Source of the DNA: Candidatus Omnitrophica bacterium UBA6233 | Lineage (GTDB): Bacteria > Omnitrophota > Gorgyraeia > Gygaellales > Profunditerraquicolaceae | Direction: 5' to 3' | Length of the DNA stretch: 64,000 nt | NCBI GenBank assembly: GCA_002440965.1 | Contig: DJWJ01000015.1 | Location: 34-64,033 of the forward strand | In this document: positions 1 through 64,000 of the stretch, piece after piece | Numbering within the stretch: the stretch's first letter is position 1 | Layout: each line of letters starts with the position of its first letter | The notes under the pieces: generated by a model | What the model was told of the DNA's origin: nothing | Database searches by the model: none | What the model saw: only the letters and a program-made list of their open reading frames with translations | Position numbers and translations under genes: made by a program

Positions 1-726
1 AGCGGTCTTATTTATAACGGATCTGCCCAGGTCACTGCCACCGGCACAGCCTCAGGTGTGGAAACACCCGCGTCTGATTTGAGCGGTTTATTAACTGTTA
101 CTGCTTCGCATACTAACGCAGGGACTTATACCGACAGCTGGTCATTCGCAGGTAATACTAACTATAATGCCACCAGCGGCACGGTCAGCACTTCTATCGG
201 CAAGGCCGACTTGACGATTGCCGCCAATGACGCCACTAAGACCTACGGGGAAACCGCAACCTTTGCCGGTACGGAATTCACCAGTGCCGGATTAGTAAAT
301 GGCGATACGGTTACTAGCGTAACCCTGACCAGCGCCGGCGCAGTTAATACAGCCAGTGTCGGCACATATGCCATAGCTCCGAGCGCAGCAGCCGGGGCCG
401 GCTTATCAAATTATGCTATTACCTATGTCAATGGGACACTCACCGTGAATCCAACTACTCTGTTTGCCAACGGCAAGGTCATCAAGAATTTCGAATGGCC
501 GATACAGGAGATTTTGCGTAGTGTGCGTTTCACTACTCGCGATTCATTTATTCCTGTAGCAACAGGATCAGGGCTTTATTTCTACCATCCTTTAACGCCT
601 ACTGATACAGCTGCTTTTGACAGTATGTTCACGCTGGGCGAGGACGCTTACAGCTTTATGAACGGTAAAATAAATATCAACGGCCACGACGGGCTTTTGC
701 CTATCTTAAGCGGCATAAAGAAGTAA
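1..726 (+). CDS. C-terminal fragment of a large MBG-domain (YGX-type) repeat surface/adhesin-like protein; 5' end lies outside the window
   Basis: Open frame from base 1; repeated blocks 'TxNYNATSGTVS...IGKADLTIAAND(A)TKTYGE...YAITYVNGTLTVNP' typical of MBG domains. Confidence 0.6.
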   Translation, partial: SGLIYNGSAQVTATGTASGVETPASDLSGLLTVTASHTNAGTYTDSWSFAGNTNYNATSGTVSTSIGKADLTIAANDATKTYGETATFAGTEFTSAGLVNGDTVTSVTLTSAGAVNTASVGTYAIAPSAAAGAGLSNYAITYVNGTLTVNPTTLFANGKVIKNFEWPIQEILRSVRFTTRDSFIPVATGSGLYFYHPLTPTDTAAFDSMFTLGEDAYSFMNGKININGHDGLLPILSGIKK

Positions 727-849
727 GCGCAAACTTATATAACAGTAAGGTTTTGCAGTAAATTTCTCCCTGCATTCTAGAAAATGCGGTATTTTTTTAA
801 CTTTAAAGATTATATTGCAATTTATTAACAAATATGTTAAACTTTTGCT

Positions 850-1488
850 ATGAAACTAGAAGAGTTTCTTAAGCGTGTGCGCGGTATGCCGCTTGTAGAT
901 GCCGAAAACCTGCTTGCCGGCGTTGCTAATCCGGCTGGGATTAAAGTGCAATTGAGCCGTTGGCGTAAATCCGGGAAGCTTATTAGGCTGAAGAATAATA
1001 TTTATTTGTTATCCGAGAATTTCCGCAAGGTGGATATTTACGAACCTTATATTGCCTGCGTGCTTAAGCAGCCTTCGTATATCAGCCTTCAGAAGGCATT
1101 TGAATACCATGGGCTTATCCCTGAAGGGGTGCCGGTTTATACCTGTGTTACTACTAAGCGTCCCGAGAAGATTGCTACTCCCATCGGAACGTTTGATTAC
1201 CGTCATATTAAAAATAGCCTTTTTTGGGGCTATGTTTCTTTGACAGTAAACAAGCAGCCGGCGTTTATCGCAAGCCCTGAGAAGGCGCTCTTGGATTTTT
1301 TTTATTTAAATGGTTTGCGGATCGATGATGGGTATCTGGAAGAAATGCGGCTGCAAAATTTTAGGAAAATCAATTTCACTAAATTGATAGAATACGCCGG
1401 GAAATTCCAGAGCCCCGGGATCCTGAAAGTTGCTCAGATTATTAAGAGATACGCTGCCAAGCGTAGAAAAGAGGAAAAGTATTTATGA
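850..1488 (+). CDS. abiEi: AbiEi-like antitoxin / transcriptional regulator (type IV TA, abortive infection)
   Basis: 212 aa with N-terminal wHTH-like region; overlaps the downstream nucleotidyltransferase gene by 4 nt (ATGA), the typical AbiEi/AbiEii arrangement. Confidence 0.65.
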   Translation: MKLEEFLKRVRGMPLVDAENLLAGVANPAGIKVQLSRWRKSGKLIRLKNNIYLLSENFRKVDIYEPYIACVLKQPSYISLQKAFEYHGLIPEGVPVYTCVTTKRPEKIATPIGTFDYRHIKNSLFWGYVSLTVNKQPAFIASPEKALLDFFYLNGLRIDDGYLEEMRLQNFRKINFTKLIEYAGKFQSPGILKVAQIIKRYAAKRRKEEKYL

Positions 1489-2294
1489 AAGATTATGTGT
1501 TAGAATTGGTGTCCCGGAAAGAAGGATACAATGCCAAGCTGAATACGATGCGGGAATACCTGCAGGCGTATACTTTAAGGCTGATGCATGACGAAGGAGT
1601 ATTCCGTTCAGTTGCATTTTTAGGGGGGACAGCGCTTAGGTTCCTGCACGGCCTGCCGAGATTCTCCGAGGATCTTGATTTCTCTTTGGTTCAAGGGGCA
1701 CAGGTTAAGTTCGAGGCTCTGCTTAAGAAAATTATGTCGGAGCTTACAGCAGCCGGATACGATGTTTCATTTAACTATAACGATAAGAAAACCGTAAATT
1801 CAGCTTTTGTCAAATTTTCCAAGCTTATGTTTGAAGCCGGGCTTTCCCCTTTAAAAAGCCAAAACTTTTCTATTAAAATTGAAATTGATAATAAGCCTCC
1901 GCGCGGAGCTGTTATTGAAACCCAGATTGTAAATAAATATTTCCCTATTTCGTTTTTATCTTATGAGATTAATTCATTGTTTGCAGGCAAGCTGCACGCG
2001 CTTTTAAACCGGAAATACGCCAAGGGGAGGGACTATTTTGACTTGGGCTGGTATTTATCAAAATGGAAGGGGATAGAACCGAATTTCACGTTGCTTGAAA
2101 ACGCGCTTCTGCAGACAGGGTGGAATGGTGAATTGCCCGATAAAGATAACTGGAGAAAATTAATTCGTAAAGTTGTTGAGCGCGCGGACTGGAAAAAAAT
2201 TAAACAGGATGTTGAACAGTTCCTGGAGAATCCTTCGGACTTGAGTATTTTTACCCAAGAAAACGTAATGAAACTTTTGATCCCGTCGCCTTAA
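1485..2294 (+). CDS. abiEii: AbiEii/AbiGii-family nucleotidyltransferase toxin (DUF1814)
   Basis: Motif 'FLGGTALRFLHGLPRFSEDLDFS' characteristic of DUF1814 nucleotidyltransferases; translationally coupled to the upstream antitoxin. Confidence 0.8.
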   Translation: MKDYVLELVSRKEGYNAKLNTMREYLQAYTLRLMHDEGVFRSVAFLGGTALRFLHGLPRFSEDLDFSLVQGAQVKFEALLKKIMSELTAAGYDVSFNYNDKKTVNSAFVKFSKLMFEAGLSPLKSQNFSIKIEIDNKPPRGAVIETQIVNKYFPISFLSYEINSLFAGKLHALLNRKYAKGRDYFDLGWYLSKWKGIEPNFTLLENALLQTGWNGELPDKDNWRKLIRKVVERADWKKIKQDVEQFLENPSDLSIFTQENVMKLLIPSP

Positions 2295-2376
2295 CTTACG
2301 GAGTCGGGTTTTTTCTAGCAAACCAATGATATTTATAGTATAATTTTCTTAATCAGATGAGAAAGGAGCCGGTAGT

Positions 2377-2931
2377 ATGAAGAAATACGCCGTTATTTTA
2401 TTGTGCGGGTTATTCATTTTAGGATGCGCTGGCAAGCCGCAGGGAAAAATTTTGGCCAGGGTCGGTAATTATGAAATTACCGAAAAAGAATTCGAGGGGG
2501 AATTCAAGGCCTCTATTTACGGCCGTAATGATACCCTTGAATCCCGCAGGGAATTCTTGAATATCCTGATTGACCGCAAATTGATACTTTTAGATGCTCA
2601 GAAGAAGGGGTTGGATAAGGCCAGGAGTTTTCTTAAAATGGTCGAGAGGTTTTGGGAACAGTCTCTTTTAAAGCTGGCGCTGGACCGCAAGAATAACGAG
2701 ATAGCCGGTTTGGTATTTGTTAGCGATAAGGAAGTAAAAGAGGCTTATGAGGCGATGCCTAAGGAGGCCAAGGCGGATAAGCCCTATGAAAAGATGTATC
2801 AGCAGGTAAAATGGCAGGTCATTAGGCAGAAAGAATATCAGGTGATGTCTGATTGGCTGGCGGATTTGCGTAAGAATACCGACATAAGAATATGCAAAGA
2901 TGCGAATCCTAAAGCTAAGGGGGAGAAATGA
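2377..2931 (+). CDS. Lipoprotein with SurA N-terminal-like chaperone domain
   Basis: Lipobox 'LFILGC' signal peptide; 'GNYEITEKEFEGEF...LIDRKLILLDAQKKG' resembles the SurA N-domain. Confidence 0.5.
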   Translation: MKKYAVILLCGLFILGCAGKPQGKILARVGNYEITEKEFEGEFKASIYGRNDTLESRREFLNILIDRKLILLDAQKKGLDKARSFLKMVERFWEQSLLKLALDRKNNEIAGLVFVSDKEVKEAYEAMPKEAKADKPYEKMYQQVKWQVIRQKEYQVMSDWLADLRKNTDIRICKDANPKAKGEK

Positions 2932-3512
2932 AAAATAGCGGGCATAAGCGGCGTAATTATCTTATCGACAGGAATTTTCAGCTTCAGTTCATATTGAGGT
3001 TTAGTATTCTTGTTCTGTTGGGAGGCTTGATTACTACGGCCGTATTGTATCTGTTGGCTATGCAGTCGACCACCGTAGTGTTCCATAATTCCCGCGTCGT
3101 AGCGCGCACTACCGCCGACGCTATCCTGCCTTTGCTTTTACCGACCGTGGTAATCGTAACGGTGATTATCGGGATAGCCGCGGCTGTTCTGGCTATGTTT
3201 GTTTCGCATAAGATATCCGGCCCGCTTTTTCGTTTCAAGAAAGTATTGGAAACTTTAAGCGGAGGGGATTTTTCATTGGATTTCAGTATTCGCGAGTGCG
3301 ACCAATTGCACGATGTTGCCGGAATCCTCAATGGTATGATTCGCGAAACCCGCCAGGAGATGCATAAACTCAAAGAGAGCGCCGCGCTGTTGAAAGAGAA
3401 GCTTAAAGGCATATCGGAAGAAGAGCTTCCTGCGGATAAGCGTTATGTTTTAAAAGAATTTAAGGAGTTGGCCGAAGAATTAAGCAAGCGCGTCTATCAT
3501 TTTAAAACCTGA
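2928..3512 (+). CDS. Membrane protein with two TM helices and a HAMP domain, no output domain
   Basis: Two hydrophobic helices then 'SGPLFRFKKVLETLSGGDFSLDF' HAMP-like segment; ATGA overlap with the upstream gene. Confidence 0.5.
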   Translation: MKNSGHKRRNYLIDRNFQLQFILRFSILVLLGGLITTAVLYLLAMQSTTVVFHNSRVVARTTADAILPLLLPTVVIVTVIIGIAAAVLAMFVSHKISGPLFRFKKVLETLSGGDFSLDFSIRECDQLHDVAGILNGMIRETRQEMHKLKESAALLKEKLKGISEEELPADKRYVLKEFKELAEELSKRVYHFKT

Positions 3513-4111
3513 TGCCCAAACTTCTCTTCAACAAGGTTTTTTGCTTTGCTGTAATTGCGTTGGTTATCTGCTTGGGCGTTTCGTTGGCCGCGGCAGATGA
3601 CGTAGACGATGGTTTTGGCCCCGCCCGTAGTGTTGAAAGCCGGTATTTTACTATCTATTATTCTCCTCAACTTGACCCTCTGGTATTGGTTCAACAGCTG
3701 GGTATCAACGCCGCGGAAAGGATTCTAGCCGGTGAACAGAAGCCTCCGGCTTTAGGCAATGGTTATAGCTTGGCCGAGGCGCTGGATACGCTTTTTCTTC
3801 GCGTCTGCGACATACTGGATATGCAGTTATACAGCTATAGGGGGAATATTAAGATTTGCGTAGACCAGGCTCAATTAGCCGGCATATACCGGAAGATCTT
3901 TGACAAAGATTTGGGCGATGCGAAATCTTTCTATATCTATAGTTTTAATACTGTTTATGTCGCAGCTTCGAGTTTCCGGCAGGGGATAGTCGGCCACGAG
4001 ATAGGGCATGCCATTATAAACCATTATTTTGTGGTCCAGCCTTCTATAAAGGTTCAGGAAGTATTGGCCGGTTACGTTGAGTATCAGTTGCGCAGACAGG
4101 CGGCGAATTGA
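3512..4111 (+). CDS. Secreted hypothetical protein with HExxH zinc-metallopeptidase-like motif
   Basis: Signal peptide; motif 'VGHEIGHAIINH'. Confidence 0.45.
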   Translation: MPKLLFNKVFCFAVIALVICLGVSLAAADDVDDGFGPARSVESRYFTIYYSPQLDPLVLVQQLGINAAERILAGEQKPPALGNGYSLAEALDTLFLRVCDILDMQLYSYRGNIKICVDQAQLAGIYRKIFDKDLGDAKSFYIYSFNTVYVAASSFRQGIVGHEIGHAIINHYFVVQPSIKVQEVLAGYVEYQLRRQAAN

Positions 4112-4132
4112 CAAAATAGAGGAAGAGCAAGA

Positions 4133-4161
4133 TTGACATAGCTTGGAAATTGTGCTATATT
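4133..4161 (+). promoter_or_regulatory. Sigma70-like promoter (TTGACA-17-TATATT) upstream of the PilZ gene cluster
   Basis: TTGACA at 4133-4138, 17-nt spacer, TATATT at 4156-4161. Confidence 0.4.
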
Positions 4162-4207
4162 TCTAACTTAGAGTTAAGAGATAAGTTTATTTATTCGGAG
4201 AAAAAGC

Positions 4208-4555
4208 TTGCTGGAAAATCAGGAAGTTAGAAGGCGATTCCAAAGAATAGATTTACGGGCGGAAATGCGCTACTATGTAAGAGGCGCCGCCTCGGAATTC
4301 GGCAGCGTCGTTTCCAATAATATAAGCGTCGGCGGATTGGGTTTTAACTCTGATAAATATATTGCTCCTCAAACGCCGTTAATGCTGGAAATCGATGTCC
4401 TCTCGAAGGTTCTGCATCCGGTTGGCAAGGTGGCTTGGTGCCAGGCTTTGCCGCGTTCTTACCGTAATAGCTTAGGCGTGGAATTCGTGGAGATTGATCC
4501 GCTCGAAAAGCATTATTTGGAAGACTACATTAATATGCAAACAAACAGGTTTTAA
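4208..4555 (+). CDS. PilZ domain protein (c-di-GMP receptor)
   Basis: 'RRRFQRIDLR' and 'NISVGGLGF' PilZ motifs; TTG start with a GGAG RBS. Confidence 0.7.
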   Translation: MLENQEVRRRFQRIDLRAEMRYYVRGAASEFGSVVSNNISVGGLGFNSDKYIAPQTPLMLEIDVLSKVLHPVGKVAWCQALPRSYRNSLGVEFVEIDPLEKHYLEDYINMQTNRF

Positions 4556-4575
4556 GGAAAGGAAAAACAAAGATT

Positions 4576-4767
4576 ATGGCAACTGAAGAAACTAAAGCGC
4601 AGGCGGCAGCGGAAGCTAAGCCCAAGGAAGAGAAGCAGACAAACTGTTTAAGCTGTAACAAGCCGATTAAGAAGATAAGGCGTTATTACCGCGACGGAAA
4701 ATACTATTGCACCAAAAAGTGCTGGTTAAGTTTTATCAAAAAATCCAAAACTGAAAATAAAGAATGA
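4576..4767 (+). CDS. Small lysine-rich protein with C4 zinc-ribbon (CxxC...CxxxC)
   Basis: 63 aa; 'CLSCNKP...YYCTKKC'; sits between two PilZ genes and overlaps the next gene by 4 nt. Confidence 0.45.
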   Translation: MATEETKAQAAAEAKPKEEKQTNCLSCNKPIKKIRRYYRDGKYYCTKKCWLSFIKKSKTENKE

Positions 4768-5147
4768 CATCCGGAATCGAAAGAAGAAACCATCCCCGGC
4801 TTGAGCATAAGCTGCCTTTTAAGGTAGCGGCGAACGGTTATGGTTTTTCAACCACTACTCAGAATGTCAGCTGCGTGGGGGCGTATTGCCGGATAAAAAA
4901 ATATATACCCCCGTTTACGAAGGTGGCGATTAAATTGACCCTTCCGTTGAAAAAAGAAGCCGGCAAAGCCAAGCGCACGATCGATTGCGAGGGGGTAATT
5001 GTCAGGACCGAGGATAAAGAGGATAAGAGCGGTTTCAATATCGCTATCTTTTTTAACCGGATAAATAATACCCAGCGCAAAATAATAAACGAATATATAG
5101 ATCAATTCCTGCCGCAAAGAGTTTCCCCAGCAATTTCTTTAAAGTAA
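4764..5147 (+). CDS. PilZ domain protein
   Basis: 'RRNHPRLEHKLPF' RxxxR motif and a DxSxxG-like region. Confidence 0.6.
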   Translation: MTSGIERRNHPRLEHKLPFKVAANGYGFSTTTQNVSCVGAYCRIKKYIPPFTKVAIKLTLPLKKEAGKAKRTIDCEGVIVRTEDKEDKSGFNIAIFFNRINNTQRKIINEYIDQFLPQRVSPAISLK

Positions 5148-5150
5148 AAT

Positions 5151-5678
5151 ATGGGGAAAATAGCCCCTAATAAGCCCGTTAAACTTATCGTCGGTTTTAT
5201 CTTCAAAGAAAAGATATTTTTTGAGCGAGCCAAGCATACCCTAACCAGGCATTTTGGAAGGATTGATTTTGAAAGCGGGATAATCCCTTTTACCGCGACC
5301 AGCTATTATGAAGAAGAATTGGGCCTAGGGCTCTCGAGGGTATTTATAAGTTTCGCCAAACTCATCAAGCCGCAGCAAATCGCAAAAATAAAAGTCCTTA
5401 CCAATAGAATTGAAGAAAAATTATCCAACGGTAAAAAGCGTTCGGTAAATATCGATCCGGGTTATCTTAATTTGGCCAAACTTGTTTTGGCTTCAACCAA
5501 GGATTACGTCCACCGTATATATTTAGATAAAGGGATATACGCGGAGACTACTTTATTTTATCAGGGCAAAAGTTTTCAGGATTGGAAGTGGACCTACCCT
5601 GATTTTCGAAACAAAGAGCAGATCGGAATATTTAACCGGATCCGGGAATTATATGCAGAACAAACCAAAGATAAATAA
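5151..5678 (+). CDS. DUF4416-like hypothetical protein
   Basis: 175 aa; family assignment from memory of DUF4416 length and composition. Overlaps the downstream radical SAM gene by 26 nt. Confidence 0.45.
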   Translation: MGKIAPNKPVKLIVGFIFKEKIFFERAKHTLTRHFGRIDFESGIIPFTATSYYEEELGLGLSRVFISFAKLIKPQQIAKIKVLTNRIEEKLSNGKKRSVNIDPGYLNLAKLVLASTKDYVHRIYLDKGIYAETTLFYQGKSFQDWKWTYPDFRNKEQIGIFNRIRELYAEQTKDK

Positions 5679-6639
5679 GCCTGTTTATCTGGAGTCATTC
5701 CAGAACGGCGCGCTTGATAAGATAATCGATAAGGTTTTTGCGTCTTTGGAATCCTGCGCTCTCTGTCCGCGGAAATGCAAAGTCAACCGCTTAAGCGATA
5801 AAAAGGGTTTTTGCCGGACAGGTTTAAAGCCTAAAGTCTATAGCTATATGGCGCATCAGGGCGAAGAGCCGGCTATTTCCGGCTCGCGCGGTTCCGGAAC
5901 GATATTTTTTGCAAATTGCAATATGGGGTGTGTATATTGCCAGAACTATGAATTTAGCCAAACCGGGCAGGGCAGGGAGGTTGGTTTTGAGGAATTAGCC
6001 GGATTTATGCTTGAGCTGCAGAAGATGGGCTGCCACAACATCAATTTAGTAACCCCAACTCATATTTTACCCCAAATTCTTAAAAGTTTGAAAATCGCCA
6101 TTTCCAGCGGTCTGAATATTCCGTTAGTCTATAACACCGGCGGTTACGAATCAGCCGAAATAATAAGATTGCTGGAAGGGATTGTGGATATATATTTACC
6201 GGATATGCGCTATGCCGATGAAGAGCAAGCGGTTAAGTTTTCCGGCGCTCCCGGCTATCCGGAGAATAATCAGGAGTCGGTAAAAGAGATGTTTCGCCAG
6301 GCGGGAACAGTTAAGCTGGATGAATCCGGGATAATCGAGCGGGGTTTGATTATAAGGCATCTTGTTTTGCCGAATAAAGTCAGCGGAACGGAAAAAATAA
6401 TGCGATTTATTTCCGAAAAACTTTCCGGCGACACCTATGTTAGCTTGATGAGCCAGTATTTACCGTATCATCGGGCTGCCGAATTTAAGGAAATAAGCCG
6501 CCGGCTGACGCTTAGTGAATATGAAGAGGCGCAGGATATGCTGGAAAAATATGGTTTGCATAACGGCTGGGTGCAGGAGTCATTCGGTTCAGAAAGGTTT
6601 GCGGGAGTAAACATAAAATCAATTCTTAAGAATGAATAG
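5653..6639 (+). CDS. Radical SAM enzyme, PflX/COG1313 family (PFL-activase-like; resembles AmmeMemoRadiSam-type rSAM)
   Basis: 'CALCPRKCKVNR...GFCRTG' N-terminal Cys cluster plus 'CNMGCVYCQN' CxxxCxxC radical SAM motif. Confidence 0.8.
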   Translation: MQNKPKINKPVYLESFQNGALDKIIDKVFASLESCALCPRKCKVNRLSDKKGFCRTGLKPKVYSYMAHQGEEPAISGSRGSGTIFFANCNMGCVYCQNYEFSQTGQGREVGFEELAGFMLELQKMGCHNINLVTPTHILPQILKSLKIAISSGLNIPLVYNTGGYESAEIIRLLEGIVDIYLPDMRYADEEQAVKFSGAPGYPENNQESVKEMFRQAGTVKLDESGIIERGLIIRHLVLPNKVSGTEKIMRFISEKLSGDTYVSLMSQYLPYHRAAEFKEISRRLTLSEYEEAQDMLEKYGLHNGWVQESFGSERFAGVNIKSILKNE

Positions 6640-7126
6640 AGCCGGGTTTTTCGACAAGCTTATAAGAATCAAAGAACTTTTGTATCAAAAGCTTTTTAAA
6701 ATCAACGATACTCCGCAAAAAGTAGCTTTGGGTTTCGGCGTAGGCGTGTTTACCGGGATCCTTCCGGGAACAGGGCCTTTGGCGGCTTTGTTTTTGGCGT
6801 TACTTTTTAAAGTAAACCGCGCCAGCGCCCTTATCGGCAGTATCCTTACTAATACCTGGCTTAGCCTGGCAACTTTTCTCTTGGCAATTAAAATTGGTTC
6901 TGCTATATTTGGAATTAGCTGGCAGGGCTTAAGAAGCGAGTGGGCCTTAACTATAAATAACTTCGCTTGGAAGGATTTCTTCAGCGGTTCTATTCTAAGG
7001 ATTGTTCTTCCGGTTGTATCCGGATACGCTATAGTTTCATTGTGCTTGGGGTTGTTTTCTTATTTTATAACTTTGGCAATACTTAAACGAAGGCGCCGGG
7101 ATCATTTACCGGATAATCTCGAATAA
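6632..7126 (+). CDS. DUF2062 family membrane protein
   Basis: 'ALGFGVGVFTGILPGTGPLAALFLALLF' signature; 8-nt overlap with the rSAM gene. Confidence 0.55.
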   Translation: MNRAGFFDKLIRIKELLYQKLFKINDTPQKVALGFGVGVFTGILPGTGPLAALFLALLFKVNRASALIGSILTNTWLSLATFLLAIKIGSAIFGISWQGLRSEWALTINNFAWKDFFSGSILRIVLPVVSGYAIVSLCLGLFSYFITLAILKRRRRDHLPDNLE

Positions 7127-7534
7127 ATGTCTAGTAAGGTTTTAGCCATTTCCTTAATCTGCGTTTCATTGCTGCTTTGCGGGTTTTCTAGCGGGCATCA
7201 AGCTCCCGGCCGCGGCGACAATATTCCTGCGCCCCGCCTGCTTTATCCTATTTACGATACAGTCGTCTTGAAAGGAAATACGCCTTTGGAATTCAGGTGG
7301 TTAAATGATTATGTATGGACGGGCCATTTTATTTTTAAATTATACAAAGGTTACAATATGTATGCGTCCGGATTGATTCTTAAGCAGGATGTATCACCGG
7401 AAGAGTCAGGGATTAAAATCGATTCGGGCTTATTCAGTGACGGGCAGGTTTATACCTGGAGCCTTGTAACGGTCGGTTTTGACGGGCAAAAAAGCGATAA
7501 AAGTTTTAATTCTTTTAAGGTAATAAGAAAATAA
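7127..7534 (+). CDS. Secreted hypothetical protein
   Basis: Signal peptide; no recognisable domain. Confidence 0.4.
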   Translation: MSSKVLAISLICVSLLLCGFSSGHQAPGRGDNIPAPRLLYPIYDTVVLKGNTPLEFRWLNDYVWTGHFIFKLYKGYNMYASGLILKQDVSPEESGIKIDSGLFSDGQVYTWSLVTVGFDGQKSDKSFNSFKVIRK

Positions 7535-7543
7535 GGAGATAGA

Positions 7544-8323
7544 ATGCCAATAATGCAGCGGGTATTACTGGAGGTTCCCTTTTTTGTTTTGGGCCTGATG
7601 GTGGTAGGAGGGGCGGTAGTTTTAACCCTGATAGGGCTATTCGTTGTCCGGCATTTTATCCCGCATAATAAATTGAGGTTGCATCATGACGTGGCAGATC
7701 CGTTGCTTGGGGTAATGGGCGCGGTATATTCGGTGCTTCTGGCTTTTGTCGTGGTTACTGTTTGGGTTAATTTTGATAAATCGGATTCCAATGTCCAGCA
7801 GGAAGCTAATTCCCTTGCGGATATCTATAGGGATGCCGAGGGGTTATCCGCCGATTTCAGGGCCAAATTGAATCCTTTGCTTAGAGCCTACCGCGATGCT
7901 GTAATTGAATATGAATGGAAGACGATGGAGAAAGGGGAGATGAGCCCGTATGTAGAAAAACTAATGAATCAGATTTGGGCGCTTTATACAAACTACGAGC
8001 CGAAAAGCTTCACAGAAAAAGCATTTTTCGACGAATCGGTGCGCAAACTTAACACATTTAGGGAGTTGAGAAGATTGCGCCTTATGGATTCAAGAAAGGG
8101 CATTGAGCCTTTGTTGTGGTTTGTGCTTATTGCTGGCGGCATGGCTACGGTTTCTTTTACTTTTTTATTTGGGGCGGAGAATTTTCAGGCCCAGCTAATT
8201 ATGGGGGTTTTGCTTTCAGCAATGGTAGCTTTGATATTATTTGCAATTATGGCGATGGACTACCCTTTTACGGGAAAAGTTTCAATATCTTCTAAGCCTT
8301 TTCAACAGACAATGTTGTATTAA
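7544..8323 (+). CDS. Hypothetical membrane protein (DUF4239-like)
   Basis: Multiple TM helices; tentative family recall. Confidence 0.45.
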   Translation: MPIMQRVLLEVPFFVLGLMVVGGAVVLTLIGLFVVRHFIPHNKLRLHHDVADPLLGVMGAVYSVLLAFVVVTVWVNFDKSDSNVQQEANSLADIYRDAEGLSADFRAKLNPLLRAYRDAVIEYEWKTMEKGEMSPYVEKLMNQIWALYTNYEPKSFTEKAFFDESVRKLNTFRELRRLRLMDSRKGIEPLLWFVLIAGGMATVSFTFLFGAENFQAQLIMGVLLSAMVALILFAIMAMDYPFTGKVSISSKPFQQTMLY

Positions 8324-8337
8324 TTGGATAGCTTATA

Positions 8338-10119
8338 ATGCACGCTTTAACCCTGTTAATAGTCAGCCTGCTTGTTTTTGCGCTGGCCTATCGGTTTTAT
8401 TCCAAATTTCTTATAGCTAAGGTTCTTGTCCTTAATGATAAGCGCGTTACTCCGGCCCACGCCTTTAAAGACGGTTTGGATTACCATCCTACCAATAAAT
8501 TTGTCCTTTTCGGCCATCATTTTGCCGCCATTTCAGGAGCCGGGCCTTTAGTCGGGCCGGTTCTTGCCGCTCAGTTCGGATTTTTGCCCGGTTTCTTATG
8601 GATACTCATTGGCGCGGTCTTGGGAGGAGCAGTGCATGATACTGTCATTCTTTTTGCCTCCGTAAGGACAAAAGGCTTGTCGCTTACGCGCTTAGCCCGT
8701 AAGAATATAAGTAAAACTGCGGGTTTTGTAACCGGCATCGCAGTGCTTTTTATCATTATTACCGCATTGGCCGGGTTGGCGTTGGTTGTGGTGGGAGCCC
8801 TCAGCGAAAGCGCTTGGGCGACTTTTACCATTGCCGTTACAATTCCGGCAGCCCTGGTTGTTGCTTTATATATCTATAAACTCCGCCCGGGAAAAATCTT
8901 TGAAGCTTCTTTGATTGGAGTTTTAATAGTCACCGCCGGCGTTGTCTTTGGCGAGCCGATCTCTAAAACAGCATTTGGCCAGTATTTCTTATTTTCTAAA
9001 TCCGCCCTTTCAATAATCTTGCCGGTTTACGGGCTTATCGCTTCGGTATTGCCGGTTTGGCTTTTATTATGCCCGCGCGACTATATGAGTTCTTATATGA
9101 AGATAGGGACGATTTTATTGCTGGCGGCGGGAATATTCATCGTTAATCCCCGTTTGAATATGCCGGCGCTCACTAGTTTCATAAATGGAGGAGGCCCGAT
9201 AATTCCGGGTAAGGTTTGGCCTTTTGTTTGTATTACCGTTGCCTGCGGCGCAATTAGCGGTTTCCATAGCCTGATAAGTTCAGGGACTACCCCGAAGATG
9301 ATTAATAGGGAATCGGATATCCGGATGATTGGTTTTGGCGCAATGCTGGTTGAAGCAGTCGTTTCGATTATGGCCTTGATTGCGGCTTGTGTGCTTTTAC
9401 CGGGAGATTACTTCGCGATTAATGTTCCGGTGGAAGCTTTTCATAAGTTAGGGTTGTCACCCGTGCATTTGGCGGAAATAGAAAAGATGGCAGGGGAGGC
9501 ATTGGCGGGCAGGACCGGAGGAGCGGTTTCCTTGGCAGCCGGGATGTCGGTAATTTTATCTGCTATTCCGGGAATGAAGGCGCTTATGGGTTATTGGTAT
9601 CATTTTGCGATTATGTTCGAAGCGCTTTTTATCCTGACTACGGTTGATACGGGAACTCGGGTGGCCCGCTACATTCTGGAAGAATTAGCCAGGTTAGCTG
9701 CCCCTAGAAGGCGCATAGATAAATCTTTTTTTGGGGTTATCCTAAGCGCCGGCTCAATTACTTTTCTTTGGGGATATCTGGTCTATAACGGGGAGATTTC
9801 TACTATTTGGCCGATGTTCGGCGTAGCTAATCAACTTTTGGCTACTTTAGCGCTTTTGGTCGGAACGTTGTTTATTCTTAGGCATACCAGGAAATGGCGG
9901 TATGGGTTAATCACTTTCTTACCGGCGCTTTTTATGTTTATAACTACTGTTTTTGCCGGGATATTAAATATTACCGGCAACTATTTACCTAAACATAATT
10001 TTCAGGGGAATCTAAATGCGGGCCTATCGACGGTTATGATTATACTGGTTGTGATCATATTCTTTGAATCTTTAAAAAGCATAAATTCATTGCGCCAGGT
10101 AAAGGAATTTAAGATATGA
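8338..10119 (+). CDS. cstA: Carbon starvation protein A
   Basis: '[51 protein letters not shown]' is a near-consensus CstA N-terminus; 593 aa polytopic. Confidence 0.9.
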
Positions 10120-10423
10120 AAAGTAAGGTATATTTTATTCCCGCGGATGCTTCTGATAATATTCAGTCGTTGAGTTTAAAAGTTAGAAAACTGCTGGAGA
10201 AAAGTAATTTACTCGATTTTATTCGAAAGAAAGATAAAGCATGGGCATACTTGCTTCGCTTGATCCTGTGAGTATCGACAAGGCAAGTTTTGATTTAGTT
10301 AATAAAGCAAGCGGTAAGGATATTTTTAAAGCAACGCATCCGGATCAGGATGGAATGAAACAGCTTAATCATGCTTGGGAAATCGGATTGGGCAGCCTTG
10401 ATTATGAGTTGATTATGGTGTAA
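10116..10423 (+). pseudogene. DUF362-family gene remnant with a large internal deletion and frameshift
   Basis: N-terminal '[11 protein letters not shown]...' (38 aa, frame 1, stops at 10271) and C-terminal 'GILASLDPVSIDKASFDLVN...HPDQDG...GLGSLDYELI' (frame 3, 10241-10423) both match DUF362 ends. About 270 central codons, including the Fe-S region, are absent. Confidence 0.5.
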
Positions 10424-10442
10424 AATAAGGAGAAAATAAACT

Positions 10443-10937
10443 ATGGCTAATTTTTCATTTGATATTATTTCTGAAGTTGATTTGCAGGAAGTGGATAATG
10501 CGGTAAACCAGGCTTGTAAAGAATTGGCCCAGCGTTACGATTTTAAAGATAGCAAGGCCTCGATTGCTTTTGACCGTAAAGAAGAAAAGATTACTTTAAT
10601 CGCGGATGATGAATTTAAGTTGAAGGCCCTTACCGATATGTTAGCTACGCGCCTTGCCAAGAGGGGAGTTTCGTTGAAGTCTCTTAAATTCGATGAGCCG
10701 CAGAAGGCGTTTGAAGGATACCTGCGTCAGTCAGCGCAGATTTGTATGGGTATTGAAAAAGAAAAAGCCAAAGAATTGACCGGTATCATAAAAGGTTTGG
10801 GGCTAAAAGTGCAAACCCAGATTGAAGGAGAAAAAATCAAGGTTAGTTCTCCCAAGAAGGATGAGTTGCAGGCGGTTATTGCGCATTTGAAGGGGTTAGA
10901 TTTCCCCCTTCCGCTTAGTTTCGGAAATTATAGGTAA
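10443..10937 (+). CDS. yajQ: YajQ-family (UPF0234) nucleotide/c-di-GMP-binding protein
   Basis: 'SFDIISEVDLQEVDNAVNQACKELAQRYDFKDSKASI' matches the YajQ N-terminus; 164 aa. Confidence 0.85.
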   Translation: MANFSFDIISEVDLQEVDNAVNQACKELAQRYDFKDSKASIAFDRKEEKITLIADDEFKLKALTDMLATRLAKRGVSLKSLKFDEPQKAFEGYLRQSAQICMGIEKEKAKELTGIIKGLGLKVQTQIEGEKIKVSSPKKDELQAVIAHLKGLDFPLPLSFGNYR

Positions 10938-10988
10938 AATAAGGAAGGTGGTTGTCACCTTTCAGGTGTAGCAAAAAAGGAGGCAGGC

Positions 10989-11150
10989 GTGGCGTATCAA
11001 AGTGGTGGTGGATTTGGCGGGCCAAGAGAGATGCACAAGGCGACTTGTTCGGAATGCAAAAAAGAGTGCGAAGTCCCTTTTAAGCCCAGAGAAGACCGTC
11101 CGATATACTGCAAAGAGTGTTACTCCAAGCGTAAAAACGAAGGGCGTTAA
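10989..11150 (+). CDS. Small CxxC-x17-CxxC zinc-ribbon protein (53 aa), absent from the ORF track
   Basis: GTG start 6 nt after 'AAAAAGGAGG'; 'GGGFGGPREMHKATCSECKKECEVPFKPREDRPIYCKECY'. Preferred over the listed 11002..11220 ORF in another frame. Confidence 0.5.
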   Translation: MAYQSGGGFGGPREMHKATCSECKKECEVPFKPREDRPIYCKECYSKRKNEGR

Positions 11151-11159
11151 AAGGCTAGT

Positions 11160-11194
11160 CATTGCGAGCCCCGCCTGCGGCGGGGCAAAGCAAT
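11160..11194 (+). terminator. GC-rich stem-loop (GCCCCGCC-tgc-GGCGGGGC) downstream of the zinc-ribbon gene; weak U-tract
   Basis: Perfect 8-bp GC stem with flanking ATTGC/GCAAT extension. Confidence 0.3.
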
Positions 11195-11216
11195 TTCTAC
11201 CGGAAGGAGGAATTTT

Positions 11217-11582
11217 ATGAAGAGGTTCGTAGTAGTATTAGCGGCAATATTTTTATTTTCGGCTGTGACTTTGTTGCGCGCTGAAGAGAAAACAAATAGC
11301 GAAGTCATCTCTATATCTATTGAAGCGGTAAAAGCGAATAATTTTGAAGTGAAAGATGTTAAAGTGATTTATGACGAAGGGGGAAAACTCTGGAGCGAGA
11401 GGTCGGGTTATCTGATAGGAGAAGATAAATCGCCGAATCATGGAATTATGAGGAGAGGGTTCCTTAAGAATTACAAGATAGTCCTTTTTGACTATAAAGA
11501 GCCGCTTCCGGATATTTGGGTATTTATTGATAAGGACACCAATGAGGTGTTGGAGGTTTATCAGGAAAAAGCCAAGAGTTAA
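11217..11582 (+). CDS. Secreted hypothetical protein (PepSY-like fold suspected)
   Basis: Signal peptide; pattern loosely resembles PepSY repeats. Confidence 0.4.
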   Translation: MKRFVVVLAAIFLFSAVTLLRAEEKTNSEVISISIEAVKANNFEVKDVKVIYDEGGKLWSERSGYLIGEDKSPNHGIMRRGFLKNYKIVLFDYKEPLPDIWVFIDKDTNEVLEVYQEKAKS

Positions 11583-11612
11583 TTTGGCATCTTAGAATTA
11601 AAAGTTTTTTTA

Positions 11613-11648
11613 AAGGGTTGGGTTTAATTATCCAACCCTTAATTTTTC
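11613..11648 (+). terminator. Rho-independent terminator
   Basis: AAGGGTTGG-N10-CCAACCCTT 9-bp stem followed by AATTTTTCTT. Confidence 0.6.
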
Positions 11649-11677
11649 TTGACAAACCACACATTTGTGTGGTATAT
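11649..11677 (+). promoter_or_regulatory. lexA promoter (TTGACA-17-GTATAT) with an embedded palindromic operator candidate ACCACACA-TT-TGTGTGGT
   Basis: -35 at 11649-11654 and -10 at 11672-11677; a perfect 8+2+8 palindrome fills the spacer. Confidence 0.5.
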
Positions 11678-11739
11678 CTATGGGTATGAAAAATAAGCCG
11701 TATTTGACACATTCGACAGCGCCTGAAAGGCACTGTTCA

Positions 11740-12354
11740 GTGTCAACCCTGAGTAAAGTCGAAGGGTTGACGCCGAAACAGGAAAAGGTGCTTAATTTTA
11801 TCCGTAAACGGATAGGGGAGAGGCTCCCCCCTACAATCAGAGAGATAGCAGGGGAGCTGGGGTTTAAATCTACCGGCACAGTAAGGGATTATCTCAAGGC
11901 TTTACAGCAGAAAGGATTGGTCAGGCGTATGAATAATAAATCCCGGGCTTTAGAATTAACTGAACGCGCAAGCTGCAATAAAATACCTATAATTGGGACC
12001 ATAATGGCTGGTAAGCCAAATTTGGCTTATGAAGAAATTCAAGGATATGTGGATGTGGATAATCTGTTTTTAGGCCGCTTGGGTTTCGATGATGTATTTG
12101 CCTTAAGGATTAAAGGCGATAGTATGATCGATGCCGGTATCCTTGATGGCGATGTGGCGATAATTAAGAAACAGCCTTATGCTGAAAATAACGACATAGT
12201 GGCTGCGCTTTTGAATGATAACGAAGTTACCTTAAAAAGGCTGGCGCGTAAGGGCAATAAATATCATTTGGAAGCCGCTAATCCGAATTACCCGCCAATT
12301 TTCGAAGAATTTAAAATAATCGGAAAGTTGATGACAGTAATAAGGAAATACTAA
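11740..12354 (+). CDS. lexA: LexA repressor (SOS regulator, S24 peptidase)
   Basis: wHTH 'LTPKQEKVLNFIRKRI...TIREIAGELGFKSTGTVRDYLKALQQKGLV' plus S24 'RIKGDSMIDAGILDGDVAII'. The ORF-track start at 11665 lies inside the promoter, so the GTG at 11740 (or TTG at 11767) is the likelier start. Confidence 0.85.
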   Translation: MSTLSKVEGLTPKQEKVLNFIRKRIGERLPPTIREIAGELGFKSTGTVRDYLKALQQKGLVRRMNNKSRALELTERASCNKIPIIGTIMAGKPNLAYEEIQGYVDVDNLFLGRLGFDDVFALRIKGDSMIDAGILDGDVAIIKKQPYAENNDIVAALLNDNEVTLKRLARKGNKYHLEAANPNYPPIFEEFKIIGKLMTVIRKY

Positions 12355-12357
12355 AGA

Positions 12358-12666
12358 ATGAACCAGAACAGCTTTAATCCTAAGGCGCGCTGGGATAGGT
12401 TTGAGCCGCAAGCCCAAGGTTTTAGTCCGGATGGTTTAGCCGAAAGGATTGAAGTTCTGGCTTATTTTAAAAACTCGCGCATTTACCCTAAAACTTTCCT
12501 TTGGAATGGCAAAGAATACAATATAGAAACTATGACCTACAATTGGCAGGAGAGTTTTGGCCAGGCATTGATTAATTATTTTTCAGTAATTAGTTCCGGA
12601 CAGCTCTATCAGATATCATTTAATAATTCCACCTTTCGTTGGCAGATCGATAAAATAATCCAATAA
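12358..12666 (+). CDS. Hypothetical protein (102 aa) in the SOS cassette between lexA and dinB
   Basis: 4 nt after the lexA stop; no recognisable family. Confidence 0.5.
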   Translation: MNQNSFNPKARWDRFEPQAQGFSPDGLAERIEVLAYFKNSRIYPKTFLWNGKEYNIETMTYNWQESFGQALINYFSVISSGQLYQISFNNSTFRWQIDKIIQ

Positions 12667-12674
12667 AATTAGAA

Positions 12675-12719
12675 AGGGACGGTTCTATGCTAAATGGCTA
12701 TACGAATAGAACCGTCCCT
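12675..12719. repeat. GC-rich palindromic element, short form (AGGGACGGTTCTAT-N17-ATAGAACCGTCCCT)
   Basis: 14-bp perfect inverted repeat; the same termini recur at 26242, 37276 and 47651. Confidence 0.8.
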
Positions 12720-12726
12720 AAATAGT

Positions 12727-13842
12727 ATGATTCTGCATATCGACATGGACGCGTTTTTTGCCTCAATTGAACAGGTTATAAATCCGCGTTTAAAAGGCAA
12801 ACCGTTAATTGTCGGTTCGCGCGTTGATAAAATGCGCACTGTGGTTTGCGCCGCAAGTTACGAAGCCAAGGCTTTGGGAATTCATTCCGGTATGCAATCA
12901 AGAGACGCTTTCAATATATGCCCAAATTTAGAATTTGTAGCGGCAGACCAAGCCAAATACATCTGGACTTCGGAGCAAATTTTCGAACTGCTTCAGGGTT
13001 TTGGATTTGCGCTGAATTATGCTTCAGTTGATGAATTTCAAATGGATATACGGGATTATACGGAGCCGTTTAAATTAGCCCGGGAAATCCAAGAGCAGAT
13101 CTATGCAAACTTTAACATTACCGCTTCGGTTGGTATAGCCAAAAACTGCCCTTTAGCCAAGCTGGCTTCAAAAATAAATAAGCCAAAGGGAGTGACTATT
13201 ATAAATGACGCTAACCTTAAAGAGGTCTTAAGCTTAGCGCCGCTTACCAAGGCCTGCGGGATGGCCGGCAAAACCGGACAAATCTTGATGGCTCAAGGTT
13301 TAAAAACCTGCTGGGACATTTATTTAAACTTACCGGGATTCTTTGGTGCGGATGGAAATCCCGGTAAGTTTGAGGAATCTAGTGAAGATGAAATAAGCCA
13401 GCGGCCTAAGTCAATAAGTCATTCATATACCTTGCCGAATGCTTTGGGAAACCCTATAGTTATTAGCGCCTGGATTAGGGTCTTATCTGAAATGGTTGGT
13501 GAGCGGCTGCGGCGTAAAAACTTGACCGCTAGAACAGTCCATCTTTGGTTAAATATGCCGGATAAGGGCGATTTTCTGGCCCAAAAAACCTTCACAATGC
13601 CTACCAATGATAGTTATGAGATATACCGGAAATCTCTGAAGTTGATGGCTGGAATGCCTAAAAAATGCCATAAAATCCGGGCTTTGGGAGTAACTGCCAG
13701 CCATTTAGAATACCAGGATTATCTGCCTTTGCTGGTTGAGGAAAGGCGCAGAGAGGCATTGATTAAAGCGGTAGATAGAATCAATGCCCGCTTTGGGGAT
13801 AGTTCGATTTTTCCTGCCCAGGTAATTTTAACCCGTAAATAA
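12727..13842 (+). CDS. dinB: DNA polymerase IV (Y-family translesion polymerase)
   Basis: 'MILHIDMDAFFASIEQ' canonical Y-family start. The ORF-track N-terminus (from 12694) reads through the upstream palindrome and is probably not translated. Confidence 0.85.
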   Translation: MILHIDMDAFFASIEQVINPRLKGKPLIVGSRVDKMRTVVCAASYEAKALGIHSGMQSRDAFNICPNLEFVAADQAKYIWTSEQIFELLQGFGFALNYASVDEFQMDIRDYTEPFKLAREIQEQIYANFNITASVGIAKNCPLAKLASKINKPKGVTIINDANLKEVLSLAPLTKACGMAGKTGQILMAQGLKTCWDIYLNLPGFFGADGNPGKFEESSEDEISQRPKSISHSYTLPNALGNPIVISAWIRVLSEMVGERLRRKNLTARTVHLWLNMPDKGDFLAQKTFTMPTNDSYEIYRKSLKLMAGMPKKCHKIRALGVTASHLEYQDYLPLLVEERRREALIKAVDRINARFGDSSIFPAQVILTRK

Positions 13843-14070
13843 AAATAGGCGATTAGAGACAAAAAATCCCGGTAATCTCCTTCACTAATCCATCCGTAAA
13901 TGCTAACCTTAAAAGAAGGCGGTAAGTTTAAGTAATTCGAAAAGAGCTTTTCCACAGGAAAATACCAATGTATCCTAACCTCTTATTAACCATAGCCTTA
14001 GAATAATCTAGCTAATAAGCTGAAGTTAACATAAGATATATTATAGGAAGTTGAGCACAAGAAGAATTTA

Positions 14071-14098
14071 CCCGCCTATAATACCCGTTATGTTAAGA
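14071..14098. other. dif-like candidate Xer recombination site at the convergent strand-switch (cCCGCCTATAA-tacccg-TTATGTTAAGA)
   Basis: Matches the conserved 'ATAA-N6-TTATGTTAA' core of bacterial dif sites; sits in the 284-bp gap where + and - strand gene arrays converge. Confidence 0.2.
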
Positions 14099-14126
14099 TT
14101 TAGGCAGATTTTAATGATTTTAGGGC

Positions 14127-14471
14127 TTATTCTGTTTTTGGTTCTGGTTGTTTTTGCGGGGATTCTTCGCGGGAACTGATTACATAATGTCCGCCTTGTA
14201 TCTTTATGGTATGCCCATTTACCAAGGCGTTGGCTAGGCTTTTATGCGCTCGCGTTAATATCCGGCTAAAGGTTTGTTGAGATATACGCATTAGTTTAGC
14301 CGCCTTTTTCTGGGGTAATCCCATATAGTCAGCCAACCTTATGGCCTCAAACTGGTCCATACTAAGATCCACTTCGTTTGGCCTTCCGGGCCTGCCTCGG
14401 GGGCTAAATTGGCTTATCTTAGGGTCAAGGCGCACTATCCTGTATTTTTTAGGTCTTCCTCGAGGCTGCAT
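14127..14471 (-). CDS. DUF134/UPF0251 family predicted DNA-binding protein
   Basis: 'RGRPKK...' N-terminus and HTH-like 'QKKAAKLMRISQQTFSRIL'. Confidence 0.65.
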   Translation of the reverse strand: MQPRGRPKKYRIVRLDPKISQFSPRGRPGRPNEVDLSMDQFEAIRLADYMGLPQKKAAKLMRISQQTFSRILTRAHKSLANALVNGHTIKIQGGHYVISSREESPQKQPEPKTE

Positions 14472-14537
14472 TTACCTGAACTTACCGGGTTTTAACGCCC
14501 TATTTATTATGAGTAGATACTCTAAATGTTTGTTAAG

Positions 14538-14570
14538 AAAAGGGCCACTTCTTAAAAAGGGCCACTTCTT
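14538..14570. repeat. Tandem direct repeat 2 x 'AAA(AA)GGGCCACTTCTT' upstream of the DUF134 gene
   Basis: Two adjacent near-identical 16-17 nt units. Confidence 0.6.
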
Positions 14571-14580
14571 TCCAAGAATA

Positions 14581-14766
14581 TCAGACTTCGTTTTCTTTGA
14601 CTAATTTACGGTAGTATTCGATACATTTATGGCAGGTTTTTTTGCTTTCGTGCCATTCTGGATGATCGCGCCTAATTAATTCCAGTAAATATTCTTCTGC
14701 TTTAATATGGGCTAGGCTGGCAAAATCGTCGATTTCGCGGTCGCAAATCTGGCATTTGTATTTCAT
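14581..14766 (-). CDS. Small zinc-ribbon protein (CxxC...CxxC)
   Basis: 'MKYKCQICDRE...KKTCHKCIEYY'; ATG at 14766. The ORF track uses an upstream TTG at 14775. Confidence 0.5.
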   Translation of the reverse strand: MKYKCQICDREIDDFASLAHIKAEEYLLELIRRDHPEWHESKKTCHKCIEYYRKLVKENEV

Positions 14767-14942
14767 TTTATGCAATCACTCCTCCAGCAGCAAATCAGCT
14801 GTTCACAGATGCGGGTAGTTCCAAAGCACGCGTTATTTCCTTCAGCGCGCTGGATTGTTTTTATTAGATCCTTCTTGGATAGTCTCCAGGTATCTTTGAT
14901 TCCCAATGATTTTGCCCTTTTTTCTACTTCAGAAAGCCTCAT
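14763..14942 (-). CDS. Small Rho_N/SAP-like domain protein (59 aa), absent from the ORF track
   Basis: GGAGGG RBS 7 nt upstream; 'MRLSEVEKRAKSLGIKDTWRLSKKDLIKTIQRAEGN' resembles the Rho termination factor N-terminal (SAP-like) motif; stop overlaps the next start (ATGA). Confidence 0.4.
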   Translation of the reverse strand: MRLSEVEKRAKSLGIKDTWRLSKKDLIKTIQRAEGNNACFGTTRICEQLICCWRSDCIK

Positions 14943-14943
14943 T

Positions 14944-15336
14944 TTAACTCCCTCCTGTTGTGTAGACTTTATAAACTAAATCGCCTTGCCTGACCCGGGA
15001 ATTAACCAGTAAACCGATTTCTTGTCCGGTTTTAGCTGAATTTACGGGAACGTGGTCAATTTGCATAGAAATTATGTTTTGCGTAAAATCCGTAGTGTGG
15101 CCTTTAATTTTAATTGTTTCTCCGGCAGATAAGCGAGCCTTTAGCTTGATTACCGCGGCTTGCACATGCGGGAAATAATGCGTTATAACCCCAATTACGT
15201 TCCCCTTTCTTTTTATTACACTTTTTTTCGGGGAGACAGTTTTCTTCTTGGCAGTTTTTTGGGTTAATTTCTTGGCAATTTTATTTTTTGCCGGTTTCTT
15301 CTTAACGATTTTCTTAGCCTTCTTCTTTGGCGCCAT
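14944..15336 (-). CDS. Lysine-rich histone-H1-like tail fused to an EF-Tu domain-2-like beta-barrel; candidate ParA partner/adaptor
   Basis: ATG at 15336 preceded by GAGGGAGGTG, 14 nt after the ParA stop; 'APKKKAKKIVKKKPAKNKIAKKLTQKTAKKK' then 'GVITHYFPHVQAAVIKLKARLSAGETIKIKG...GQEIGLLVNSRVRQGDLV'. Confidence 0.55.
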   Translation of the reverse strand: MAPKKKAKKIVKKKPAKNKIAKKLTQKTAKKKTVSPKKSVIKRKGNVIGVITHYFPHVQAAVIKLKARLSAGETIKIKGHTTDFTQNIISMQIDHVPVNSAKTGQEIGLLVNSRVRQGDLVYKVYTTGGS

Positions 15337-15349
15337 AAGCACCTCCCTC

Positions 15350-16486
15350 TTATTTATTAATATCGATTTCAATCAGGGAATCAACCGAACCATAGGGGTT
15401 GATTTCTCTTAGAGGATTGGAGGTATCTTCAATCCATTTTCCGTCAATAACAAAACGGTAGCGGTATTTACCGCTTGTAAGGTTTAACTTTTTACTCCAG
15501 GTTCCGTTATTACTAAGCATACGGTTTGAGTCTTCCAATTTCCAGTTATTGAATTCCCCGGCGATGTAGACATCTTTGGCATCGGGAGCAAAAACCGAGA
15601 ATATCACTTCAGTGAGTTTCGGAAGCTCCTTTTTAAGGATTTCATTCATTTTTCTCTCAAGGACGGCAATCGGCTTAGGCTCGGTTTTTCTAAAAGGCGC
15701 GCTTTCGGTTTTTCCTGTATTTTCAGGGCTAGTTTCCTGAGTGATGATTTCTCTTGAAAGGCTGTAATAGTCTTTTGCTCCACGGGAGTATTTGTCGAAA
15801 TTGAATATGTGGGTTCCCTGATTCTGGGCTTCTTTCAATTTTACATTTACATGGATAATATTTGACAATAACCTATCCCTAAAGTCAGATTTAATTTTTT
15901 CAAGCATTTTGAAAGAATGCGCCAGGCGGGAATCGAAATTTGTTACTAATATTTTGGTGTCCACGATGTGATTCAGGCGGTCGCGAACCAAGTTTACTAT
16001 GCTTAAGAGTTGATCCATGCCTTCCAGCGAAAACCTGCTTGCTTCTACCGGGATAATTACTTCATCAGCGGCCCGGATGGCGTTTATGGTCAGGATTCCC
16101 AGGTTTGGAGGGCAATCTATGAGGATATAGTCGTAATTTACCTTAAAATTGTTTAAAGTATCCCAAAGGCGGGATTCTCTTCCGATTTCCCCGGCTAGCT
16201 CCTGCTCAAGCGTGCTTAAGATAATGCTGGATGGCGCTATGTCGAAATCCGGGCTTACATTCTGGATGATATCTTCAAGTTTGGCCTTCTGATGGGTAAT
16301 TTTCGACAACACATTGTAGATACTGAAATAAGACTTGATGTTTAATCCTAGTGTAGCGTGCGCCTGGGGGTCAATATCCACCAGTAACACTTTTCTTCCG
16401 TTAGCAGCTAAAGAGGCAGCCAAATTAACCGAGGTAGTTGTTTTTCCGCATCCGCCTTTTTGATTGGTTATAGCGATTATACGCAT
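15350..16486 (-). CDS. ParA/MinD-family ATPase fused to a C-terminal CBM48 / AMPK-beta glycogen-binding domain
   Basis: Deviant Walker A 'NQKGGCGKTTT'; C-terminal 'VIFSVFAPDAKDVYIAGEFNNWK...GKYRYRFVIDGKWIEDTSNP' closely matches the AMPK1_CBM/CBM48 pattern (xVxFxWx...VyvaGsFNNW...geyeYKFiVDGeWvhDp). Confidence 0.85.
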   Translation of the reverse strand: MRIIAITNQKGGCGKTTTSVNLAASLAANGRKVLLVDIDPQAHATLGLNIKSYFSIYNVLSKITHQKAKLEDIIQNVSPDFDIAPSSIILSTLEQELAGEIGRESRLWDTLNNFKVNYDYILIDCPPNLGILTINAIRAADEVIIPVEASRFSLEGMDQLLSIVNLVRDRLNHIVDTKILVTNFDSRLAHSFKMLEKIKSDFRDRLLSNIIHVNVKLKEAQNQGTHIFNFDKYSRGAKDYYSLSREIITQETSPENTGKTESAPFRKTEPKPIAVLERKMNEILKKELPKLTEVIFSVFAPDAKDVYIAGEFNNWKLEDSNRMLSNNGTWSKKLNLTSGKYRYRFVIDGKWIEDTSNPLREINPYGSVDSLIEIDINK

Positions 16487-16504
16487 AGGAATCTAGCTCT
16501 CCTT

Positions 16505-17113
16505 TCAGGCTTTAAGAAGCCTAACGTTATCGATAAAAACTATGCCTTTCTTTCCGGAAGTATTCCATTCCTCCACGCAAAAAGAAAGGCTGGTGGTTTC
16601 CGACCAGTCGTTTAAATTCTTGAAATCGGTCAAGTTTATTTTAAAATCCTTCCAGTTGGAAGGAATATTCCTTAAATATATTTCTGATCTCTCCTTGAAA
16701 GCGTTTACGAATTCAATCCGTAAGGCTATTCTTTCCCTGGGTTCCATATTCCTGATTGAAAAAGCCAGCATTTTAAAACGCGCCAAGTTTAAGTGATTCA
16801 AATTAAGGCTGTAGACTTCTTTTTTGGCGGGGTCGAAATTGAAATTTATCTTCGCGGGATCGTTTTGAAGGATCAAGGCGGTTTCAGAATGCAAATTATG
16901 CCTTTTAGATACGGAAGAAAATATAGTTGTAGACAAGCCAACCATCAGAAATATGCTTACAATAAAAAGATTCTTGAAAAGTTTTGGATAAGCTTTATTT
17001 CTCTTTTTCTTCTTTGAAGAAGCATCAAGGTAGATTTTTGCTAGGTGTTCGTAGATATCTTTTTTATCCATTTTAACTTGAACATTTATAACATAAAAGT
17101 CCTTAGATGTCAA
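16505..17113 (-). CDS. Membrane-anchored protein with C-terminal jelly-roll CBM-like domain
   Basis: KKKK cytoplasmic stretch, one TM helix, C-terminal '...GKKGIVFIDNVRLL' typical ending of carbohydrate-binding jelly-roll modules; 4-nt overlap with GH57. Confidence 0.5.
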   Translation of the reverse strand: MTSKDFYVINVQVKMDKKDIYEHLAKIYLDASSKKKKRNKAYPKLFKNLFIVSIFLMVGLSTTIFSSVSKRHNLHSETALILQNDPAKINFNFDPAKKEVYSLNLNHLNLARFKMLAFSIRNMEPRERIALRIEFVNAFKERSEIYLRNIPSNWKDFKINLTDFKNLNDWSETTSLSFCVEEWNTSGKKGIVFIDNVRLLKA

Positions 17114-18669
17114 GCACTTAGAGGGTTTGACAAGTAATCGGGAATGGGTTTTTTGATTATTGAGTAAAAGTTACATAAATGCAGGCGGAATAACCTGTCG
17201 AAGGATCCTTCAGGGTCTTCTCCATACCACCAGAACCAGTCGCTGCCTTCCAAAACATAAATCTGTTTTAAGGCAAGCTGTAGTTCTTGGTTCGATAATC
17301 TGGAGCCGGCTTCATCTAATTCTTTTCGCGCGGCAAGCAGCCACTCCCAAGCCTTAACTTTATAGTAATTCCCCATCCATTTATTGAAATTGCCGTAAAT
17401 CCATGACCCGGCGCTTAGGTGTTTGATTTTGGATTTAGCCGGATGATTTTCTAAATATTCAGATATTGTTGTAACCTTGATGGTGTTAGAATCGCAAAGG
17501 CGCTGATAAAGCAACTCCAGAAAATCATGGCCGTCATTGGTATAATATTCCCAGGCGTTTTCTCCATCCATTGCTATCGTAACCAGAACATCTTCATTTT
17601 TGAACGCCTTGTTTATATTGTCCAGATGTTGCATAAAATCCGCTACCGCGTTCTCCGCCTTCCATGAATGATAAACAAATCCGATTAGGTCTGAAAGGTT
17701 GCGGTCGCGAAATATGATTCTTAACTCCCCCTCCCTCCTTTTTAATAAGTGAGGTTGGTAGAGCAGTTTAGTGTCCCTCTTTTTTGATTTAAAAGATTTA
17801 AAAAGTAAAGCCTCATCCGTGACTATCCATTTTATTCCGGAGCCGATTATAAATGGCAGGATACTTTCGCTTACCGATTCTTCTGACGGCCACATTCCCC
17901 GGGGCGCCATCCCGAATCTTTCCTGATAAAAATTTACGGCCGTATCGATTTGAATCTTGGCGTCTTGCGGATAGCGGAATTCCGATTTTGGCAAAAGGCT
18001 TTGGAGGTTTGCTTCTTTGGCGCTATTTGAACTGCATAAAAGCGGCAATATTGGATGATAATATGGCGTTACGCTTAGTTCTATTTGGCCGGCTGCGCAA
18101 GACCGTTTATAATCAGGGATTATTTCTCTTAGAATGGTTATTTGTTTGTCTAGAACAAGGCGTTTATCCTCTTCAGTAAAAAACCTGCCTTTAGATATAA
18201 TTGTTCTTAACTCCGGGAATTTTGAGCGGAAAGAAGGGTCAATCCAGGCTAAATTAAACCAAGTCTGAAGGTCCAGATAGTCCTGGATATCGAACTCTTC
18301 TCTTTTTTGTTTCTTAAAGTATAATTCATAATAGCGGGGAAAATTAGAGATAACTTTGTCTTTGTTGATGGAAAAGAAATTATTTAAAATAAAATGCTTT
18401 TCGCTTGGGGAGAGTTTTTTTGCTTCTTTATAAGAAAGTTCAAGAAAAGTATCCCTTACGGAATCATTTGTATAATTTTCTATCTGTTCGAATAACGATG
18501 GGACGATATTGAAAGTTTGATGAATCTTGGGGAATTTCTCTAAAATTTGCACCATATCCAGGTAATCTTTAACCCCGTGAAGCCTTACCCAAGGAAGATT
18601 AGCTTCATTGGTAAGCAGATCTTTGTAATACGGTTGGTGCATATGGAAGATGAAGGCCAAGTTTAGCAT
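17110..18669 (-). CDS. Glycoside hydrolase family 57 alpha-glucan-active enzyme (branching-enzyme-like size class)
   Basis: 'FIFHMHQPYY...' GH57 N-terminal signature; 519 aa. Confidence 0.85.
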   Translation of the reverse strand: MLNLAFIFHMHQPYYKDLLTNEANLPWVRLHGVKDYLDMVQILEKFPKIHQTFNIVPSLFEQIENYTNDSVRDTFLELSYKEAKKLSPSEKHFILNNFFSINKDKVISNFPRYYELYFKKQKREEFDIQDYLDLQTWFNLAWIDPSFRSKFPELRTIISKGRFFTEEDKRLVLDKQITILREIIPDYKRSCAAGQIELSVTPYYHPILPLLCSSNSAKEANLQSLLPKSEFRYPQDAKIQIDTAVNFYQERFGMAPRGMWPSEESVSESILPFIIGSGIKWIVTDEALLFKSFKSKKRDTKLLYQPHLLKRREGELRIIFRDRNLSDLIGFVYHSWKAENAVADFMQHLDNINKAFKNEDVLVTIAMDGENAWEYYTNDGHDFLELLYQRLCDSNTIKVTTISEYLENHPAKSKIKHLSAGSWIYGNFNKWMGNYYKVKAWEWLLAARKELDEAGSRLSNQELQLALKQIYVLEGSDWFWWYGEDPEGSFDRLFRLHLCNFYSIIKKPIPDYLSNPLSA

Positions 18670-18684
18670 AGGATGAAAAATATA

Positions 18685-19144
18685 CAGGTCTATGGTCTAT
18701 AGTCGATAGCCTATAGTTTTAAATAATTACGAAAGCTATGGAGCATTTTTGAGAGTTCTTCGCACCTTTTATAATATACATCAAATTCAGATTGTTTGAT
18801 ATATTTTTGTTCCAAGCTTAGGTATAATAAGGTAACTACTTCATATAAAGAACCAATAGCTATTTGCAGGAATCTTGCGAGGTCTGTGTCTGAACGCCTG
18901 CCTTCTCCTTCGGCGATATTTAGGCTTATAGATACTGCTGCCCTATTTAGCTGGCTAATAATGCCGAATTTTTCGTCTTCAGGGAATTTTTTGGTTAGGC
19001 TATAGACTTCTTTAGCAAATTTTACTGATTCTTGCCAGATTTTTTAAGCTTTCAAATTTAAACGCCATTTTCGTTTATTTACCTTTGGCCATCGACTATT
19101 GACCTGGAGCTATCAGGATAATCATAGGCCTAAAGCTATCAGAG
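18685..19144 (-). mobile_element. IVS-like element: four-helix-bundle gene flanked by ~20-bp terminal inverted repeats (CAGGTC..TATAGTCGATAGCC / GGCCATCGACTATTGACCTG)
   Basis: Flanking IRs at 18685-18716 and 19087-19144; solo IR-pair copies without the gene at 21781-21893 and 23369-23472. Confidence 0.35.
18711..19068 (-). pseudogene. Four-helix-bundle protein gene (23S rRNA-intervening-sequence protein family) with a +1 frameshift in an A6 run
   Basis: Translation reads 'MAFKFESLK' then, after removing one A at 19040-19045, 'IWQESVKFAKEVYSLTKKFPEDEKFGIISQLNRAAVSISLNIAEGEGRRSDTDLARFLQIAIGSLYEV...' (119 aa). As sequenced, frame 1 stops after 19 codons. Confidence 0.55.
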
Positions 19145-19150
19145 TAATAA

Positions 19151-19190
19151 AAAAGCCCTCGGAGGTTTTTGCCCCCCAAGGGCTTTTTTA
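19151..19190. terminator. Bidirectional rho-independent terminator downstream of the porin gene
   Basis: AAGCCCTCGGAGG-ttttt-GCCCCCCAAGGGCTT hairpin flanked by A-run and T-run. Confidence 0.55.
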
Positions 19191-19205
19191 TTTACATCAG
19201 TTGTA

Positions 19206-20504
19206 TTAGAATGTTACCTTCATTGAGCCGATTACCTGTGAGGCGTTGCCACGGCTATCAGCTATAGCGTTTCCGCAAGCAAAATAACCCCAGGTAAGGC
19301 CTAACTGCACATCTTCGGTATAATCGTAGGTAGCCGTAAGATCAAATTCGTTGCCAAGATTCTTTTTAGTTGTAGTTGGAATTAATTCATTATTGTAGAG
19401 GCTATTATAACCAGATACTTCTTTCACGAGAGAGAAGTTGGTAACGCTACCAGTAAGGGTAACATCATCCGCAGGTTTTACGCTGCCTCTAACACCTATT
19501 GCCTGCATATTGCTGAAAGGCAATATCGCGTAAGCAATGTTTCCTAATACTTGGTTATAATACATTGGATCCCAGCCGCTATATTTACCGCCTTTAGGCC
19601 CGGAAAGATAAGTATAACCGGCTCCGATGGAAGGAGTAAATTTAACTTTGGAGAAGGTATAATCTGCCATAGCTTGCAGAGCATAGGCCTTGCGTTTATC
19701 CGAAGTATTGTTGCTACTAAGAACTCTATCCATACCAAATTGCCAGGCGCCTTCTAAGGATAGTTTTAAATCAGTGATTGGCTTGGCTGTGATTAAAGCG
19801 CCAAGAGTGTAAACATTATCTTTTTTACTGTTGTTGGCTTCTTCTGCTTTGCTCCTCTTATCCCAGATGTAACCTTGAACATTTAATTTCTTGCTTACAT
19901 CATAGGAAGCGTTTACGCCGAATAAATCCGCGTCATCGTCAGCATTGGTATTGCTATTCGAAATCTTTGCGTAAACCGCGTCAATAACTAGCGGGTCGTA
20001 ATTCAAAGTTGCCCTGATTGCGTCAAAAGCATTTCTCACACTTAAGTCAGCGGGAAATCCGTTCAAAGCATCTGAAGTATAATTATTGCTGTTACCTATG
20101 ATTAACTGGTTACCAAACCTTATTTCCTGGCGGCCTAAAGTAAGGCTTAAAGGTGAATAAAGGAATTCCTTCAAGGTAACATAAGCTAAGTCAAGGTCAA
20201 TATCGGTAGATGAATTGCTTTCAGTTGTCCAGCTTCTTTCATTGATTAATCTGACCGTTGCAATCACGTTATCGGTTAAATCCGCGTCAACTCTTAAGCG
20301 GGTCTGTGTGCCAAAAAGCCTGTTGCGCTCTTTGGTGTTTGTGCCAGTTCCAGGGTCAGGCGTACCCAAATCAAAATTATTTCTGGCTATTCCGTAGAGA
20401 GCGATGTCTCCGGAAACCTTCACATTCTGCACTTCGGCGTAAGCGGCAAAAGTCGTGCCGACCACAAATAGAAGCGCTAATACTAAAATCAAGCGTTTAC
20501 TCAT
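19206..20504 (-). CDS. Outer-membrane beta-barrel porin-like protein
   Basis: Signal peptide 'ALLFVVGTTFAAYA', alternating amphipathic strands, C-terminal 'MKVTF'; strong GGAGG RBS. Confidence 0.5.
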   Translation of the reverse strand: MSKRLILVLALLFVVGTTFAAYAEVQNVKVSGDIALYGIARNNFDLGTPDPGTGTNTKERNRLFGTQTRLRVDADLTDNVIATVRLINERSWTTESNSSTDIDLDLAYVTLKEFLYSPLSLTLGRQEIRFGNQLIIGNSNNYTSDALNGFPADLSVRNAFDAIRATLNYDPLVIDAVYAKISNSNTNADDDADLFGVNASYDVSKKLNVQGYIWDKRSKAEEANNSKKDNVYTLGALITAKPITDLKLSLEGAWQFGMDRVLSSNNTSDKRKAYALQAMADYTFSKVKFTPSIGAGYTYLSGPKGGKYSGWDPMYYNQVLGNIAYAILPFSNMQAIGVRGSVKPADDVTLTGSVTNFSLVKEVSGYNSLYNNELIPTTTKKNLGNEFDLTATYDYTEDVQLGLTWGYFACGNAIADSRGNASQVIGSMKVTF

Positions 20505-20625
20505 TTTACTTCTCCTCCTTTTTTAAGTCCCTGTTTTTATGTTAACCAGGCTCATCAGCATTGATGTGTTAGCCTAGGCGATGTTCATTTTAAAAACAAC
20601 CTTATACTTTTTAACATATAACCTT

Positions 20626-21099
20626 TTATTTGTCAAGAGTTTTTTGGCGTTTGGGTTTTTTAGATAAATACTGGGATTTTGGCCCCAGAGCTATGCTGAT
20701 TACGGAAGAATTTCCATTAGGAATTATATTTATAATACAGCTTTCCTGTTCCCGCTCGAAGTTCATTATGCAGTCGCCGTATTCGGTTATGTTTAACAGG
20801 GCCCAGTTATGCATCGGCATCTGCTCTTTATAGAAATTAACCACCTGATCGGTTGTCGCCTTCCCTTTGTATTTTAATAGTCCGACCCGCGTGCCGGAAC
20901 TTTCAAAAGAATAAGAATCTTTGGCTGAAATTTTGAAACCTGCCGGGACAGGCAAATCCGAAAATTTTGACAAGGATTGCCGGGCTTGCAAAGTTTGGGC
21001 AGATGCGCCTTGATTTGCAAGCGAAGCGCAGCCGGTTAAAAGAGTAGTTAGCAGATAGCAGGCAGCAGGCAAGAAAAGCAGCTTCTTAGAGATACTCAT
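20626..21099 (-). CDS. Hypothetical lipoprotein
   Basis: Lipobox 'LLTGC'. Confidence 0.5.
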   Translation of the reverse strand: MSISKKLLFLPAACYLLTTLLTGCASLANQGASAQTLQARQSLSKFSDLPVPAGFKISAKDSYSFESSGTRVGLLKYKGKATTDQVVNFYKEQMPMHNWALLNITEYGDCIMNFEREQESCIINIIPNGNSSVISIALGPKSQYLSKKPKRQKTLDK

Positions 21100-21755
21100 A
21101 GCGCCCCCTTTCTCTTCAAGAATTCGGTTACGTCAGAATAAATTATTTCCAGTTCATCTTTAGTTAAACCGGAATTTATTCCTATTTCAATCAGGCGTTC
21201 AGGAGAAATAATGTCTTCCGGCGAATGAGCATCTTGATTAAGGATCAATTTTGCCCCGAACTTTCTTGTCTGATTGATTACATGCGAATTTGTGTCGGAA
21301 TGGCCGCGGCGGCTGGTAATTTCCAGAAATATGCCTCTATCTTTTGCCAGCGATGTATCTTCATCTGTAATAAGCCCCGGGTGAGCAAGTATGTCGATAT
21401 CCGCTAAAAGCGCCAGCTTATTAGTGTCTTTAACTACGGGTTCAATCGGAGTTTCACCATGGGCTATGATTATTTTTATTCCCTGTTTTCTGGCGAAGGC
21501 CGCTAAAGGTTTAAATTGTTCTGGAGGTAAGTGGGTTAATTCTATTCCCGGAAGAATCTTGATCTTTGAATCCTTTGGCCACCTGCGGCAGAATTCCACA
21601 ACTGCTGAGCAAATCGGTTTTATATTGCTATAGTCAGCGTGGTCAGTAAGGGCAATCACTTCGTATCCTTTACTAAGATAGCGCATGACTACTTCCGAAG
21701 GAAGCAGATGCCCGTCGCTTAATAAGGTGTGTGCGTGCAAGTTATAATTATACAT
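21096..21755 (-). CDS. PHP-domain metal-dependent phosphoesterase
   Basis: 'NLHAHTLLSDGHLLPSE...ALTDHADYS' PHP motifs. Confidence 0.7.
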   Translation of the reverse strand: MYNYNLHAHTLLSDGHLLPSEVVMRYLSKGYEVIALTDHADYSNIKPICSAVVEFCRRWPKDSKIKILPGIELTHLPPEQFKPLAAFARKQGIKIIIAHGETPIEPVVKDTNKLALLADIDILAHPGLITDEDTSLAKDRGIFLEITSRRGHSDTNSHVINQTRKFGAKLILNQDAHSPEDIISPERLIEIGINSGLTKDELEIIYSDVTEFLKRKGAL

Positions 21756-21780
21756 TTTATATTAAGGTCTATGTTAACTT

Positions 21781-21893
21781 TGATAGCACAGGCCTAGTTT
21801 GTCCCGATACAACAGGCCTATAGTCTATAGTTTTTACTATTGACTATCGACTATTGACCTGAAGCTATTAGAGTTATAGCGACCTGCCATTTT
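21781..21893. repeat. Solo copy of the TATAGTC inverted-repeat element (IVS-like family)
   Basis: 'TGATAGCACAGG...CTATAGTCTATAGT..ACTATTGACTATCGACTATTGACCTGAAGCTATTAGAG'. Confidence 0.7.
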
Positions 21894-21907
21894 TCAAGAT
21901 ATATCAG

Positions 21908-21981
21908 TGCCCCTGGCAGGAATCGAACCTGCCACACGCAGTTTAGGAAACTGCTGCTCTATCCTTATGAGCTACAGGGGC
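21908..21981 (-). tRNA. tRNA-Arg (anticodon CCT)
   Basis: Cloverleaf readable on the - strand: acceptor GCCCCTG/CAGGGGC, D-arm GCTC-ATAAGGATA-GAGC, anticodon stem GCAGT/ACTGC with loop TTCCTAA, T-arm GCAGG-TTCGATT-CCTGC; no encoded CCA. Confidence 0.8.
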
Positions 21982-21986
21982 AGAAT

Positions 21987-22520
21987 TTAATGGCCTCGGA
22001 ATTTGACCAGCGAAAAAACAGGGTAATCCTTTAATTTTTCTTTACCTTTAAGATCAATCAGTTCTATAACAAAGCCAATCCCCTGAATTTTTCCTTTGAG
22101 TTGGTTTATGAGGCTTATTACAGCTTTTACTGTTCCGCCTGTAGCCAAAAGATCGTCAATGATCAGGATCTTTTCGCCCGGCTTTATCGAATCTTCGTGG
22201 ATTTCTAAAGTGTCGGTTCCGTATTCCAGTTCGTAGGATGCGGAAATTGTTTTACGGGGAAGCTTTCCTTTTTTACGGACAGGGATAAAACCCGCTCCGA
22301 TTTTATGGGCAATAGCAGCCCCAAAGATAAAACCGCGCGCTTCGATCCCGACTACCTTACCGATCTTTTTGCCTTTATATTTATTGCTCAACAGGCTTAT
22401 AGCTTTTTTGAAAGCCTTTTTATCGTGGATTAAGGATGTTATATCGCGAAAAATTATTCCCGGTTTAGGGAAGTCAACTATGCTGATAATCGATTTTTCC
22501 AACACAGGGTCATTTTTCAT
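21987..22520 (-). CDS. apt: Adenine phosphoribosyltransferase
   Basis: 'FPKPGIIFRDIT' and PRPP-binding 'ILIIDDLLATGGT'. Confidence 0.85.
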   Translation of the reverse strand: MKNDPVLEKSIISIVDFPKPGIIFRDITSLIHDKKAFKKAISLLSNKYKGKKIGKVVGIEARGFIFGAAIAHKIGAGFIPVRKKGKLPRKTISASYELEYGTDTLEIHEDSIKPGEKILIIDDLLATGGTVKAVISLINQLKGKIQGIGFVIELIDLKGKEKLKDYPVFSLVKFRGH

Positions 22521-22535
22521 TGTTCGGTCCTTCTT

Positions 22536-23351
22536 TTAAAGCTCTTCGTTAGTCCCTTCTACAAATTTTCTTATTTTCAACAAAGCTGTTTCTTCGATCT
22601 GGCGGATCCTTTCCCTGGAAACTCCTAGTTTCTTGGCCACTTCCGCCAGGGTGTGTTGCCTTTTATCTTCCAAACCAAACCTCATATCCAGAATCTCGCG
22701 CTCCCTGTCATTCATAATCTCAAGGAGGTTTTCTACCCTTTCTTTATCCAGGATATGCTCGATTTCGCTATCCGGTTGTAAAGTGGTAGTATCTTCGATT
22801 AAATCCGAGACCTTGCCTTCACTGTCTTCGCCGATAGGGGCTTCCAGCGATGAGGTTGTGGTGGACATCCAGAAGTTTATATGGCTTATTTTTTCTTTAG
22901 GGATCTTTAATCTTTTGGCTATTTCCTCGTCGGTGGGAATACGCTTTAGCTTTTGGCTCATGCGTTCTTTGGTTTTACGCCATTTGGCGATTATATCGTT
23001 CATATACACCGGCACGCGGATCATCTTTCCCTGCTCGGATATGGAACGGGTAATCGCCTGTTTAATCCACCAGGCCGCATATGTAGAAAAGCGGAAACCT
23101 TTCTTCGGATTATATTTTTCCACCGCTTTCATTAATCCTAAATTCCCCTCTTCGATTAAATCCAGAAAAGGCGTGCCTAAACGCATATACCTTTTGGCGA
23201 TGTTGATTACCAGGCGCAAATTCGCCTGAATCATTTTTTTGCGCGCCTGCTCATCGCCTTTTTGAACCTTGCGGCTCAGAAGAATTTCTTCTTGCGCGGT
23301 TAGCAATGGAATGTCGCGGATTTCTTTAAGATAAGTTTTTAGCGCTTCCAT
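22536..23351 (-). CDS. RNA polymerase sigma factor, sigma-70 family (short group 1/2-like)
   Basis: Regions 2-4 present: 'IPLLTAQEE', 'LIEEGNLGLMKAVEKYNPKKGFRFSTYAAWWIKQAI', C-terminal HTH 'HTLAEVAKKLGVSRERIRQIE'. Confidence 0.85.
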   Translation of the reverse strand: MEALKTYLKEIRDIPLLTAQEEILLSRKVQKGDEQARKKMIQANLRLVINIAKRYMRLGTPFLDLIEEGNLGLMKAVEKYNPKKGFRFSTYAAWWIKQAITRSISEQGKMIRVPVYMNDIIAKWRKTKERMSQKLKRIPTDEEIAKRLKIPKEKISHINFWMSTTTSSLEAPIGEDSEGKVSDLIEDTTTLQPDSEIEHILDKERVENLLEIMNDREREILDMRFGLEDKRQHTLAEVAKKLGVSRERIRQIEETALLKIRKFVEGTNEEL

Positions 23352-23368
23352 AATTTATCCCAATAGAT

Positions 23369-23472
23369 TTAGGTCTATATTTATCCTGATAGCGCAGGTC
23401 TATAGTCAATAGTTTATTTTTGTTATTGACTATAGACTATTGACCTGAAGCTATCAGAGCCATATTGACCTG
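23369..23472. repeat. Solo copy of the TATAGTC inverted-repeat element, exactly filling the sigma-factor/ppdK spacer
   Basis: 'GATAGCGCAGGTCTATAGTCAATAG...TTGACTATAGACTATTGACCTGAAGCTATCAGAG'. Confidence 0.7.
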
Positions 23473-26211
23473 TTATTTTTTCTTTCCCTTTAACACTGCT
23501 TGGGCTGCCGCAAGTTTTGCAATCGGAACTCTAAACGGCGAACAGCTTACGTAATTCATTCCTACCTTGTGGCAGAACTCGACTGACTTTGGCTCGCCGC
23601 CATGCTCGCCGCAAATTCCTACCTCAAGGTTTTTATTGGTTTTTCTGCCTCTTTCGATGCCGATCTTGATCAATTGGCCAATACCTTCCTGGTCAATGCT
23701 CTGGAACGGATCTTCCGGCAGTATGCCTTTTTTAATGTATTCCGGCACAAAACTTCCGATGTCATCACGGGAGAAACCAAATCCCATCTGGGTCAGATCA
23801 TTGGTTCCAAATGAGAAGAACTGCGCTACTGTTGCCAGTTTATCCGCGACTAAAGCCGCCCGCGGTATCTCGATCATCGTGCCAAACATATGCTTAATCG
23901 CTTTGAGATTGTATTTTTTCAAAACTTCCGCGTAAATTGCTTTGGCTATTACGAGCTGGTCGTCAAGTTCTTTAACATCGCAAACCACCGGGATCATTAT
24001 TTCCGGGTAAGGTTTTTTACCTTCTTTGATCAATTCAGCCGCTGCTTCAAATATGGCGCGGATCTGCATTGCGCTGATTTCCGGATAGGTCACACCTAGG
24101 CGCACACCGCGATGGCCCATCATGGGATTGGATTCATGCAAATTTTCAGCGCGTTTGGATAATTCTTCCATACTGATGTTCAGTTCCTTGGCAATCTCTT
24201 CCAATTTTGCCTGCTCGCGGGGAACAAACTCATGCAGAGGCGGGTCAAGCAAGCGGATAACTACTGGAAATCCGTCCATTGCCGCCAGCGTTCCTTTAAT
24301 ATCTTTTTTTACATACGGGAACAATTCTTCGGTAGCTTTCTTTCTTTCTTCCGTTGTTTTGGAAATGATCATTTTACGCAGGATAAATAACGGCTCATCC
24401 GCGCCTTTACCGTAGAACATATGCTCGGTTCTGAATAACCCTATTCCTTCGGCTCCGAATTGACGCGCTTTGGAAGCGTCTTCCGGAGTTTCAGCGTTGG
24501 TGCGGATACCGAGTTTTTTGATGGTGCCGCAGATCTTTAAGAAATCCATCAGCATTGTATTTTCTTCGGAAGCATCCATCATCGGAAGCTTGCCTTCGTA
24601 TACCGCGCCTTTGGTTCCGTTAAGAGTGATCCAATCGCCTTCTTTTAAGGTTTTGCCCCCTGCGCTGATTGTTTTGTTTTCGGAATCAACATGCAGGTCG
24701 CTTGCGCCTACGATACAGCATTTACCCCATCCGCGGGCAACTAAGGCTGCGTGGCTAGTCATTCCGCCGCGGGCAGTAAGGATTGCTTCAGCCGCGCGCA
24801 TACCTTCAACATCTTCAGGATTTGTCTCTTCGCGTAAAAGTATTACTTTTTTGCCCTGTTGTTTCCAGGCTACCGCGTCTTTAGCGTTAAAGACAATCTG
24901 TCCACACGCGCCTCCCGGGCCAGCAGGCAGACCTTTGACTAACGGTTTGCTCGTCGCTTCAACTTTAGGATCGATGATCGGGTGAAGCAATTCATCTAAT
25001 TGGCTGGGGGTAACGCGCATAACCGCTTCTTCTTTTTTAATCAGTTTTTCTTTGATCATATCCATACACATGCGTACTGCTGCCGGGCCATTACGTTTTC
25101 CTACGCGGCACTGCAACATAAAGAGTCTCCCCTTTTCAATGGTAAACTCGATATCCTGCATATCATGGTAATGATTTTCCAGGCGTTCCTGGATCGCGAA
25201 AAGTTCTTTGTAAATTGCGGGCATACCTTTTTCCAGTGTCAGTAAATCTTTGTTATGCGCTGACTGGGAAAATGTGTTGATTGGAGCTGGCGTTCTGATG
25301 CCGGCAACTACATCTTCGCCTTGAGCGTTGATTAAATACTCGCCGTAGAAATGAGGATCGCCGTTTCCGGGATTACGGGTAAAAGCCACACCGGTAGCTG
25401 AATCATTACCCATGTTTCCGAAAACCATGGTTTGCACGTTTACCGCTGTTCCCCATTCATCCGGTATGCCTTCGATTCGGCGATAGCTGATTGCGCGCTT
25501 GCCGTTCCAGGAAGAAAATACCGCGCTAATACCTCCCCATAATTGCTGCATTGGCTCGTCTGGAAATTCTTTGCCTAAAACTTCTTTGATCTTTATTTTA
25601 TATCTGGCGCAGATATCTTTCAGGTCGGAAAGAGTCAAATCCGTATCCGCCTTAGAACCCCTCTTCTGCTTTACTTCATCCATAATCCGTTCAAGCTGTT
25701 TACGGATACCCAGGTCATCCTTTGGTTCGATGCCGGCTGCTTTTTCCATAACTACGTCGGAGTACATTGTAATCAGCCTGCGGTAAGCATCATAAACAAA
25801 GCGTTCATTGCCGCCTGCTTGCTTGATCAAACCGGGGATTGTTTTTTCAGTTAACCCTACGTTTAAAACCGTCTCCATCATTCCAGGCATGGATTTTCTG
25901 GCTCCAGAACGCACCGAAACTAAAAGCGGATTCGTCGAATCGCCGAATTTTCTACCCATAAGTTTTTCAACGGTAGCCAGCGCTTTTTCAACCTGGGCTT
26001 TTAGTTCTTTGGGGTAAGATTTTTTATGTTCATAATAATAAGTGCAGACTTCCGTAGTGAGAGTAAATCCGGGAGGAACAGGAAGTTTTAAATTTTTATG
26101 GCCGGCCATTTCCGCTAGGTTCGCGCCTTTGCCGCCTAAAAGATTTTTCATACTTTCATTGCCATCTGCTTTGCCGCCGCCAAAACTGTAAACATACTTT
26201 TTGGTACTCAT
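23473..26211 (-). CDS. ppdK: Pyruvate, phosphate dikinase
   Basis: 'MSTKKYVYSFGGGKADGNESMKNLLGGKGANLAEM' canonical PPDK start; PEP-utilising and TIM-barrel domains throughout. The ORF-track N-terminal 26 aa read into the upstream palindrome and are not included. Confidence 0.9.
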   Translation of the reverse strand: MSTKKYVYSFGGGKADGNESMKNLLGGKGANLAEMAGHKNLKLPVPPGFTLTTEVCTYYYEHKKSYPKELKAQVEKALATVEKLMGRKFGDSTNPLLVSVRSGARKSMPGMMETVLNVGLTEKTIPGLIKQAGGNERFVYDAYRRLITMYSDVVMEKAAGIEPKDDLGIRKQLERIMDEVKQKRGSKADTDLTLSDLKDICARYKIKIKEVLGKEFPDEPMQQLWGGISAVFSSWNGKRAISYRRIEGIPDEWGTAVNVQTMVFGNMGNDSATGVAFTRNPGNGDPHFYGEYLINAQGEDVVAGIRTPAPINTFSQSAHNKDLLTLEKGMPAIYKELFAIQERLENHYHDMQDIEFTIEKGRLFMLQCRVGKRNGPAAVRMCMDMIKEKLIKKEEAVMRVTPSQLDELLHPIIDPKVEATSKPLVKGLPAGPGGACGQIVFNAKDAVAWKQQGKKVILLREETNPEDVEGMRAAEAILTARGGMTSHAALVARGWGKCCIVGASDLHVDSENKTISAGGKTLKEGDWITLNGTKGAVYEGKLPMMDASEENTMLMDFLKICGTIKKLGIRTNAETPEDASKARQFGAEGIGLFRTEHMFYGKGADEPLFILRKMIISKTTEERKKATEELFPYVKKDIKGTLAAMDGFPVVIRLLDPPLHEFVPREQAKLEEIAKELNISMEELSKRAENLHESNPMMGHRGVRLGVTYPEISAMQIRAIFEAAAELIKEGKKPYPEIMIPVVCDVKELDDQLVIAKAIYAEVLKKYNLKAIKHMFGTMIEIPRAALVADKLATVAQFFSFGTNDLTQMGFGFSRDDIGSFVPEYIKKGILPEDPFQSIDQEGIGQLIKIGIERGRKTNKNLEVGICGEHGGEPKSVEFCHKVGMNYVSCSPFRVPIAKLAAAQAVLKGKKK

Positions 26212-26241
26212 TGCTTTTAAAACCCTGCCTTTCTTATCTTC

Positions 26242-26316
26242 AGGGACGGTTCTCAAGCCAATCTTAAAGTGTCCCCCTAATGGGGACACTTTTGCCTTGA
26301 GTTGAGAACCGTCCCT
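26242..26316. repeat. GC-rich palindromic element, long form with nested hairpin (AGGGACGGTTCTCAA...GTGTCCCC-n5-GGGGACAC...TTGAGAACCGTCCCT)
   Basis: Same termini as 12675; near-identical copy at 37276-37350. Confidence 0.8.
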
Positions 26317-27619
26317 AAACTAATTTGTTGGACAAATATTCTTTTAATTTCTCTACTGGAATTCTCTCTTGTTGCATGGTATCACGGTCGCGAACAGTAA
26401 CTTGTTTGTCCTCCAGGCTCTGCACGTCAACCGTAACGCAAAAAAGCGTTCCTACCTCGTCCTGTCTTCGGTAAAGTTTGCCGATCGCGCCGGTATCATC
26501 ATAAACCGTAACAATAGTTTTCTTCAGATCCTGGGCGATTTTCTTAGCGAGTTCGACTATTTCCGGCCTGTTCCTTAAAAGCGGCAGCACTGCCACTTTG
26601 GTGGGAGCCAGGTCTTTGTGGATCTTTAAAACTACACGCAGGTCTTCTCTGACTTTTTCTTCGTGATAGGCATCTACCAAAAACGCCAAAACTGCCCGGT
26701 CAACTCCGCCCGAAGGCTCGATTATATAGGGGTAAAATCTTTCTTTTGCCGCGTCGTCAAAATACTGCAAGTCTTTACCGCTGTGCTGGGAATGTTGTTT
26801 TAGATCAAAATCCGTGCGGTTGGCAATTCCTTCCAGTTCGCTCCAGCCGAAAGGAAAATTGTATTCTACGTCAGTGCAGGCGCGGGCATAGTGCGCCAAT
26901 TCGTCTTTATCGTGCTGGCGTTGTCTCAAGCTTTCTTTTTTTATTCCGAGGCCAAGATACCAGTTAAAGCGGTAGGAAATCCATTCGTCAAGCGCCCTGT
27001 CTGCGTCAAGCGGCCGGACAAAATATTCAATCTCCATCTGTTCAAATTCCCTGGTGCGGAAAGTAAAATTCCCCGGAGTAATTTCATTGCGGAAAGATTT
27101 TCCGATTTGCGCCAAACCAAAGGGGAGTTTGGGATGCCGGGAATCAAGAATATTCAAAAAATTCACAAACATGCCTTGGGCAGTTTCCGGCCGCATATAT
27201 ATTTCATTGCCGCTTTCTTCTACCGGCCCCTGGTAGGTTTTAAACATCAGGTTAAAGGCCTTAGCTTCAGTGAGCGCGCCGCCACATTCAGGGCATTTGT
27301 TTTTATCCTTAAGGTCCTCGCTCTTGAAACGTTTTTTACAATTTTTACAGTCGCTCTTTAAATCGAAAAAATTCTGCACGTGTCCCGAAGCTTCCCAGAC
27401 TTTAGGGTGCATAAGGATAGCCGCGTCCATGCCGAAAATATCATTACGCTCGTAAACATTCGCCTTCCACCAGGCGCGCTTAAGGTTATTCTTAAGCTCA
27501 ACGCCGTATGGGCCGTAATCCCAGGTATTGCTTAGGCCTCCGTAAATATCCGAAGACTGGAATATAAAACCTCTGCGTTTGCAAAGGGAAACTATTTTTT
27601 CCATCAGGTTATCGCTCAT
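26315..27619 (-). CDS. glyQS: Glycine--tRNA ligase (alpha2 dimeric type)
   Basis: 'LCKRRGFIFQSSDIYGGLSNTWDYGPYGVELKNNLKRAWW' matches the GlyQS N-terminus. The first 13 ORF-track codons are a likely extension. Confidence 0.9.
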   Translation of the reverse strand: MSDNLMEKIVSLCKRRGFIFQSSDIYGGLSNTWDYGPYGVELKNNLKRAWWKANVYERNDIFGMDAAILMHPKVWEASGHVQNFFDLKSDCKNCKKRFKSEDLKDKNKCPECGGALTEAKAFNLMFKTYQGPVEESGNEIYMRPETAQGMFVNFLNILDSRHPKLPFGLAQIGKSFRNEITPGNFTFRTREFEQMEIEYFVRPLDADRALDEWISYRFNWYLGLGIKKESLRQRQHDKDELAHYARACTDVEYNFPFGWSELEGIANRTDFDLKQHSQHSGKDLQYFDDAAKERFYPYIIEPSGGVDRAVLAFLVDAYHEEKVREDLRVVLKIHKDLAPTKVAVLPLLRNRPEIVELAKKIAQDLKKTIVTVYDDTGAIGKLYRRQDEVGTLFCVTVDVQSLEDKQVTVRDRDTMQQERIPVEKLKEYLSNKLV

Positions 27620-27667
27620 AAGACTTTTATTTCTAGCACAGTTTGGAATAAAAATCAAGCAAATTAC

Positions 27668-28381
27668 TTAAGCCGGGGAGATCGTGGATATAATTGAATA
27701 TACTTTATTCAAATCCAATGTTTTAAACCTATCTTTTATGTAAACCTTGAAGAAATCTCCTTCTTTAGTAAGTATGGTGCAGTCAAAGAAATATGCCGGC
27801 CCGGTTAAATTATAGTTTAGAAAATAATTCCGTTCGTTCGACTTAAATTGAATCATTTTAGCCGTTTTCTGGTCTCCCAGATCCGGAGTAAAAATACTTT
27901 TTAGAATTACAAAAAAAGCGTCATTGATGCTGTTGATTTTGGACTCATTCGCGCACATTAAAGAACGCATGAATTCATAGTTATCTTTGATGCCTGAATT
28001 TTTAACTTGTGGAAATAGGTTGATAAAAAAACCCGGCGGTTGATGCAGGATGTAGATTACGGGTTCAACGCTGCGTGATTTCTTCTTTTTGTAGTAAGGT
28101 TTGGCTACTAACTCTTGAACGACCCGGAAGCCCTTGGGCACGCTTATTTCTGTTTTTGGAAATTTATGCGGAATGAGTTCTTGAAGGTAAATTTTGTCTA
28201 CTATGAAAGTTTCCGTTGTATCTTGAGGGCTCATGCATAAAATCGGGATTTTTGCGCAGTCTCCGATACCGGTTGCGATATAGGCGCGTAAGAGCTGCGG
28301 AAGCCCGAATTTTAACACAAAAATAATAGCCGCGCAAAGAACAAGCGTAAGCAAAACCCGTTTTGTTGCTTTCTTTTTCAT
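27668..28381 (-). CDS. Hypothetical membrane-anchored protein
   Basis: N-terminal TM helix; no recognisable domain. Confidence 0.4.
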   Translation of the reverse strand: MKKKATKRVLLTLVLCAAIIFVLKFGLPQLLRAYIATGIGDCAKIPILCMSPQDTTETFIVDKIYLQELIPHKFPKTEISVPKGFRVVQELVAKPYYKKKKSRSVEPVIYILHQPPGFFINLFPQVKNSGIKDNYEFMRSLMCANESKINSINDAFFVILKSIFTPDLGDQKTAKMIQFKSNERNYFLNYNLTGPAYFFDCTILTKEGDFFKVYIKDRFKTLDLNKVYSIISTISPA

Positions 28382-29202
28382 ATTTTTTTCAACTCTTCCT
28401 CTTTTATGCTGAAGAAATGTTCGGGCGCGGGAAATTCTCCTTTTAATACTTCATTTTTATAATCTTCTATCGCCTTAAGGATTAATGGGGAAAGGTTTAA
28501 ATATTTTTTGACGAATTTCGGAGTGTAGCGCTCAAAAAGCCCGAGCATATCATTAATTACCAGCACTTGTCCGTCGCAACTGACGCCGGCTCCGATGCCA
28601 ATGGTCGGTATCTTTAATTTCTTGGTAATGATTTCGGATAATTTATCCGGGACGCATTCAAGGAGAACTGAAAAACAACCCAAGTTTTCCAGTTTCTGAG
28701 CTTGTTCGATCAATCTACGGGCAGTATCCGCGTCTTTGCCCTGGACCTTAAATCCTCCTAATTTATCCGCAGTTTGAGGAGTAAGGCCGATATGTCCCAT
28801 TACCGGTATCCCCGCTTCGATTATTTTTCGGGTTACCTCCGGGCATCTATCAAACCATTCCAGTTTTATCGCGCTGCAATCAGCCTCGTTGATGAATCTC
28901 TTTGCGTTCTTTACGGATTCTTCGGTATTGATTTGGTATGATTCGTAAGGCATATCCCCGACAACTAACGCTCTATTCACCGCGCGCCTTACTGCTTTGG
29001 CGTGGTGAAGCATTTCAGTCATTCCAACTTTGGTGGTCGAATCAAGGCCCAGCACGACATTTGCCAGAGAATCGCCTACTAAAATAATATCAATTCCTGC
29101 TCTATCCACAAGGCTCGCTATGGGGTAATCGTAAGCAGTGAGCATAGTTATTTTGCGTTTGCCTTTTAAAGCTAAGATATCGTCAATCGTTATCTTGTCC
29201 AT
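28378..29202 (-). CDS. panB: 3-methyl-2-oxobutanoate hydroxymethyltransferase
   Basis: 'KITMLTAYDYP...ILVGDSLANVVLGLDSTTKVGMTEMLHHAKAV'. Confidence 0.9.
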   Translation of the reverse strand: MDKITIDDILALKGKRKITMLTAYDYPIASLVDRAGIDIILVGDSLANVVLGLDSTTKVGMTEMLHHAKAVRRAVNRALVVGDMPYESYQINTEESVKNAKRFINEADCSAIKLEWFDRCPEVTRKIIEAGIPVMGHIGLTPQTADKLGGFKVQGKDADTARRLIEQAQKLENLGCFSVLLECVPDKLSEIITKKLKIPTIGIGAGVSCDGQVLVINDMLGLFERYTPKFVKKYLNLSPLILKAIEDYKNEVLKGEFPAPEHFFSIKEEELKKI

Positions 29203-29252
29203 ATCGGCTCCTTTCGTCTCAACTTTAGCTAGCCTCGGGTGGTCTCAAGATT

Positions 29253-31847
29253 TTATTCATAACCGTATTTTTTGATAAACCACATTTTGACTCTCTGCAC
29301 TATAAATAAATAACTGACAACCATTATAATAAGGGCAATAAAATATGCTCCTGGCGGCGTAACGAAACCGAATGGTTTTGCTAGCGGCGAAAAAGTAATA
29401 AGTATACCTATGGTGATTATGAATAACGAAGTCATTATTAAAGAAAAGCTCGGCCAGCTTTCCACGAACGGGATTTTTCCCGTGCGAATTACATATATGA
29501 CAAGGGTTTGAGTGCAAAGGGATTCAATGAACCAGCCGGTGTGGAATAATTCTGCCGAAGAGCGGAATATGAATAACATAACTCCGAAAGTGATAAAGTC
29601 GAATATTGAGCTGATTGGGCCGATAATCATCATAAAATTTTTGATGTATTTTACGTTCCATGGCCGGGGTTTTTCCAGGTATTGTTTATCAACCCGGTCA
29701 GTGGGGATGGCTATTTGCGAAAGATCGTAGAGGAAGTTATTGAGGAGTATTTGGATGGGCAGCATCGGTAGAAACGGCAAAAATGAACTGCCTCCTGTCA
29801 TGCTAAACATATTGCCGAAGTTCGAGCTTGAGCCCATTTTGATATATTTTACAATATTTCCAAAGGTTTTTCTTCCTTCGATGACCCCGTCTTCCAAGAC
29901 CATCAGGCTCTTTTTAAGCAGGATCATATCAGCGGATTCCTTGGCGATATCCACCGCGTTATTCACGGAAATTCCGACATCCGAGGTTTTTAAGGCAGGC
30001 GCGTCATTTATGCCGTCTCCCAGGTATCCTACAATATGGTTGTTTTCATGAAGGCATTTTATAATTCTTTCTTTTTGTAAAGGCGACAGGCGCGCAAAGA
30101 CATTGGTAGTCTCTACGGTTTCGCAAAGCTGCGCATCCGTTAATTTTTCGACATTGTCTCCGGTAAGAAGGCCTTTAATATTCAGTCCGACCTCATTACA
30201 AATTTTCCGCGTAACCAGTTCATTGTCTCCGGTTAGGACCTTGAAATCTATGCCGAGTTTATTTAATGCCAATATAGCTCTTTTTGCGCTTGGTTTAGGC
30301 GGGTCAAGAAACGCGACATATCCTTTTAAAATCAAACCTCTTTCATCATCTTTAGAATATATGTTTTTCTTTTCCGTTATGTCGTTATAGGCGATAGCCA
30401 AAACCCTGAAGCCATCGGTGCTGAGCCGGTCGCATTCTTCTTTCAGGTCGGTCAGAAGCCACTCTTCCATCTCTTGTATTTCGCCGTCAAGCTCGTACCT
30501 GTTGCATCTTTTGAAGATTTCTTCGGGAGCGCCTTTAGCAATTATTTTATGCACATTGTTCATATCCACTACCACCGACATTATTCTTCTCGAGAAATCA
30601 AAAGGAATCTCATCTATTTTCTTAAAATCCTGCACAGCCAGTTTTTCATGCTTAAGTATCGCTCTATCCAAAAGATTTTTCAGCCCTGTTTGGTAAAAAC
30701 TATTGGTGTAAGCCAGCTGTAGCACGCTGTCATCTTCTTTCCTTACCACATCACAGTGTTTTTCCAAAACAATCTTATCCATGGTGAGTGTGCCTGTTTT
30801 ATCTGTGCAAAGCACATCCATGGCTCCGAAATTCTGTATGGAATTAAGACGTTTTACGATAACCTGCTTTTTGGACATTGCAATCGCGCCCTTAGAGAGA
30901 TTTATAGCGACTAACATTGGGAGCATCTCAGGGGTCAGCCCCACTGCTACGCCCAATGAAAAAAGCAGGGATTCGATAAAATTTCCCCGGCGTAAAACAT
31001 TAACGCCCAGGATAAAAATTACCATAAAAATCATGGCGCGGATCATCAGCCATGTAAATTTATGTATCCCTTTATCAAAGCCGGTTTGTATCCTGATATT
31101 CGCCAGCTTTCTGGAAAGCTCGCCAAATTGAGTGGACATTCCCGTTTTGATTACCACTCCCAGCGCTGTGCCGCTTACGACACTGGAGCCCATAAAAACG
31201 ATATTTGACTGGTTGGAAGCAGAGTTATCTTTAGAAGGCAGATTGACGGCGGATTTTTCTATTGGAAAAGATTCCCCGGTTAAAGAGGCCTGATTAATAA
31301 ACAGGTCTTTGCAAGATAATATCCTCAAGTCTGCCGGAATCATATCTCCGGCAAACAGGTCTATGATATCTCCGGGGACTATTTCTTTGATTTTAACTTC
31401 TTTTGCTTTTGCGTTTCGGTAAACAGTAGCGGTGGCCCGGACCATTTCGCTTAGTTTTTCCGCCTCTTTTCCGGCTTTGTATTCCTGAAAGAAGCCCAAG
31501 AAAACGCTCATCAAGGCCATCAGAGAAACTATAAGGGCGCTTAATTTTTCTCCGAAAAAAAGTGAAAAACCGCCGATTATTAAAAGCACGATTACCAGAG
31601 GATTAACGAATTTGAGGAGTATTTGGGTAAGTATAGTGCGTTTTTTCTTCCGGGCAGGTTCATTATAGCCGAATTCCTGCAGGCGTTTTTCCGCCTCCTT
31701 TTCCGTTAAACCCCTTTCCGATGTTTCTAATTTAGTATAAAGCTCTTCAATAGGGCAGTTTAAATAATTAAAATTAAGCGTTTGGGGCTTGGAATTCCCG
31801 GATAATTTCAATTTATGATTGCTTAAACCGTTATTTTTTGCCGGCAT
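29253..31847 (-). CDS. mgtA: Magnesium-translocating P-type ATPase (MgtA-like)
   Basis: 'DKTGTLT' phosphorylation site, 'GDGINDAPAL', and the MgtA-type C-terminus 'TGWFIESLCTQTLVIYVIRTGKIPF'. Confidence 0.8.
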   Translation of the reverse strand: MPAKNNGLSNHKLKLSGNSKPQTLNFNYLNCPIEELYTKLETSERGLTEKEAEKRLQEFGYNEPARKKKRTILTQILLKFVNPLVIVLLIIGGFSLFFGEKLSALIVSLMALMSVFLGFFQEYKAGKEAEKLSEMVRATATVYRNAKAKEVKIKEIVPGDIIDLFAGDMIPADLRILSCKDLFINQASLTGESFPIEKSAVNLPSKDNSASNQSNIVFMGSSVVSGTALGVVIKTGMSTQFGELSRKLANIRIQTGFDKGIHKFTWLMIRAMIFMVIFILGVNVLRRGNFIESLLFSLGVAVGLTPEMLPMLVAINLSKGAIAMSKKQVIVKRLNSIQNFGAMDVLCTDKTGTLTMDKIVLEKHCDVVRKEDDSVLQLAYTNSFYQTGLKNLLDRAILKHEKLAVQDFKKIDEIPFDFSRRIMSVVVDMNNVHKIIAKGAPEEIFKRCNRYELDGEIQEMEEWLLTDLKEECDRLSTDGFRVLAIAYNDITEKKNIYSKDDERGLILKGYVAFLDPPKPSAKRAILALNKLGIDFKVLTGDNELVTRKICNEVGLNIKGLLTGDNVEKLTDAQLCETVETTNVFARLSPLQKERIIKCLHENNHIVGYLGDGINDAPALKTSDVGISVNNAVDIAKESADMILLKKSLMVLEDGVIEGRKTFGNIVKYIKMGSSSNFGNMFSMTGGSSFLPFLPMLPIQILLNNFLYDLSQIAIPTDRVDKQYLEKPRPWNVKYIKNFMMIIGPISSIFDFITFGVMLFIFRSSAELFHTGWFIESLCTQTLVIYVIRTGKIPFVESWPSFSLIMTSLFIITIGILITFSPLAKPFGFVTPPGAYFIALIIMVVSYLFIVQRVKMWFIKKYGYE

Positions 31848-31876
31848 ATTTATTGATTATTTAGTTTTACTCTTTT

Positions 31877-32848
31877 TTAGTGATTTTGAGTATTGATTTC
31901 CTGAATAGATTTTATTTCCGCATTGTCAAACTGTTTTGCCAGTCTCTCTCCCTTATCTTTGCCTAGGACAAAGATAGCTGTGGCCAGAGCATCTGCGGTT
32001 AATCCATCTTTGGCCGCGATTGATACGGAACTTATGTTTGATTCGGCCGGATATCCTGTTTTAGGGTTTAATATATGCGGGTAACGTCTTTTATCCTTTA
32101 TGAAATACTGTTCGGAGTCTCCGGAAGTTGCTATAGCCTGATTTTTTAATTCCAAACATGCGGCTAAATTCCTCCCGCGCGAACCTGCTACGCCTATATT
32201 CCAAGGCCTTCCGAATTTATCGCCTAAACAGTAAACTTCTCCTCCGGCGTTAATAAGGCAGCTATCGATTCCCGCTTCTTTTAATTTTTTGATTGCGCAA
32301 TCCAAGGCATAACCTTTAGCTATACCGCCAAGGTCTATTTTTACTCCGGAAATCTTAAATTGTATCACATTATCAAATTCCTGCAAAATAATTTTATCCG
32401 ATCCGACCAGCTTCAAAGTTTCTTCAATCTTTTTCCTGCTCGGGAGGCAATATTGTTTATTGGTGAATCCCCAAAGATCCATAAGCGCAGCTACGGTTAT
32501 GTCGAAAGCCCCATCCGAAGCCTGCCAAAATTCCTTGGAACGTTTTATTATATAAAATGTCTCGGGACTTGCCTTTAGATAGCCGGTTTTATTTAATTGC
32601 GCCACTTCGCTTTGCGGATTATATTTGCTTAAAAGTTTTTCGATTCGGGTAATTTCGGTGAATACTATTTCCGGAGCTCGAGGATTTGGGGATATAACTT
32701 TTACAAAGGTCCCCATCATCAGGCGTTCTTGACAATAAAGCCTTTTGTTTTGATGGCTGCGTATAAATAAAAAAACAAACGCTACTCCTCCTATTAACGC
32801 AATTACCAGGCATCTTCTCATTCTATTGCCATGCATAACTCGACCCAT
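31877..32848 (-). CDS. apbE: FAD:protein FMN transferase (ApbE family)
   Basis: 'GGIAKGYALD' motif; N-terminal membrane/lipoprotein anchor. Confidence 0.8.
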   Translation of the reverse strand: MGRVMHGNRMRRCLVIALIGGVAFVFLFIRSHQNKRLYCQERLMMGTFVKVISPNPRAPEIVFTEITRIEKLLSKYNPQSEVAQLNKTGYLKASPETFYIIKRSKEFWQASDGAFDITVAALMDLWGFTNKQYCLPSRKKIEETLKLVGSDKIILQEFDNVIQFKISGVKIDLGGIAKGYALDCAIKKLKEAGIDSCLINAGGEVYCLGDKFGRPWNIGVAGSRGRNLAACLELKNQAIATSGDSEQYFIKDKRRYPHILNPKTGYPAESNISSVSIAAKDGLTADALATAIFVLGKDKGERLAKQFDNAEIKSIQEINTQNH

Positions 32849-32897
32849 AACTTGTAGTACGCCCGCAATAACCTGTAAAAACAGCTAAAATACCCGG

Positions 32898-33842
32898 CTA
32901 AGAAAATCGTTCTTGATTAATAGATATGCTGTAGCTTGATTCAATTGTTTTAACCAAGTCCACCAGCATTGTGTTTACGGGCACAGAAATTCCTAGTTCT
33001 TGGCCGAGTCTTACGATTACCCCGTTTATAAAGTCGATTTCCGTGCGTTTTTTACGCAGGACGTCTTGCAGCATGGAAGAAATATTTCCCGCGGTAGCTT
33101 CGCATACAGCTTCGACTTTAGCCAATGGATCATCATAGGTAAGTTTTATTCTTTTCCTTTTGGCTACGCGGATTGATTCAGTGACTGCTTCGCGCATAAT
33201 CCTGCGGGAGCCTTCGAATTCAATTAATCTGCCGTTATTAAGATGTGTCAGGGCGGTCAAGGCATTTATACCGGTGTTAATGATTAATTTTGACCAAAGC
33301 AGGCCCTTTATATCTTTAGAAATACGCGTTTCCAGTCCTACCTTGTTAAAAAGCTCGCGTATTGTGCGCATTTCTACAGTGATCTTTGCGTCCATTCGCC
33401 CGATTACCGTTTCTCCTTTGCCGGCGTATTTAGCTTTTCCGGTATCAAGCAGGGTGACTCCTAGATTTGTTATTCCTCCGATAATATTTTGGGCTCCGAT
33501 TATTTCACTGATCATTTCAATATTGCCTATACCGTTTTGCAGGGTTAAAACGGAGGTATTTTCGCTGATTAGCGCTTTTGAACGAGTTATGGCGGTTTTA
33601 GTATCATAAGATTTAACGCAAAGTATGAGTAGATTTACAACCCCTATATCTTTGATATCGGCGCTTGCTTTGGGATTACAGCGCCACTCTCCGGATAAAC
33701 CGACAAGGCTTACGCCGTTTTTATTGATGTTTTCGGCGCGTTCTTTATTGTAATCGAGGATCCATATTTCTTCCTTGGATTTAGATAAAAAAGAAGCCAG
33801 CAGGCAACCCATTGCTCCCGGGCCAACAATAGCTATTTTCAT
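32898..33842 (-). CDS. panE: 2-dehydropantoate 2-reductase
   Basis: 'MKIAIVGPGAMGCLLASFLS' Rossmann start and the ApbA C-terminal domain. Confidence 0.8.
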   Translation of the reverse strand: MKIAIVGPGAMGCLLASFLSKSKEEIWILDYNKERAENINKNGVSLVGLSGEWRCNPKASADIKDIGVVNLLILCVKSYDTKTAITRSKALISENTSVLTLQNGIGNIEMISEIIGAQNIIGGITNLGVTLLDTGKAKYAGKGETVIGRMDAKITVEMRTIRELFNKVGLETRISKDIKGLLWSKLIINTGINALTALTHLNNGRLIEFEGSRRIMREAVTESIRVAKRKRIKLTYDDPLAKVEAVCEATAGNISSMLQDVLRKKRTEIDFINGVIVRLGQELGISVPVNTMLVDLVKTIESSYSISINQERFS

Positions 33843-33865
33843 ATTCTACCTCCTGTTCTTATGAC

Positions 33866-34621
33866 CTAGGCTAAAGCGGTTAACTTATTTAAAACCTTCT
33901 GCGATTTGAGTTCTTTTTCCAGATGAAAATTTAAAAAAGCGTTTAGGATAAGTTCTAGTTCCTTCTTGATCTGCGGGTTAAGTCCTAGATTAAGATTGTT
34001 TTTGAAATCATTTTTTTCTATATACAGTATTGAAGCAATTGTGCCTCTAAAAATCGAACGCGAGGCAGTATCTTTATGAAAGCAATTTTCACAAAGTAAT
34101 CCGCCTAAACTTAGGCTGAATTTTGATTGCCCCAGGATTCTGCTTGAACACGATACGCAGGAATCAAAGTGTGGTTTAAATCCGGAAAGAGCAAGCATTT
34201 TAATCTTGAAAATAGTCATAATCTTCTCCGGAGAGGAAGTTATTTCGAGCTCTTTTAGGCATTCAAGCGCCAGATTGAATACTTCCTCATTTTTATCTTC
34301 AGGCTGCATAACCGAAGCAATCAATTCTACCATGATTCCCATCATCCCCGCTTTCATTATACTCTTTCTTATATTAAAAAAATTATCCTTTAGGTCGCAG
34401 GCGCTTACCAGATGCAGTGAGGCGCCGGATTTCTTATAAAATATGACATCGTTATATGAAGATATCTCGACGGAACTGGCAAATTTCTTGGGATCTGTCC
34501 GGATACCTTTAAACAATCCGCTTAATTTGCCAAAATCCCGGGTATAAAAGTCCGCAATAAGAGAAGTTTCGCGGAAGTCCATTCTTCTTATGATTATTGC
34601 CTCGGTTTTATGGATTGGCAT
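33866..34621 (-). CDS. recO: DNA repair protein RecO
   Basis: OB-fold N-terminus 'EAIIIRRMDFRETSLI' and C-terminal Cys4 zinc motif 'CVSC...CENC'. Confidence 0.85.
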   Translation of the reverse strand: MPIHKTEAIIIRRMDFRETSLIADFYTRDFGKLSGLFKGIRTDPKKFASSVEISSYNDVIFYKKSGASLHLVSACDLKDNFFNIRKSIMKAGMMGIMVELIASVMQPEDKNEEVFNLALECLKELEITSSPEKIMTIFKIKMLALSGFKPHFDSCVSCSSRILGQSKFSLSLGGLLCENCFHKDTASRSIFRGTIASILYIEKNDFKNNLNLGLNPQIKKELELILNAFLNFHLEKELKSQKVLNKLTALA

Positions 34622-35027
34622 ATTCGGATTCTTTTTTGCGCATTATTTTCGCATTTCTCGGATTATTATCATTATAGCCTAATAAATGTAGACATCCGTG
34701 GGCAGAGTATAGGTTTAATTCATAAGGTAGGGAAGTTTGGTAAAGTTTGGAATTCCGCATAGCGGTTTCGGCCGATATAATTATATCGGCAATTATTGTT
34801 TTCCGGTTATCCGTTAAATTAAAAGCTAAAACGTCAGTAGGCCTATCTATATTCAGGTACTTGAGATTAAGCTTTGAGATTAATTTATCGGTTACAAATG
34901 AGACAGTTATTTCGCCTTCTTTTATGTTTTCGTTTTTGAAGGTTTTAAGGATTGTCTTTTTTATTTTCGCCGGAAAGATGGGAATTTTCTTTTGAAGGTT
35001 TCTTATGGTTATTTTCAATCCGTTCAC
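34608..35027 (-). CDS. ybeY: Endoribonuclease YbeY (rRNA maturation)
   Basis: 'PTDVLAF' and 'HGCLHLLGY' metal-site motifs. Confidence 0.85.
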   Translation of the reverse strand: MNGLKITIRNLQKKIPIFPAKIKKTILKTFKNENIKEGEITVSFVTDKLISKLNLKYLNIDRPTDVLAFNLTDNRKTIIADIIISAETAMRNSKLYQTSLPYELNLYSAHGCLHLLGYNDNNPRNAKIMRKKESEYANP

Positions 35028-36336
35028 TTTCAGGATAGCTTGTCCGGCTGTGGTGTATTCCGCAGAGCAGCCGGATAAAGACCGCTGAGATCTTTTCCAG
35101 GTCTTTAAGGGTTAACTCGCATTCATCAAGCTGGCCGTCGATAAATTTATTATTGATAATCTTATGTACCAATTCCCCGATTTTTCCGGGATTAGGCTCT
35201 TTTAACGAACGGGCAGCCGCTTCTACTGAATCCGCCAGTAATACTATGGCGGTTTCTTTGGTGTTTGGTTTTGGCCCGGGATAACGAAACCCCTCTTCTT
35301 CTACGTCCTGGTTCTCTTCTGTTTTTTCCAACGCCCGAAGATAGAAGTAATAAACCAGGCTATTCCCATGATGTTGACGGATAAAATCAATTAAGGGAGG
35401 GCTTAGCCTGTATTTTTTAGCCAGTTCTACTCCTTCTTTAACGTGATTCATAATTACCAGTTTGCTCATTGTTGGAGCTAAATCCCCATGTTTATTTTCT
35501 ATATTAGCTTGGTTTTCGCTAAAATATTCCGGTTTTTGAAGTTTCCCGATGTCATGGTAATAAGCGCCAATTCTGGCCAATAAGGCATTTGCTCCTACCG
35601 CTCGGCAGGCGTTTTCCGAGAGATTTCCGACGATTAAGCTGTGATGGTAGGTTCCGGGCGCCTCCTGAATCAAGCGTTGAAGAAGCGGGTGATGAAAATC
35701 GGCCAGTTCCAAAAGGCTGATATTAGTAGCGGTATTAAAAAGGTATTCAAAAACCGGTAAAACTCCGAGGACAATAATGCTTGAAACTATTCCATTTATA
35801 AAGAGAATAGTATGCCTTTCGATTGAAATTATTTGCAGGTGTTCCATAAAGATTAAAGTCAGGACTTGAAATACTGCTATCAGGATGCCGGCGCGGATAA
35901 GGGTATTGCGTTTACGCGCTCCCAGCACAAGAATACTAGAGACTATTCCGCTGGTTAAGGAAAGCACTGTTGTTTGCAAGGGGTATCCAGAGAAGGATGC
36001 AATCGTGACCGAAGAAGCCATGGTCATTAGCAAAGAAATCTCTAAATTTCCAAACAAAAGTGTTGTAAGCATTGGGACTATTGAAAAAGGAATGTAGTAT
36101 ATAGGAAAATTATGTTTAATCAGGATGTATCCGCTGGTAACTGCTGAAAGGTATAACAGGGTGAGATTTGGTAAACTGCAATTTTTTATCTTTAGATTTC
36201 TTAATTCCAGATAGATGCATAAAACTATGAGGAGTATGGCTATAGCTAGGTTAATTTGAGCGATATAGCTCAAAATTAGCACCAAGGCTCCTAGAATAAT
36301 TGATTTGAAACTAATCTTTTCGGTTAGCTTTGTCAT
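34945..36336 (-). CDS. 7TM receptor with intracellular HD/HDIG hydrolase domain (PgpH-like)
   Basis: Seven hydrophobic helices followed by 'HSLIVGNLSE...YYHDIGK' HD motifs. Confidence 0.75.
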   Translation of the reverse strand: MTKLTEKISFKSIILGALVLILSYIAQINLAIAILLIVLCIYLELRNLKIKNCSLPNLTLLYLSAVTSGYILIKHNFPIYYIPFSIVPMLTTLLFGNLEISLLMTMASSVTIASFSGYPLQTTVLSLTSGIVSSILVLGARKRNTLIRAGILIAVFQVLTLIFMEHLQIISIERHTILFINGIVSSIIVLGVLPVFEYLFNTATNISLLELADFHHPLLQRLIQEAPGTYHHSLIVGNLSENACRAVGANALLARIGAYYHDIGKLQKPEYFSENQANIENKHGDLAPTMSKLVIMNHVKEGVELAKKYRLSPPLIDFIRQHHGNSLVYYFYLRALEKTEENQDVEEEGFRYPGPKPNTKETAIVLLADSVEAAARSLKEPNPGKIGELVHKIINNKFIDGQLDECELTLKDLEKISAVFIRLLCGIHHSRTSYPESERIENNHKKPSKENSHLSGENKKDNP

Positions 36337-37267
36337 ATGCTTCGATAATCCTTTGAACCAAGGCGTGTCTTACTACATCGGCTCCGCTAAAACGGACAAA
36401 TTTAATTCCTTCGGTAGAGCTTAAAATATCTTGAGCCTGTAAAAGTCCGATTGGTTTGCCGTTAGGCAAGTCGCTTTGGGTTATGTCCCCGGTTATTACA
36501 GCTTTAGAATCAAAACCCAGGCGGGTCAGAAACATTTTCATTTGTTCGGCGGTGCAATTTTGCGCTTCGTCCAAAATGATAAAAGCGTCATTGAGAGTCC
36601 TTCCTCTCATATAGGCTAATGGGGCTACTTCAATAATTCCGGTTTCAATGTATTTTTCAATACGTTCCGCTTCCATCATATCATAGAGCGCGTCATATAA
36701 TGGTCTCAAATAAGGCAATATTTTTTCTTGCATATCACCCGGCAGGAACCCTAATGACTCGCCTGCTTCAATCGCCGGGCGCGTAAGTATTATCCTGCGC
36801 ACTTCCTGTTTTTTAAGGGCTTCGACCGCGCAAGTCATCGCCAAATATGTCTTTCCTGTTCCTGCCGGGCCGATACCGAAAACGATGTCATATTGTTTTA
36901 TTGCTTCTACGTATTCCCTTTGGCCGGTAGTCTTGGGTTCTATTTGTTTTCCGCTGGCAGCGCGTATTATACCGTTCTCTCGGATCTCTGGAGAATTTGT
37001 TCTTCCGGGAGTTTTAAAATTGGAAATTAGGCAGGTTAAATCCAACCCTTCTGTTTTTTGCTGGCCCAAACGATAAATATTTAGAATATGTTCGATAAGG
37101 CCGGAGACCTTTTTTATATTTGCTGCGGTTCCGCTTAATTTTAGATGCTCTCCGCGCAAGGTTAATTTCACTTTAAACTCTTTTTCAATTAGCTTAGCCT
37201 TGGCGTCCTGCAAGCCCAGGAGTTCTTGCGCTTCCAGATGAGTCTGTAATTTGATTATTTTATCCAT
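36311..37267 (-). CDS. phoH: PhoH-family ATPase
   Basis: Walker A 'GPAGTGKT', 'IILTRPAIEAGESLGFLPGD', 'IILDEAQN'. Confidence 0.9.
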   Translation of the reverse strand: MDKIIKLQTHLEAQELLGLQDAKAKLIEKEFKVKLTLRGEHLKLSGTAANIKKVSGLIEHILNIYRLGQQKTEGLDLTCLISNFKTPGRTNSPEIRENGIIRAASGKQIEPKTTGQREYVEAIKQYDIVFGIGPAGTGKTYLAMTCAVEALKKQEVRRIILTRPAIEAGESLGFLPGDMQEKILPYLRPLYDALYDMMEAERIEKYIETGIIEVAPLAYMRGRTLNDAFIILDEAQNCTAEQMKMFLTRLGFDSKAVITGDITQSDLPNGKPIGLLQAQDILSSTEGIKFVRFSGADVVRHALVQRIIEAYDKANRKD

Positions 37268-37275
37268 ATTTAGTT

Positions 37276-37350
37276 AGGGACGGTTCTCAACTCAAGGCAA
37301 AAGTGTCCCCTTAATAGGGACACTTTTAGCTTAGTTTGAGAACCGTCCCT
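37276..37350. repeat. GC-rich palindromic element, long form (copy of 26242-26316)
   Basis: AGGGACGGTTCTCAACTCAAGGC..GTGTCCCC-ttaat-AGGGACAC..GAGAACCGTCCCT. Confidence 0.8.
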
Positions 37351-37355
37351 GTTTC

Positions 37356-37925
37356 TTACTTAAGGTTTTCCTTTGGTTCGCTTAATGTCTCAGCAGCTGG
37401 TTTTGCTTCGCCGGTATCCGGTATATTGAGAGTTTGTCCGGGGTAGACCTTGTTCGGTCCCTTCAAGACATCTTTATTGGCATTATAGATTTTTGTCCAT
37501 TTTTTGGTCGTGCCGTAGAATTTCATGGATATTTTTTGCAGGGTATCATTTTTTTCTACGGTATATTTTTGGCCGGTTTTGTCAAGAGAGATATTTTGTT
37601 CCTCGGAAGCGGTTTCAACCGAGCCTGTGTTGCTGGTAATTTCATTAGAGCTTCCCATGCTTTGCGGTTGTGTAATAGGCGCGATGTCTACTTGTTTGGT
37701 TTTGTAAGATTTTCCGAGCTCGACTTCGAATACCCTAACTGTCCGTTCGGTTTTTCTTGGAGTCGTTTCTCCGGCTGGGGCTTTTCCGGTAATGTAACCG
37801 TGATTTCCACCGGTTAAGTCTTGATCAACCCTGTCTCTTGTCAAAGAATAGGTGCGGGTAACGCAACCCGATAAGACCAAAACCGAAGCCAAAACAATGA
37901 AACAAAGTAATTTTTTTGCCCTCAT
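37356..37925 (-). CDS. LysM-domain lipoprotein
   Basis: Lipobox 'VLSGC'; C-terminal LysM 'YTVEKNDTLQKISMKFYG...YPGQTLNIP'. Confidence 0.7.
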   Translation of the reverse strand: MRAKKLLCFIVLASVLVLSGCVTRTYSLTRDRVDQDLTGGNHGYITGKAPAGETTPRKTERTVRVFEVELGKSYKTKQVDIAPITQPQSMGSSNEITSNTGSVETASEEQNISLDKTGQKYTVEKNDTLQKISMKFYGTTKKWTKIYNANKDVLKGPNKVYPGQTLNIPDTGEAKPAAETLSEPKENLK

Positions 37926-39316
37926 TTTACTGCCTCCTTTTTAACGGCTAAATTCAATTCCTTTAATTGTTTTTCATCTACATCCGAAGGCGCGCTAGTT
38001 AACGGACAAACTCCCGCGCTCGTCTTGGGAAAAGTTATTACTTCCCTTATGCTTGATTCATTGCTTAAGATGCTTAATAGCCTATCTATGCCAAATGCGA
38101 ATCCTCCGTGAGGAGGGGCGCCGAATTGAAAAGCTTCCAGAAGAAAACCGAAACGAAGCTTGGCGTTTTCTCTATCAATGCCGATGATCTTGAATATTTT
38201 CTCCTGCAGCTCTTGGTCATGAATTCTTATCGAACCCGACCCCAGCTCCATTCCGTTTAGAACTAGGTCGTAAGAACGAGATTTTACTTTATCCGGAGTT
38301 TTATCCAGATTCTCCAGGTCGGTTTCTTCCGGCGCGGTAAAAGGATGATGTTCGCTCTCCCAGCGTTTTTCCTCTTTATTGTATTTGAACAAAGGAAAAC
38401 CCACTATCCAGGCAAACGCAAAATCGGAATTGAAATCTTTGCGCAAATCCGGTTTATCTGTTTTATATTTTTCCTGCGCTTCGTTAAATGAAATACGCGG
38501 GAATGGGATTTTTAATTCGATCCCCTTGAGTTCTTTAAAAATCCTGAACATTAATTCTTCGATTAGGCTATAAATATCCTCTTCGTTAATAAAGGACATT
38601 TCTAAATCTAATTGGGTAAATTCCGGTTGGCGGTCAGCCCTCAAGTCTTCATCACGGAAACATTTTGCAATTTGATAATAACGTTCAATTCCGGCAACCA
38701 TCAATATCTGTTTGAATAATTGCGGTGATTGCGGAAGAGCGTAGAATTTTCCGGGATTGAGCCTTGAAGGGACAAGATAGTCGCGAGCTCCTTCCGGAGT
38801 GGATTTTGTAAGTATAGGCGTTTCGCATTCGATGAATTTTTGCGAATCAAGATATGAGCGTATAATTTTATAAAGATTGCTTCTTAATAGAAGGTTATCA
38901 AAAGGTTTTTTTCGTCTTAAGTCAAGATAGCGGTATTTAAGCCGGGCCTCTTCGGTAACGTCCAGATTGTCTATGATTTCAAATGGCGGATTGGCGCTGG
39001 GGTTTAGGATTTCCAAACCTTTTGCCAAAATTTCGATTTCTCCTGTGTTTAATTTGGGATTAATAGTTCCTTGCGGCCGTTTATTTACCTTGCCGGTAAG
39101 CTTAATGACGAACTCGGCTCTTAAATCCTGAGCTAGTTTATAAGCGTCCCCTGATTCTTTGGGGATAAAAACAACCTGAGTAAAACCGTTCCGGTCGCGA
39201 ATATCGATAAAAATGAGCTTACCGTGGTCGCGTCTTCTGGCTACCCAGCCGCATAGCGTAACCTCTTTGTCCAGATCTTTGGTGGTTAATTCTCCGCAAG
39301 TGTGTGTTCTAAGCAT
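37922..39316 (-). CDS. aspS: Aspartate--tRNA ligase, short form lacking the GAD insertion
   Basis: 'CFRDEDLRADRQPEFTQLDLEMSF' bacterial-type motif. Only about 465 aa after discarding the first 21 ORF-track codons, which are encoded by the AT-rich repeat. Confidence 0.8.
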   Translation of the reverse strand: MLRTHTCGELTTKDLDKEVTLCGWVARRRDHGKLIFIDIRDRNGFTQVVFIPKESGDAYKLAQDLRAEFVIKLTGKVNKRPQGTINPKLNTGEIEILAKGLEILNPSANPPFEIIDNLDVTEEARLKYRYLDLRRKKPFDNLLLRSNLYKIIRSYLDSQKFIECETPILTKSTPEGARDYLVPSRLNPGKFYALPQSPQLFKQILMVAGIERYYQIAKCFRDEDLRADRQPEFTQLDLEMSFINEEDIYSLIEELMFRIFKELKGIELKIPFPRISFNEAQEKYKTDKPDLRKDFNSDFAFAWIVGFPLFKYNKEEKRWESEHHPFTAPEETDLENLDKTPDKVKSRSYDLVLNGMELGSGSIRIHDQELQEKIFKIIGIDRENAKLRFGFLLEAFQFGAPPHGGFAFGIDRLLSILSNESSIREVITFPKTSAGVCPLTSAPSDVDEKQLKELNLAVKKEAVK

Positions 39317-39335
39317 AGTAATAATTATGTTAATG

Positions 39336-39485
39336 TAAAATGTCCAAATCCAAATGACAAATGAAATCCAAAATCCCAATGTTAAATATCAAAACAACAG
39401 TTTTGTTATTTGGAATTTGACATTTGCCTGCCTGCCGGACAGGCAGGGATTTATTTTGGATTTTGAGTTTTGTCATTTGTCATTA
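39336..39485. repeat. AT-rich imperfect-palindrome repeat (CAAAATCCAAA / AAATGACAAA word family) with central GC hairpin CCTGCCTG-ccgga-CAGGCAGG
   Basis: Arms 'tccaaatccaaatgacaaatgaaatccaaaatcc' and 'ggattttggattttgagttttgtcatttgtca'; related copies at 44628, 49391, 50669, 60939. Confidence 0.7.
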
Positions 39486-40713
39486 ATTCGTTTATAAGTT
39501 TTTCTGCTTTAACTTCTCTTTGTTCGCCGCTAATCATATCTTTTAGAGTAATAGTGCCTTTTTCAATTTCATTATCTCCGATAATCAGGACTATGTGCGC
39601 TCCTAAATCATTTGCTTTGCGCATAGCCCCTTTTAAAGATTTGTCTTCGTAATTAGTATCGCAGGCGACTCCGTTTTTACGCAATTCATTCAATATCCCC
39701 AATCCTTCTAATTTTGCGGGTTCGCCCAAAGTTATCAAATAAACCGGGTTTTCTCTTTGAGTTTTGGCATTTTCCCTTTGGGCCAGCATTAATCTTTCTA
39801 CGCCGAAGGCAAAACCGATAGCGCCAACCTGCGGACCACCCAGCTCTTTAGTCAAATTGTTATACCGTCCTCCTGCGCCAATAGCGTCTTGAGCGCCTAA
39901 GCTTTTTTGCGATATTTCAAAGACTGTTCCTGTGTAATAATCCAGTCCTCTGACAAGATGCGGGTTGATTTCATAAGCTATTCTTAAGAAATCCAACCCG
40001 TTTTTAACTTTATTAAAATGCTCTTTACAGTCTTGGCAAAGATAACTTTCAGAAATATTTATTTCGGAAACAATTCTCTTACACGTATCGTTTTTGCAAT
40101 CCAAAATTCGTAAAGGATTGTTCTCGAATCTGGTTGTGCATTCGGGGCAAAGGTTTTCCAATTTTTCCGCAAGGCTCGTTTTCAGTATTTCTACCAGTTT
40201 CTTTTTATCAGACTCGCAACCAAGGCTATTAATTCTTATTTTATAGTTTTCTATAGAGAAATTGCGTAATAGATTATCGGCTAAAGAGATAATCTCGACG
40301 TCAAGGTTAGCGTCCTGAGAACCGATTGCTTCGCAGCCTATATGGTGAAATTGCCGCAATCTGCCTTTTTGAGGCCGTTCCAGCCTGAACATCGGTCCAA
40401 TGTAGTATAATTTTACAAAACCGCTTGTTTTATCGAGATTATTTTCGATATAGGCGCGCACGATTGAGGCAGTCCCTTCCGGCCTAAGCGCGTAGGTTTC
40501 ATCTTTATTGTTTATGAGAAACATCTGTTTTTGGACGATTTCAGCGGTTTCGCCTAAAGAACGGTTGAATAATGCTGCTTCTTCGATTAAAGGAGGACGA
40601 ATCTCTTTGAAATTATACAGAGAAAAAGTATTGCGGCTGATTTCTTCCAGGTGTTGCCAGATGGATATTTCTTCCGGCAGGATATCCTTTGTTCCAGATA
40701 CTCTTTTAAACAT
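39451..40713 (-). CDS. hisS: Histidine--tRNA ligase
   Basis: 'MFKRVSGTKDILPEE...' class II HisRS motifs and anticodon-binding domain. The final ~10 codons ('MTNDKTQNPK') lie within the AT-rich repeat. Confidence 0.9.
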   Translation of the reverse strand: MFKRVSGTKDILPEEISIWQHLEEISRNTFSLYNFKEIRPPLIEEAALFNRSLGETAEIVQKQMFLINNKDETYALRPEGTASIVRAYIENNLDKTSGFVKLYYIGPMFRLERPQKGRLRQFHHIGCEAIGSQDANLDVEIISLADNLLRNFSIENYKIRINSLGCESDKKKLVEILKTSLAEKLENLCPECTTRFENNPLRILDCKNDTCKRIVSEINISESYLCQDCKEHFNKVKNGLDFLRIAYEINPHLVRGLDYYTGTVFEISQKSLGAQDAIGAGGRYNNLTKELGGPQVGAIGFAFGVERLMLAQRENAKTQRENPVYLITLGEPAKLEGLGILNELRKNGVACDTNYEDKSLKGAMRKANDLGAHIVLIIGDNEIEKGTITLKDMISGEQREVKAEKLINELMTNDKTQNPK

Positions 40714-40791
40714 TTAAATTTTTAGTAGGTAGTATTTAGTATGTAGGTTCATTCTACCTGCTGCCTACTATCTACTAACTACTCTATTTCT

Positions 40792-41064
40792 CTATTTTAC
40801 CTTTTGTTTCATCTCTAAGCCGGATTTAAAAACAACCACTTTTCTCGGCGGGACAGGGATGATCTGATTAGTGCGTGGATTCCTACCTGTGCGGCTTTTT
40901 CTTTGTTTAATTTTAAAAACTCCGAAATTACGCAGTTCTATTTTTTCTCCCCTGATTAGCGCTTCAATTATACAATCAAAGGTTTTTTGGACTACGAGTT
41001 TGACATCTATCTGTTTTAAACCGGTTTCATCAGCGACTTTTAAAATAATGTCTTTTTTGGTCAT
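40792..41064 (-). CDS. hup: HU/IHF-family DNA-binding protein
   Basis: 'MTKKDIILKVADETGLKQIDVKLVVQKTFDCI...GEKIELRNFGVFKIKQRKSRTGRNPRT'. The upstream 20 ORF-track codons are a likely extension. Confidence 0.85.
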   Translation of the reverse strand: MTKKDIILKVADETGLKQIDVKLVVQKTFDCIIEALIRGEKIELRNFGVFKIKQRKSRTGRNPRTNQIIPVPPRKVVVFKSGLEMKQKVK

Positions 41065-41182
41065 TTTTTTATCCTCCCTGCCTATTTGAATAGGCGGCTT
41101 ATTTGCTAAATATAATAACAGCAAAAAGTTACGATGTCAAGGTTAAAGTTTTTTAAGACCGATTTTAATGAAAACAGGGCAA

Positions 41183-44100
41183 TTATAGGGTAAGAGATAG
41201 GCGTTTTTCTCCTAAAAGTTCCTCGATATCTTTAATCAGTTTTTCGGAAGGCGACACATAAAATCCCTCGCCAACAACCAGTTGAACCCTGGATTTTGCC
41301 GGCGTATCTAGATTAAGATATATGGGGATGTTGCCTCTTGAAGCGGCAAGCAATCCTTTTAGCGTATCGAAAACATTTTCCTTTAGCCCCGAGAGATTAA
41401 TGCTCATCGCGGTAATGAGTTTATATATTTCATCGAATGGGAAAAGGTCATCAACGATGATTTTAGGCGTGTCTTCCTTTAAATTCAATATACCTTTTAC
41501 CATGACTACGCTATTTGGTTGGATGTAGCGCGAAACTTTTTGAAACGCCCGCGGGAAAACCAGCAATTCTACCGAACCATCCAGATCCTCTAATTTCAAT
41601 ATGGCCATTTTTTCCTGTTTGGCCCGGGTCATTGTGTGTTTAACTTTAGAAATTAACCCGACGACTTTTATTTCATCTTCGTTTTTATGCTGATGTAAAT
41701 CATTAATTGAAGACGAAATAAATCGTTTTAATTGCCGGGCATAGCGGGCCAAAGGATGTCCGCTTACATAAAATCCAAGCATATCCTTTTCAAAAGCCAA
41801 TAGTTGTGATTCCGGCCATTCATGAATTTGGGGCATTTCATTGGTAATTTTTTTAAAGCCATTCGAGGTTAGGCCTTGGTCAAAGAATGAAAGCTGCCCC
41901 TTGGCTTTTTCTTTTTGGCTGCGCGAGGCTGCTTCCAGTATTGAATCCAAAGAAGCAAACATTTTGGCGCGGGCCATTTTAAAGGAATCCAAGGCTCCGC
42001 ATTTTATCAGGCTTTCTAAAACCTTGCGGTTAGCTAAGCGCAGGTCAATTTTTTGGCATAAGTCTTCCAATGAAGCAAATCTTCCGGATTTCCTGGCTTC
42101 GACGATAGATTCAACCGCGCCAACCCCCACATTTTTAATCGCCAGCATTCCAAATCTTATTGATTCTCTGTCTACTACTTTAAATAAAGCGTCGCTTTCA
42201 TTTATATCCGGAGGTAAAACCGCCATACCCATACGTTCTGCCTCAGCCACATATTCGACTATTTTATCCGTGTTATCGCGTTCTGATGTAAGCAGCGCGG
42301 TCATAAACTCAACCGGATAATTGGCTTTTAAGTAAGCAGTGCGGTAAGAAATCAAGGCGTAGGCGGTAGAATGCGATTTATTGAATCCATAACCGGAAAA
42401 ATATTCTATCAGGTCGAAAATCTTTGTTGCGGTTGATTCTTTTATTCCGTTTTTAACACAGCCGTGGATAAAATTGCTCCTCTGTTTTTCCATAACTTCA
42501 GGGATCTTTTTACCCATAGCTTTACGCAAGATATCGGCTTGGGCAAGGCTGAATCCCCCTAATAAAGAAGCAATTTGCATAATCTGTTCCTGATAAACCA
42601 TAATGCCGTAAGTTTCTTTGAGCACAGGTTGGAGTTTAGGATGTTCGTATTTAATCGGGATAAGGTTATGCTTACGTTTCATAAAATCATTAAGCATCCC
42701 TGAACCGATCGGCCCTGGGCGGTATAATGCGAGCAAGGCGATCAAGTCTTCAAAACGTTCAGGTTCCAGTTTTTTCAACAAATCGCGCATTCCTGAACTT
42801 TCAACTTGAAAAACCCCCATGGTATGAGCTGAAGCCAGGAGTTTATAGGTATTTTTGTCGTCCAGGGGAAGTTTTTGGATCTGCAGGCCTATATTCCGTG
42901 TTTCTTTGATTATTTTTACAGCTTGATCAATTACGGTCAGGGTTCTTAAACCCAGGAAATCCACCTTAAGCAGTCCGATTTTTTCCAGGATGCCCATACT
43001 GAATCCGGTGGTTATTTGGTCGTCAGTGGTCTTAAATAGCGGGCTGTAATTATCCAGAGGTTTATCCGCGATTACAACTCCGGCAGCGTGCACTGAAGCG
43101 TGGCGGTTTAAACCTTCCAGGACTAACCCTGTGGTAATAAGTTTGGTGACTTCCGGATCGTTTTTATAAAGATTGTTTAACTCAGGTTCGCTCTCCAGTG
43201 CTTTTTTAAGAGTCATATCAAGTTCAGGCGGGATCAATTTAGCGATTCTATCAACATCAGCGTAGCTCATTCCCATAACCCGGCCAACATCGCGCACAAC
43301 GCCGCGCGCCTGCATTGTTCCGAAAGTAATGATCTGGGCAACGTTCTCCTGCCCGTATTTTTGGGTAACATATTCAATGACTTCCTGCCTTCTTTCGTAG
43401 CAGAAGTCAATATCAATATCCGGTAAACCCATTCTTTCCGGGTTTAAAAATCTTTCAAAGAGGAGCCCGTATTTTAAGGGATCTAAATCAGTAATTCCGA
43501 GGAGATAGCTCACTAAGCTTCCAGCTGCCGAGCCTCTTCCCGGTCCAACCGGTATGCCTTTACTCTTGGCGTAATGGATAAAATCCCAGACAATCAGAAA
43601 GTAACTGACAAAACCCATATTCTGAATAATTTTAAGTTCATATTCAAGCCGATCGTTGATTTCTTTGCTCACATTTTCATATTTTTCTTTGAGCCCTTTT
43701 TCGCAAAGTTCCTTAAGATATTCTTCTTTTGTTTTTCCTACAGGAGCTTCATATTTAGGCAAGTGAACTTTTTTGAAGTCCAGTTCCAAATTGCAGCGGG
43801 AAGCTATTTCGCAGGTATTGGAGATAGCTTCAGGTGTTTCTTTGAAAAGTGTTTTCATCTCTTGCGGTGATTTGAAATAAAACTCATCAGTTTGAAAACG
43901 CATCCGGTTAGGGTCATCTAAAGTAGTTTGAGTCTGGATGCATAGAAGCGCTTCGTGGGATGCCGCTCTATCGCGGGTCAGGTAATGCACGTCGTTTGTA
44001 GCGACTAAAGGCAAGTTCAATTCTTTGGAAATTTTAATCAATCCTTCATTGACGATTTTTTGATCAGGGATGGAATTCTCCTGGATTTCCAGGTAAAAAT

Positions 44101-44617
44101 TATCTTTTTCAAAAATATTCCTGTAGGTATCAGCTAATTTTAACGCGTCATTAACACGTTTTTGCTGGATCAGTGAGGGGATCTCTCCTTTTAAACAAGC
44201 AGAGAGGCCGATCAAGCCTTTAGAGTATTGGCTAAGGATTTCTTTATCGATTCTTGGACGGTAATAAAAACCTTCCAGGTAAGCCGAGGAAACCAGTTTC
44301 ATTAAGTTGCGGTAACCGGTTTCATCGCGGGCTAAAAGTATTAAATGGTAGGCCGCGTCTTCAATGCCGCGGGATTCTTTATCAAGCCGGCTCTTTGGCG
44401 CGATATAAGCTTCGCAACCGATAATCGGTTTTATGCCGTGCTTTAAGGCTTCCAGGTAAAAATCAATCGCTCCGAACATATTACCATGATCGGTAATAGC
44501 CAGAGAATCCATATTGTATTGTTTAGCCAGGGTCAGTAATTCGGGTATGCGGCAGGCGCCGTCAAGAAGGCTGAATTGCGTGTGTAAATGTAGGTGGACG
44601 AAATCGGAACGAGGCAT
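41183..44617 (-). CDS. dnaE: DNA polymerase III alpha subunit
   Basis: PHP start 'MPRSDFVHLHLHTQFSLLDG'; polymerase and OB domains follow. The first 9 ORF-track codons are repeat-encoded. Confidence 0.9.
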   Translation of the reverse strand: MPRSDFVHLHLHTQFSLLDGACRIPELLTLAKQYNMDSLAITDHGNMFGAIDFYLEALKHGIKPIIGCEAYIAPKSRLDKESRGIEDAAYHLILLARDETGYRNLMKLVSSAYLEGFYYRPRIDKEILSQYSKGLIGLSACLKGEIPSLIQQKRVNDALKLADTYRNIFEKDNFYLEIQENSIPDQKIVNEGLIKISKELNLPLVATNDVHYLTRDRAASHEALLCIQTQTTLDDPNRMRFQTDEFYFKSPQEMKTLFKETPEAISNTCEIASRCNLELDFKKVHLPKYEAPVGKTKEEYLKELCEKGLKEKYENVSKEINDRLEYELKIIQNMGFVSYFLIVWDFIHYAKSKGIPVGPGRGSAAGSLVSYLLGITDLDPLKYGLLFERFLNPERMGLPDIDIDFCYERRQEVIEYVTQKYGQENVAQIITFGTMQARGVVRDVGRVMGMSYADVDRIAKLIPPELDMTLKKALESEPELNNLYKNDPEVTKLITTGLVLEGLNRHASVHAAGVVIADKPLDNYSPLFKTTDDQITTGFSMGILEKIGLLKVDFLGLRTLTVIDQAVKIIKETRNIGLQIQKLPLDDKNTYKLLASAHTMGVFQVESSGMRDLLKKLEPERFEDLIALLALYRPGPIGSGMLNDFMKRKHNLIPIKYEHPKLQPVLKETYGIMVYQEQIMQIASLLGGFSLAQADILRKAMGKKIPEVMEKQRSNFIHGCVKNGIKESTATKIFDLIEYFSGYGFNKSHSTAYALISYRTAYLKANYPVEFMTALLTSERDNTDKIVEYVAEAERMGMAVLPPDINESDALFKVVDRESIRFGMLAIKNVGVGAVESIVEARKSGRFASLEDLCQKIDLRLANRKVLESLIKCGALDSFKMARAKMFASLDSILEAASRSQKEKAKGQLSFFDQGLTSNGFKKITNEMPQIHEWPESQLLAFEKDMLGFYVSGHPLARYARQLKRFISSSINDLHQHKNEDEIKVVGLISKVKHTMTRAKQEKMAILKLEDLDGSVELLVFPRAFQKVSRYIQPNSVVMVKGILNLKEDTPKIIVDDLFPFDEIYKLITAMSINLSGLKENVFDTLKGLLAASRGNIPIYLNLDTPAKSRVQLVVGEGFYVSPSEKLIKDIEELLGEKRLSLTL

Positions 44618-44627
44618 ATTCAAAATC

Positions 44628-44750
44628 CAAATTCCAAAGCACAAAATTCAAAATAAATTCAAATATTAAATGACAAAACTCCAATTTTGGTATTCATTAT
44701 TAGAATTTTGAATTTATCTTGAGTTTGGATTTTGTCATTTGGTATTTATG
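44628..44750. repeat. AT-rich imperfect-palindrome repeat (copy 2)
   Basis: 'CAAAATCCAAATTCCAAAGCACAAAATTCAAAATAAATTCAAAT...TTTGAATTTATCTTGAGTTTGGATTTTGTCATTTGG'. Confidence 0.7.
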
Positions 44751-44768
44751 TCTGATTTTCAAAATACT

Positions 44769-46310
44769 TTACTCCCACTCTATGGTAGCTGGTGGTTTAG
44801 AGCTTATATCGTATACAACCCTGTTTACGCCTTTTACTTCGTTGATTATGCGATTGGAAATTTTTCCCATTATTTCGTAAGGGAGTTTGACCCAGTCAGC
44901 AGTCATTCCGTCAAAGCTGGAAACGCAGCGTAACGCCACGACATTTTCGTAGGTGCGTTCGTCACCCATGATCCCCACGCTCTTTATAGGAAGCAATATG
45001 GCAAAAGATTGCCAGATTTGTTCGTATAATCCGGCTCCTCGGATTTCATCCACTACTCTCTTATCTACTTCGCGTAAAATTTCCAGTCTTTCTTCGGTAA
45101 CTTCGCCGATGATCCTGATGGCTAAACCGGGGCCGGGAAAAGGTTGGCGCTGGAGTATCGCATCCGGTAAACCCAGTTCCTTGCCTATGGCGCGGACCTC
45201 ATCTTTAAATATTTCGCGTAGAGGTTCGATTAATTTGAGTTTCATATGGGCAGGTAAACCTCCGACATTATGATGGCTCTTAATCCTACGGCTGGGAGCT
45301 CCGGTCGGTGAAAATGATTCGATCACGTCCGGGTATAATGTTCCTTGCGCCAGGAATTTTACTCCTTTCACCTTATCAGCTTCTTCTTCAAAAGTTTTAA
45401 CGAATTCATCACCGATTATTTTTCTTTTTTCTTCCGGGTCGGTAATTCCTTTTAATCTCGCCAGAAATCTTTTGCTCCTGTCAACATAATCCAAATTCAG
45501 ATGATATACGTCGCGGAAAACTTTTTTCACTTGCTCGGGTTCATCTTTTCTAAGCAGGCCATTATTAATAAAGATACAACGGGAGTTTTTTCCGATTGCT
45601 CTGTGTAATAATAAAGCTGCCACTGACGAATCTACGCCTCCGCTTAATCCTAAGACAACTTTATCTTTTCCGACTGTTTTCTTTATATTTTCAATCGATT
45701 CTTTGATAAAGGACTGCATTGTCCAGCGGCTTAAGCACCCGCATATCTTAAAAAGAAAATTGCTTAAAATCTGGTTTCCTTTTTCAGTATGGGTTACTTC
45801 AGGGTGGAATTGGACCGCGAAAATCTTCCTTTTGGAATTAGAGATTGCGGCAATGGGCGTATTCATTGTGTGAGCGCTGATGTGGAATCCCGCGGGAATC
45901 TTGGTTGCAAAATCACCGTGGCTGGCCCAACAAGTGAAGTTTCCCGGAATATGGCTGAATAAATCCCGGTTATCATCGATAAATAATTCAACTTTACCGT
46001 ATTCGCGGTCTTTGGTATGTTTGACTTTGCCGCCGAGCATTTCCGAAATAATCTGCATTCCGTAGCAAATTCCTAAAATCGGCACACCCAGTTTAAAGAT
46101 TTCTTTATCCGGAACAGGGCTTTTTTTATCTATAACCGAAGCTGGGCCGCCGGACAAGATTAAACCTTTGGGAGCCATTGCGGCTATTTCTTTTGCCGGA
46201 GTATTGTAAGGAATTATCCGGGAAAAAACTTTATTTTCTCTGACTCTGCGGGCGATTAATTGGGTGTATTGCGAGCCGAAATCTAAAATCAGTATAGTTT
46301 GTCTTGTCAT
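44769..46310 (-). CDS. guaA: GMP synthase (glutamine-hydrolysing)
   Basis: GATase '[17 protein letters not shown]', PP-loop '[10 protein letters not shown]', C-terminal '[15 protein letters not shown]'. Confidence 0.9.
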
Positions 46311-47467
46311 TTGCCCATACCTACCCTCTGTCCAACCTGGAATATTTTTCCTTCGGTTTGTATTGAAGGCGCGATTATAATTTCTACATCGTGCATCTCT
46401 TTTAAGTTTGCAGCGCCTAATGAACCCATGGAAGTTTTAAGCGCTCCCATTAAATTCTGCGAACCGTCATCAACACGCGCCGGGCCGAATAAAATTTCTT
46501 TTAATGAACCGGTTGTGCCCACCTGGATGCGGGTTCCGCGGGGTAAGTTTACATGCGAAGTAGCCATGCCCCAATGATAGCCGCCGCCCGGAGCTTCTTG
46601 AGCCCTGGCAAAACTCGAACCTATCATTACCGCGTCCGCTCCGCAGGCAAAAGCCTTGCAGATATCTCCGCCGCGGCTCATTCCGCCGTCAGTAATTATT
46701 GGAATATATTTTCCGGTTCTCTTGTAATAAAAATCGCGCGCTCCTGCTGCGTCTACTGTTGCGGTTACTTGAGGTACTCCTATGCCTAAAACACCCCTGG
46801 TTGTGCAGGCGGCTCCGGGGCCGACGCCGATAAGTAATCCGGCAGATCCCGTTTCCATAAGCTCGATTGTAGTTTCATAAGTTACGCAATTACCGAGTAT
46901 AACCGGTATTTTTGTGGATTTGCAGAATTTATAGAGGTCTAAAGTTTTATATTCTTTGGCGATGTGCCTGGTGGTTGTAACAGTTGATTGGACCACAAAA
47001 ATATCCGCGCCGGCTGCAATCGCAAGTTTCGAGAATCTCTCGGCATTTGCCGGAATACAGCTTACTACGGCTATAGCTCTTTTTTTCTTTATTTCCGAAA
47101 CTCTTTTGGAGATTAATTTTTCATTAATAGGGTTGGTGTATAATGATTGGATTAACTGGGTTGCCTTTTGAGGAGTTGCTTGGGCAATTTCTGCCAAGAC
47201 TTTTTCAGGATTTTCGTAACGTGTTTGGACACCATCGAGGTTTAAAACCGCGATTCCGCCTAGATTCGACATCTCTATGGCAAAATTTACATCTACAACA
47301 CCATCCATACCTGCAGCCAGGATTGGAACCTTGAATTTTCTATTACCTATTTCAAGAGAGATATCGACTTCATTGGGATTAACTGTTTGCGCACCGGGCA
47401 CTAGCGCTATTTCATCAAAACCATAACATCTACGGGCGCGCCTTCCTATGCCTATCCACTCTGCCAT
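46307..47467 (-). CDS. IMP dehydrogenase-family protein lacking CBS domains (GuaB-related)
   Basis: 386 aa IMPDH/GMPR TIM barrel with active-site '[11 protein letters not shown]'; no CBS pair; 4-nt overlap with guaA. Confidence 0.75.
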
Positions 47468-47650
47468 TTTAGATTTCTCCTCAATTTCCTCCTCGTCTTG
47501 GTGTTGGAAATTAACCCTAGTAGAACGAGAAATTGTTGAAACTTGTTATTTATCAGTAAGTTACGATATTTTAACTCATTTTTGGTGAGTTTTTTACGAA
47601 AGGATAGAAAATTTTACACCTCTAAGCTCAATTTGTCAAGAGAAAATTAA

Positions 47651-47695
47651 AGGGACGGTTCTAGGCTAAATAGCTCTTAGAATAGAACCGTCCCT
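47651..47695. repeat. GC-rich palindromic element, short form (AGGGACGGTTCTAG-N17-ATAGAACCGTCCCT)
   Basis: Near-identical to 12675-12719, including the loop 'gctaaatRgct'. Confidence 0.8.
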
Positions 47696-47717
47696 GTGTT
47701 TACTCTTTATTTTAGGC

Positions 47718-49373
47718 TTAATATCCGCCCATGCCACCCATACCGCCCATGCCACCCATACCGCCTGCTGGCATGCCTGGCATCTTTTCTTCCTTTTCCG
47801 GCTTATCAGCAATTAAAGCTTCCGTAGTTAGAAGAAGCGAAGCTATGCTGGCTGCGTTTTGTAAGGCCGAACGGGTAACTTTCTTGGGATCGATTACGCC
47901 TGCCTCAATCATATCAACGTAATCATCCTGAGAAACATCATAGCCTATGTTAATTTTTTCTTGTTTTACTCTTTGAACGACTACTGAACCTTCCAAACCG
48001 GCATTTTGAGTAATCTGCCTGATTGGCTCTTCCAGGGCGCGTTTTACAATTTCCACCCCGATTTTCTCATCGCCTTCCAGCTTTAGTTTCTCTAAAACAG
48101 GAATACAGCGGATTAAAGCAACTCCGCCGCCGGGAATAATTCCTTCTTCTACTGCGGCGCGGGTTGCGTGAAGAGCATCTTCAACGCGGGCTTTCTTCTC
48201 TTTCATTTCGCTTTCAGTTGCAGCGCCTACATTGATAACTGCGACTCCACCTGCTAGCTTGGCTAACCTTTCCTGAAGTTTTTCTTTATCATAATCAGAA
48301 TCAGTTTCGTCAATTTGTTTTTTAATCTGGGCGATACGGGCAGTTACTGCTGCTTGCTTGCCTGCGCCTTCGACTATAGTTGTATTTTCTTTGTCAATTT
48401 TTACTTTTTTGGCTTTTCCTAAATCGTCCAAGTCAACATTTTCCAGTTTTATGCCTAAATCTTCGGTTATAGCTTTACCACCGGTAAGAATCGCGATATC
48501 TTCAAGCATGGCTTTACGCCTGTCACCATAACCGGGAGCTTTGACCGCGCAAGAAACAAAGGTTCTCTTTAAGTTATTCACAACCAATGTCGCCAATGCT
48601 TCGCCTTCAACCTCTTCCGCTAAAATCAAAAGCGGCTTTCCGCTGCGGGCGATTTTTTCCAACAAAGGAAGGAGATCTTTTAAAGTAGATATTTTCTTCT
48701 CGAAAATCAGGATATAAGTATCTTCTAAAATACACTCCATTCTTTCGGCATCGGTAACAAAATAAGGAGATAAGTATCCTTGATCAAACTGCATACCTTC
48801 GACTAACTCTAGGGTAGTGGCAGTGGTTTTTGCTTCTTCAACGGTGATAACACCATCTTTACCGACTTTTTCCATAGCTTCGGCTATCTGATCGCCAATG
48901 GCTGTGTCTCCGTTAGCGGCAATTGAAGCAACCTGAGCAACTTCTTTTTTTTCTCTGGCGTTGATAGGTTTAGCTAATTTACTTAACTCTTCTACGATTT
49001 TTTCTACGGCTTTTTCGATTCCACGTTTTAAAGCCATAGGATTTGCGCCGGCTGTAACATTCTTTAAGCCTTCGCGGTAGATTGATTCAGCTAAAACTGT
49101 GGCTGTGGTGGTTCCGTCTCCGGCAATATCCGAAGTTTTTTCAGCGACTTCTTTAACCATTTGAGCTCCCATATTCTCATAGGGATCTTCGAGGTCGATT
49201 TCCTTGGCTACGGTTACACCATCTTTGGTGATGGTCGGCGAACCAAATTTTTTGTCGATGACTACATTGCGTCCTTTTGGGCCCAAGGTAACTTTAACTG
49301 CGCGGGCTAATTGCTCCACGCCGCTTAAAAGCTTTCTGCGGGCTTCATCCTGGTAGAGTAACTGTTTGCTCAT
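47718..49373 (-). CDS. groL: Chaperonin GroEL
   Basis: '[53 protein letters not shown]' and the C-terminal GGM repeat. Confidence 0.95.
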
Positions 49374-49390
49374 AAAATCCTCCCTTTTTT

Positions 49391-49515
49391 GAAATCCAAA
49401 TGTCCAAGCTCAAAATCCAAAATAAATTTAAATGACAAATACCCAATGACAAAACTTGTGTTTTGATATTTGAGTTTTAGATTTATTTTGAGCTTTGAAT
49501 TTTATCATTTGTCAT
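49391..49515. repeat. AT-rich imperfect-palindrome repeat (copy 3), filling the groES-groEL spacer
   Basis: 'GAAATCCAAATGTCCAAGCTCAAAATCCAAAATAAATTTAAATGACAAAT...TTTGAGTTTTAGATTTATTTTGAGCTTTGAATTTTATCATTTGTCATT'. Confidence 0.7.
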
Positions 49516-49523
49516 TACATTGC

Positions 49524-49814
49524 TTACTTGATAATAGCCAATATGTCTTCTTCGCGCATAATTAATAACTCTTCGCCTTCTTTAGTGGTAATTTCATTAC
49601 CGGAATATTTTCCGTACAAAACTTTATCTCCTACTTTAACTTCCGGAGCTTGCGTAGTTCCGTTATCCAGAACTTTGCCTTTTCCTATGGCAACCACTTT
49701 ACCCTCTTGAGGCTTCTCTTTTGCTGTATCCGGCAGAACTATTCCACCTTTAGTCTTAGCTTCAGCCTCTAAAGCCTTAACTACGATGCGGTCCCCTAAT
49801 GGTTTGATTTCCAT
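49524..49814 (-). CDS. groS: Co-chaperonin GroES
   Basis: '[11 protein letters not shown]...[22 protein letters not shown]'. Confidence 0.9.
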
Positions 49815-49841
49815 AAGTTCCCTCCTTTGATTTGGTTAATT

Positions 49842-49868
49842 TTAGCACTTAATTCCCAAGAGTGCTAA
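49842..49868 (-). promoter_or_regulatory. CIRCE element (HrcA operator) TTAGCACTT-N9-GAGTGCTAA
   Basis: One mismatch to the TTAGCACTC-N9-GAGTGCTAA consensus; directly abuts the -10 box of the groES promoter. Confidence 0.75.
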
Positions 49869-49895
49869 TTATAAACAATTTTTTTTTTTTGTCAA
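49868..49895 (-). promoter_or_regulatory. Sigma70-type groES promoter TTGACA-16-TATAAT
   Basis: On the - strand: TTGACA (49895-49890), spacer A11+TTGTT, TATAAT (49873-49868). Confidence 0.6.
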
Positions 49896-50659
49896 GTTTT
49901 TTTTAATAAAGTATCCGGATAGTTTCTGATTTTACCCAAAAATGCTCCCTTGTAAAGCAAAAAAATACCATTTAGAAGAAGATTTTTGTTCACTCTTATA
50001 GCGCACTTAGAAAACCTTTTTATTAAATTAATATCTCCTCCGGTACCGATGATTTTGGTATTTTTTCCTATTTTAATACGAAGGGTTTCAATTAAGGCGT
50101 CTATTGCGGATGCGCTTCCTAATACTACTCCGTTTAAAATGCAATCCTGTGTATTTTTACCAATATTTTTTTTTGTTGGAGCTAATTTAACTTTGGGTAA
50201 AAGCGCGGTATTCAGGTTTAAGGCGGATAGCGAAGAGTTTAATCCCGGGATGATAAATCCGCCAAGATACCCTGAAATTTTAGATACCGCATCTACTGTT
50301 ATAGCCGTTCCGCAACTCACTATTATTACTGGAGCAGAATAAATTTGACTGGCTGCGTAGGCATTAACCAGGCGATCCATGCCAAGTTGTTCAGGTTTTT
50401 TATAAAGGTTTTTAAGAGGGATAAGAATATCTTTTCCTATTATTTTAGGTTTTACGCCGGTTGTTTTCTTTATATCTCTAGAGACCCTTTGAGTTATTTG
50501 GGGAACCACGCTGCAGATAAGCGCGTCTTTTATAGGCGTCTCAAGTGTCCGGATGCCCCGGTATTCTTTTAAGGGGATATCCCAGTTTTTAATGATTTTG
50601 CCGCCGTTAAATATGGCGAAAGATATATTAGTGTTCCCTATGTCGATGGCTAATAGCAT
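49892..50659 (-). CDS. coaX: Type III pantothenate kinase
   Basis: 'MLLAIDIGNTNISFAIF' ASKHA start; start at 50659 after discarding 12 repeat-encoded ORF-track codons. Confidence 0.85.
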   Translation of the reverse strand: MLLAIDIGNTNISFAIFNGGKIIKNWDIPLKEYRGIRTLETPIKDALICSVVPQITQRVSRDIKKTTGVKPKIIGKDILIPLKNLYKKPEQLGMDRLVNAYAASQIYSAPVIIVSCGTAITVDAVSKISGYLGGFIIPGLNSSLSALNLNTALLPKVKLAPTKKNIGKNTQDCILNGVVLGSASAIDALIETLRIKIGKNTKIIGTGGDINLIKRFSKCAIRVNKNLLLNGIFLLYKGAFLGKIRNYPDTLLKKT

Positions 50660-50668
50660 ATTATTTAA

Positions 50669-50800
50669 TGTCAAATTACAAAATTCAAATGACAAATGAA
50701 ATCCAAAATCCCAATGACAAATACCAAAACAAAAATTTTATTATTTAGAATTTGACATTTGGATTTATTTTGGATTTTGTGCTTTGACATTTGTCATTTC
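50669..50800. repeat. AT-rich imperfect-palindrome repeat (copy 4)
   Basis: 'CAAAATTCAAATGACAAATGAAATCCAAAATCCCAATGACAAATACC...TTTGGATTTATTTTGGATTTTGTGCTTTGACATTTGTCATTTC'; overlaps the last ~12 codons of uvrB. Confidence 0.7.
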
Positions 50801-52756
50801 TGTTAATTCTTTAACCTTGTCTCTTAATACCGCGGCTTTTTCAAACTGCAGGTTTCTCGCCGCAAGTTCCATTTCATATTCTAACTCGGAAATATATTTA
50901 CGCAACTCAAATTCATCTTTAGCTTCGCCGGTAAGGTTAACCACGAACTCTTCAGCCTCGGCTAAATCCTCGATTCCTTCTTTGATAGCTTTTTCGATTG
51001 AACGCGGGTTGATGTTGTTGCTTTTGTTAAATTCTAGTTGTATTTTTCTACGGCGGTTGCTTTCATCAATTGCCTTTTTCATTGAGCCGGTAATCGTATC
51101 AGCGTACATAATTACTTTACCATGGATATTACGGGCTGCTCTTCCGGAAACCTGGATCAAACTGGTTGCTGAGCGCAGAAAACCTTCTTTATCGGCATCT
51201 AGAATTGCGACCAGAGAAACTTCCGGCAGATCCAAGCCTTCCCTTAACAGGTTTATTCCGACGAGGCAGTCGAATTTTTTCTTTCTTAGATCTCTAAGAA
51301 TAGTTGAACGTTCGATGGTTTGGATCTCCGAATGCAGGTATTTTACTTTTAAGCTTTTTTCTTCCAGATAGACAGTCAAATCTTCGGCAGTGCGTTTAGT
51401 AAGAGTAGTAACAAGGACGCGTTCATTAAGTTTAGCCCGCTCTTTTACTTCTTTGATCAAATCATCCATTTGATTTTCAGATGGGCGGATAACGATTTCA
51501 GGGTCAATTAATCCGGTTGGCCGGATGATCTGCTGGATCAGTTTGTTATCGCTTTTCTTCATCTCATATTCATTGGGTGTGGCTGAAACAAAAACAACCT
51601 GTTTTATCAGTTTATTGAATTCTTCGAACTTTAAAGGCCGGTTATCCAGGCAGGAAGGCAGGCGGAAACCATATTTTACCAGAGTTTCTTTTCGGGCTTT
51701 ATCTCCTTCATACATTCCCCGGATTTGCGGTATGGTTACGTGTGATTCGTCGATAATAGTAAGGAATTTGTCCGGAAAATAATCGATTAAAGCATAAGGC
51801 CTTGAGCCGTCAGGCCTTCCTGATAGATGGCGTGAGTAATTTTCAATCCCGTGGCAATAACCGATTTCTTTCAGCATTTCCAAGTCGTATTTTGTCCGGG
51901 ATTCCAGTCTTTGGGCCTCCAGCAATTTATTCTGGGATCTTAAAACTTTTAGCTGTTCTTCCAGTTCTTCTTTTATAGAGGTAAGGCTGGTATTAATTTT
52001 ATCCTGAGAAATAATAAAATGTTTTGCCGGGTAGATCGCGATTTTTTCCAGTTGATCGATGATTTTGCCTGAAACCGGGTTAAACTCGGATATTTTTTCT
52101 ATTTTGTCGCCATTAAGCTCCAGGCGCACTGCTTTTTCCTGATAAGACGGAAAAATTTCCAGGGTGTCTCCTCTTACTCTTAATTTGCCCCGGACAAATT
52201 CATAATCATTTCTTTCGTATTGAACCTGGATAAATTTGGTGATTAATTCGTCACGGCTGATCTCTTTGCCTACTTCCAGCAAAACCAGCATATTATTGTA
52301 GCTTTGGGGATCTCCAAGGTTATAAATACAGGAGACCGAGGCTACAATAATGACGTCATTGCGGCTCATTAAGGAAGTGGTTGCGGAAAGGCGCAGCCGG
52401 TCAAGCCTGTCGTTGATCGCGGAATCTTTTTCAATATAGGTATCGGTTGAAGGAATATAAGCTTCAGGCTGGTAATAATCGTAGTAGCTTACAAAGTATT
52501 CTACGGCATTATGGGGGAAAAATTCTTTGAATTCGGAATATAATTGTGCCGCTAATGTTTTATTATGCGAAATAACCAGTGTGGGCAGGTTTACTTTGGC
52601 TATTGTGTTAGCTAGAGTGAAAGTCTTTCCTGAACCAGTTACGCCTAGCAGAGTATTAAACTGCCTGCCGGAAAGGATATCCTTAGTTAAGGCGTTTATT
52701 GCTTCCGGCTGGTCGCCGCAAGGATCGAATTTCGCAACAAGCTTAAAACCGGACAA
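50765..52756 (-). CDS. uvrB: Excinuclease ABC subunit B
   Basis: 'FKLVAKFDPCGDQPEAINAL', helicase motifs and UVR domain 'ELAARNLQFEKAAVLRDK'. The C-terminal tail 'MTNVKAQNPK' is repeat-encoded. Confidence 0.9.
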   Translation of the reverse strand: MSGFKLVAKFDPCGDQPEAINALTKDILSGRQFNTLLGVTGSGKTFTLANTIAKVNLPTLVISHNKTLAAQLYSEFKEFFPHNAVEYFVSYYDYYQPEAYIPSTDTYIEKDSAINDRLDRLRLSATTSLMSRNDVIIVASVSCIYNLGDPQSYNNMLVLLEVGKEISRDELITKFIQVQYERNDYEFVRGKLRVRGDTLEIFPSYQEKAVRLELNGDKIEKISEFNPVSGKIIDQLEKIAIYPAKHFIISQDKINTSLTSIKEELEEQLKVLRSQNKLLEAQRLESRTKYDLEMLKEIGYCHGIENYSRHLSGRPDGSRPYALIDYFPDKFLTIIDESHVTIPQIRGMYEGDKARKETLVKYGFRLPSCLDNRPLKFEEFNKLIKQVVFVSATPNEYEMKKSDNKLIQQIIRPTGLIDPEIVIRPSENQMDDLIKEVKERAKLNERVLVTTLTKRTAEDLTVYLEEKSLKVKYLHSEIQTIERSTILRDLRKKKFDCLVGINLLREGLDLPEVSLVAILDADKEGFLRSATSLIQVSGRAARNIHGKVIMYADTITGSMKKAIDESNRRRKIQLEFNKSNNINPRSIEKAIKEGIEDLAEAEEFVVNLTGEAKDEFELRKYISELEYEMELAARNLQFEKAAVLRDKVKELTEMTNVKAQNPK

Positions 52757-52757
52757 C

Positions 52758-53639
52758 TTAAATAACCTCGAGGCTCATATCAACGCCTTCGACTGAATGC
52801 GTTAATTCGCCGATAGAGATAATATCGATGCCTATGCTTGCGATTTTTCTTACGGATTTAAAATCAACTCCGCCGCTAGCCTCAAGCATTGTGGGTGGAT
52901 GATGGCTTTTGAATTCGGTATTATTTCTGATTTTCACCGCCTCTTTTATATCTTCCAGGCTCATATTATCCAGCATAATCACGTCAGGCTTGAAATACAA
53001 AGCGTGCTTGAACTCATCAAGATTCTGTGCTTCCACTTCGATCTTATATCCTTTGGGAACGCTGGGTAATTTTTCATAACCTTCGATAATTTTGATATGG
53101 TTATCTTTAATTAAGATCATTTCATCCAAGCCCATCCGGTGATTGTGTCCGCCGCCTACGCGCACAGCGTATTTCTGCAAATCCCTTAAGCCCGGCAGAG
53201 TTTTTCGCGTATCGGTAATTTTAGCTTTATAAGGCTCGATATGCTCGACATATTCTCTGGTTTTAGTCGCTATGCCTGAAAGCAGGCTTAAGAGGTTAAG
53301 CGCTACTCTCTCTGAACTTAAAATACTGGTTGCTTTACCCGAGACCCGGGCGATAGCTTTAATTGGTTTGATTTCTTTGCCATCCTTAACCAGAGGTTTA
53401 AATATGATTGATGAATCAATTGCGTTAAAAACATGTTTAGCTACATCCATGCCGCAGATAACCGCCTTTTCTTTAAGCAGTATGTGGGCGGTGATTGTTT
53501 TGTCTTTAGGAATCGTTAGCTGCGTGGTAATGTCTCCTCTGCCAATATCTTCGATTAAAGCATGCCGGACAATGTAATCTAATTTTTCCTGGTCGAGTTT
53601 TGGCGCGCTTTCAGAAAGAAAATGTTTACCTAAGGCCAT
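52758..53639 (-). CDS. nadC: Nicotinate-nucleotide pyrophosphorylase (quinolinate PRTase)
   Basis: QPRTase fold motifs; 1-nt gap to uvrB and 14-nt overlap with valS. Confidence 0.85.
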   Translation of the reverse strand: MALGKHFLSESAPKLDQEKLDYIVRHALIEDIGRGDITTQLTIPKDKTITAHILLKEKAVICGMDVAKHVFNAIDSSIIFKPLVKDGKEIKPIKAIARVSGKATSILSSERVALNLLSLLSGIATKTREYVEHIEPYKAKITDTRKTLPGLRDLQKYAVRVGGGHNHRMGLDEMILIKDNHIKIIEGYEKLPSVPKGYKIEVEAQNLDEFKHALYFKPDVIMLDNMSLEDIKEAVKIRNNTEFKSHHPPTMLEASGGVDFKSVRKIASIGIDIISIGELTHSVEGVDMSLEVI

Positions 53640-56274
53640 CTTTCACCCCTTTTAATTTTTGCACCTCGTCCTTTAGGTTATTTAATTTCTCCTTCTCTTT
53701 TCCTACGATTTCAGCGGGCGCCCGATTTAAGAAGTTTTTATCGGAGAGCATCTTTTCTTTTGAAATGATGTCGTTTTGAGCTTTTTTGATTTTGGTTTCG
53801 ATTTTCTCTTTGTGTTTTTCTATATCGATTACTCCAGCCAAAGGAATAGTTATATGCATATCCTTTAAAACGCTGGTAAATTCTCCGGCGGTTTTCTTAT
53901 ATTCGCTTAAAATCTCCAGCTTATTTAATCTGGCTAAACTTTTAATTTGACCGGAGAGTGATTCCAGGACTGTCTTTTTTGTTTCTCCGGAAGTAGCGAT
54001 TTTAACGCCTACATTTTCTTCTTGAGCAGGGATATCAAGTTCAAGCCGCATATTTCTTATGGCGGAGATTATTTCTATAGCCTCTTGCATTGTTTTCTCG
54101 GCCTTTGGATCGATTATATCTTCCTGGATATGCGGCCATGCCGAAACCATAATAGAATTATCATTGTTAGGGAGTTTGTGCCAGAGTTCTTCGGTAATAA
54201 AAGGCATAAATGGGTGCAAAACCCTTAAGGACTTTTCAAGGATTTTATACATTACGACCTGGTTATGTGGAGAGCGGATATCTGATTTAATGATCTCAAG
54301 GTACCAATCGCAGAATTCATGCCAAAAGAAAGAATAAAGCGAATTAGCTGCTTCATTAAATTGGTAATTCTCAAGGTTTTTTTCAACTTCTTTAAGAGTA
54401 GAATAAAATCTGCTTAATATCCAGCGGTTGACTAAGCTTAAGCCTTCTTTCTTAAAGAATACGCAAAGATCAGTTTTTACGAGTGTAGTATCCAAATTAA
54501 TCAAAATAAACCTGGAAGCGTTCCAGATTTTATTGGCAAAGTTTCTTCCCTGTTCAAACCTTTCTTTGGATAAAAATACATCCTGTCCCTGGGCTGTAAT
54601 GGAAATAAGGCTAAAGCGTAAAGCATCGGTACCATACTCATTGATGATTTCCAGCGGATCGATAATATTGCCCAGTGACTTGGACATTTTTTTACCTTCA
54701 ACGTCGCGCACTGTTCCGTGAATATAGACATCTTTAAAGGGAGCTTCCTGCATAAATTCAAATCCGGCCATAATCATCCGGGCTACCCAGAAGAAGATTA
54801 TCTCGGGCGCGGTAACCAGGGTTGAGGTGGGATAAAAATATTTTAAATCTTCTTTATTCTTGAAAGTAGCAAAAGGCCATAACCAGGAGGAGAACCAGGT
54901 ATCCAGCACATCTTCATCCTGGTAAATTTCCAAAGATCCGCATTCCGGGCATTTTTCCGGTTTTGTTTTGCTAACGAGTACGCCTTTTTCAGGATTTTCT
55001 TTTTGACAATTTAAGCAATAGTATACCGGTAAGCGGTGCCCCCACCAGATCTGCCTGGAAATGCACCAATCCTGGATATTCTCCATCCAATTCAGGTAAA
55101 CTTTGGTCCAGCGATTCGGGTAAAATTTAATCTTTCCTTTTTTAACCGCTTCCAATGCGGGTTTGGCAAGAGGTTTCATTTTTACAAACCATTGTTTGGA
55201 TAAATAAGGCTCGATAATAGTGTGGCAGCGGTAACAATGCCCGGCTGATAAAGGATGCGGCTCAATCTTTTCCAGTAATTTTATCTCTTTTAAGTCTTCC
55301 AAAATTACTTCTCTGGCTTCGAACCTGTCCATTCCGTTATATTCACCGGCATTCTGATTTAAGGTAGCATTGGGGTGCATAACATTGATAAATTCAAGGT
55401 TATGTTTTTTGCCCATCGCGTAATCATTCGGATCATGCGCTGGAGTAACTTTGACTGCTCCTGTCCCGAATTCCATATCAACCATATTATCCGCGATAAT
55501 TTTTATTTCGCGGTTGATTAAAGGAAGGATTAAAATTTTACCGACTAAATTCTTATACCGTTTATCTTTTGGATTAACCGCGACCGCTGTATCTCCCAGC
55601 ATGGTTTCCGGACGGGTGGTGGCTACGATTACAAATTCATTCGGGTTATCTTTGAGCGGGTATTTTAAATAGTAAAGATTGCCTTGCAGATCTTTATGCG
55701 GAGCTTCCTCGTCGGATAAAGCAGTCTGGCAGCGCGGGCACCAGTTTATTATGTAGCTTCCCCGGTAAATCAAACCTTTTTCATATAATTTGACAAAAAC
55801 ATCCACGACTGCTTTGGAATATTCCTCGTCCATGGTAAAACGCAGGCGCTTCCAATCGCAGGACGCGCCTAATTTCTTGAGTTGGCGGATAATCGTTGAG
55901 CCGTATTGTTCTTTCCAAACCCAGACGCGCTCAATGAATTTCTCACGGCCAAGATCCTGGCGCTTTAATCCTTCTTTGGCAATTGATTTTTCGACTACAT
56001 TTTGAGTGGCAATACCCGCGTGGTCAGTTCCCGGCATCCATAGAGCTTCTTTCCCTCGCATTCTTTGATAGCGGATGAGAATATCCTGGATAGTATCATT
56101 TAAAGCATGGCCCATATGCAAGATGCCGGTTACATTGGGCGGAGGAATGACTATGGTGTACGGTTTTTTCGCGGGGTCGGGTTTAGCGGCGGATAAATTA
56201 TTATCTTCCCAAAATTTATACCATTTATCCTCGGTTTCTTTGGGATTGTATTGCTTTGGAATCTCATCAATCAT
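53626..56274 (-). CDS. valS: Valine--tRNA ligase
   Basis: 'PPPNVTGILHMGHALN' HIGH motif, 'KMSKS', C-terminal coiled coil. Confidence 0.9.
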   Translation of the reverse strand: MIDEIPKQYNPKETEDKWYKFWEDNNLSAAKPDPAKKPYTIVIPPPNVTGILHMGHALNDTIQDILIRYQRMRGKEALWMPGTDHAGIATQNVVEKSIAKEGLKRQDLGREKFIERVWVWKEQYGSTIIRQLKKLGASCDWKRLRFTMDEEYSKAVVDVFVKLYEKGLIYRGSYIINWCPRCQTALSDEEAPHKDLQGNLYYLKYPLKDNPNEFVIVATTRPETMLGDTAVAVNPKDKRYKNLVGKILILPLINREIKIIADNMVDMEFGTGAVKVTPAHDPNDYAMGKKHNLEFINVMHPNATLNQNAGEYNGMDRFEAREVILEDLKEIKLLEKIEPHPLSAGHCYRCHTIIEPYLSKQWFVKMKPLAKPALEAVKKGKIKFYPNRWTKVYLNWMENIQDWCISRQIWWGHRLPVYYCLNCQKENPEKGVLVSKTKPEKCPECGSLEIYQDEDVLDTWFSSWLWPFATFKNKEDLKYFYPTSTLVTAPEIIFFWVARMIMAGFEFMQEAPFKDVYIHGTVRDVEGKKMSKSLGNIIDPLEIINEYGTDALRFSLISITAQGQDVFLSKERFEQGRNFANKIWNASRFILINLDTTLVKTDLCVFFKKEGLSLVNRWILSRFYSTLKEVEKNLENYQFNEAANSLYSFFWHEFCDWYLEIIKSDIRSPHNQVVMYKILEKSLRVLHPFMPFITEELWHKLPNNDNSIMVSAWPHIQEDIIDPKAEKTMQEAIEIISAIRNMRLELDIPAQEENVGVKIATSGETKKTVLESLSGQIKSLARLNKLEILSEYKKTAGEFTSVLKDMHITIPLAGVIDIEKHKEKIETKIKKAQNDIISKEKMLSDKNFLNRAPAEIVGKEKEKLNNLKDEVQKLKGVKDGLR

Positions 56275-57839
56275 TTAGCGTTATCTTTAAGAAGTTTATA
56301 TTCGATGCTGTCAACCAGGGCTTGCCAGCTGGCTTCGATGATATTTCCCGATACGCCAATAGTATTCCAGCTTTCCAATTCATCCTGGGACTGAATCAAA
56401 ACCCTGACTCTGGCGGCTGTGCCTGCTTTTTCATCCAGCACGCGGACTTTAAAATCAGAAAGATGCATTTTAGAAAGCGTAGGATAGAAATCTTTTAAAG
56501 CTTTACGCAAAGCGTTATCCAGGGCATTGACCGGACCGTCCCCATCAGCGGCAGTATGTTCTTTCACTCCCTTTACCTTAATTTTGATAATTGCTTCGGT
56601 GGTGATCTCTTTATCGGATTTTTTTTCAATTACCACTCGAAAACCCTCTAGCTCAAAAAATTTCTTGTATTTTTTAAGGGCGCGTTTCATTAAGAGATCA
56701 AAAGATCCTTCAGCTGCTTCGAAGTGGTATCCTTCGTGCTCTAGTTTTTGCACAAGCTTGAGAATCTTTTTGGTTTTCGGGTCTTCCTTGTTCAAATCCA
56801 GGTCAATATCTTTTGCCCGGATCAATACTCCGGTTTTTCCGGCAAGTTCCGAAACCAGGATCCTGCGGTGATTTCCTACCAATGTAGGATCGATATGTTC
56901 ATAGGTCAAGGAATTTTTCATTACCGCGTTGATGTGCATTCCGCCTTTATGGGCAAAACTGGATTCGCCGACATACGGCTGATCCGGACGCTGCCTCATA
57001 TTGCTGATTTCACTTATGAAATGCGACACATGGGTCAATTCTTTTAATTTATCATCAGGTATACAATCAACACCCATTTTTAATTTTAAATTGGCAATAA
57101 TCGGGATTAAATCCGCGTTCCCGCAGCGTTCGCCAATGCCGTTAATGGTCCCTTGGATCATATCTGCGCCGGCTTCCACCGCGGCCAGAGAATTAGCAAT
57201 GGCTAATCCGGCATCATTATGGCAATGAATGCCGAGGTTGACATTGATCTTGCCACGGATTGCGGCTGTTATATCCTTGATTTCGGAAGTTAGTGTTCCT
57301 CCGTTGGTATCGCAGAGGCAAATTGCTTTTGCTCCGGCTTCCTGGGCGCAAAGAACAGTTTTTAAAGCGTAGCTGCTATTTGCTTTATAAGCGTCAAAGA
57401 AATGCTCAGCATCGTAAAAAACAGTTATTCCTTTGGAAGCCAGAAAGCTCACTGTATCTTTGATCATCTCCAGATTTTCATCAAGCGTGGCTTTTAAAAC
57501 ATCGGTTACATGCATATCCCAGGTTTTACCGACGATAGTGATAATTTCAGTTTGTGATTTAAACAAGGCTTTGATGTTCGGATCTTCCGAAGCTTTTGAG
57601 TTAAGCCTGCGGGTCATGCTAAAAGCGCAAAGTTTACTGTTCTTTAGCCTGATTTTAGACATTTTCAGGAAAAAATCCATATCCTTGGGATTAGAGCCGG
57701 GCCATCCGCCTTCGATATATTGGACTCCCAGCAAATCCAATTCTTTGGCAATACTAACCTTATCCATTGCTGAATAAGAGATACCTTCTCCTTGAGCTCC
57801 GTCGCGTAAAGTCGTATCGTAAATTTTAACTTTAAGCAT
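56271..57839 (-). CDS. Citramalate / 2-isopropylmalate synthase family (CimA-like)
   Basis: 'LKVKIYDTTLRDGAQGEGISYS' DRE-TIM start plus LeuA-dimerisation C-domain; embedded in a thr/ile biosynthesis array. Confidence 0.8.
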   Translation of the reverse strand: MLKVKIYDTTLRDGAQGEGISYSAMDKVSIAKELDLLGVQYIEGGWPGSNPKDMDFFLKMSKIRLKNSKLCAFSMTRRLNSKASEDPNIKALFKSQTEIITIVGKTWDMHVTDVLKATLDENLEMIKDTVSFLASKGITVFYDAEHFFDAYKANSSYALKTVLCAQEAGAKAICLCDTNGGTLTSEIKDITAAIRGKINVNLGIHCHNDAGLAIANSLAAVEAGADMIQGTINGIGERCGNADLIPIIANLKLKMGVDCIPDDKLKELTHVSHFISEISNMRQRPDQPYVGESSFAHKGGMHINAVMKNSLTYEHIDPTLVGNHRRILVSELAGKTGVLIRAKDIDLDLNKEDPKTKKILKLVQKLEHEGYHFEAAEGSFDLLMKRALKKYKKFFELEGFRVVIEKKSDKEITTEAIIKIKVKGVKEHTAADGDGPVNALDNALRKALKDFYPTLSKMHLSDFKVRVLDEKAGTAARVRVLIQSQDELESWNTIGVSGNIIEASWQALVDSIEYKLLKDNAK

Positions 57840-57850
57840 ATTAACCTCTT

Positions 57851-59071
57851 TTATTTTCCCAAGCCAAATTTTTCATGCAAAGATTTAACCGCTGTTTCCG
57901 CGAATTTATTCTTGATTATACAGGATATACTTATATCGGAAGTCGAGATCATCTCGATATTGATTTTGTTTTTTGCCAGGGTATCGAACATTCCGGCGGC
58001 AACTCCCGAATGCGATTTCATCCCTACGCCTACAATGGAAACTCGCGCGATATCTTCATCTTCTAAAACTTCTTCTATTCCTAATGAAAGCGCGATCTTA
58101 CGGGTAATTTTAATTGCCCTGGCCGCCTCGGCTTTAGAGACGGTAAAAGATATATCGGTTTGGCGCAAGTGGCTGACGTTTTGGACGATCATATCCACGT
58201 TAAGCCCCTCATCGGCAAGAGTTTTAAATATCTTGGCGGCTACTCCTGGTTTGTCAGGGACATTGCAAATAGTGATTTTGGCTTCGTTCCTGTTTAAAGT
58301 AACCGCGCTGACAACAACTTCCTCCATTTTATTAACCTCCTTAATAATCATAGTGCCAGGTTTTAAAGAAAATGATGAACGCACATGTATCGGGACATTG
58401 AATTTCTTGGCTACTTCGATTGAACGGGCCTGCATTACCTGCGCGCCCAGTGACGCCATCTCCAGCATTTCATCATAAGTAATCGATTCTATTTTTTTGG
58501 CTTTTGGTTCGATTCTCGGGTCAGTGGTATAGATTCCTTCGACATCAGTGTATATTTCGCATTCGTCAGCTTTCAATTCTTTAGCTAAAGCAACTGCGGT
58601 TAAATCCGAACCTCCTCTGCCAAGAGTGGTGATGTCTTGTTCAGGGGTCATCCCTTGGAAACCTGCGACAATAACAATCTTGCCTTTTTTTAACGCTTCT
58701 TTGATCTTCTCGCCGTTTATTTTAACTATTCTGGCCCGGGTATGCCTTGAATCCGTAATGATGCCTACTTGGGGTCCGGTAAATGATATGGCTTCAAAAC
58801 CCAGTTTATGAATTGCCATTGCCAAAAGAGCGACAGAAATTTGTTCGCCGGTGGATAAAAGCATATCCATTTCGCGTTCACTGGGTTCGGTATTAATCTT
58901 GTCGGCTAATTCAATTAACTCATCTGTGGTATCACCTAAAGCCGAGACAACAACCACCAAGTTATTCCCCCTTTTGCGGTAATTAACTACCCTATCGGCG
59001 ACTTTTTGAATCCTTTCGACATTAGCAACGGAAGATCCGCCGAATTTTTGAACAATCAATCTTTTTTCCAT
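57851..59071 (-). CDS. lysC: Aspartate kinase with tandem ACT domains
   Basis: 'IVQKFGGSSV' and two C-terminal ACT domains. Confidence 0.9.
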   Translation of the reverse strand: MEKRLIVQKFGGSSVANVERIQKVADRVVNYRKRGNNLVVVVSALGDTTDELIELADKINTEPSEREMDMLLSTGEQISVALLAMAIHKLGFEAISFTGPQVGIITDSRHTRARIVKINGEKIKEALKKGKIVIVAGFQGMTPEQDITTLGRGGSDLTAVALAKELKADECEIYTDVEGIYTTDPRIEPKAKKIESITYDEMLEMASLGAQVMQARSIEVAKKFNVPIHVRSSFSLKPGTMIIKEVNKMEEVVVSAVTLNRNEAKITICNVPDKPGVAAKIFKTLADEGLNVDMIVQNVSHLRQTDISFTVSKAEAARAIKITRKIALSLGIEEVLEDEDIARVSIVGVGMKSHSGVAAGMFDTLAKNKINIEMISTSDISISCIIKNKFAETAVKSLHEKFGLGK

Positions 59072-59095
59072 TTATCTTTATTTCTCCTCGATGAA

Positions 59096-60298
59096 TTAAG
59101 CAGCTCCTTTAATAAAATAGTCCATTAATTCATGTCCTTTGTCAAAATAAAGGTCGGATTTAAGCGATTCCTTTTCGCTGTATTCCAGAAATCCCCTGGC
59201 AACAATATCCTGGCCAAATACTCCAAAAGGCACAACATCTTTAGTATGTGTTTTCTTCGCGACAGGAGTGGCATGATCCGGCAAAATCATGATTCTAAAG
59301 TTATGTTTATTTTTCAAAGATTTAAGGATACGTCCCAGGATCAGCTGGTCAAACCTTTCAATTGCGGTGATTTTTTCCCTTAAATCGCCGTTATGCCCCG
59401 CTTCATCGGCTGCCTCAACATGCACAAACACAAAGTCATGATTTTTTAATGAATTTAAAGCGGCTATCGCCTTGCCTTCGTAATTGGTATCGTAATAACC
59501 GGTTGCGCCGGGAACATTGATAACTTCAAGCCCCAAAAGTCTTCCCAAGCCCTTAATCAAATCTACAGCGGAAATTACGCTTCCGTTTAAGCCGTATTTA
59601 TCGGTAAAACTCGGCATATTCGGTTGTTTTCCTTGCCCCCAGAGCCAAATCATATTCGCGGGATTTTCTTTTAGATCGATACGCACCAGATTAATTTCAT
59701 GTTTGCCTAGGATTTGACGGGAATCTTCCATCAATTTGGTAATAATTTCGCTAGAATCCCCTTTGGGTAAATTTTCCAATATTTTCTCTCCGGAAATATC
59801 ATGAGGGGCTTTACATCGGAGTTTCTCGAGATGTTCATCAGCCCCTCTTTTGGCTACCATAATATGGCGATAGCTTATTCCGGGGTAAAACTTGATTCGG
59901 TTTGTCCCTAAAATGCTGTCGATACGTTCAATAAGTATGGCTGCTTCCTTCGAGCTTATATGTCCGGCGCTGTAATCTGTAAGCCTATCAGCTGCAACGG
60001 TTACGAGGTTGCAGCGGAAAGCCACATCGTCATCCTCAAGTTTGATTCCAAGATTTGCTGCTTCAAGCGGGCCTCTACCGGTATAGTATTTTCTTGGATC
60101 ATAGCCAAAAATACTAATCTGCGCTACATCTGAACCGGGAATAAAACCTTCGGGGATAGTTTTTACTCTTCCTAACCTTCCGTGTTTGGCGATGAAATCC
60201 ATATTTGGAGTTTTTGCGGCTTCCAAAGGCGTTCGTTCCCCTAATTCAGGAATCGGGTAATCGCTCATTCCATCGCAAACCAAAACAATATATTTCAT
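59096..60298 (-). CDS. apgM: Cofactor-independent phosphoglycerate mutase, archaeal-type
   Basis: 'MKYIVLVCDGMSDYPIPELGERTPLEAAKTPNMD' typical ApgM N-terminus. Confidence 0.85.
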   Translation of the reverse strand: MKYIVLVCDGMSDYPIPELGERTPLEAAKTPNMDFIAKHGRLGRVKTIPEGFIPGSDVAQISIFGYDPRKYYTGRGPLEAANLGIKLEDDDVAFRCNLVTVAADRLTDYSAGHISSKEAAILIERIDSILGTNRIKFYPGISYRHIMVAKRGADEHLEKLRCKAPHDISGEKILENLPKGDSSEIITKLMEDSRQILGKHEINLVRIDLKENPANMIWLWGQGKQPNMPSFTDKYGLNGSVISAVDLIKGLGRLLGLEVINVPGATGYYDTNYEGKAIAALNSLKNHDFVFVHVEAADEAGHNGDLREKITAIERFDQLILGRILKSLKNKHNFRIMILPDHATPVAKKTHTKDVVPFGVFGQDIVARGFLEYSEKESLKSDLYFDKGHELMDYFIKGAA

Positions 60299-60951
60299 AT
60301 TTTTTCCCCAAGTAAATCAATCAGAGATTTTACCATCTTTTCCTTTGATGAAATCCGGCCGCTGTTTTTTTCTTTACTGACTAAATATGCGGCATACCGT
60401 CTATTTTTCGAGGTATTGGCTACGACCAGGTCAAGACTGGAATTTTTAAGCAAAGAACGTCCTTTATTTACTAATTTATTTCCTGATAAATCCGGTTCAA
60501 ACTTAAATCCGACTAGGAATGAACCAAGCGCAGCCTTACGCAAACTAGCTATAATTTTAGGTGTGCGCTTAAAAGCCAATTCCAAAATATTTTTGTCAGA
60601 GTTAATCTTGGTTTTGCTTACCTTAATTGGCCGGTAATCCGAAATAGCCGCAGCCTGAATTATCGCGTCATATTTCTTTTTAAGCGCGTTTTTTACTAAT
60701 GAATTTAATTCGTCAAAGAACTTAAAATTTACGACTTTAATTTTCTTGTTTAAAGAATAAGCGCCAATCGGGCCAAGTAATAATGTTATTTTCGCGCCTC
60801 TTTTGGTTAAGTCTTCAGCCAACAAGATCCCGGTTTTACCGGTTGAAGTATTGCTAATTACTCTTACATTGTCTATCGGAACCCAAGTAGGCCCGGCAGT
60901 GATTAAGATTTTTTTATTTTTAAGCATATTTACTTTAATGTCAAATGACAA
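60295..60951 (-). CDS. coaB: Phosphopantothenate--cysteine ligase (monofunctional CoaB domain only)
   Basis: 'KKILITAGPTWVPIDNVRVISNTSTGKTG' CoaB signature; only 218 aa with no CoaC half. Confidence 0.8.
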   Translation of the reverse strand: MSFDIKVNMLKNKKILITAGPTWVPIDNVRVISNTSTGKTGILLAEDLTKRGAKITLLLGPIGAYSLNKKIKVVNFKFFDELNSLVKNALKKKYDAIIQAAAISDYRPIKVSKTKINSDKNILELAFKRTPKIIASLRKAALGSFLVGFKFEPDLSGNKLVNKGRSLLKNSSLDLVVANTSKNRRYAAYLVSKEKNSGRISSKEKMVKSLIDLLGEKI

Positions 60952-61058
60952 AGCACAAAATTCAAAATAAATTTAAATGTCAAAATAAAAATGAAAAAAC
61001 ATCTGTTTTGAAATTTGAGCTTTAGATTTATTTTGTGCTTTGAATTTTGTCATTTGAA
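60939..61058. repeat. AT-rich imperfect-palindrome repeat (copy 5)
   Basis: 'GTCAAATGACAAAGCACAAAATTCAAAATAAATTTAAATGTCAAAAT...TTTGAGCTTTAGATTTATTTTGTGCTTTGAATTTTGTCATTTG'. Confidence 0.7.
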
Positions 61059-61062
61059 TTTA

Positions 61063-62124
61063 TCAGTACCCAATCTCTTTAAGAATAGATTTCATCTCAG
61101 GTTTGATAACCTTAGGCGCTTTTACGCTTTTTATCGCTCTGTCAGGGTCTTTTAATCCATGGCCGGTCAAAATACAGACTATTTTTTTCGAAGATTGCTC
61201 TTTGAAATATCCGTTTTTATGAAGTTTAAGTAAACCTGCCACTGATGATGCGCTGGCAGGTTCCGCGAATACGCCGTCATTAAGCGCGAGTATCTTGTAA
61301 GCTTCTAAAATTTGATCGTCTGAAACTATATCGATTAAACCGCCGGATTCATCTCGGGCGTTTTCCGCCTGCTTCCAACTAGCCGGATTTCCAATGCGAA
61401 TGGCAGTTGCGATTGTTTCAGGTTTTTTTATCGGATGGCCCAGAACTATAGGCGCTGCTCCTTCTGCCTGAAAACCTAACATCTTCGGCAATTTTTTGGA
61501 TAGGCCAGCCTCTTTATATTCTTTATATCCTTTCCAGTAAGCCGTGATATTTCCGGCATTTCCTACCGGCATAATCTGAAAATCCGGAGCATCATCCAAA
61601 AAATCACAGATTTCAAAGCTTCCTGTTTTTTGGCCTTCGATACGGTAAGGATTAAGCGAATTTACAAGCGTAACCGGATATTTAACAGTAATTTCGCGCG
61701 CCAAGCCTAAAGCATCGTCAAAATTTCCATCTATTGCCAGCACTTGTGCTCCATGAATCAAAGCTTGGCTTAACTTGCCTAAGGCAATTGCTCCACTGGG
61801 AATAAGGACAATACATTTTATTCCGGCGCGGGCAGCGTAAGCAGCCGCAGAAGCTGAGGTATTTCCTGTGGATGCGCACATTACGGCTTTTGCTCCTTCT
61901 TCACAGGCTTTAGAGATAGCCAGCGTCATCCCCCTGTCTTTAAAGGAGCCTGTAGGATTAAGCCCTTCATATTTTAGATAAACTTCGAAATCGTCTCCTA
62001 AAAGTCGGCTCAAATATTTGGAGTAAATTAAAGGGGTATTCCCTTCGTTTAAAGTAATTACCGGAGTTTTATCCGTTACCGGCAGGTATTTTTTATATTT
62101 ATCGATTAACCCCAGGTATTTCAC
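61063..62124 (-). CDS. thrC: Threonine synthase
   Basis: PLP site '[10 protein letters not shown]'; 353 aa. Confidence 0.9.
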
Positions 62125-63416
62125 ACTTCCTCCATCCTGATTGCTACTGATTTTTCCTTGATTCCATCCATTCTGTCAATGATGTTTAAGGCCTGGCGGA
62201 TACTTTTTTCTTTAGCCTGATGTATAACCATGACAATTGGGACTAGCTGGGCTTTGCTCGGTTCTTTTTGAGTTACCGAAGCAATGCTTATTCCTAATTT
62301 AGCTAGTACTCCTGATATTTTAGCCAGGACACCTGGTTTATCGACAGCTGTAAAACGAATATAGTACCGGCTTTCAAAATCATCAATTTTACGTAATTTT
62401 TCGACACTTTTATCCGTAACGGTTTTTAGGGTAGGCCTAAAAAGACCTGCTTTAATGTCTTGGGTTAAGTCCACTAAATCCGAAACTACTGCCGAGGCGG
62501 CGGATAACTGTCCTGCTCCGGGTCCATAGAATAATAGATTTCCCGCTAGGTCGCTGGAAACGTATATGGCGTTGAATACTCCCTCAACCGAAGATAATAA
62601 ATGATCTTTAGGAATAAGGGTTGGATGTACCCTTACTTCTAAATCTTCATTTTCTTTTTTGGCGATCGCCAGTAATTTAATTTCAAAACCCAATTCTCGG
62701 GCATAATTTACATCAGCTAAAGAAATACGCGATATGCCTTCGATGAATACGTCTTCTAAATCTACAAATCTTCCAAATGATAAATAAGTAAGTAGGATTA
62801 ATTTATGGGCTGAATCCATACCTTCTATGTCCAGAGTGGGATCTTTTTCCGCAAATCCTTTTAAGCGGGCAACTTTAAGCGCTTCTTCAAAGCTGCAGTT
62901 ATTTTTAGACATAGAAGACAATATGTAATTAGAAGTTCCGTTTACGATGCCGAATATACTGTTGAATTTATTGGCAACTAGCCCTTCCCGAAGAGATTTA
63001 ATAATCGGAATTCCTGCTCCGACAGAAGCTTCGAAATAAATGCTTTTACCGCGGTCAGCCGCTTCAGCAAATAGCTCTTGCCCTGCCTGCGCAAGAAGCG
63101 CCTTGTTAGCGGTAACCACATTTTTGCCTTTTTTTAAAGCCTCAAGGATAAATTCTTTTGCCGGGTGGACTCCTCCCATCAGTTCGACTAAAATATCGAT
63201 TTGCGGGTCATTAATCAATTCTTTTATATCGCGAGTCAGTATCTCTTTATTCACGGAAACATTGCGTCGGCTTGATATATCCTGATCGCAGATTCTTTTT
63301 ATATTTATATCCAAGCCGGTTTTTTCGCTTAATAAAGACTTTCTGTCGCGCAAAATTTTTACTACGCCAGAACCGATATTGCCAAAACCGACTAAACCTA
63401 CATTAATCCTTTTCAT
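62121..63416 (-). CDS. hom: Homoserine dehydrogenase
   Basis: '[15 protein letters not shown]' NAD-binding start and C-terminal ACT domain. Confidence 0.9.
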
Positions 63417-63778
63417 TATCCTTCCTTTTCTTTCTTGATATAATAACCCACTGTTTCATTGATAACTTTTCTATGTCTTTCGTCTACCGCCAAGAATTCA
63501 ATCCTAGTATCATAAATCATATCTTCTATTATTTCTTTGGATTCAAGCACCCTGCCTATTATCATTATGGGGTGTGGGTCAAACGGCAGCCTTATTTCCA
63601 GCGCCAAGTTTACCCCGCTGTCAAATCTTTTATTGGTGGTTAAAAGCATCCCGCCCATACAGATATTCTTAGTCTGGCTTATATCAATATTATCGCTTTC
63701 GTTCATTATGCGGTAAGAAACAATGAATCGACCGGTAACCCGCGGATGTTTTCTTCTTTCCGGACCATTGTAGCCCAT
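63416..63778 (-). CDS. PilZ domain protein
   Basis: 'RRKHPRVTGRF' and 'NICMGGMLL' PilZ motifs; stop overlaps the hom start by 1 nt. Confidence 0.65.
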   Translation of the reverse strand: MGYNGPERRKHPRVTGRFIVSYRIMNESDNIDISQTKNICMGGMLLTTNKRFDSGVNLALEIRLPFDPHPIMIIGRVLESKEIIEDMIYDTRIEFLAVDERHRKVINETVGYYIKKEKEG

Positions 63779-64000
63779 CTAACACCTCCATATTTTAGCC
63801 TATCAGGATCAATCCTAAAGTAAGCTAGAGCGCTTAAGCCGAATTATGTCGAAGGTTTGACAGACACCATGAAATGTATTCATGTATCAAAGCTTTCTGC
63901 TTTTCTTCCAATTCCAGAAATGAAATTCTTAAAAGAGAGGTTTGTAAATTTGAATCGATACTGCTATTTTTGGGGCCTTCGACAGCCACAATCGTTCCGG

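Follow-up and report, generated by a model that had tools for sequence, protein, structure and literature searches.

Introduction

The protein analysed here, which we call K-barrel, consists of a lysine-rich N-terminal tail and a small beta-barrel, and both parts have counterparts among described proteins. For the barrel, the best match in structure as well as in Pfam is the C-terminal domain of peptidase U32 (PF16325; 4he6 and 4he5, Geobacillus thermoleovorans), with 80–82 aligned columns. The identity is 17–19% and the match lies below the Pfam gathering score; moreover, the domain ends an enzyme in U32, whereas in K-barrel it stands alone behind a polylysine tail. To our knowledge, no function has been established for the U32 C-terminal domain. 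Domain 2 of EF-Tu and EF-1alpha and the barrels of IF2 and eIF5B have the same fold, and the homology to the profile of the K-barrel family includes the two stretches xGDxIxxxG and SxQxxHxxxxxAxxGxxIGxxV. The EF-Tu domain 2 and IF2 C2 barrels are modules that recognise the ribosome or the ends of aminoacyl-tRNAs. Unlike the elongation factors, K-barrel has neither a GTPase domain nor a domain 3, and its motifs THYFP and KGHTTDF are absent from them.

A second comparison is suggested by the position of the gene next to that of a ParA-type ATPase. McdB, as described by MacCready et al., is said to have a disordered N-terminus followed by a coiled-coil/oligomerisation region and a conserved C-terminal tryptophan; K-barrel has no coiled coil and no tryptophan, and its C-terminus reads ...VYKVYTTGGS. 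A match to the ParB/Srx N-terminal domain or to the helix-turn-helix of ParB was sought in Pfam and NCBIfam at E ≤ 0.1, and none was found. A positively charged, disordered N-terminus has been described as a shared feature of the partner proteins of ParA/MinD ATPases (PMC10241942). With ParB, McdB, MinE and PomX, K-barrel has in common such an N-terminus, which is a non-specific feature, and a gene that is here adjacent to that of a ParA. It differs from them in that it is not co-inherited with the ATPase, and in that its tail is a run of low complexity, 45 residues long, instead of a brief conserved peptide. Finally, the tail is similar to those of Hc1, AlgP, PhaF and PhaM in being rich in lysine, alanine and proline and free of acidic residues over ~45–55 residues. 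This likeness is compositional only, and the tail of K-barrel is N-terminal and is borne on a translation-factor-type barrel.

The gene lies in a stretch of Omnitrophota DNA of 64,000 nucleotides, referred to below as the window. A first-pass annotation had read K-barrel as a candidate partner of the preceding ParA. Here, we set the structure, the family and the gene contexts of K-barrel against that proposal.

The K-barrel gene and its start site

The gene and its parts, all on the minus strand, are as follows.

14944–15336 (−): gene for K-barrel, a 130-residue lysine-tailed barrel protein (sequence, ORF list, 1306 close homologues, alignment)
15202–15336 (−): disordered polylysine tail, codons 1–45 (composition against the window background; AlphaFold pLDDT)
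14965–15201 (−): six-stranded beta-barrel of the peptidase-U32 C-terminal/EF-Tu domain 2 type, codons 46–124 (AlphaFold, Foldseek, profile, invariant columns)
15340–15349 (−): Shine-Dalgarno-like GAGGGAGGTG, its last base 3 nt before the K-barrel ATG (sequence)

Reading the sequence places the start at the ATG at 15336–15334 and the stop at the TAA at 14946–14944. In the ORF track the gene begins instead at a TTG at 15372, and so overlaps the C-terminus of ParA. Aligned relatives start M-A/P-L/P-K-K-K, leaving the longer TTG start without homologue support, and a GGAGG-type site lies just 5′ of the start in nearly all of the 80 related loci. The homologue N-termini and these conserved sites thus agree with the earlier choice of the ATG over the ORF-track start. 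The ParA stop (TAA, 15352–15350) is followed by a gap to the K-barrel ATG which is short, as had been claimed, and is 13 nt by our count, not 14 nt. The stop of K-barrel is separated by 1 nt from the next downstream ATG, and no terminator-like site was found in the window either between ParA and K-barrel or between K-barrel and the next small gene. Judged from this spacing, K-barrel is probably co-transcribed in the window with ParA and with the small genes 3′ of it. The 13-nt and 1-nt gaps, together with the lack of a terminator-like site, leave room for a functional link between K-barrel and ParA in the window's clade. K-barrel is a real, well-conserved small gene.

The neighbouring features are as follows.

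17110–18669 (−): GH57 family alpha-glucan enzyme (Pfam Glyco_hydro_57, E = 2.5e-62)
16505–17071 (−): p187, a 188-residue protein (alignment, AlphaFold, Foldseek, gap counts)
15350–16486 (−): ParA-CBM48, a ParA-type ATPase (KGGCGKT deviant Walker A) with a C-terminal CBM48/AMPK glycogen-binding module (Pfam)
14763–14942 (−): 59-residue protein, Rho_N/SAP-like at the N-terminus and rich in Cys at the C-terminus (sub-threshold Pfam match to Rho_N, E = 8e-4)
14581–14775 (−): 64-residue protein with two CxxC pairs, zinc-ribbon-like (ORF list; weak FmdB zinc-ribbon match)
14127–14471 (−): DUF134 helix-turn-helix protein (Pfam DUF134, E = 9e-27)
11665–13842 (+): LexA, a 102-residue protein (p102) and DinB, a cassette encoded on the other strand relative to the operon, divergent from DUF134

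The Pfam matches of ParA-CBM48 are to AAA_31 (E = 1.6e-57), AMPK1_CBM (E = 5e-13) and CBM_48 (E = 7e-8). The genes for the 59- and 64-residue proteins overlap by 13 nt; downstream of K-barrel, the former occurs in 48 and the latter in 46 of the 80 loci, and DUF134 in 59. On the other strand, the DinB of the window is Pol IV-like by sequence inspection, and p102, which lies between LexA and DinB, is conserved and has no Pfam match; p102 is present in 30 of the 80 loci and LexA in 29.

A disordered polylysine tail

Residues 1–45 comprise 20 lysines (44%), one arginine and no aspartate or glutamate, which gives a net charge of +21 and a pI of 11.7. Across the 49 long ORFs of the window lysine makes up 8.8% of residues, and every other 45-residue stretch in those ORFs has at most 12 lysines. 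The lysine enrichment of the tail is hence genuine and much greater than chance would produce. In the AlphaFold2 model, built with a 20-sequence alignment, the tail has a pLDDT of 45–56 and is predicted to be disordered. The ~50-residue lysine-repeat N-terminus recognised in the first-pass annotation is thus confirmed as disordered polylysine. In 74 relatives the tail is 43–111 residues long with 40–56% K + R, and among aligned relatives it is the composition that is kept and not the sequence. Positions 4–6, K-K-K, are nearly invariant, the N-terminus of the clade being M-A/P-L-K-K-K.

The resemblance to histone H1, Hc1 and AlgP that had been claimed for the tail holds for its composition and does not extend to family membership, as neither Pfam nor NCBIfam gives a match to an Hc1 or H1 domain. 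It nevertheless raises the idea that K-barrel is a nucleoid-associated protein of the H1/Hc1 kind, whose tail would compact or coat DNA and whose barrel would self-associate or recruit. Lysine at 44% in the company of A, P, V and T is indeed reminiscent of H1-type tails, the neighbours of the gene include small putative DNA-binding proteins and SOS genes, and PhaM and PhaF attach storage granules to the nucleoid through lysine-rich tails. A protein of this kind could incidentally provide ParA-CBM48 with a DNA matrix or tether. Besides the missing family match, what speaks against the idea is that the homologues of the barrel are RNA- and ribosome-binding modules and that tail-less, bare barrels are common, which argues that the core function is independent of the tail. 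We regard a nucleoid protein as rather doubtful; it is the case in which the ligand is DNA, and its probability is counted inside that of the polyanion-binding reading given in the Discussion.

A translation-factor-type barrel

After the tail the model is all-beta and has no helices. Residues 46–124 form six strands, with a pLDDT of ~70–91 per 10-residue block (AlphaFold2). In a Foldseek search of the PDB, the U32 structures 4he6 and 4he5 rank highest, their C-terminal domain matching with E = 4e-4 and a target TM-score of 0.79–0.83; next come EF-Tu domain 2, IF2 and the N-terminal (crown) barrel of F1-ATPase. The best 50 matches are made up of U32 C-terminal domains, EF-Tu/IF2/eIF5B barrels and F1-ATPase crown barrels. 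A KOW- or S1-type fold, which would have counted against the first-pass proposal, is not found among these 50. A profile of distant relatives run against PDB sequences matches domain 2 of EF-1alpha/EF-Tu with E between 1e-4 and 5e-4, and the family profile identified no solved structure of a family member in the same set.

The Pfam matches of the window protein are sub-threshold, namely Peptidase_U32_C (E = 2e-3, residues 46–120) and GTP_EFTU_D4. For PF16325 the score of the window protein is 18.5 bits, where the cut-off is 28.2, and PF03144 is unreported for it; relatives carry precomputed PF03144/PF16325 matches. In an alignment of 19 relatives the barrel is 62–78% identical overall to the window protein and has 38 invariant columns, and its conserved motifs are THYFP, KGHTTDF, SMQID (S-x-Q-I), EIG and SRVRxxD. 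His53, His80, Thr81-Thr82-Asp83, Asp94, Glu106 and Arg114/Arg116 are among its invariant residues. The translation-factor domain 2-like C-terminus proposed earlier is borne out by AlphaFold, Foldseek and the family profile alike. On the modelled structure, this part of K-barrel is a true translation-factor domain 2-type barrel, closest to the peptidase-U32 C-terminal domain.

A large family of small proteins

A word-indexed search gave 1306 close relatives of K-barrel. The 120 close relatives listed are 103–156 residues long, and all of them that are named come from Omnitrophota. When the barrel alone served as query, an exhaustive search gave 2156 clusters (50% identity) at E ≤ 1e-3, and for a profile of distant members the number of matching proteins exceeds 7800. 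Among the best 150 of the 2156 clusters most have K/R-rich tails of 25–140 residues; other architectures seen in the barrel search are bare barrels of 80–90 residues and pairs of barrels behind another domain. Bare 80–90-residue barrels matched by the distant-member profile are named from Bathy-, Nano-, Pace- and Asgard archaea, Nitrospirae and Actinobacteria. The source labels of the relatives read "translation elongation factor-like protein" or "putative protease". A full-text literature search with the former as family name gave nothing relevant. K-barrel is thus one more member of a family that is already annotated and has no assigned function.

Some bare barrels in the databases may be truncated gene calls that lack the lysine tail. 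One and the same gene (P0406 and P0407) is given as 145 residues in metagenome sources and as 80 residues, the barrel only, in the NCBI/UniRef record, and this conflict in length makes it possible that other bare barrels have also lost their tails in gene calling.

Nine proteins (P0124, P0125, P0134, P0144, P0151, P0153, P0190, P0212 and P0254) have two tandem barrels behind another N-terminal domain. One of these, P0125, has a TIR domain, recognised by its match to defence models of PADLOC (E = 2e-11), which suggests that the barrel may also serve as a sensor/adaptor module in TIR proteins. For K-barrel itself and its small neighbours PADLOC and PHROGs gave no match, and a defence or phage role for K-barrel was dropped.

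Another architecture unlike that of the window protein is seen in seven loci (L095, L116, L117, L119, L123, L130 and L134), where a conserved amphipathic N-terminal segment, MKFLKKLGKALFGS, precedes the lysine tail and a second conserved segment, RMVKVALAAxPTAEV, lies between tail and barrel. The L116 protein is named as Omnitrophota.

Many relatives begin in this way, with an amphipathic segment and then a K-rich region (MKFLKKLGKALFGS, MLFKKIIRLFKRAF and MIFGLF are examples), as might be expected if K-barrel were a peripheral membrane protein, with its polybasic tail on acidic phospholipids and its barrel held at the inner membrane. The window protein and its clade have no such segment, as they start MA(L/P)KKK, and no membrane-related neighbour recurs, so that we consider a membrane role very improbable.

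Gene order in the window's clade

In the collection of one genome per species, relatives of K-barrel are found in 275 matching stretches, of which 80 were kept as related loci. Of the 78 loci with enough upstream sequence, 77 have K-barrel 3′ of ParA-CBM48, and the same holds for another 12 loci from metagenomes in which the upstream sequence reaches 3 kb or beyond. This constancy, the shared strand and the 13-nt gap free of terminator-like sites are grounds for casting K-barrel in the role of a partner or adaptor to ParA-CBM48. In that role its basic peptide would stimulate the ATPase, and its barrel or tail would link cargo or nucleoid in the manner of McdB or ParB. The disordered, positive N-terminus with its near-invariant K-K-K at 4–6 also agrees with the published description of such partners (PMC10241942).

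The same order extends, however, well beyond these two genes. It runs sigma-70, phosphoribosyltransferase, PHP, p157, porin, GH57, p187, ParA-CBM48, K-barrel, and continues with the SAP/Cys protein, the Zn-ribbon protein and DUF134, and then DinB, p102 and LexA on the other strand. Each of these genes, including functionally unrelated ones, recurs wherever the contigs reach. Of the 80 loci, 57 have GH57, 50 have porin and 35 have DinB, and no more than 4 extend as far as sigma-70; contig ends account for many of the absences in these counts. Since unrelated neighbours keep their order in this way, the adjacency of ParA and K-barrel carries little information on function. Nor is it strict. In 28 of the 77 loci the two genes are directly adjacent, and in the other 49 one or two unrelated genes lie between them: a predicted membrane protein of ~105 residues (105–112) with no Pfam match, a nitroreductase of ~165 residues, or both. 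In a single locus (L065) K-barrel directly follows GH57, and p187 and ParA-CBM48 are both absent. We therefore rejected conserved synteny as the sign of a partner operon, given the order kept by unrelated neighbours and the genes inserted in the gap. The adjacency is probably an order inherited within one Omnitrophota clade, mostly a matter of slow genome rearrangement.

Two observations on these loci may be added. The inserted genes are on the same strand as ParA and K-barrel and occur in loci within L009–L078, the window having neither of them; the membrane protein carries the motif …EGKFFAVISYxSFLCI…YHAKQGLVLF…. In addition, the full Omnitrophota-type order is found in assemblies labelled "uncultured Planctomycetales" or "Margulisiibacteriota" (L015, L027, L028, L030, L034 and others), where probably either the labels are loose or the bins are wrong.

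Contexts without ParA

Metagenomes were scanned with a profile of the more distant tailed members of the family, and a ParA-type gene was sought near them by tblastn (E ≤ 1e-5). No ParA-type gene was found within 3–5 kb of the lysine-tailed relative in at least 25 metagenome loci whose upstream sequence spans 3 kb or more, and for two of these loci the Pfam tables show no ParA within 10 kb on either side. Most of the ParA-less loci adjoin RmuC. The usual arrangement there is a co-directional set of genes in the order RNase E/G, RmuC, K-barrel, Zn-ribbon, CCA-adding enzyme, in which the Zn-ribbon protein has 105 residues and the last gene encodes a CCA-adding/poly(A) polymerase. In a smaller set K-barrel follows an HhH-GPD glycosylase. 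By exact-sequence look-up, three of the proteins from these ParA-less loci have a named source, in each case Omnitrophota. Two distant tailed relatives lie on short contigs, P0180 between fumarase and a response regulator and P0249 alone on 1 kb. The bare barrels of other phyla are found in varied, unrelated contexts; the sole ParA-family gene near them is a convergent one in L082–L084, and none is co-oriented.

In the three recurrent contexts the neighbours are mostly nucleic-acid proteins. In the window's clade they are SAP/Rho_N-like, Zn-ribbon, DUF134 and DinB/LexA proteins; the RmuC array has RNase E/G, RmuC itself and the CCA-adding enzyme, and the third context has the HhH-GPD glycosylase.

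Co-occurrence with ParA-CBM48, which had been put forward as a check on the partner proposal, thus holds within the window's clade and fails across the family. The K-barrel family as a whole appears to be independent of ParA and the co-occurrence to be specific to one clade. The family is also far wider than ParA-CBM48, and the ATPase already has a cargo-binding module of its own. Taken with the inserted genes and the locus that retains K-barrel without ParA, these data count against K-barrel as a McdB/ParB-like adaptor, a role which we now judge unlikely. Of the fit in position and charge on which the proposal was based, the basic, disordered N-terminus and the adjacency in the window stand; the former is non-specific, and the latter does not reflect co-inheritance.

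p187 and a putative alpha-glucan ParA module

A better candidate for the partner of ParA-CBM48 is p187. Its true start is the ATG at 17071 (MDKKDIY...), the TTG start at 17113 in the ORF track being over-extended. In the alignment its N-terminus is an almost invariant stretch of 19 residues, MDKKDIYEHLAKIYLDASS, which AlphaFold models with a helix over residues 3–18. There follow a KKKK cluster, a membrane helix (residues 29–55) and a beta-sandwich with a pLDDT above 90, for which the best Foldseek matches are CBM11 and CBM30 (E = 3e-7). A search with p187 gave 967 matches and no Pfam family, and all the named matches are from Omnitrophota. In all 65 loci measured the gene is immediately 5′ of ParA-CBM48, and no other gene intervenes (median gap 20 nt, maximum 228 nt), and in L065 the two have been lost together.

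With its conserved, charged N-terminal peptide, its adjacency to the ATPase and this joint loss, p187 fits the description of ParA/MinD partners (PMC10241942) better than a lysine run does. From context and modelled structure we infer that it is likely to be the better candidate. That its N-terminal peptide is the more partner-like, and that it is never separated from ParA, weighs further against K-barrel in this role.

Together, GH57, p187 with its CBM-like domain and ParA-CBM48 look as though they formed a ParA system with an alpha-glucan (glycogen) as its cargo. In a full-text search of the literature on ParA with glycogen, CBM48 or Omnitrophota, no such system was described. K-barrel might be imagined as the third part, besides p187 and ParA-CBM48, of a system that positions glycogen granules, in which CBM48 would hold the granule and the lysine tail would tether the complex to the nucleoid or trigger the ATPase, the genes being used together even in Omnitrophota lineages where they lie apart. 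We think this quite unlikely.

Discussion

The reading that we favour, with a probability of roughly 0.45, is that K-barrel is a housekeeping polyanion-binding protein associated with RNA or DNA. It is built on a stand-alone barrel of the EF-Tu domain 2/U32 C-terminal type and belongs to a large family of small proteins, in which the barrel carries a polybasic, disordered N-terminal tail of 25–140 residues in Omnitrophota and in many other metagenomic lineages. The tail would bind a polyanion without specificity, RNA or DNA being the likeliest ligand, and the conserved barrel would recognise one specific, conserved partner. The position of the gene after ParA-CBM48 would then be an inherited order in one Omnitrophota clade and not the sign of a dedicated adaptor.

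It is the combination of a translation-factor fold, a tail of the polyanion-binding type and mostly nucleic-acid neighbours that favours an RNA- or DNA-associated role. We count in its support the fold and homology to translation-factor barrels, the huge family that is not tied to ParA, and the functions of the neighbouring genes. Against it, a polybasic tail would bind polyphosphate or acidic membranes equally well, several contexts of bare barrels are unrelated to nucleic acids, and in the window K-barrel is tightly packed with ParA-CBM48.

If K-barrel were after all the partner of this ParA, it would represent a new class of adaptor within an undescribed ParA system that positions a carbohydrate store. 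On present evidence, its value is that it points to a very large and unstudied family of small proteins, with thousands of clusters in bacteria and archaea. Attention shifts to p187 as the likelier partner of ParA-CBM48, and the module formed by these two, with or without GH57, is a more interesting object in this neighbourhood than K-barrel itself.

What the first reader, a model, noticed from the sequence alone, without database searches (positions are those of the whole stretch)
18685..19144. Frameshifted four-helix-bundle (23S-rRNA-IVS protein family) gene flanked by inverted repeats, with solo copies of the inverted-repeat pair elsewhere
On the - strand between 19068 and 18711 lies a clear member of the four-helix-bundle family. 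That family is named for the ORFs carried inside 23S rRNA intervening sequences. The protein reads '...WQESVKFAKEVYSLTKKFPEDEKFGIISQLNRAAVSISLNIAEGEGRRSDTD...', but the frame is broken by one extra A in an A6 run at 19040-19045, which is why it is missing from the ORF track. The gene is bracketed by terminal inverted repeats (CAGGTC..TATAGTCGATAGCC versus GGCCATCGACTATTGACCTG). The same IR pair, collapsed to ~100 bp without the gene, recurs at 21781-21893 and 23369-23472, each exactly filling an intergenic spacer. This looks like an IVS-type stem-loop element that has spread in protein-coding DNA rather than rRNA, in gene-carrying and miniature (MITE-like) forms.
Basis: seen in the sequence. 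Interest (0 to 1): 0.7.

Follow-up and report, generated by a model that had tools for sequence, protein, structure and literature searches.

The report
Hairpin-bracketed four-helix-bundle gene cassette, decaying
A small, frameshifted "23S-rRNA-intervening-sequence protein" gene sits inside a long hairpin built from 7-base repeats between two ordinary genes of an Omnitrophota bacterium; the same gene-in-a-heptamer-hairpin layout recurs in this protein family in every phylum sampled, which ties two old puzzles (IVS proteins and bacterial heptanucleotide repeats) together.

Summary
On the minus strand, 19068-18711 encodes a PF05635/TIGR02436 four-helix-bundle (4HB) protein. It is broken by one extra A (A6, 19045-19040). 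The same A6 is in a second, independently assembled strain, and intact homologues read A5. Inverted arms (19144-19087 and 18713-18685) close the ORF in a stem. ORF-less copies of the same arms form hairpins at 21781-21893 and 23369-23472, in spacers that are empty in relatives.

The organism is a Candidatus Omnitrophota MAG. At the same porin|GH57 spacer, other Omnitrophota are empty, carry intact 4HB genes of three unrelated subfamilies, or hold an internally deleted remnant.

The arms are inverted arrays of tandem 7-nt units. This layout is general. 35 of 62 metagenomic 4HB genes have significant bracketing repeats, against 5 of 59 control genes. Cyanobacterial, Riemerella and Xanthomonas copies show it too, and the published Coxiella 23S IVS has heptamers upstream of its ORF.

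Best reading: a decaying copy of an IVS-type, operon-embedded hairpin cassette, plus two miniature forms. How it moves and what the protein does remain inferred. I found no paper linking 4HB genes to heptamer arrays. The RNA-versus-DNA level is unresolved, and RNase III cleavage is untested.

The parts
19146..19192 (-). Intrinsic-terminator-like hairpin plus T-run of the upstream porin gene (19206-20504). It marks the upstream edge of the insertion site and is present at empty sites too.
   Evidence: Inverted repeat I1, 20 nt, 90% complementary. The same stop/hairpin/T-run arrangement is seen in all empty orthologous spacers.
19087..19144 (-). Upstream (5') arm of the cassette. It holds two CTGATAGC..AGGYC sub-repeats followed by TCAATAG/TCGATGG heptamers.
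   Evidence: (D1, I2). It pairs with the 3' arm in the minimum-energy and centroid folds.
19069..19086 (-). Short leader (AAAGGTAAATAAACGAAA) between the arm and the ATG. It leaves room for a ribosome-binding site only. I saw no promoter-like site in it.
   Evidence: Promoter-like sites in the region are not above chance (11 found against 11.1 expected). In 35 other bracketed copies the arm ends a median of 20 nt before the start codon.
18711..19068 (-). Four-helix-bundle (PF05635/TIGR02436) ORF. It is inactivated, or N-terminally truncated, by a +1 frameshift.
   Evidence: NCBI calls it as a 109-aa product starting at ATC.
19040..19045 (-). A6 run carrying the one-base insertion. Intact homologues read A5 here (CTAAAAATTTGG in L033).
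   Evidence: All of the 119 closest relatives other than the window's own product cover at least 81% of the repaired protein, most of them 97-100%, with lengths of about 118 aa.
18685..18713 (-). Downstream (3') arm, CTATAG GCTATCGA CTATAGA CCATAGA CCTG. It starts within the stop codon and ends 16 nt before the GH57 start codon (18669).
21781..21893 (-). ORF-less hairpin with the same arm family, between tRNA-Arg(CCT) (21907-21981) and the PHP-domain gene (start 21755).
   Evidence: (D4, D7). This spacer holds only the tRNA in L006, L007, L011, L021 and L022.
23369..23472 (-). ORF-less hairpin with the same arm family. It fills the spacer between PPDK (stop 23473) and the sigma-70 gene (start 23351).
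   Evidence: (-42 kcal/mol, z -8.2). The spacer is 42 nt in L004, 15 nt in L006 and 5 nt in L034.

Best explanation
WHAT IT IS (shown). This is a roughly 460-bp cassette. It lies after the terminator hairpin of a porin gene and directly before the start codon of a GH57 gene, in a conserved, co-directional gene array of a Candidatus Omnitrophota genome. Its parts, in order, are a G-rich arm, an 18-nt leader, a PF05635 four-helix-bundle ORF and a C-rich arm. The two arms are inverted arrays of degenerate 7-nt units. The copy in the window is decaying. It has a real +1 frameshift. A related lineage (L004) keeps only an internally deleted remnant, and the closest species (L003) has lost it. The two hairpins about 100 nt long, at 21781-21893 and 23369-23472, are ORF-less members of the same arm family.

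HOW IT WORKS (inferred). No promoter-like signal above chance or transposase was found, so the cassette probably rides on read-through transcription of the host operon. In that transcript the arms pair and enclose the ORF in a long stem. This is the architecture of 23S rRNA intervening sequences, where RNase III cuts such a stem. Cutting here would detach the 4HB message from the flanking cistrons.

The cassette persists vertically because the protein is under purifying selection. It moves between related genomes by homologous recombination through the conserved flanks. It reaches new spacers by an unknown route. It is lost by frameshift, then internal deletion, leaving a solo hairpin or nothing.

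The same layout holds for this protein family in Omnitrophota, Cyanobacteria, Bacteroidota, Xanthomonas and in the Coxiella IVS. So the heptamer arms are an integral, co-evolving part of the unit, not an accident of this locus.
For: Identity and frameshift:
- Family scores.
- The same A6 is found in a second assembly. That assembly has a divergent porin allele (61-91% nt identity) but is otherwise 100% identical.
- Intact A5 homologues.

Stem:
-.

Solo copies:
-. Their spacers are empty in relatives.

Orthologous porin|GH57 site:
- Most Omnitrophota have a 64-90 nt spacer with no cassette.
- L033, L028, L017, L030 and L083 are filled with type-A genes.
- L020 and L039 are filled with genes only about 35% identical to type A, while GH57 stays at 57-68%.
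- Filled taxa are scattered on the GH57 tree, with empty sisters.
- L004 holds a remnant about 95% identical in DNA, against about 78% in the adjacent GH57 coding sequence and 53% aa in the porin.

Purifying selection:
- Four-fold degenerate sites are saturated in both 4HB and GH57, yet 4HB proteins remain 64-85% identical.

Operon embedding:
- Neighbours are co-directional in 59 of 63 cases upstream and 47 of 60 downstream, with median gaps of 52 and 44 nt.
- Examples are accB|accC, cas10|cmr3 and cas6|cas4.

Family-wide bracketing:
- About 15 of 19 Omnitrophota-set copies are bracketed.
- 35 of 62 metagenomic copies are bracketed, against 5 of 59 control genes.
- Own-arm complementarity has a median score of 26, against 14 for cross pairs (p 5e-33).
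- Period 7 dominates: 45 arrays, against 13 at period 8 and 4 or fewer at other periods.
- 26 of 75 arrays lie within 150 nt of 4HB genes, which cover 0.6% of the sequence.
- In Xanthomonas, a 30-nt arm pair of GGGAATC arrays is 87% complementary.

Literature:
- The Coxiella IVS has a 28-bp terminal stem, RNase III cleavage within it, tandem GACAGAT heptamers upstream of the ORF, and a decaying ORF (PMC4990558).
Against: - There is no expression or cleavage data. RNase III processing is extrapolated from rRNA IVSs.
- Arm mismatches show no excess of G.U-compatible changes on the sense strand (63 against 80). Selection for an RNA stem, as opposed to DNA-level symmetry or protein-binding sites, is therefore not demonstrated.
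- Synonymous sites are saturated, so type-A copies at this site could be ancient and vertically inherited with many losses rather than mobile.
- I noticed no target-site duplications (not searched systematically), and the mechanism for reaching new sites is unknown.
- Many heptamer hairpins exist without any 4HB gene nearby (49 of 75 arrays). Many of them have unit sequences unlike any local 4HB arm. Solo hairpins may therefore arise independently of the cassette.
- The 23-mer arm motif was not found in 185,579 representative genomes, so genome-wide copy number in the source organism is unknown.
Confidence: 0.6

Rival explanations
1. A cognate-protein system, analogous in form to RAYT/REPIN. 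The 4HB pentamer specifically binds the 7-nt repeat arrays that flank its own gene, and the same arrays elsewhere in the genome. Each paralogue has its own unit. The gene plus its arrays form a self-recognising module that regulates, maintains or spreads the arrays. The hairpin is secondary.
For: - Periodicity is conserved at 7 nt, while the unit sequence differs in nearly every copy and co-varies between the two arms.
- Paralogues in one gene cluster each have their own unit type, and nearby solo arrays match them (L089).
- Solo hairpins in the window, L017 and L046 share the units of the local 4HB gene.
- In Xanthomonas the 4HB gene is bracketed by GGGAATC, the genome's dominant heptamer repeat. 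That repeat occupies 117 intergenic regions in X. campestris and forms 70 convergent inverted pairs (PMC4692102).
- Arrays have a median of 4 units, and both solved homologues are deposited as five chains.
- The protein is under purifying selection.
- The relative Avd is a nucleic-acid-binding pentamer (from established knowledge of DGRs; the weak bAvd/Avd hits are).
- Arms are polar relative to the interior in 45 of 48 cases.
Against: - No binding data exist.
- The protein has no recognisable catalytic or DNA-binding motif beyond the conserved Q..S...NIAEG...E core.
- Co-variation of gene and arms is equally expected from simple common descent of a cassette.
- Many solo arrays have units unlike any 4HB arm seen in the same locus (L020, L033).
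- The window copy is a pseudogene, yet its solo hairpins remain intact.
Confidence: 0.3
2. Host hairpins first. Heptamer-repeat hairpins are ordinary, fast-evolving intergenic elements (transcript stabilisers, attenuators or slippage products) that many of these genomes carry anyway. 4HB genes are merely found in or near them, because such spacers tolerate insertions or because the gene targets hairpin loops. On this view the two solo copies were never cassettes.
For: - 49 of 75 heptamer arrays are not near a 4HB gene.
- The PPDK|sigma spacer carries solo heptamer hairpins with different units in L020, L022, L027, L033 and L046, with no 4HB gene at that site in any locus.
- The window has a second, A/T-rich heptamer-hairpin family with no 4HB gene.
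- Published work describes heptamer arrays without reference to 4HB genes (PMC4679880, PMC4692102).
Against: - Arrays are about 59 times enriched per base next to 4HB genes, which is still several-fold if only non-coding DNA is counted.
- Control genes in the same contigs are rarely bracketed (5 of 59 against 35 of 62).
- Arms abut the ORF tightly and consistently: a median of 20 nt before the start codon and 9 nt after the stop.
- Arm type follows the 4HB subfamily even within one genome.
- L004 shows a cassette being reduced by internal deletion.
Confidence: 0.2
3. The gene is intact or still expressed. Either A6 is a homopolymer sequencing error, or the product is made by a programmed +1 frameshift at A_AAA_A or from the ATC codon that NCBI used as the start.
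For: - The 110 codons after the shift contain no stop codon.
- A +1 slip of tRNA-Lys on AAA-A would restore exactly the family N-terminus, MAFKFESLKIWQ.
- NCBI annotates a 109-aa product starting at ATC.
Against: - A6 is identical in two separately assembled strains that differ in the porin gene.
- Homologues are in frame with A5 at this position, so the shift is not a conserved recoding site.
- The codon after the slip site (AAT) is not a stop codon, so there is no evident stall signal of the kind that drives the classic prfB shift.
- The lineage shows other loss stages: a deleted remnant in L004 and absence in L003. L030 carries an independent frameshift.
Confidence: 0.08

Closest known systems
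23S rRNA intervening sequences (IVS) carrying an S23p/PF05635 ORF (Leptospira, Coxiella burnetii)
   Same: - The same protein family.
- The ORF is enclosed by terminal inverted repeats that form a long stem.
- Tandem heptamers lie next to the ORF (GACAGAT in Coxiella, with copy number varying between strains).
- The ORF is prone to decay by deletions and substitutions.
- The phylogenetic distribution is sporadic (PMC4990558).
   Different: - The element here lies between protein-coding genes, in an operon spacer after a terminator hairpin, not in a 23S rRNA helix.
- Its arms are multi-unit heptamer arrays.
- ORF-less copies sit in neighbouring mRNA spacers.
- RNase III cleavage has not been tested.
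Bacterial heptanucleotide repeat arrays (cyanobacterial STRR; GGGAATC of Xanthomonas and GGGGAYT of Nostoc; TAACTGA of Beggiatoaceae, Cyanobacteria and Bacteroidetes)
   Same: - Tandem 7-nt units, about 2-6 and up to dozens per array.
- Intergenic, mostly between co-directional genes.
- Often in convergent inverted pairs.
- Lineage-specific unit sequences.
- Function unknown (PMC4692102, PMC4679880; STRR from memory of Mazel et al. 1990).
   Different: - Neither of the two papers checked (PMC4692102, PMC4679880) mentions 4HB, S23 or IVS proteins.
- Here the arrays bracket a PF05635 gene.
- In Xanthomonas the bracketing unit is the genome's own GGGAATC repeat.
RAYT/REPIN systems (REP-associated tyrosine transposase genes flanked by inverted REP pairs)
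   Same: - A gene flanked by inverted copies of a short repeat that also occurs without the gene in other intergenic spacers of the same genome.
- Each gene variant has its own repeat type.
   Different: - The gene here encodes a small four-helix bundle with no HUH/Y1 transposase motifs.
- The repeats are tandem 7-nt arrays, not single REP palindromes.
- There is no evidence of catalysis or trans-mobilisation.
MITEs
   Same: - Short, non-coding elements with inverted ends, found in intergenic spacers.
- Related to a longer gene-carrying form.
   Different: - I noticed no target-site duplication (not searched systematically).
- No transposase is encoded in the longer form.
- Only three copies were seen, all within 5 kb, and they are 64-84% identical.
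- The arms are degenerate tandem repeats.
Avd, the accessory variability determinant of diversity-generating retroelements
   Same: A distantly related four-helix-bundle pentamer fold (weak hits to PF22296 and NF033474).
   Different: - The scores are far below the Avd cut-offs (21.7 against 40 and 80 bits).
- No reverse transcriptase is encoded next to the gene. TR/VR repeats were not searched for.

Membership tests
PF05635 / TIGR02436 four-helix-bundle protein (23S rRNA IVS protein) | Profile score above the curated cut-off over the whole domain | tested here: met
   134.3 bits against 33.8 (PF05635, residues 6-110 of 118). 127.3 bits against 24 (TIGR02436). PDB homologue 2GSC matches at E 3.6e-19.
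PF05635 / TIGR02436 four-helix-bundle protein (23S rRNA IVS protein) | Intact open reading frame of about 118 aa | tested here: not met
   A +1 frameshift lies at the A6 run 19045-19040. It is shared by two assemblies. Close homologues are about 118 aa and in frame.
23S rRNA intervening sequence (IVS) | Inserted in a helix of the 23S rRNA gene | tested here: not met
   Flanked by a porin gene and a GH57 gene. The only Rfam family reaching its gathering score anywhere in the window is tRNA, so no rRNA gene was detected.
23S rRNA intervening sequence (IVS) | Terminal inverted repeats form a stem that encloses the ORF | tested here: met
23S rRNA intervening sequence (IVS) | Excised from the transcript by RNase III | not testable with these tools
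MITE | Terminal inverted repeats | tested here: met
MITE | Target-site duplication flanking each copy | tested here: inconclusive
   I noticed no direct repeat at the element ends when reading the sequences. No systematic search was made. The spacers of relatives have diverged too far for a base-exact comparison with an empty site.
MITE | A related autonomous element encoding a transposase | tested here: not met
   The long form encodes only the 4HB protein. The neighbouring genes are housekeeping genes.
RAYT/REPIN | The flanked gene encodes an HUH/Y1 (IS200/IS605-like) transposase | tested here: not met
   The only Pfam hits are PF05635 and a weak bAvd hit.
Heptanucleotide tandem-repeat arrays (STRR-like) | Tandem units of 7 nt in intergenic DNA | tested here: met
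   - Lag-7 arrays: 45, against 13 at lag 8 and 4 or fewer at other lags, in 1.32 Mb.
- The flanks of nearly all 4HB genes have period 7 as the best period.
- In the window copy the periodicity is weak (best lag 7 with 14-16 of 28 matches). It is clearer in solo 2 (21831-21858) and in the orthologue L033.
DGR accessory protein Avd | NF033474 or PF22296 score above the cut-off, and an adjacent reverse transcriptase with TR/VR | tested here: not met
   21.7 bits against cut-offs of 80 and 40. No RT is encoded among the neighbouring genes. TR/VR repeats were not searched for.
Programmed +1 frameshift site | Shift site conserved among homologues | tested here: not met
   Homologues read A5 and are in frame. 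The other frameshifted copy, L030, is broken at a different place.
Intrinsic terminator (for the solo hairpins) | GC-rich short stem followed by a T-run | tested here: not met
   The terminator scan lists neither solo. Their stems are long and AT-rich, and no U-run follows them.

The most novel reading that the evidence does not exclude
PF05635 four-helix-bundle pentamers are the missing cognate proteins of bacterial heptanucleotide repeat arrays (STRR, GGGAATC, TAACTGA and others). One subunit would read one 7-nt unit. Each paralogue would co-evolve with the unit that brackets its own gene and that is scattered as solo arrays or hairpins through the genome's operon spacers. rRNA IVSs would be the special case in which such a module landed in an rRNA helix. 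This would make gene plus arrays a new kind of self-recognising repeat system, RAYT/REPIN-like in logic but with a non-enzymatic nucleic-acid-binding protein.
Probability: 0.25. Interest if true: 0.85.

Novelty: new variant of a known kind. Interest (0 to 1): 0.66.

Why it matters
Two puzzles have stood for more than thirty years.
- What are the 23S rRNA intervening sequences and their conserved ORF for?
- Why do Cyanobacteria, Xanthomonas, Bacteroidetes, Beggiatoaceae and others carry hundreds of intergenic heptanucleotide repeat arrays?

This locus and its relatives show that the two go together. The IVS-protein gene is typically embedded between inverted heptamer arrays, inside operons as essential as accBC. 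The arms co-vary, and there are ORF-less derivatives.

That turns both puzzles into direct experiments in cultivable organisms:
- Does the pentamer bind its arrays?
- Does RNase III cut the stem?
- What happens to flanking-gene expression and array stability when the gene is deleted?

It also matters for annotation. These cassettes split operons, explain the spurious 'association' of PF05635 with CRISPR-Cas loci, and are easily mis-called when frameshifted.

Tried and rejected
- An exact scan of 185,579 representative genomes for the 23-mer arm motif found nothing. The source species is not represented there, so genome-wide copy number could not be obtained.
- RNA duplex energies of the flanks gave noisy z-scores and no sense/antisense difference. 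I replaced them with local alignment against shuffles.
- A sense-strand G.U excess in arm mismatches would have shown RNA-level selection. It was not found (63 against 80, p 0.18). One anecdotal case (L089:9847, AAUUAUG:CGUAAUU) had suggested it.
- Lower synonymous divergence of 4HB than of GH57 would have shown recent horizontal transfer of type-A genes. Both are saturated.
- Promoter-like and terminator-like scans were at chance level.
- Rfam at gathering and permissive thresholds found no family for the hairpins.
- An alignment of 15 diverse 4HB proteins was too divergent for the metagenome locus search. A 6-sequence alignment was used instead, so that sample is biased towards one branch of the family.
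- I suspected a group I intron in the tRNA-Arg region of L004 and L008. Rfam did not support this.
- The upstream-arm G-richness first looked like a coding-strand feature. Because the arms are inverted repeats, it holds on both strands and says only that the arms are oriented relative to the interior.
Full report
OBSERVATION

On the minus strand, ATG 19068-19066 opens a frame that reads MAFKFESLKN..., then stops after 18 codons. The frame shifted by one base continues KIWQESVKFAKEVY...NYLKL to a TAG at 18713-18711. Removing one A from the A6 run at 19045-19040 gives a 118-aa protein. That protein scores 134.3 bits on PF05635 (cut-off 33.8) and 127.3 bits on TIGR02436 (cut-off 24). It hits the DGR Avd models only weakly. 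It is the only such gene in the window.

The ORF is bracketed by inverted repeats. The core arms are 18694-18711 and 19087-19104, 18 nt and 89% complementary. They close the ORF in both the minimum-energy and the centroid fold of the 473-nt transcript. The upstream arm extends to 19144 with two CTGATAGC..AGGYC sub-repeats.

Two ORF-less hairpins, at 21781-21893 and 23369-23472, share these arms.
- The 19-mer ATTGACCTGRAGCTATCAG occurs 4 times against 0.01 expected, always on the + strand.
- The left arms of the three copies align closely over about 35 nt.
- The solo in the 23360-23480 stretch folds at -42 kcal/mol, z -8.2.

IS THE FRAMESHIFT REAL?

The flanking GH57 protein is found on two NCBI MAG contigs, in GCA_041649345.1 and GCA_041653915.1. 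Both carry the identical 551-nt element with A6. The two contigs are not copies of one assembly. Their porin genes are only 61-91% identical in DNA, while the other 12 kb are 100% identical.

The 119 closest database relatives other than the window's own product are about 118 aa long, and nearly all span the repaired N-terminus. The orthologue in L033 reads CTA AAA ATT TGG, that is A5. NCBI rescued the window gene by starting it at ATC.

I conclude that this is a genuine one-base insertion in an A5 run. It is not a conserved recoding site.

ORGANISM AND ORTHOLOGOUS SITE

GH57 relatives place the window in Candidatus Omnitrophota. The gene order PPDK - sigma-70 - PRT - tRNA-Arg - PHP - hyp - porin - GH57 is conserved across about 50 species-level genomes.

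The porin|GH57 spacer shows every state.
- Empty: most genomes have 64-90 nt, made of stop codon, terminator hairpin, T-run, about 10-25 nt, then ATG.
- Intact type-A cassettes: L033, L028, L017 and L083.
- Another frameshifted copy: L030.
- Different subfamilies: L020 and L039 carry 4HB genes only 31-42% identical to type A and to each other, with quite different arm units (GTCACAAA-like and GTACGGNG-like), while GH57 stays at 57-68%.
- A remnant: L004 (80% GH57 identity) keeps an internally deleted remnant made of the last roughly 35 codons plus the arm ends.
- Lost: the closest species, L003 (94%), has no cassette, only a CTACTAN x4 array.

Filled taxa are scattered over the GH57 tree, next to empty sisters.

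Four-fold degenerate sites are saturated in both genes, yet type-A proteins remain 64-85% identical. So the gene is old and under purifying selection where it is kept.

The L004 remnant, the right arm and the first roughly 65 nt of GH57 are about 95% identical to the window. The rest of GH57 is about 78% identical, and the porin is 53% identical in protein. This indicates a recent recombinational exchange of this short segment between lineages.

The two solo hairpins occupy spacers that are 5-42 nt (PPDK|sigma), or hold only the tRNA (PRT|PHP), in related genomes.

THE ARMS ARE HEPTAMER ARRAYS, AND THIS IS A FAMILY RULE

In L033 the arms read TCTATAG TCGATAG TCAATAG TCTATAG and CTATCGA CTATAGA CCATAGA CTATAGA. 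The window's arms are a more degenerate version of these.

Close homologues also occur as 3-4 co-directional copies inside polysaccharide gene clusters. Each is flanked by inverted arrays of a different 7-nt unit, such as CAACAGT, GGCTAAT, AATTATG/CGTAATT and GTATTGA/GCAATAC.

The counts across the loci I fetched are as follows.
- Of 19 non-redundant copies, about 15 have bracketing repeats that beat 199-200 of 200 shuffles. Period 7 is the best period in almost all flanks.
- In 1.32 Mb of fetched loci there are 45 period-7 arrays, against 13 of period 8 and 4 or fewer of any other period from 4 to 12.
- 26 of 75 arrays lie within 150 nt of a 4HB gene, although those flanks cover only 0.6% of the bases. 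18 of 26 genes have one. The loci were partly chosen for containing 4HB genes, and arrays are confined to non-coding DNA, so the true enrichment is several-fold rather than 59-fold.

Outside Omnitrophota the pattern holds as well.
- tblastn against plasmids found mostly cyanobacterial copies. They are inserted between co-directional genes, for example cas10|cmr3 and cas6|cas4.
- Five of the six plasmid copies inspected are flanked by heptamer arrays. The arrays are inverted in Riemerella and Picosynechococcus, and direct in Pseudanabaena, with 14 and 10 units.
- In an unselected sample of 62 metagenomic copies, 35 have bracketing repeats unmatched by 100 shuffles. Only 5 of 59 other genes on the same contigs do.
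- The units are all different (GGGTCAG, GGTAACA, TAGGGTG, GTTACGA and so on). The arms end a median of 20 nt before the start codon and begin 9 nt after the stop.
- Each gene's two arms match each other far better than the arms of other genes: median score 26 against 14, p 5e-33.
- Neighbouring genes are co-directional in 59 of 63 cases upstream and 47 of 60 downstream.
- In Xanthomonas the homologue of the crystallised XCC0516 lies between accB and accC. It is bracketed by GGGAATCGGGAGTGGAGAATCGGGAATCGG and CCCATTCCCCATTCTCGACTCCCTATTCCC, 30 nt and 87% complementary.

LITERATURE

Warrier et al. (PMC4990558) characterised the Coxiella 23S IVS. It has a 28-bp terminal stem, RNase III cuts within the stem, and three tandem GACAGAT heptamers of strain-variable number lie just upstream of the S23p ORF. 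The ORF is decaying.

Rehm et al. (PMC4692102) describe GGGAATC heptamer arrays in 117 intergenic regions of X. campestris. These include 70 convergent inverted pairs, mostly between co-directional genes. They also describe GGGGAYT arrays in Nostoc.

MacGregor (PMC4679880) describes TAACTGA arrays in Beggiatoaceae, Cyanobacteria and Bacteroidetes, and lists candidate binding proteins (S1, Csp, CsrA).

Neither of the two heptamer-repeat papers mentions 4HB, S23 or IVS proteins. Searches for PF05635, TIGR02436, 'S23 ribosomal protein' and related terms returned no paper whose listed title or abstract start connects the gene family with heptamer arrays outside the Coxiella IVS. The library is incomplete, so prior description elsewhere cannot be excluded.

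HOW IT MOST LIKELY WORKS

Shown:
- The cassette's parts and their order.
- Its embedding in co-directional arrays.
- Co-variation of its arms.
- Its presence/absence and decay series.
- Purifying selection on the protein.

Inferred:
- No promoter-like signal above chance was found, so it is probably transcribed by read-through from the host operon.
- The arms pair in that RNA.
- By analogy with rRNA IVSs, the stem is an RNase III substrate that separates the 4HB message from its neighbours.
- Spread among relatives is by homologous recombination through the conserved flanks.
- The route to new sites is unknown.

A second, non-exclusive model is that the pentameric protein binds the 7-nt units, and that gene plus arrays form a RAYT/REPIN-like module. 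The points in its favour are these.
- The 7-nt period is conserved while the units diverge.
- Arm types are specific to each paralogue, and nearby solos match them.
- The Xanthomonas gene is bracketed by the genome's own dominant repeat.
- Arrays have a median of 4 units, and both solved homologues are deposited as five chains.
- The arms are polar. The G-rich strand reads towards the interior in 45 of 48 cassettes and in 14 of 19 solos.

Against any purely RNA-level reading, arm mismatches show no sense-strand G.U excess.

A third model is that heptamer hairpins are autonomous host features, and the gene merely lodges in them. It is favoured by the many solo arrays with unrelated units. It is disfavoured by the enrichment, the tight junctions and the control genes.

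VERDICT

The finding is real and correctly read as an IVS-type element outside rRNA. The copy in the window is a pseudogene at one stage of a loss series.

The MITE label and RNase III processing are unproven.

The wider result is more interesting than the locus itself. PF05635 genes in every phylum sampled are bracketed by co-varying heptamer arrays, including the dominant heptamer repeat of Xanthomonas. As far as the searchable literature shows, this has not been described.

Noticed in passing
window 39330-39494, 44614-44756, 49397-49526, 50665-50808, 60935-61071: A second family of long intergenic hairpins, built from A/T-rich 7-nt units (ATGACAA, AATCCAA and similar). No 4HB gene is nearby. 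Five copies lie in the second half of the window.
   Followed up: partly
window 12673-12719, 26242-26316, 37276-37350, 47649-47695; also L007 and L019, PPDK|sigma spacer: A GC-rich nested hairpin family, AGGGACGGTTCTC...GTGTCCCC..GGGGACAC...GAGAACCGTCCCT. The two full-length copies fold at -51 and -54 kcal/mol, z about -10. It is conserved in sequence across Omnitrophota species and sits in spacers that hold heptamer hairpins in other species. It looks REP-like or MITE-like and matches no Rfam family.
   Followed up: partly
window 39431-39451; L004 and L008 near tRNA-Arg; L018 PPDK|sigma spacer: A 20-nt GC mini-palindrome, CCTGCCTG(Y)CCGGCAGGCAGG, nested inside other elements and inside a duplicated tRNA-Arg 5' segment in related genomes.
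   Followed up: no
window 19206-20504 (porin, Alginate_exp family): The porin gene is hypervariable. It is 53% identical in protein to L004 while neighbouring genes are 80-92% identical. Between two strains that are otherwise 100% identical over 12 kb it is only 61-91% identical in DNA. This suggests diversifying selection or allele replacement by recombination.
   Followed up: partly
L181 1930-2372 (Xanthomonas campestris); L184 (X. citri): The 4HB gene homologous to the crystallised XCC0516 splits the accB-accC operon. accC starts directly after the C-rich arm, with no obvious Shine-Dalgarno sequence. In X. citri the 4HB ORF overlaps the accC start.
   Followed up: partly
L100 1486-1842 (Picosynechococcus plasmid); L098 1492-1851 (Pseudanabaena plasmid): 4HB cassettes are inserted between cas10 and cmr3 and between cas6 and cas4. 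This probably explains why PF05635 is reported as 'CRISPR-associated' in surveys.
   Followed up: partly
L017, L020, L039: 40-70 nt upstream of the 4HB start codon: A conserved motif, GTTAGATTTGCC...CGTCTATTG, lies between the upstream arm and the ORF in three otherwise divergent cassettes. It may be an internal promoter or an RNA element. It is absent from the window copy.
   Followed up: no
L079 9604-9948 (Latescibacterota) and L068 6984-7394 (Syntrophorhabdus): 4HB genes adjoin GH57 genes in other phyla too. In L079 the gene is directly upstream of GH57, as in Omnitrophota, and has AGGANTC heptamer arms. Whether this is coincidence, a shared hot spot or a functional link is open.
   Followed up: no
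L004 6181-6675, L008, L009 (PRT|PHP spacer): A 280-550 nt insertion next to tRNA-Arg(CCT) contains a duplicated 5' part of the tRNA. Rfam finds one intact tRNA and no intron family. It may be the scar of an integrated element.
   Followed up: partly

Follow-up and report, generated by a model that had tools for sequence, protein, structure and literature searches.

Four short GC-rich palindromes occupy gene junctions in the 64,000-nucleotide stretch of the Candidatus Omnitrophica bacterium UBA6233 genome that we analysed (hereafter, the window), and they raise the question of whether such sequences are RNA hairpins that the host keeps at the 3′ ends of its genes or the remains of an element that moves. 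A preliminary description had proposed a REP/ERIC-like element acting as a stabilising or terminating hairpin. We argue here that the four belong to the REP/REPIN type of palindromic mobile element and are non-autonomous, being the gene-less ends of a unit that carries a REP-associated tyrosine transposase (RAYT), a reading to which we assign a probability of roughly 80%.

Four inverted-repeat elements of two sizes lie at gene junctions

We found eight exact matches of the 12-mer AGGGACGGTTCT in the 64-kb window (~0.008 expected by arithmetic), and these form four inverted pairs whose 12-nt ends, AGGGACGGTTCT/AGAACCGTCCCT, are exact in every element; with up to two mismatches there were 11 matches vs. 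3.2 expected, and 0/100 shuffles reached 11. The elements measure 45, 75, 75 and 45 bp in coordinate order, which bears out both the positions and the two size classes described at the outset. The accompanying claim of 12–14-bp perfectly conserved termini holds for 12 nt, the only stretch identical across all copies; the longer outer stem of 13–15 bp exists only within each copy.

The first short form (12675–12719, plus strand) combines a 14-bp outer stem with a loop that contains GCTAAATGGCT, and it lies 8 nt past the stop codon of orf102 (12664–12666) and 7 nt ahead of the dinB ATG (12727). The first long form (26242–26316, minus strand) stands between glyS and ppdK and contains a nested hairpin at 26269–26289, GTGTCCCC-CTAAT-GGGGACAC; here the stop-to-element distance is −2 nt, as the glyS stop codon TAG (26315–26317, minus strand) consists of one flanking T and the element's first AG, an overlap that recurs in 6/65 contexts in related contigs. 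The second long form (37276–37350, plus strand) is placed 5 nt past the stop codon of a LysM-protein gene and 8 nt ahead of the phoH ATG. Its nested hairpin (37303–37323), GTGTCCCC-TTAATA-GGGACAC, is imperfect, and the nested hairpin previously attributed to both long forms is thus present in both but imperfect in this one. The second short form (47651–47695, plus strand; 13-bp outer stem, loop with GCTAAATAGCT) lies 22 nt past the groEL stop codon and is followed on the transcribed strand by TTAATTTTCTC and then by a promoter-like TTGACA-17-TAAAAT. Both short forms contain the loop GCTAAATRGCT, as had been noted. The statement that every copy begins within ~10 nt of an upstream stop codon accordingly stands for orf102, glyS and the LysM gene and fails for groEL; after three of the four copies, the next co-directional start codon follows at 7–30 nt.

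Pfam confirmed the proposed identities of the flanking genes (IMS/DinB, class II GlyRS, PPDK, LysM, PhoH, Cpn60 and an IMPDH-like protein), which gives the pairs orf102–DinB, GlyRS–PPDK, LysM protein–PhoH and GroEL–IMPDH-like, with orf102 matching no Pfam family. The suspicion that the ORF track extends the N-termini of dinB and ppdK artefactually also proved right: the artefact ORFs start inside the elements (12694 for dinB and 26289 for ppdK), the Pfam domains begin at residues 5 (dinB) and 23 (ppdK) of the shorter proteins, and the orthologues of both genes begin downstream of the element. The window PhoH is identical to NCBI MFA5062490.1 / MFA5345634.1, and the window sequence was also found in ENA, JGI and Logan assemblies; the organism is present in ERZ27315056, JGI 3300037067 and SRR5323216.

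The predicted RNA hairpins of the window copies are very stable (−23 to −50 kcal/mol, z-scores −6 to −10.7), in agreement with the hairpin-forming character proposed for them; DNA folds of the element forms reach −14 and −30 kcal/mol. Rfam at the gathering threshold returned a tRNA only in the window and no family for the elements, an E-value scan of the 26242 copy gave chance-level matches only (E 0.3–0.5), and a search of the literature for the literal element sequence gave unrelated primer matches only.

The family consists mainly of heterodimers of two arm types

A metagenome scan with the long-form arm as a probe, GGGACGGTTCTCAA-N8-12-AAGTGTCCC, returned at least 117 loci. We found 98 paired elements in the 780 kb of probe-selected loci, with 95 different sequences; 52/98 are exactly 75 bp long, and only 5/94 fall inside rough ORF calls. 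Read from the outside in, the arms are of two types, A (CAA[C/T]..), which stands on the upstream side of the RAYT gene described below, and B (CAA[G/A]..), which stands on its downstream side; A/B heterodimers make up 72/86 dispersed elements, as they do the gene-carrying unit. In the window, the glyS–ppdK copy runs from A to B on the minus strand, in the direction of glyS/ppdK transcription, and the LysM–phoH copy runs from A to B on the plus strand, antisense to its neighbours. The two long copies are reverse complements on the plus strand, yet both sit in minus-strand operons, and the two short copies are also opposite to each other relative to transcription.

In 47 oriented 75-mers, positions 1–15 pair, positions 21–24 are mostly unpaired and an 11-bp apical stem follows; position 16 is unpaired too, which is no independent result, since that position was itself used to define the A and B arms. 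Complementary 4-nt cassettes on both arms were never observed (0/47 vs. 6.8 expected, p≤0.0005), and perfect palindromy is therefore avoided in the element family. Identical cassettes do occur across both arm types. Derivatives of 35 and 50 bp are visible internal deletions, and the 45-bp form of the window is a small subfamily of internally deleted derivatives, represented by two related copies at different loci.

T precedes the 12-mer in 57% of cases and C in 32%, which makes the ends YAGGGAC...GTCCCTR. No target-site duplication was apparent, as 67/72 oriented elements lacked an adjacent direct repeat, a result equal to that of shuffles; this is as expected of a Y1/HUH enzyme and speaks against a DDE-type MITE. 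A TA target was considered and gave no signal in the flank test. The canonical GT[AG]G foot was also sought, and neither GTAG nor GTGG stands at the hairpin foot, where the ends are (Y)AGGGACGGTTCT; its absence weighs against a REP/REPIN reading. Subterminal hairpins of the IS200/IS605 style in single arms were rejected on the ground that the folds were not significant; single arms without a fold of their own, unlike IS200/IS605 ends, are an observation that counts against the reading we prefer.

The same arms bound a RAYT gene in related Omnitrophota

A Y1/RAYT homologue is present in 10 of the 117 probe loci listed (780 kb). In L184, L182, L163, L171, L219 and L230 the ORF is bounded directly by inverted arms, one reading (T/A)AGGGACGGTTCTCAA-N10-AAAGTGTCCCC and the other, inverted relative to the first, GGGGACACTT-N10-TTGAGAACCGTCCCT. 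Each of these arms is ~35 nt long, and a gap of ~60 nt with a strong Shine–Dalgarno (SD) sequence separates the left arm from the ORF. The L164 contig begins inside the gene, and the right arm alone is visible there. A second set of loci, picked from the protein side and independent of the DNA probe, contains the same arrangement, with both arms exact in L251/L252 and L256/L258 and one arm exact and one degenerate in L253/L254. The RAYT-like genes of L155, L183 and L177 are not bounded by the core; the first is flanked by an unrelated inverted repeat, and the other two have lost the HUH motif.

The RAYT ORF encodes 158 aa in L219 and L163 (156–158 aa in the family) and matches PF01797 according to the precomputed annotation of the family. 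It scores 78.4 and 82.2 bits with NCBIfam NF047646 (REP-associated tyrosine transposase; cut-off 80) and only 25 bits with the NCBIfam IS200 model, its sole PDB match is E. coli TnpA-REP (4ER8), and it carries the motifs NHVH (HUH), WQDRFKSK and YIE[NTA]NP. There are ~700 homologues of 156–158 aa with 68–99% identity, several of them annotated as Omnitrophota. The gene adjoins mnmG in every lineage sampled, which suggests that there is one RAYT gene at a fixed locus and that it is vertically inherited. A tblastn search of the 64-kb window itself found neither a RAYT gene nor mnmG, which weighs against the reading we prefer.

A terminal core recurs in genomes labelled as many phyla

The pattern GGGACGGTTCT-N21-51-AGAACCGTCCC matched at least 120 loci in species-representative genomes. 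Inverted pairs of its 11-nt core, GGGACGGTTCT, turn up in genomes whose labels span at least seven phyla. The labels come from the titles of the records, many of which are MAGs, and name Bacillota (among them isolates of Neobacillus, Rossellomorea, Butyrivibrio and Falsibacillus), Bacteroidota, Actinomycetota (among them Micropruina glycogenica), Omnitrophota, Elusimicrobiota, Atribacterota and deltaproteobacterial lineages. The interior of these loci varies in length and sequence, and some of them form tandem or nested arrays with a 21–23 bp period. In many loci of Bacillota and Bacteroidota a short species-specific hairpin has the core as its loop (perfect stem of ≥6 bp in ~125/349 contexts vs. 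8.5 expected); the same core-as-loop (X-core-X′) reading was rejected for the window copies, in which such stems are ≤4 bp.

In the Clostridiales MAG UBA3678 (L022), six tandem and four inverted GGGACGGTTCT units flank a 258-aa RAYT (PF01797, E 2.5e-16; NF047646, 69.8 bits) that shares ~36–44% identity in its core with the Omnitrophota RAYT. Homologues of the L022 protein are flanked by the exact core in L131–133 and by GGGACCGGTTCT (L125–127), GGGACAGTCCC (L124) or GGGACATTTTGTACC (L128) in others, and all RAYT-flanking core variants start GGGAC and conform to the GGGGWSAS motif of Di Nocera's TIRs (PMC3733652). Together with the arms that bound the gene in Omnitrophota, these arrays support the early suggestion of a REP-like element with a cognate RAYT. 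Carriage by phages was dismissed, only 10 of 2.9 million viral contigs matching the pattern.

Orthologous sites are filled in some genomes and empty in others

We found orthologous sites that carry an element in one genome and lack it in another: L162 is filled vs. L238 and L247 empty, L155 vs. L146, L226 vs. L168, and L225 vs. L196. A further filled site (L192) corresponds to an empty site in the window at 56271–56281, where a leuA-like gene and valS overlap as ATGA. Other junctions are filled in distant relatives as well. In L246 and L144, where the flanking proteins share ~58% identity with those of the window, the orf102–dinB junction carries the 75-bp long form; in the window it carries the short form. 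At the glyS–ppdK junction, L162 (84% identity) has a long form oriented as in the window, and L217 has half an element. At such junctions, either the elements have long been retained under constraint or the same sites have been used repeatedly.

Junctions shared by species with flanking proteins 58–84% identical, and a core that is invariant, count against an account by selfish mobility alone, and they point to selection or re-insertion at preferred sites over purely selfish drift.

Placement is biased to gene 3′ ends, with a narrow junction geometry

In Omnitrophota-type loci the elements fall between 51 co-directional, 3 convergent and 0 divergent gene pairs (background 358, 25 and 17). In diverse genomes the counts are 55 co-directional, 31 convergent and 4 divergent (60.6, 16.7 and 12.8 expected); there, facing 3′ ends are a median of 19 nt away and facing 5′ ends a median of 102 nt. 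These placements use rough ORF calls (longest ORFs with greedy removal of overlaps), and counts near gene starts are approximate. The 3′-end bias is real at the family level, and the convergent excess and divergent deficit extend to the family what had been proposed from four copies.

Orientation relative to transcription was the same in 32 cases vs. opposite in 18, which is not significant. T-rich flanks occur at ~10% per side vs. 4.6% in the background, 82/102 elements have none on either side, and a terminator scan called none at the 26242 and 47651 copies. Since T-rich flanks are few and neither of the two copies scanned was called, most copies are not canonical terminators; with orientation unconstrained as well, and three of the four window copies shortly ahead of a co-directional start, the terminating hairpin that the preliminary description had envisaged is not supported as a general role. 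Alone among the window copies, the groEL copy resembles a terminator substitute, having a partial T-rich tail with the promoter-like site directly after it.

The spacing within co-directional junctions is narrow. In 54 such junctions, a median of 5 nt (IQR 4–8) separates the stop codon from the element and a median of 10 nt (IQR 8–14) the element from the start codon; the background spacer has a median of 15 nt (IQR −1 to 67). An SD-like tetramer at −18..−4 precedes 2/34 starts within 11 nt of an element and ~52% of starts in element-free junctions. This stop/hairpin/start geometry goes beyond what a selfish-element model alone would give, and to that extent counts against it. One hypothesis is coupling: the base of the hairpin would link translation of the downstream gene to that of the upstream one. 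In its strong form, the elements would be not merely tolerated but would act as translational-coupling bridges: inserted where genes overlap or almost abut, and in some cases donating a TAG stop, they would on folding bring the stop codon ~5 nt before the stem together with the SD-less start ~10 nt after it, and downstream translation would require a ribosome that terminates at the stem or melts it. Were this so, it would be a bacterial analogue of termination-dependent shunting or re-initiation; we regard the strong form as quite improbable.

Origin of the elements and alternative explanations

Since the same arms directly flank a RAYT gene in relatives, we read the 75-bp element as the A and B arms joined without the gene. 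The long form would have arisen when the two terminal inverted repeats, A on the left and B on the right, came to stand head to head across a loop of 5–6 nt with the gene deleted, and the 45-bp form by a further internal deletion that kept the outer 12–14 bp. On single-stranded DNA the arms would pair as a long imperfect hairpin, in which a 15-bp foot is followed by a mismatch, then a 4x4 internal loop and an 11-bp apical stem containing GGGGACAC/GTGTCCCC. We infer that this genome, too, has a RAYT; encoded elsewhere as a single copy, it would recognise and cut the hairpin and copy or move it without target-site duplication. Copies would then persist where they are tolerated, in the tiny spacers past stop codons. 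Effects on mRNA would presumably be secondary, the candidates being the blocking of 3′ exonucleases, termination at the occasional copy (groEL, for instance) and the dependence of an SD-less downstream start on upstream translation.

The elements might instead be primarily host-selected RNA hairpins whose mobility is irrelevant today and which end transcripts, shield the upstream mRNA from 3′ exonucleases or fix how strongly neighbouring genes are expressed relative to each other. The stability of the hairpins speaks for this, as do the medians of 5 and 10 nt, the convergent enrichment and divergent depletion in diverse genomes (31 vs. 16.7 and 4 vs. 12.8 expected), the T-rich tail and following promoter-like site of the groEL copy, and the filling of the same junctions in distant relatives (orf102–dinB at ~58%, glyS–ppdK at 84% in L162). 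On the other side, orientation is mixed (32 elements with transcription, 18 against it), ~80% of elements lack a T-rich tract in both flanks, the terminator scan found none at the two copies scanned, the majority of copies sit between genes of the same direction, the arms form the ends of a unit with a transposase, and some orthologous sites are empty. Host selection of this kind is compatible with a mobile origin and does not exclude one; as the primary explanation, we consider it unlikely.

A different kind of mobility, that of classical MITEs (Correia- or ERIC-like) moved by a DDE transposase through the 12-nt terminal inverted repeats, would account for small intergenic elements of two size classes with perfect terminal repeats, and the T before the element in 57% of cases would suit TA..TA-like ends. 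Target-site duplication is not above chance, however, the sole gene found between arms is a Y1/HUH transposase, and no locus examined shows a DDE transposase between its arms, which together leave this reading with almost no probability. More plausible, though still improbable, is that the elements are DNA-level binding or processing sites for a host or domesticated RAYT, with chromosomal functions such as nucleoid organisation, supercoiling or the processing of replication forks or ssDNA, and that their spread is a by-product. In the lineages sampled the RAYT gene is fixed beside mnmG, with 68–99% identity across ~700 homologues, the 11-nt core does not vary among the genomes, which are labelled as many phyla, and RAYTs have been described as domesticated, single-copy genes (PMC5581495, PMC6006769); tolerated insertions, however, explain four copies per 64 kb and an intergenic placement equally well.

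Relation to known repeat–transposase systems

The elements join the known class of RAYT-associated palindromic repeats and are not a new kind. Like the repeats of REPIN–RAYT systems (Nunvar 2010; Bertels and Rainey 2011, PMC3116915; E. coli TnpA-REP, 4ER8), they are extragenic palindromes of inverted units that form a long imperfect hairpin, they are dispersed in tens to hundreds of copies, they follow genes and lack target-site duplications, and the same units flank a Y1/HUH transposase gene, which in the contigs sampled here is found at one fixed locus. Heterodimeric arms, as found here, have been reported for many REP families (PMC3733652). The differences are that the GT[AG]G foot has no counterpart here, the conserved part being the 11–12-nt terminal core (Y)AGGGACGGTTCT and the inner GGGGACAC, that single Omnitrophota arms form no hairpin alone, and that classical REPs are lineage-specific, whereas the present core occurs across at least seven labelled phyla. 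In the REP/RAYT literature that we compared, Omnitrophota was not found as a host phylum.

Di Nocera's TIRYT genes are flanked by terminal inverted repeats (TIRs) that share GGGGWSAS (PMC3733652), a consensus that GGGGACAC fits at 8/8 positions and G+GGGACGG at 7/8. In that system, too, a RAYT-like gene is bounded by long TIRs and dimers of the TIRs are dispersed, and in Di Nocera's terms our elements are the dispersed TIR repeats of a 'TIRtron'. Judged from sequence, they probably function like REPIN–RAYT (PMC3116915, PMC5581495), and in form they appear closest to TIRtron/TIRYT (PMC3733652). The CGTC-tagged REPs of the same author were considered and rejected: the reverse core does contain CGTC, yet those repeats have another architecture, with 8–9 bp stems, 4–5 nt loops, a CCA tail and no transposase (PMC3733652).

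With respect to the transposase, subclass 2.1 proteins have ~238 aa, a C-terminal HTH-like tail and a YIELNP / Y[IV]HLNP signature (PMC6006769). The proteins of L022 (258 aa) and L074 (310 aa) fit this description, having NH[VY]H, Y[IV]H.NP and a C-terminal tail. The Omnitrophota RAYT, at 156–158 aa, does not fit subclass 2.1, since it lacks the C-terminal HTH tail and has YIExNP; its WQ and YIExNP motifs are closer to the 2.4 signature (Table 1, PMC6006769). Quentin et al. (2018) reported no REP-like repeats for TnpA-Y1 subclass 2.1 (PMC6006769), and Bertels et al. (2017) found only ~12 genome copies of flanking 16-mers for RAYT group 1 (PMC5581495); in contrast to these surveys, the repeats here are abundant, at 98 paired elements per 780 kb of probe-selected loci. 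The features that go beyond the surveys compared are a terminal core common to several labelled phyla, distinct arms with enforced mismatches and the tight stop/hairpin/start layout.

IS200/IS605 elements and PATEs share with this family a Y1/HUH transposase, the absence of target-site duplications, expected ssDNA substrates and small non-autonomous derivatives. The ends of IS200/IS605, however, are not inverted repeats of each other, and each has its own subterminal hairpin; TnpA-IS200 has Y..Q where the Omnitrophota RAYT has Y..NP, and insertion sequences are scattered, whereas the Omnitrophota gene was at one mnmG-adjacent locus in the contigs sampled. Correia, ERIC and RUP MITEs are likewise small TIR elements that are co-transcribed with their neighbours and form RNA hairpins, but they make target-site duplications (TA for Correia), are linked to DDE or unknown transposases and are genus-specific. 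The ERIC half of the original comparison is a poor one, because target-site duplication is absent and the associated enzyme is a Y1 transposase.

An abundant repeat family is thus tied to a RAYT in Omnitrophota, whose members are known chiefly through metagenome-assembled genomes, and the GGGACGGTTCT core is common to the RAYT-flanking repeats of Omnitrophota and Clostridia, which offers a conserved protein–DNA pair for studying substrate recognition by RAYTs. The succession of stop, 5 nt, hairpin, 10 nt and SD-less start gives a lead on very stable hairpins in the operons of compact genomes. At the level of annotation, the repeats account for the ORF-calling artefacts at dinB and ppdK and for the donated glyS stop codon, and masking the family in annotation pipelines would avert false N-terminal extensions.

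Effects of the element on adjoining coding sequences

In two Omnitrophota-type relatives (L162 and L217), we found that the GlyRS frame reads into the element and terminates at an in-element stop codon, so that the L162 protein gains the C-terminal residues RDGS* and the L217 protein gains GDTSPLV*. The element is thus a source of altered protein C-termini. An empty site for the 75-bp element was found at window positions 56271-56281, where a leuA-like gene and valS overlap (ATGA). In the related contig L192, by contrast, the 75-bp element occupies this junction, and its insertion has supplied a new stop codon as well as a new spacer between the leuA-like gene and valS.

RAYT genes and core arrays in other lineages

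The REP-associated tyrosine transposase (RAYT) of ~260 aa resides in conserved synteny in gut and other Clostridia (loci L125-L133, and L124 together with L022, the latter from Clostridiales MAG UBA3678), either between yunB/sipL-like and hydrogenase genes or adjoining recD2/comF. The RAYTs of these clostridial lineages are each only ~50% identical to the L022 protein, and synteny at this level of identity suggests long vertical inheritance. Very many of the RAYT-bearing contigs in our protein match tables were only ~900-1500 bp, scarcely longer than the gene, as would be expected if assembly breaks occur at the flanking repeats, and we therefore reason that RAYT loci and their flanking repeats are probably under-represented in MAGs.

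Tandem or nested arrays of the core, with a period of 21-23 bp, occur in genomes of Bacillota and Actinomycetota (L022 1302-1396, 4449-4564 and 5710-5783; L097 4809-4980; L095 7011-7096; L100 4624-4714). The 10-nt spacers of the L022 arrays alternate between a sequence and its own reverse complement, which allows a 10-bp hairpin to form with each core as its loop.

RAYT-like proteins with TESH in place of the HUH motif are encoded on two Omnitrophota contigs (L183, 5110-6114; and L177, a 355-aa ORF on the reverse strand), and each is fused to a long C-terminal tail that is coiled-coil-like and hydrophobic. No core was found in the flanks of either locus; these proteins may be inactivated, exapted derivatives.

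A second repeat family and a tRNA gene in the window

Runs of the heptamer GTC[T/A/G]ATA (18688-18708, 21816-21858 and 23398-23444) constitute a second repeat family in the window, separate from the main palindromes (8 matches vs. 0.26 expected, at ≤2 mismatches), and part of these runs is arranged as 14-nt inverted arms (GTCTATAGTCAATA / TATTGACTATAGAC, 23398-23437). Repeats of this family lie within an insert at 23352-23472, 3' of the ppdK stop codon, and in the relatives L238 and L247 a GGGACGGTTCT element is found at precisely the same post-ppdK position. Finally, the sole Rfam match within the window at the gathering threshold was a tRNA gene on the minus strand (21908-21981).

Follow-up and report, generated by a model that had tools for sequence, protein, structure and literature searches.

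A family of short palindromic elements, apparently undescribed and native to Candidatus Omnitrophota, is present in about two dozen Omnitrophota genomes. Its copies probably represent a non-autonomous, MITE-like mobile family that lands at stop/start junctions, and no partner was found in the ~800 kb around them. The family was recognized in a 64-kb stretch of DNA (the window) from a contig that GroEL placed in Candidatus Omnitrophota. Omnitrophota are uncultured and mostly ultra-small, with compact, operon-dense genomes, and to our knowledge their mobile DNA has hardly been described. The literature searched contained no account of such repeats in this phylum.

Five Copies of the Element at Gene Junctions in the Window

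A profile built from the five copies recovered exactly these five in the window, with E values of 5e-34 to 2e-29, which are inflated because the profile was trained on the same copies; the next-best place in the window had an E value of 1.8. A 31-nt degenerate pattern derived from the arm matched seven times in the window and not at all in 100 dinucleotide shuffles, and a repeat search of the window likewise picked out these five loci, in both direct and inverted families. The element is an imperfect palindrome of 127–155 bp with ~25% G+C, and the G+C content of the window copies was 0.20–0.32 compared with ~0.41 for the whole window. All five copies nearly fill the spacers between minus-strand genes (table 1). 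The minus strand carries all genes from about 14 kb on, and position inside operons suggests that the genes flanking the five copies are co-transcribed. By Pfam, these genes encode HisRS/AspRS, GMP synthase/DnaE, Cpn10/GroEL, UvrB/type III pantothenate kinase, and PALP (ThrC-like)/DFP (CoaB-like). Each copy was predicted to form one long, interrupted, imperfect hairpin (-28 to -34 kcal/mol, z -3.7 to -5.5), and none of 200 shuffles was as stable.

The groES–groEL spacer measures 150 nt, and copy 3 fills all of it but the groEL Shine-Dalgarno (SD) sequence GGGAGG, which lies directly 3' of the copy. Upstream of groES is its own promoter, which matches at 12 of 12 positions, together with a CIRCE operator; a G+C palindrome with a T-run follows groEL. 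Nested in copy 1 is a small GC hairpin, which is missing from the otherwise 88% identical copy 4, was seen again at seven unrelated loci in other MAGs, and is terminator-like on the plus strand only, that is, antisense to the genes. This hairpin is a separate small dispersed repeat.

A preliminary description of the same DNA, made from its letters, had reported five long imperfect hairpins at these named junctions, a GC clamp in copy 1, and a groES–groEL spacer of unusual length. All of these observations held: the refined ends lie within a few nucleotides of the original ones, the clamp is real, the gene names agree with Pfam, and the spacer exceeds those of three relatives (table 1). The description of the neighboring genes as overlapping or separated by fewer than 25 nt was correct for many of them, for example at 52.7–60.3 kb, but not for several spacers of 60–250 nt elsewhere in the window, inside which other repeat families were observed. 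The construction of the element from heptad words, its spread over many Omnitrophota genomes, and the two upstream genes that end inside it were absent from that description.

Table 1. Features of the window and the orthologous junctions in three relatives. Refined boundaries include the terminal TA where present; the strand listed for the copies is that of the flanking genes, the element itself being a near-palindrome.
Feature	Coordinates	Strand	Description
Copy 1	39331..39485	-	hisS/aspS junction, 155 nt, with nested 21-nt GC hairpin; nhmmer E 3e-30
Copy 2	44620..44748	-	guaA/dnaE junction, 129 nt; nhmmer E 2e-29
Copy 3	49390..49517	-	groES/groEL junction, 128 nt; nhmmer E 5e-34
Copy 4	50666..50799	-	uvrB/coaX junction, 134 nt; nhmmer E 2e-30
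Copy 5	60936..61062	-	thrC-like/coaB-like junction, 127 nt; nhmmer E 9e-31
Nested small GC hairpin	39427..39447	.	CCTGCCTGCCGGACAGGCAGG, inside copy 1
Element-derived hisS end	39451..39483	-	last 10 codons plus stop, MTNDKTQNPK-stop
Element-derived uvrB end	50765..50797	-	last 10 codons plus stop, MTNVKAQNPK-stop
groES/groEL in relatives			spacers of 39, 22, and 104 nt, no family match
uvrB/coaX in relatives			overlapping (L004, L005)
hisS/aspS in relatives			overlapping at ATGCTAA-type junctions (L004, L005, L007)
thrC/coaB in relatives			overlapping (L007)
guaA/dnaE in relatives			spacers of 63, 30, and 176 nt without the element

Empty Sites in Relatives and Captured Gene Ends

We compared the window with three relatives (L004, L005, and L007), whose GroEL proteins are 92–95% identical to that of the window and which are syntenic with it over 21 kb. 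All five orthologous sites are empty in the three relatives, no family member was found in their syntenic loci, and the genes at the five junctions overlap or lie 22–176 nt apart; the guaA/dnaE spacer of L007 contains a different tandem repeat. With every one of these positions unoccupied in the syntenic relatives, the copies are identified as insertions. The preliminary view of a discrete inserted element was thus borne out by the empty sites, together with the loss of similarity between flanks past TAATGA...TCATTA. That description had also held that orthologous spacers without the repeat words would argue against an element; such spacers are instead evidence for insertion. The relatives' flanks are only 70–83% identical, and the exact insertion junction is not readable from them; removal of copy 1 with one TA restored an in-frame hisS stop. 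Wherever an identical GroES or GroEL was found in other samples, every contig found that spans the spacer carries copy 3, several short contigs break inside this copy, and the exact empty allele of the groES/groEL site had no match in JGI metagenomes. The insertions are fixed in the host species.

Neither hisS nor uvrB now extends to its former stop codon; the two genes share one frame over 33 nt of the element and terminate at a common TAA within it (table 1). HisRS has 420 amino acids here, compared with 412 in the relatives, where it ends in KELKC or KRLKC, and UvrB has 663 amino acids, compared with 658 and 660 in the relatives, the old end being LLKMSK. Insertion of the element rewrote the C-termini of HisS and UvrB. 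The consensus 5' arm contains stops in all three frames within 11 codons, and because the unit is a palindrome, stops are presented in all frames for either insertion orientation. The element was found to contain no ORF of its own, only these 10-codon read-through tails.

Discrete Ends and Arms Built from Heptad Words

Conservation among the copies ends at (T)TAATGA...TCATTA(A), with unrelated flanks beyond. The consensus termini, TAATGACAAATGACAAA... and ...TTTGTCATTTGTCATTA, form terminal inverted repeats. Among the listed copies, TA was present at the boundary of 45 of 68 left ends and 51 of 68 right ends, compared with ~6 of 68 at other flank positions. Alignment of the copies had been suggested earlier as a way to define the ends and any target-site duplication: the ends proved discrete, and the TA at the boundaries is itself palindromic and continues the inverted repeat.

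Each arm is composed of three to four heptads (CAAA followed by three variable bases), the 11-mer CAAAATAAATC, which occurs once per arm, and about three more heptads, and a short loop lies between the two arms. Whichever strand is read, the A/C-rich arm comes first and the T/G-rich arm second. The spacing between CAAA and CAAA (or TTTG and TTTG) peaks at 7, 14, and 21 nt, with 580, 381, and 193 occurrences, respectively. The heptad vocabulary is small (CAAATGA, CAAAATT, CAAAGCA, CAAAATC, CAAATAA, CAAATGT, and CAAATAC), and about two dozen MAGs share one order of words. The arms are systematically imperfect mirrors of each other: the 5' arm tends to read ...ATT-GCA before the 11-mer, and the reverse-complemented 3' arm reads ...GCA-ATT before it. 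Solo arms also exist. Other spacers in these loci showed a weaker excess at lags of 7, 14, and 21 nt, and it seems that intergenic repeats of these genomes share the 7-nt period more generally, beyond this family.

The CAAA/TTTG cores are 3–5 times better conserved than the variable slots, and this holds even among copies with 85–99% identity. In copies that are 90–99% identical, the core columns were 3.6 times less divergent than the others (0.027 vs. 0.096), and the ratio of core to other differences was 0.2–0.3 at every divergence level. As an ascertainment check, the inner arm, which the search pattern does not cover, gave 0.081 for the cores and 0.243 for the other columns, a ratio of ~0.3. 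This core conservation is not that of neutral decay of dead copies. It is possible that all copies descend recently from master copies in which the cores are indispensable, that selection acts on the cores of each copy, or that variation arises by word replacement (conversion).

Distribution and Turnover of the Family

The 31-nt pattern was scanned over the GTDB species-representative genomes, and the profile was then applied to the matching loci. The pattern matched at least 101 stretches, most of them in MAGs labelled Candidatus Omnitrophota or in "Planctomycetia" bins, and the listed MAGs came from groundwater, deep mines, the Black Sea, Guaymas sediment, and marine biofilms. The listed loci contained at least 123 non-overlapping profile matches, at least 98 of them full length; this copy set was ascertained with one pattern, and the genes around it were called by a simple longest-ORF rule. 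Among the listed matches, the match length had a median of 136 (interquartile range [IQR] 133–138), and the element G+C content was 0.25 +/- 0.03, independent of that of the host (0.38–0.52, r = 0.03). This constancy across hosts indicated that the words are not a compositional artefact, and the possibility raised in the preliminary description, that they merely reflect AT-rich bias, was accordingly dismissed.

Among the listed copies, likeness was only slightly higher within one MAG (0.71) than between MAGs (0.63); even so, for 39 of 64 copies the nearest neighbor belonged to the same MAG, compared with 7.8 expected. These same-MAG neighbors indicate amplification within lineages, over an old shared family. 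Between pairs of MAGs, some orthologous spacers are filled, some are empty, and some contain other repeats or unrelated sequence. Where both were filled, the orthologous copies (0.67–0.86 alike) were no closer than random pairs (0.74). We therefore rejected orthologous copies as a sign of ancient conserved function, and the pattern fits repeated colonization of permissive junctions.

Host names are MAG labels, and gene content was examined for the contigs labelled Gracilibacteria, Bathyarchaeia, and Wildermuthbacteria. The first label is doubtful, as TGA is used as a stop codon on that contig, and so is the second, as the contig encodes ClpB and HtrA. The Wildermuthbacteria contig is truly CPR: its DnaE matches CPR proteins, of Wildermuthbacteria and Patescibacteria, at 96% and 85%. 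It carries a shortened family member between RNase HII and L32 and, elsewhere, a second array of the same vocabulary. Neither relative has a copy in the orthologous spacer, which is occupied by another sequence in the 96% relative and measures just 57 nt in the 85% relative. This one locus suggests occasional cross-phylum transfer. Viral carriage was rejected, as the two pattern matches in giant-virus MAGs lacked profile support.

Position between Genes and Orientation

Among the listed copies, 73 of the 81 for which both neighbors were called lie between co-directional genes, the baseline of these loci being 87%. The upstream stop falls within 8 nt on either side of the element start in ~27 of 53 listed copies and inside the element in 10 of 53, seven of these 10 at the same TAA. 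In 31 of 53 listed copies, the downstream gene has its first in-frame ATG no more than 15 nt away; an SD-like motif accompanies eight of these 31 starts, and 23 are without one.

Orientation relative to transcription was biased, 46 to 19 (p = 0.001), in a core-only model cross-validated by MAG. This bias was driven by a few MAGs, one of which had 15 of 16 copies in one orientation, and the window copies were divided 3 to 2. In an earlier model, the split was 50 to 18 overall and 30 to 3 where the strand was called with confidence; this model had been trained on window copies with a few flank bases, and the weaker cross-validated result was preferred. The bias could reflect either RNA-level selection or an insertion mechanism tied to replication direction.

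Tests for RNA Structure, Known Families, and a Mobile Partner

A structured cis-regulatory RNA was considered and rejected after two negative folding comparisons. The arms of a copy paired no better with each other than in chimeras of its 5' arm with the 3' arm from a different copy (-36.1 vs. -38.1 kcal/mol), which gave no sign of compensatory pairing, and the sense strand had no folding advantage over the antisense strand (33 vs. 31 copies more stable, p = 0.49). Given neither covariation nor a sense advantage, the hairpin is best regarded as a by-product of the inverted arms and not as an RNA structure kept by compensatory change.

Comparison of the whole window with Rfam at the gathering threshold returned one tRNA only, and copy 3 at E <= 10 gave miRNA-hairpin noise only (12–19 bits, vs. 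thresholds of 65–211). By blastn, copy 3 (word size 11) had no match at E <= 0.01 in 5,426 complete Escherichia coli genomes, a set that includes ERIC, REP, and related repeats, and the element had none in PLSDB plasmids. An autonomous partner or transposase was sought as solo termini and inward-facing heptad arrays across 0.4–4 kb, and no inward-facing termini or heptad arrays flanking an ORF were found in ~800 kb around the copies.

Discussion

Relation to Known Repeats

According to a published list (PMC2229807), bacterial MITEs are non-coding and shorter than 200 bp, end in inverted repeats and TA, occupy some sites and leave others empty, yield transcripts with a long stem-loop, and can be fused to ORFs. 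The present copies agree with this list: they are non-coding units of 127–155 bp with inverted termini, TA ends, a dispersed distribution, filled and empty sites, a predicted stem-loop, and fusions to hisS and uvrB. A cognate insertion sequence (IS) or transposase, which is the usual mechanistic criterion and lies outside the list in PMC2229807, was not found within ~800 kb around the copies. The family resembles ERIC/IRU (127 bp) in size, in being an imperfect palindrome in transcribed operon spacers, in its TA termini and fusions with ORF ends, and in its conservation across many species (PMC2229807). Orientation, which is biased in the present family, matters for the effect of ERIC on mRNA stability (PMC2229807). 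However, the present family is not similar to ERIC in sequence, with no match in the 5,426 E. coli genomes, ERIC has no heptad words, and host phylum and base composition differ. The Correia/NEMIS elements of Neisseria are likewise 100–155 bp long, with terminal inverted repeats, TA ends, filled and empty sites, co-transcription with neighbors, long stem-loops, and possible ORF fusion (PMC2229807), but they are unrelated in sequence and have an IHF site, RNase III cleavage, and functional promoters, the last of which are unsupported here. RUP and other IS630-derived MITEs are also small, non-coding palindromic units with TA termini that are mobilized in trans (PMC2229807), as the present element may be; its TA termini would fit a duplicated TA target. 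They differ in that RUP termini resemble IS630-Spn1, whereas no cognate IS was found here in ~800 kb and the TA duplication is only putative.

The STRR heptamers of cyanobacteria are a comparable heptamer repeat system. In Beggiatoaceae, TAACTGA heptamer repeats are found just upstream of start codons, where ribosome-binding sites are rare (PMC4679880). The TAACTGA arrays of Beggiatoaceae, cyanobacteria, and Bacteroidetes share with the present family the 7-nt period, the intergenic location a few nucleotides from starts, and a patchy phylogenetic distribution that suggests horizontal spread (PMC4679880). TAACTGA and STRR arrays are, however, tandem direct repeats of a single heptamer with variable length, whereas the present element is a fixed unit of several ordered words in inverted arms. 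REPs are short G+C-rich stems with a GTAG-type head, accompanied by a single-copy RAYT gene. REPINs, which are REP doublets mobilized by RAYT, are similarly intergenic, hairpin-forming, non-autonomous, and evolving within genomes (PMC3116915); in contrast to them, the consensus termini show no GTAG-headed G+C-rich stem, and no RAYT gene was noticed among the Pfam-annotated neighbors. Functionally, ERIC and Correia/NEMIS come closest, and for the architecture of the 7-nt period the TAACTGA arrays do. MITE-like elements as such are well known; what is unusual here is that the arms consist of 7-base words.

Alternative Explanations

The orientation bias is not predicted by random insertion without selection, the core conservation is unlike the neutral decay of dead copies, and the TA could belong to the palindrome instead of a target duplication. 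These points weigh against mobility, as do solo arms, the missing partner in ~800 kb, and the missing precise empty allele in JGI metagenomes. Another reading, which we consider possible but unlikely, is that the element is an intercistronic module selected by the host, whose CAAA/UUUG heptads would be bound by some factor, such as a conserved single-strand nucleic-acid-binding protein of the S1, Csp, or KH type, and which would be kept for translation coupling, mRNA processing, or stability, with mobility secondary or ancient. Cores that are 3–5 times better conserved, also outside the ascertainment region, argue for such a module, as do the 46 to 19 orientation bias, the abutment of the element on stop and start codons with 23 of 31 near starts lacking an SD-like motif, and the 7-nt periodicity of other spacers together with the other heptad-word palindromes of the window; the TAACTGA heptamers (PMC4679880) and the orientation effects of ERIC (PMC2229807) are precedents. 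Nevertheless, close relatives run the same essential operons without the element, conservation between orthologous copies does not exceed that of random pairs, neither compensatory pairing nor a sense-strand folding advantage was detected, the binding protein is hypothetical, and the conservation of the cores could also arise if all copies are young offspring of core-constrained masters. A mobile origin and selection by the host are not mutually exclusive.

That there is no element at all, and that AT-rich low-complexity spacers or heptad microsatellites expanded in place, is very improbable and largely refuted. Solo arms exist, and tandem arrays of TTTG-core heptamers did occur as chance pattern matches in unrelated taxa such as Kaistella and Dechloromonas; but the fixed length (IQR 133–138), the word order kept across about two dozen MAGs, the discrete ends, the host-independent G+C content, and the absence of pattern matches in shuffles all oppose expansion in place, and the sites of the relatives are short or overlapping, not partly grown arrays. 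We give equally little credence to internal promoters that would drive the downstream essential genes, as the preliminary description had proposed from the TTGACA words. TTGACA or TTGTCA words are present in several copies, and weak promoter-like sites lie inside copies 1, 2, 3, and 4, but these match at no more than 9 of 12 positions; over 39.0–51.2 kb, the 23 promoter-like sites were not enriched relative to shuffles (24.5 +/- 4.5), the TTGACA words are 9–15 nt from the next ATG and thus too close for a -10 box, and groES has its own 12/12 promoter with CIRCE. Imperfect palindromes of ~125 bp between co-oriented packed genes also have the look of a cassette array, but site-specific recombination sites, whether integron attC/VCR-like or REPINs of the REP/RAYT type, are hardly credible: the genes on either side have housekeeping roles, keep their order in relatives without the repeats, and so are not cassettes, the consensus termini contained no RYYYAAC/GTTRRRY cores by inspection, and no integrase or RAYT was noticed among the Pfam-annotated neighbors.

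A Model for Insertion and Its Implications

We propose that a MITE-like element of this kind would be transposed in trans by some enzyme, with TA as the putative duplicated target. Its targets would be the very short stop/start junctions, containing TA, between genes of one transcript, and once inserted it would be co-transcribed with them. Three properties could make such insertions tolerable: the stops of the 5' arm in three frames would close any upstream ORF, the lack of a G+C hairpin with a U-run would avoid transcription termination, and the downstream start would be kept within ~15 nt of the 3' end of the element. A ribosome ending the upstream gene might open the foot of the stem and leave the U-rich arm accessible beside the next start codon, which could keep translation coupled. 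In a stronger version, which we put forward as a decidedly doubtful speculation, the element would be a portable, "translationally transparent" intercistronic module in Omnitrophota and at least one CPR bacterium, the cores of which would be retained in all copies through binding of a conserved single-strand nucleic-acid-binding protein, and which would supply both the upstream stop and an SD-independent restart unmasked by the ribosome. If true, this would be a mobile translational coupler able to replace overlapping-gene coupling in compact genomes.

As the window shows, a 130-bp insertion can separate even groES from groEL and come between essential genes that otherwise overlap. Three-frame stops at entry, no terminator, and a start kept at exit would be one route by which such insertions survive. 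The heptad architecture with protected cores links two subjects so far handled apart, MITEs and the unexplained heptamer repeats of cyanobacteria and Beggiatoaceae, and the heptad words offer a tractable sequence for asking what reads the 7-nt period. In practice, the repeats break assemblies and distort gene calls, in which N-termini are falsely extended and C-terminal tails are captured. They are also a possible marker for mis-binned Omnitrophota contigs. Apart from this family, at least two further families of heptad-word palindromes, with different vocabularies, were observed in the window.

Family Members under Other Taxon Labels

Full-length members of the palindrome family were observed on four contigs binned as Gracilibacteria (L009), Bathyarchaeia (L048), Uhrbacteria (L095), and Bacteroidetes (L015). 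TGA is a stop codon in L009, ClpB and HtrA are encoded on L048, and prephenate dehydratase is encoded on both L095 and L015. Some of these four are probably mis-binned Omnitrophota contigs; thus, we proposed that the repeat could act as a marker for binning. A shortened member, together with a separate TTTG-heptad array, was found on L097, a bona fide Wildermuthbacteria (CPR) contig, and the element was absent from the orthologous RNase HII|L32 spacer in two relatives. In addition, a long variant was carried by a Patescibacteria-labelled contig (L082), in which approximately 150 nt of unrelated sequence parts the A-rich arm from the T-rich arm.

Matches to the 31-nt degenerate arm pattern in Kaistella, Dechloromonas, and one gammaproteobacterial MAG were rejected as chance hits on simple tandem heptamers, (ATTTGAG)n, (ATTTGCG)n, and (ATTTGTT)n. 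Plain heptamer arrays were found at four loci (L030, L062, L071, and L104), the last of them a (CAAACAG)n array from an Omnitrophota-type "Planctomycetia" bin, which demonstrated that TTTG-core heptamer microsatellites are present in several phyla.

Other Repeats and Control Elements

The split groES-groEL operon is preceded by a promoter perfectly matching the sigma-70 type and by a CIRCE-like inverted repeat, that is, by ordinary heat-shock control of the HrcA type. Directly past the groEL stop lies one copy (47649-47695) of a second repeat family, consisting of palindromes with G+C ends, and a T-run follows it on the minus strand; on this evidence the copy looks like a shared intrinsic-terminator repeat.

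The guaA|dnaE junction, occupied by copy 2 in the window, is colonised by a different repeat in L007, one of the three syntenic relatives, where the spacer contains a tandem array of three units, all approximately 57 nt long and all carrying a hairpin CTTGCGAAC...GTGAGCAAG. Copy 1, at the hisS|aspS junction, has a 21-nt hairpin nested within it that was seen again in several other MAGs and behaves like a tiny mobile hairpin put into larger repeats.

Two further heptad-word palindromes were observed in the window. The third family differs in vocabulary from the main family; one of its copies adjoins a tRNA gene (21908-21981). The fourth lies in the hisS|HU spacer, with a related arm 19.7 kb off.

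Positions of repeats and control elements
Feature	Sequence	Locus	Position	Strand
Shortened member, RNase HII|L32		L097	5347-5449	
TTTG-heptad array		L097	464-505	
Long variant	tandem TTTTGGGATTTGGGATTTATTTTGGGATTTGTG units	L082	5354-5620	
G+C-ended palindromes	AGGGACGGTTCT...AGAACCGTCCCT	window	12673-12719, 26241-26327, 37265-37351, 47649-47695	
guaA|dnaE spacer		L007	16210-16385	
Hairpin in copy 1	CCTGCCTG-N-CAGGCAGG	window	39427-39447	
Same hairpin elsewhere	CCTGCCTG-N-CAGGCAGG	L017 (x3), L026, L032, L037, L057, L066, L089	3212-3896, 1304, 2079, 4323, 1577, 3452, 6451	
groES promoter	TTGACA-16-TATAAT	window	49895-49868	-
CIRCE-like repeat, downstream of promoter	TTAGCACTC-N9-AAGTGCTAA	window	within 49815-49895	-
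groES SD, downstream of promoter	AAGGAGGG	window	within 49815-49895	-
Plain heptamer arrays		L030, L062, L071, L104	1977-2033, 1076-1110, 6774-6808, 3843-3877	
Third-family palindromes	GTCTATA/GTCAATA ... TATTGAC/TATAGAC	window	18694-19139, 21815-21894, 23397-23480	
Fourth palindrome	TAGTAGG TAGTATT TAGTATG ... CCTACTA TCTACTA ACTACT	window	40714-40791	
Arm related to fourth palindrome		window	21038-21069	

Window Gene Layout

At 13843-14126, gene strand changes from + to - across a convergent junction with a 284-nt spacer, and the sign of the GC skew flips within the next few kb. Two seeming spacers (4556-4763 and 10938-11216) hold ORFs shorter than our 80-aa cut-off, with paired CxxC motifs, encoding small zinc-ribbon-like proteins.
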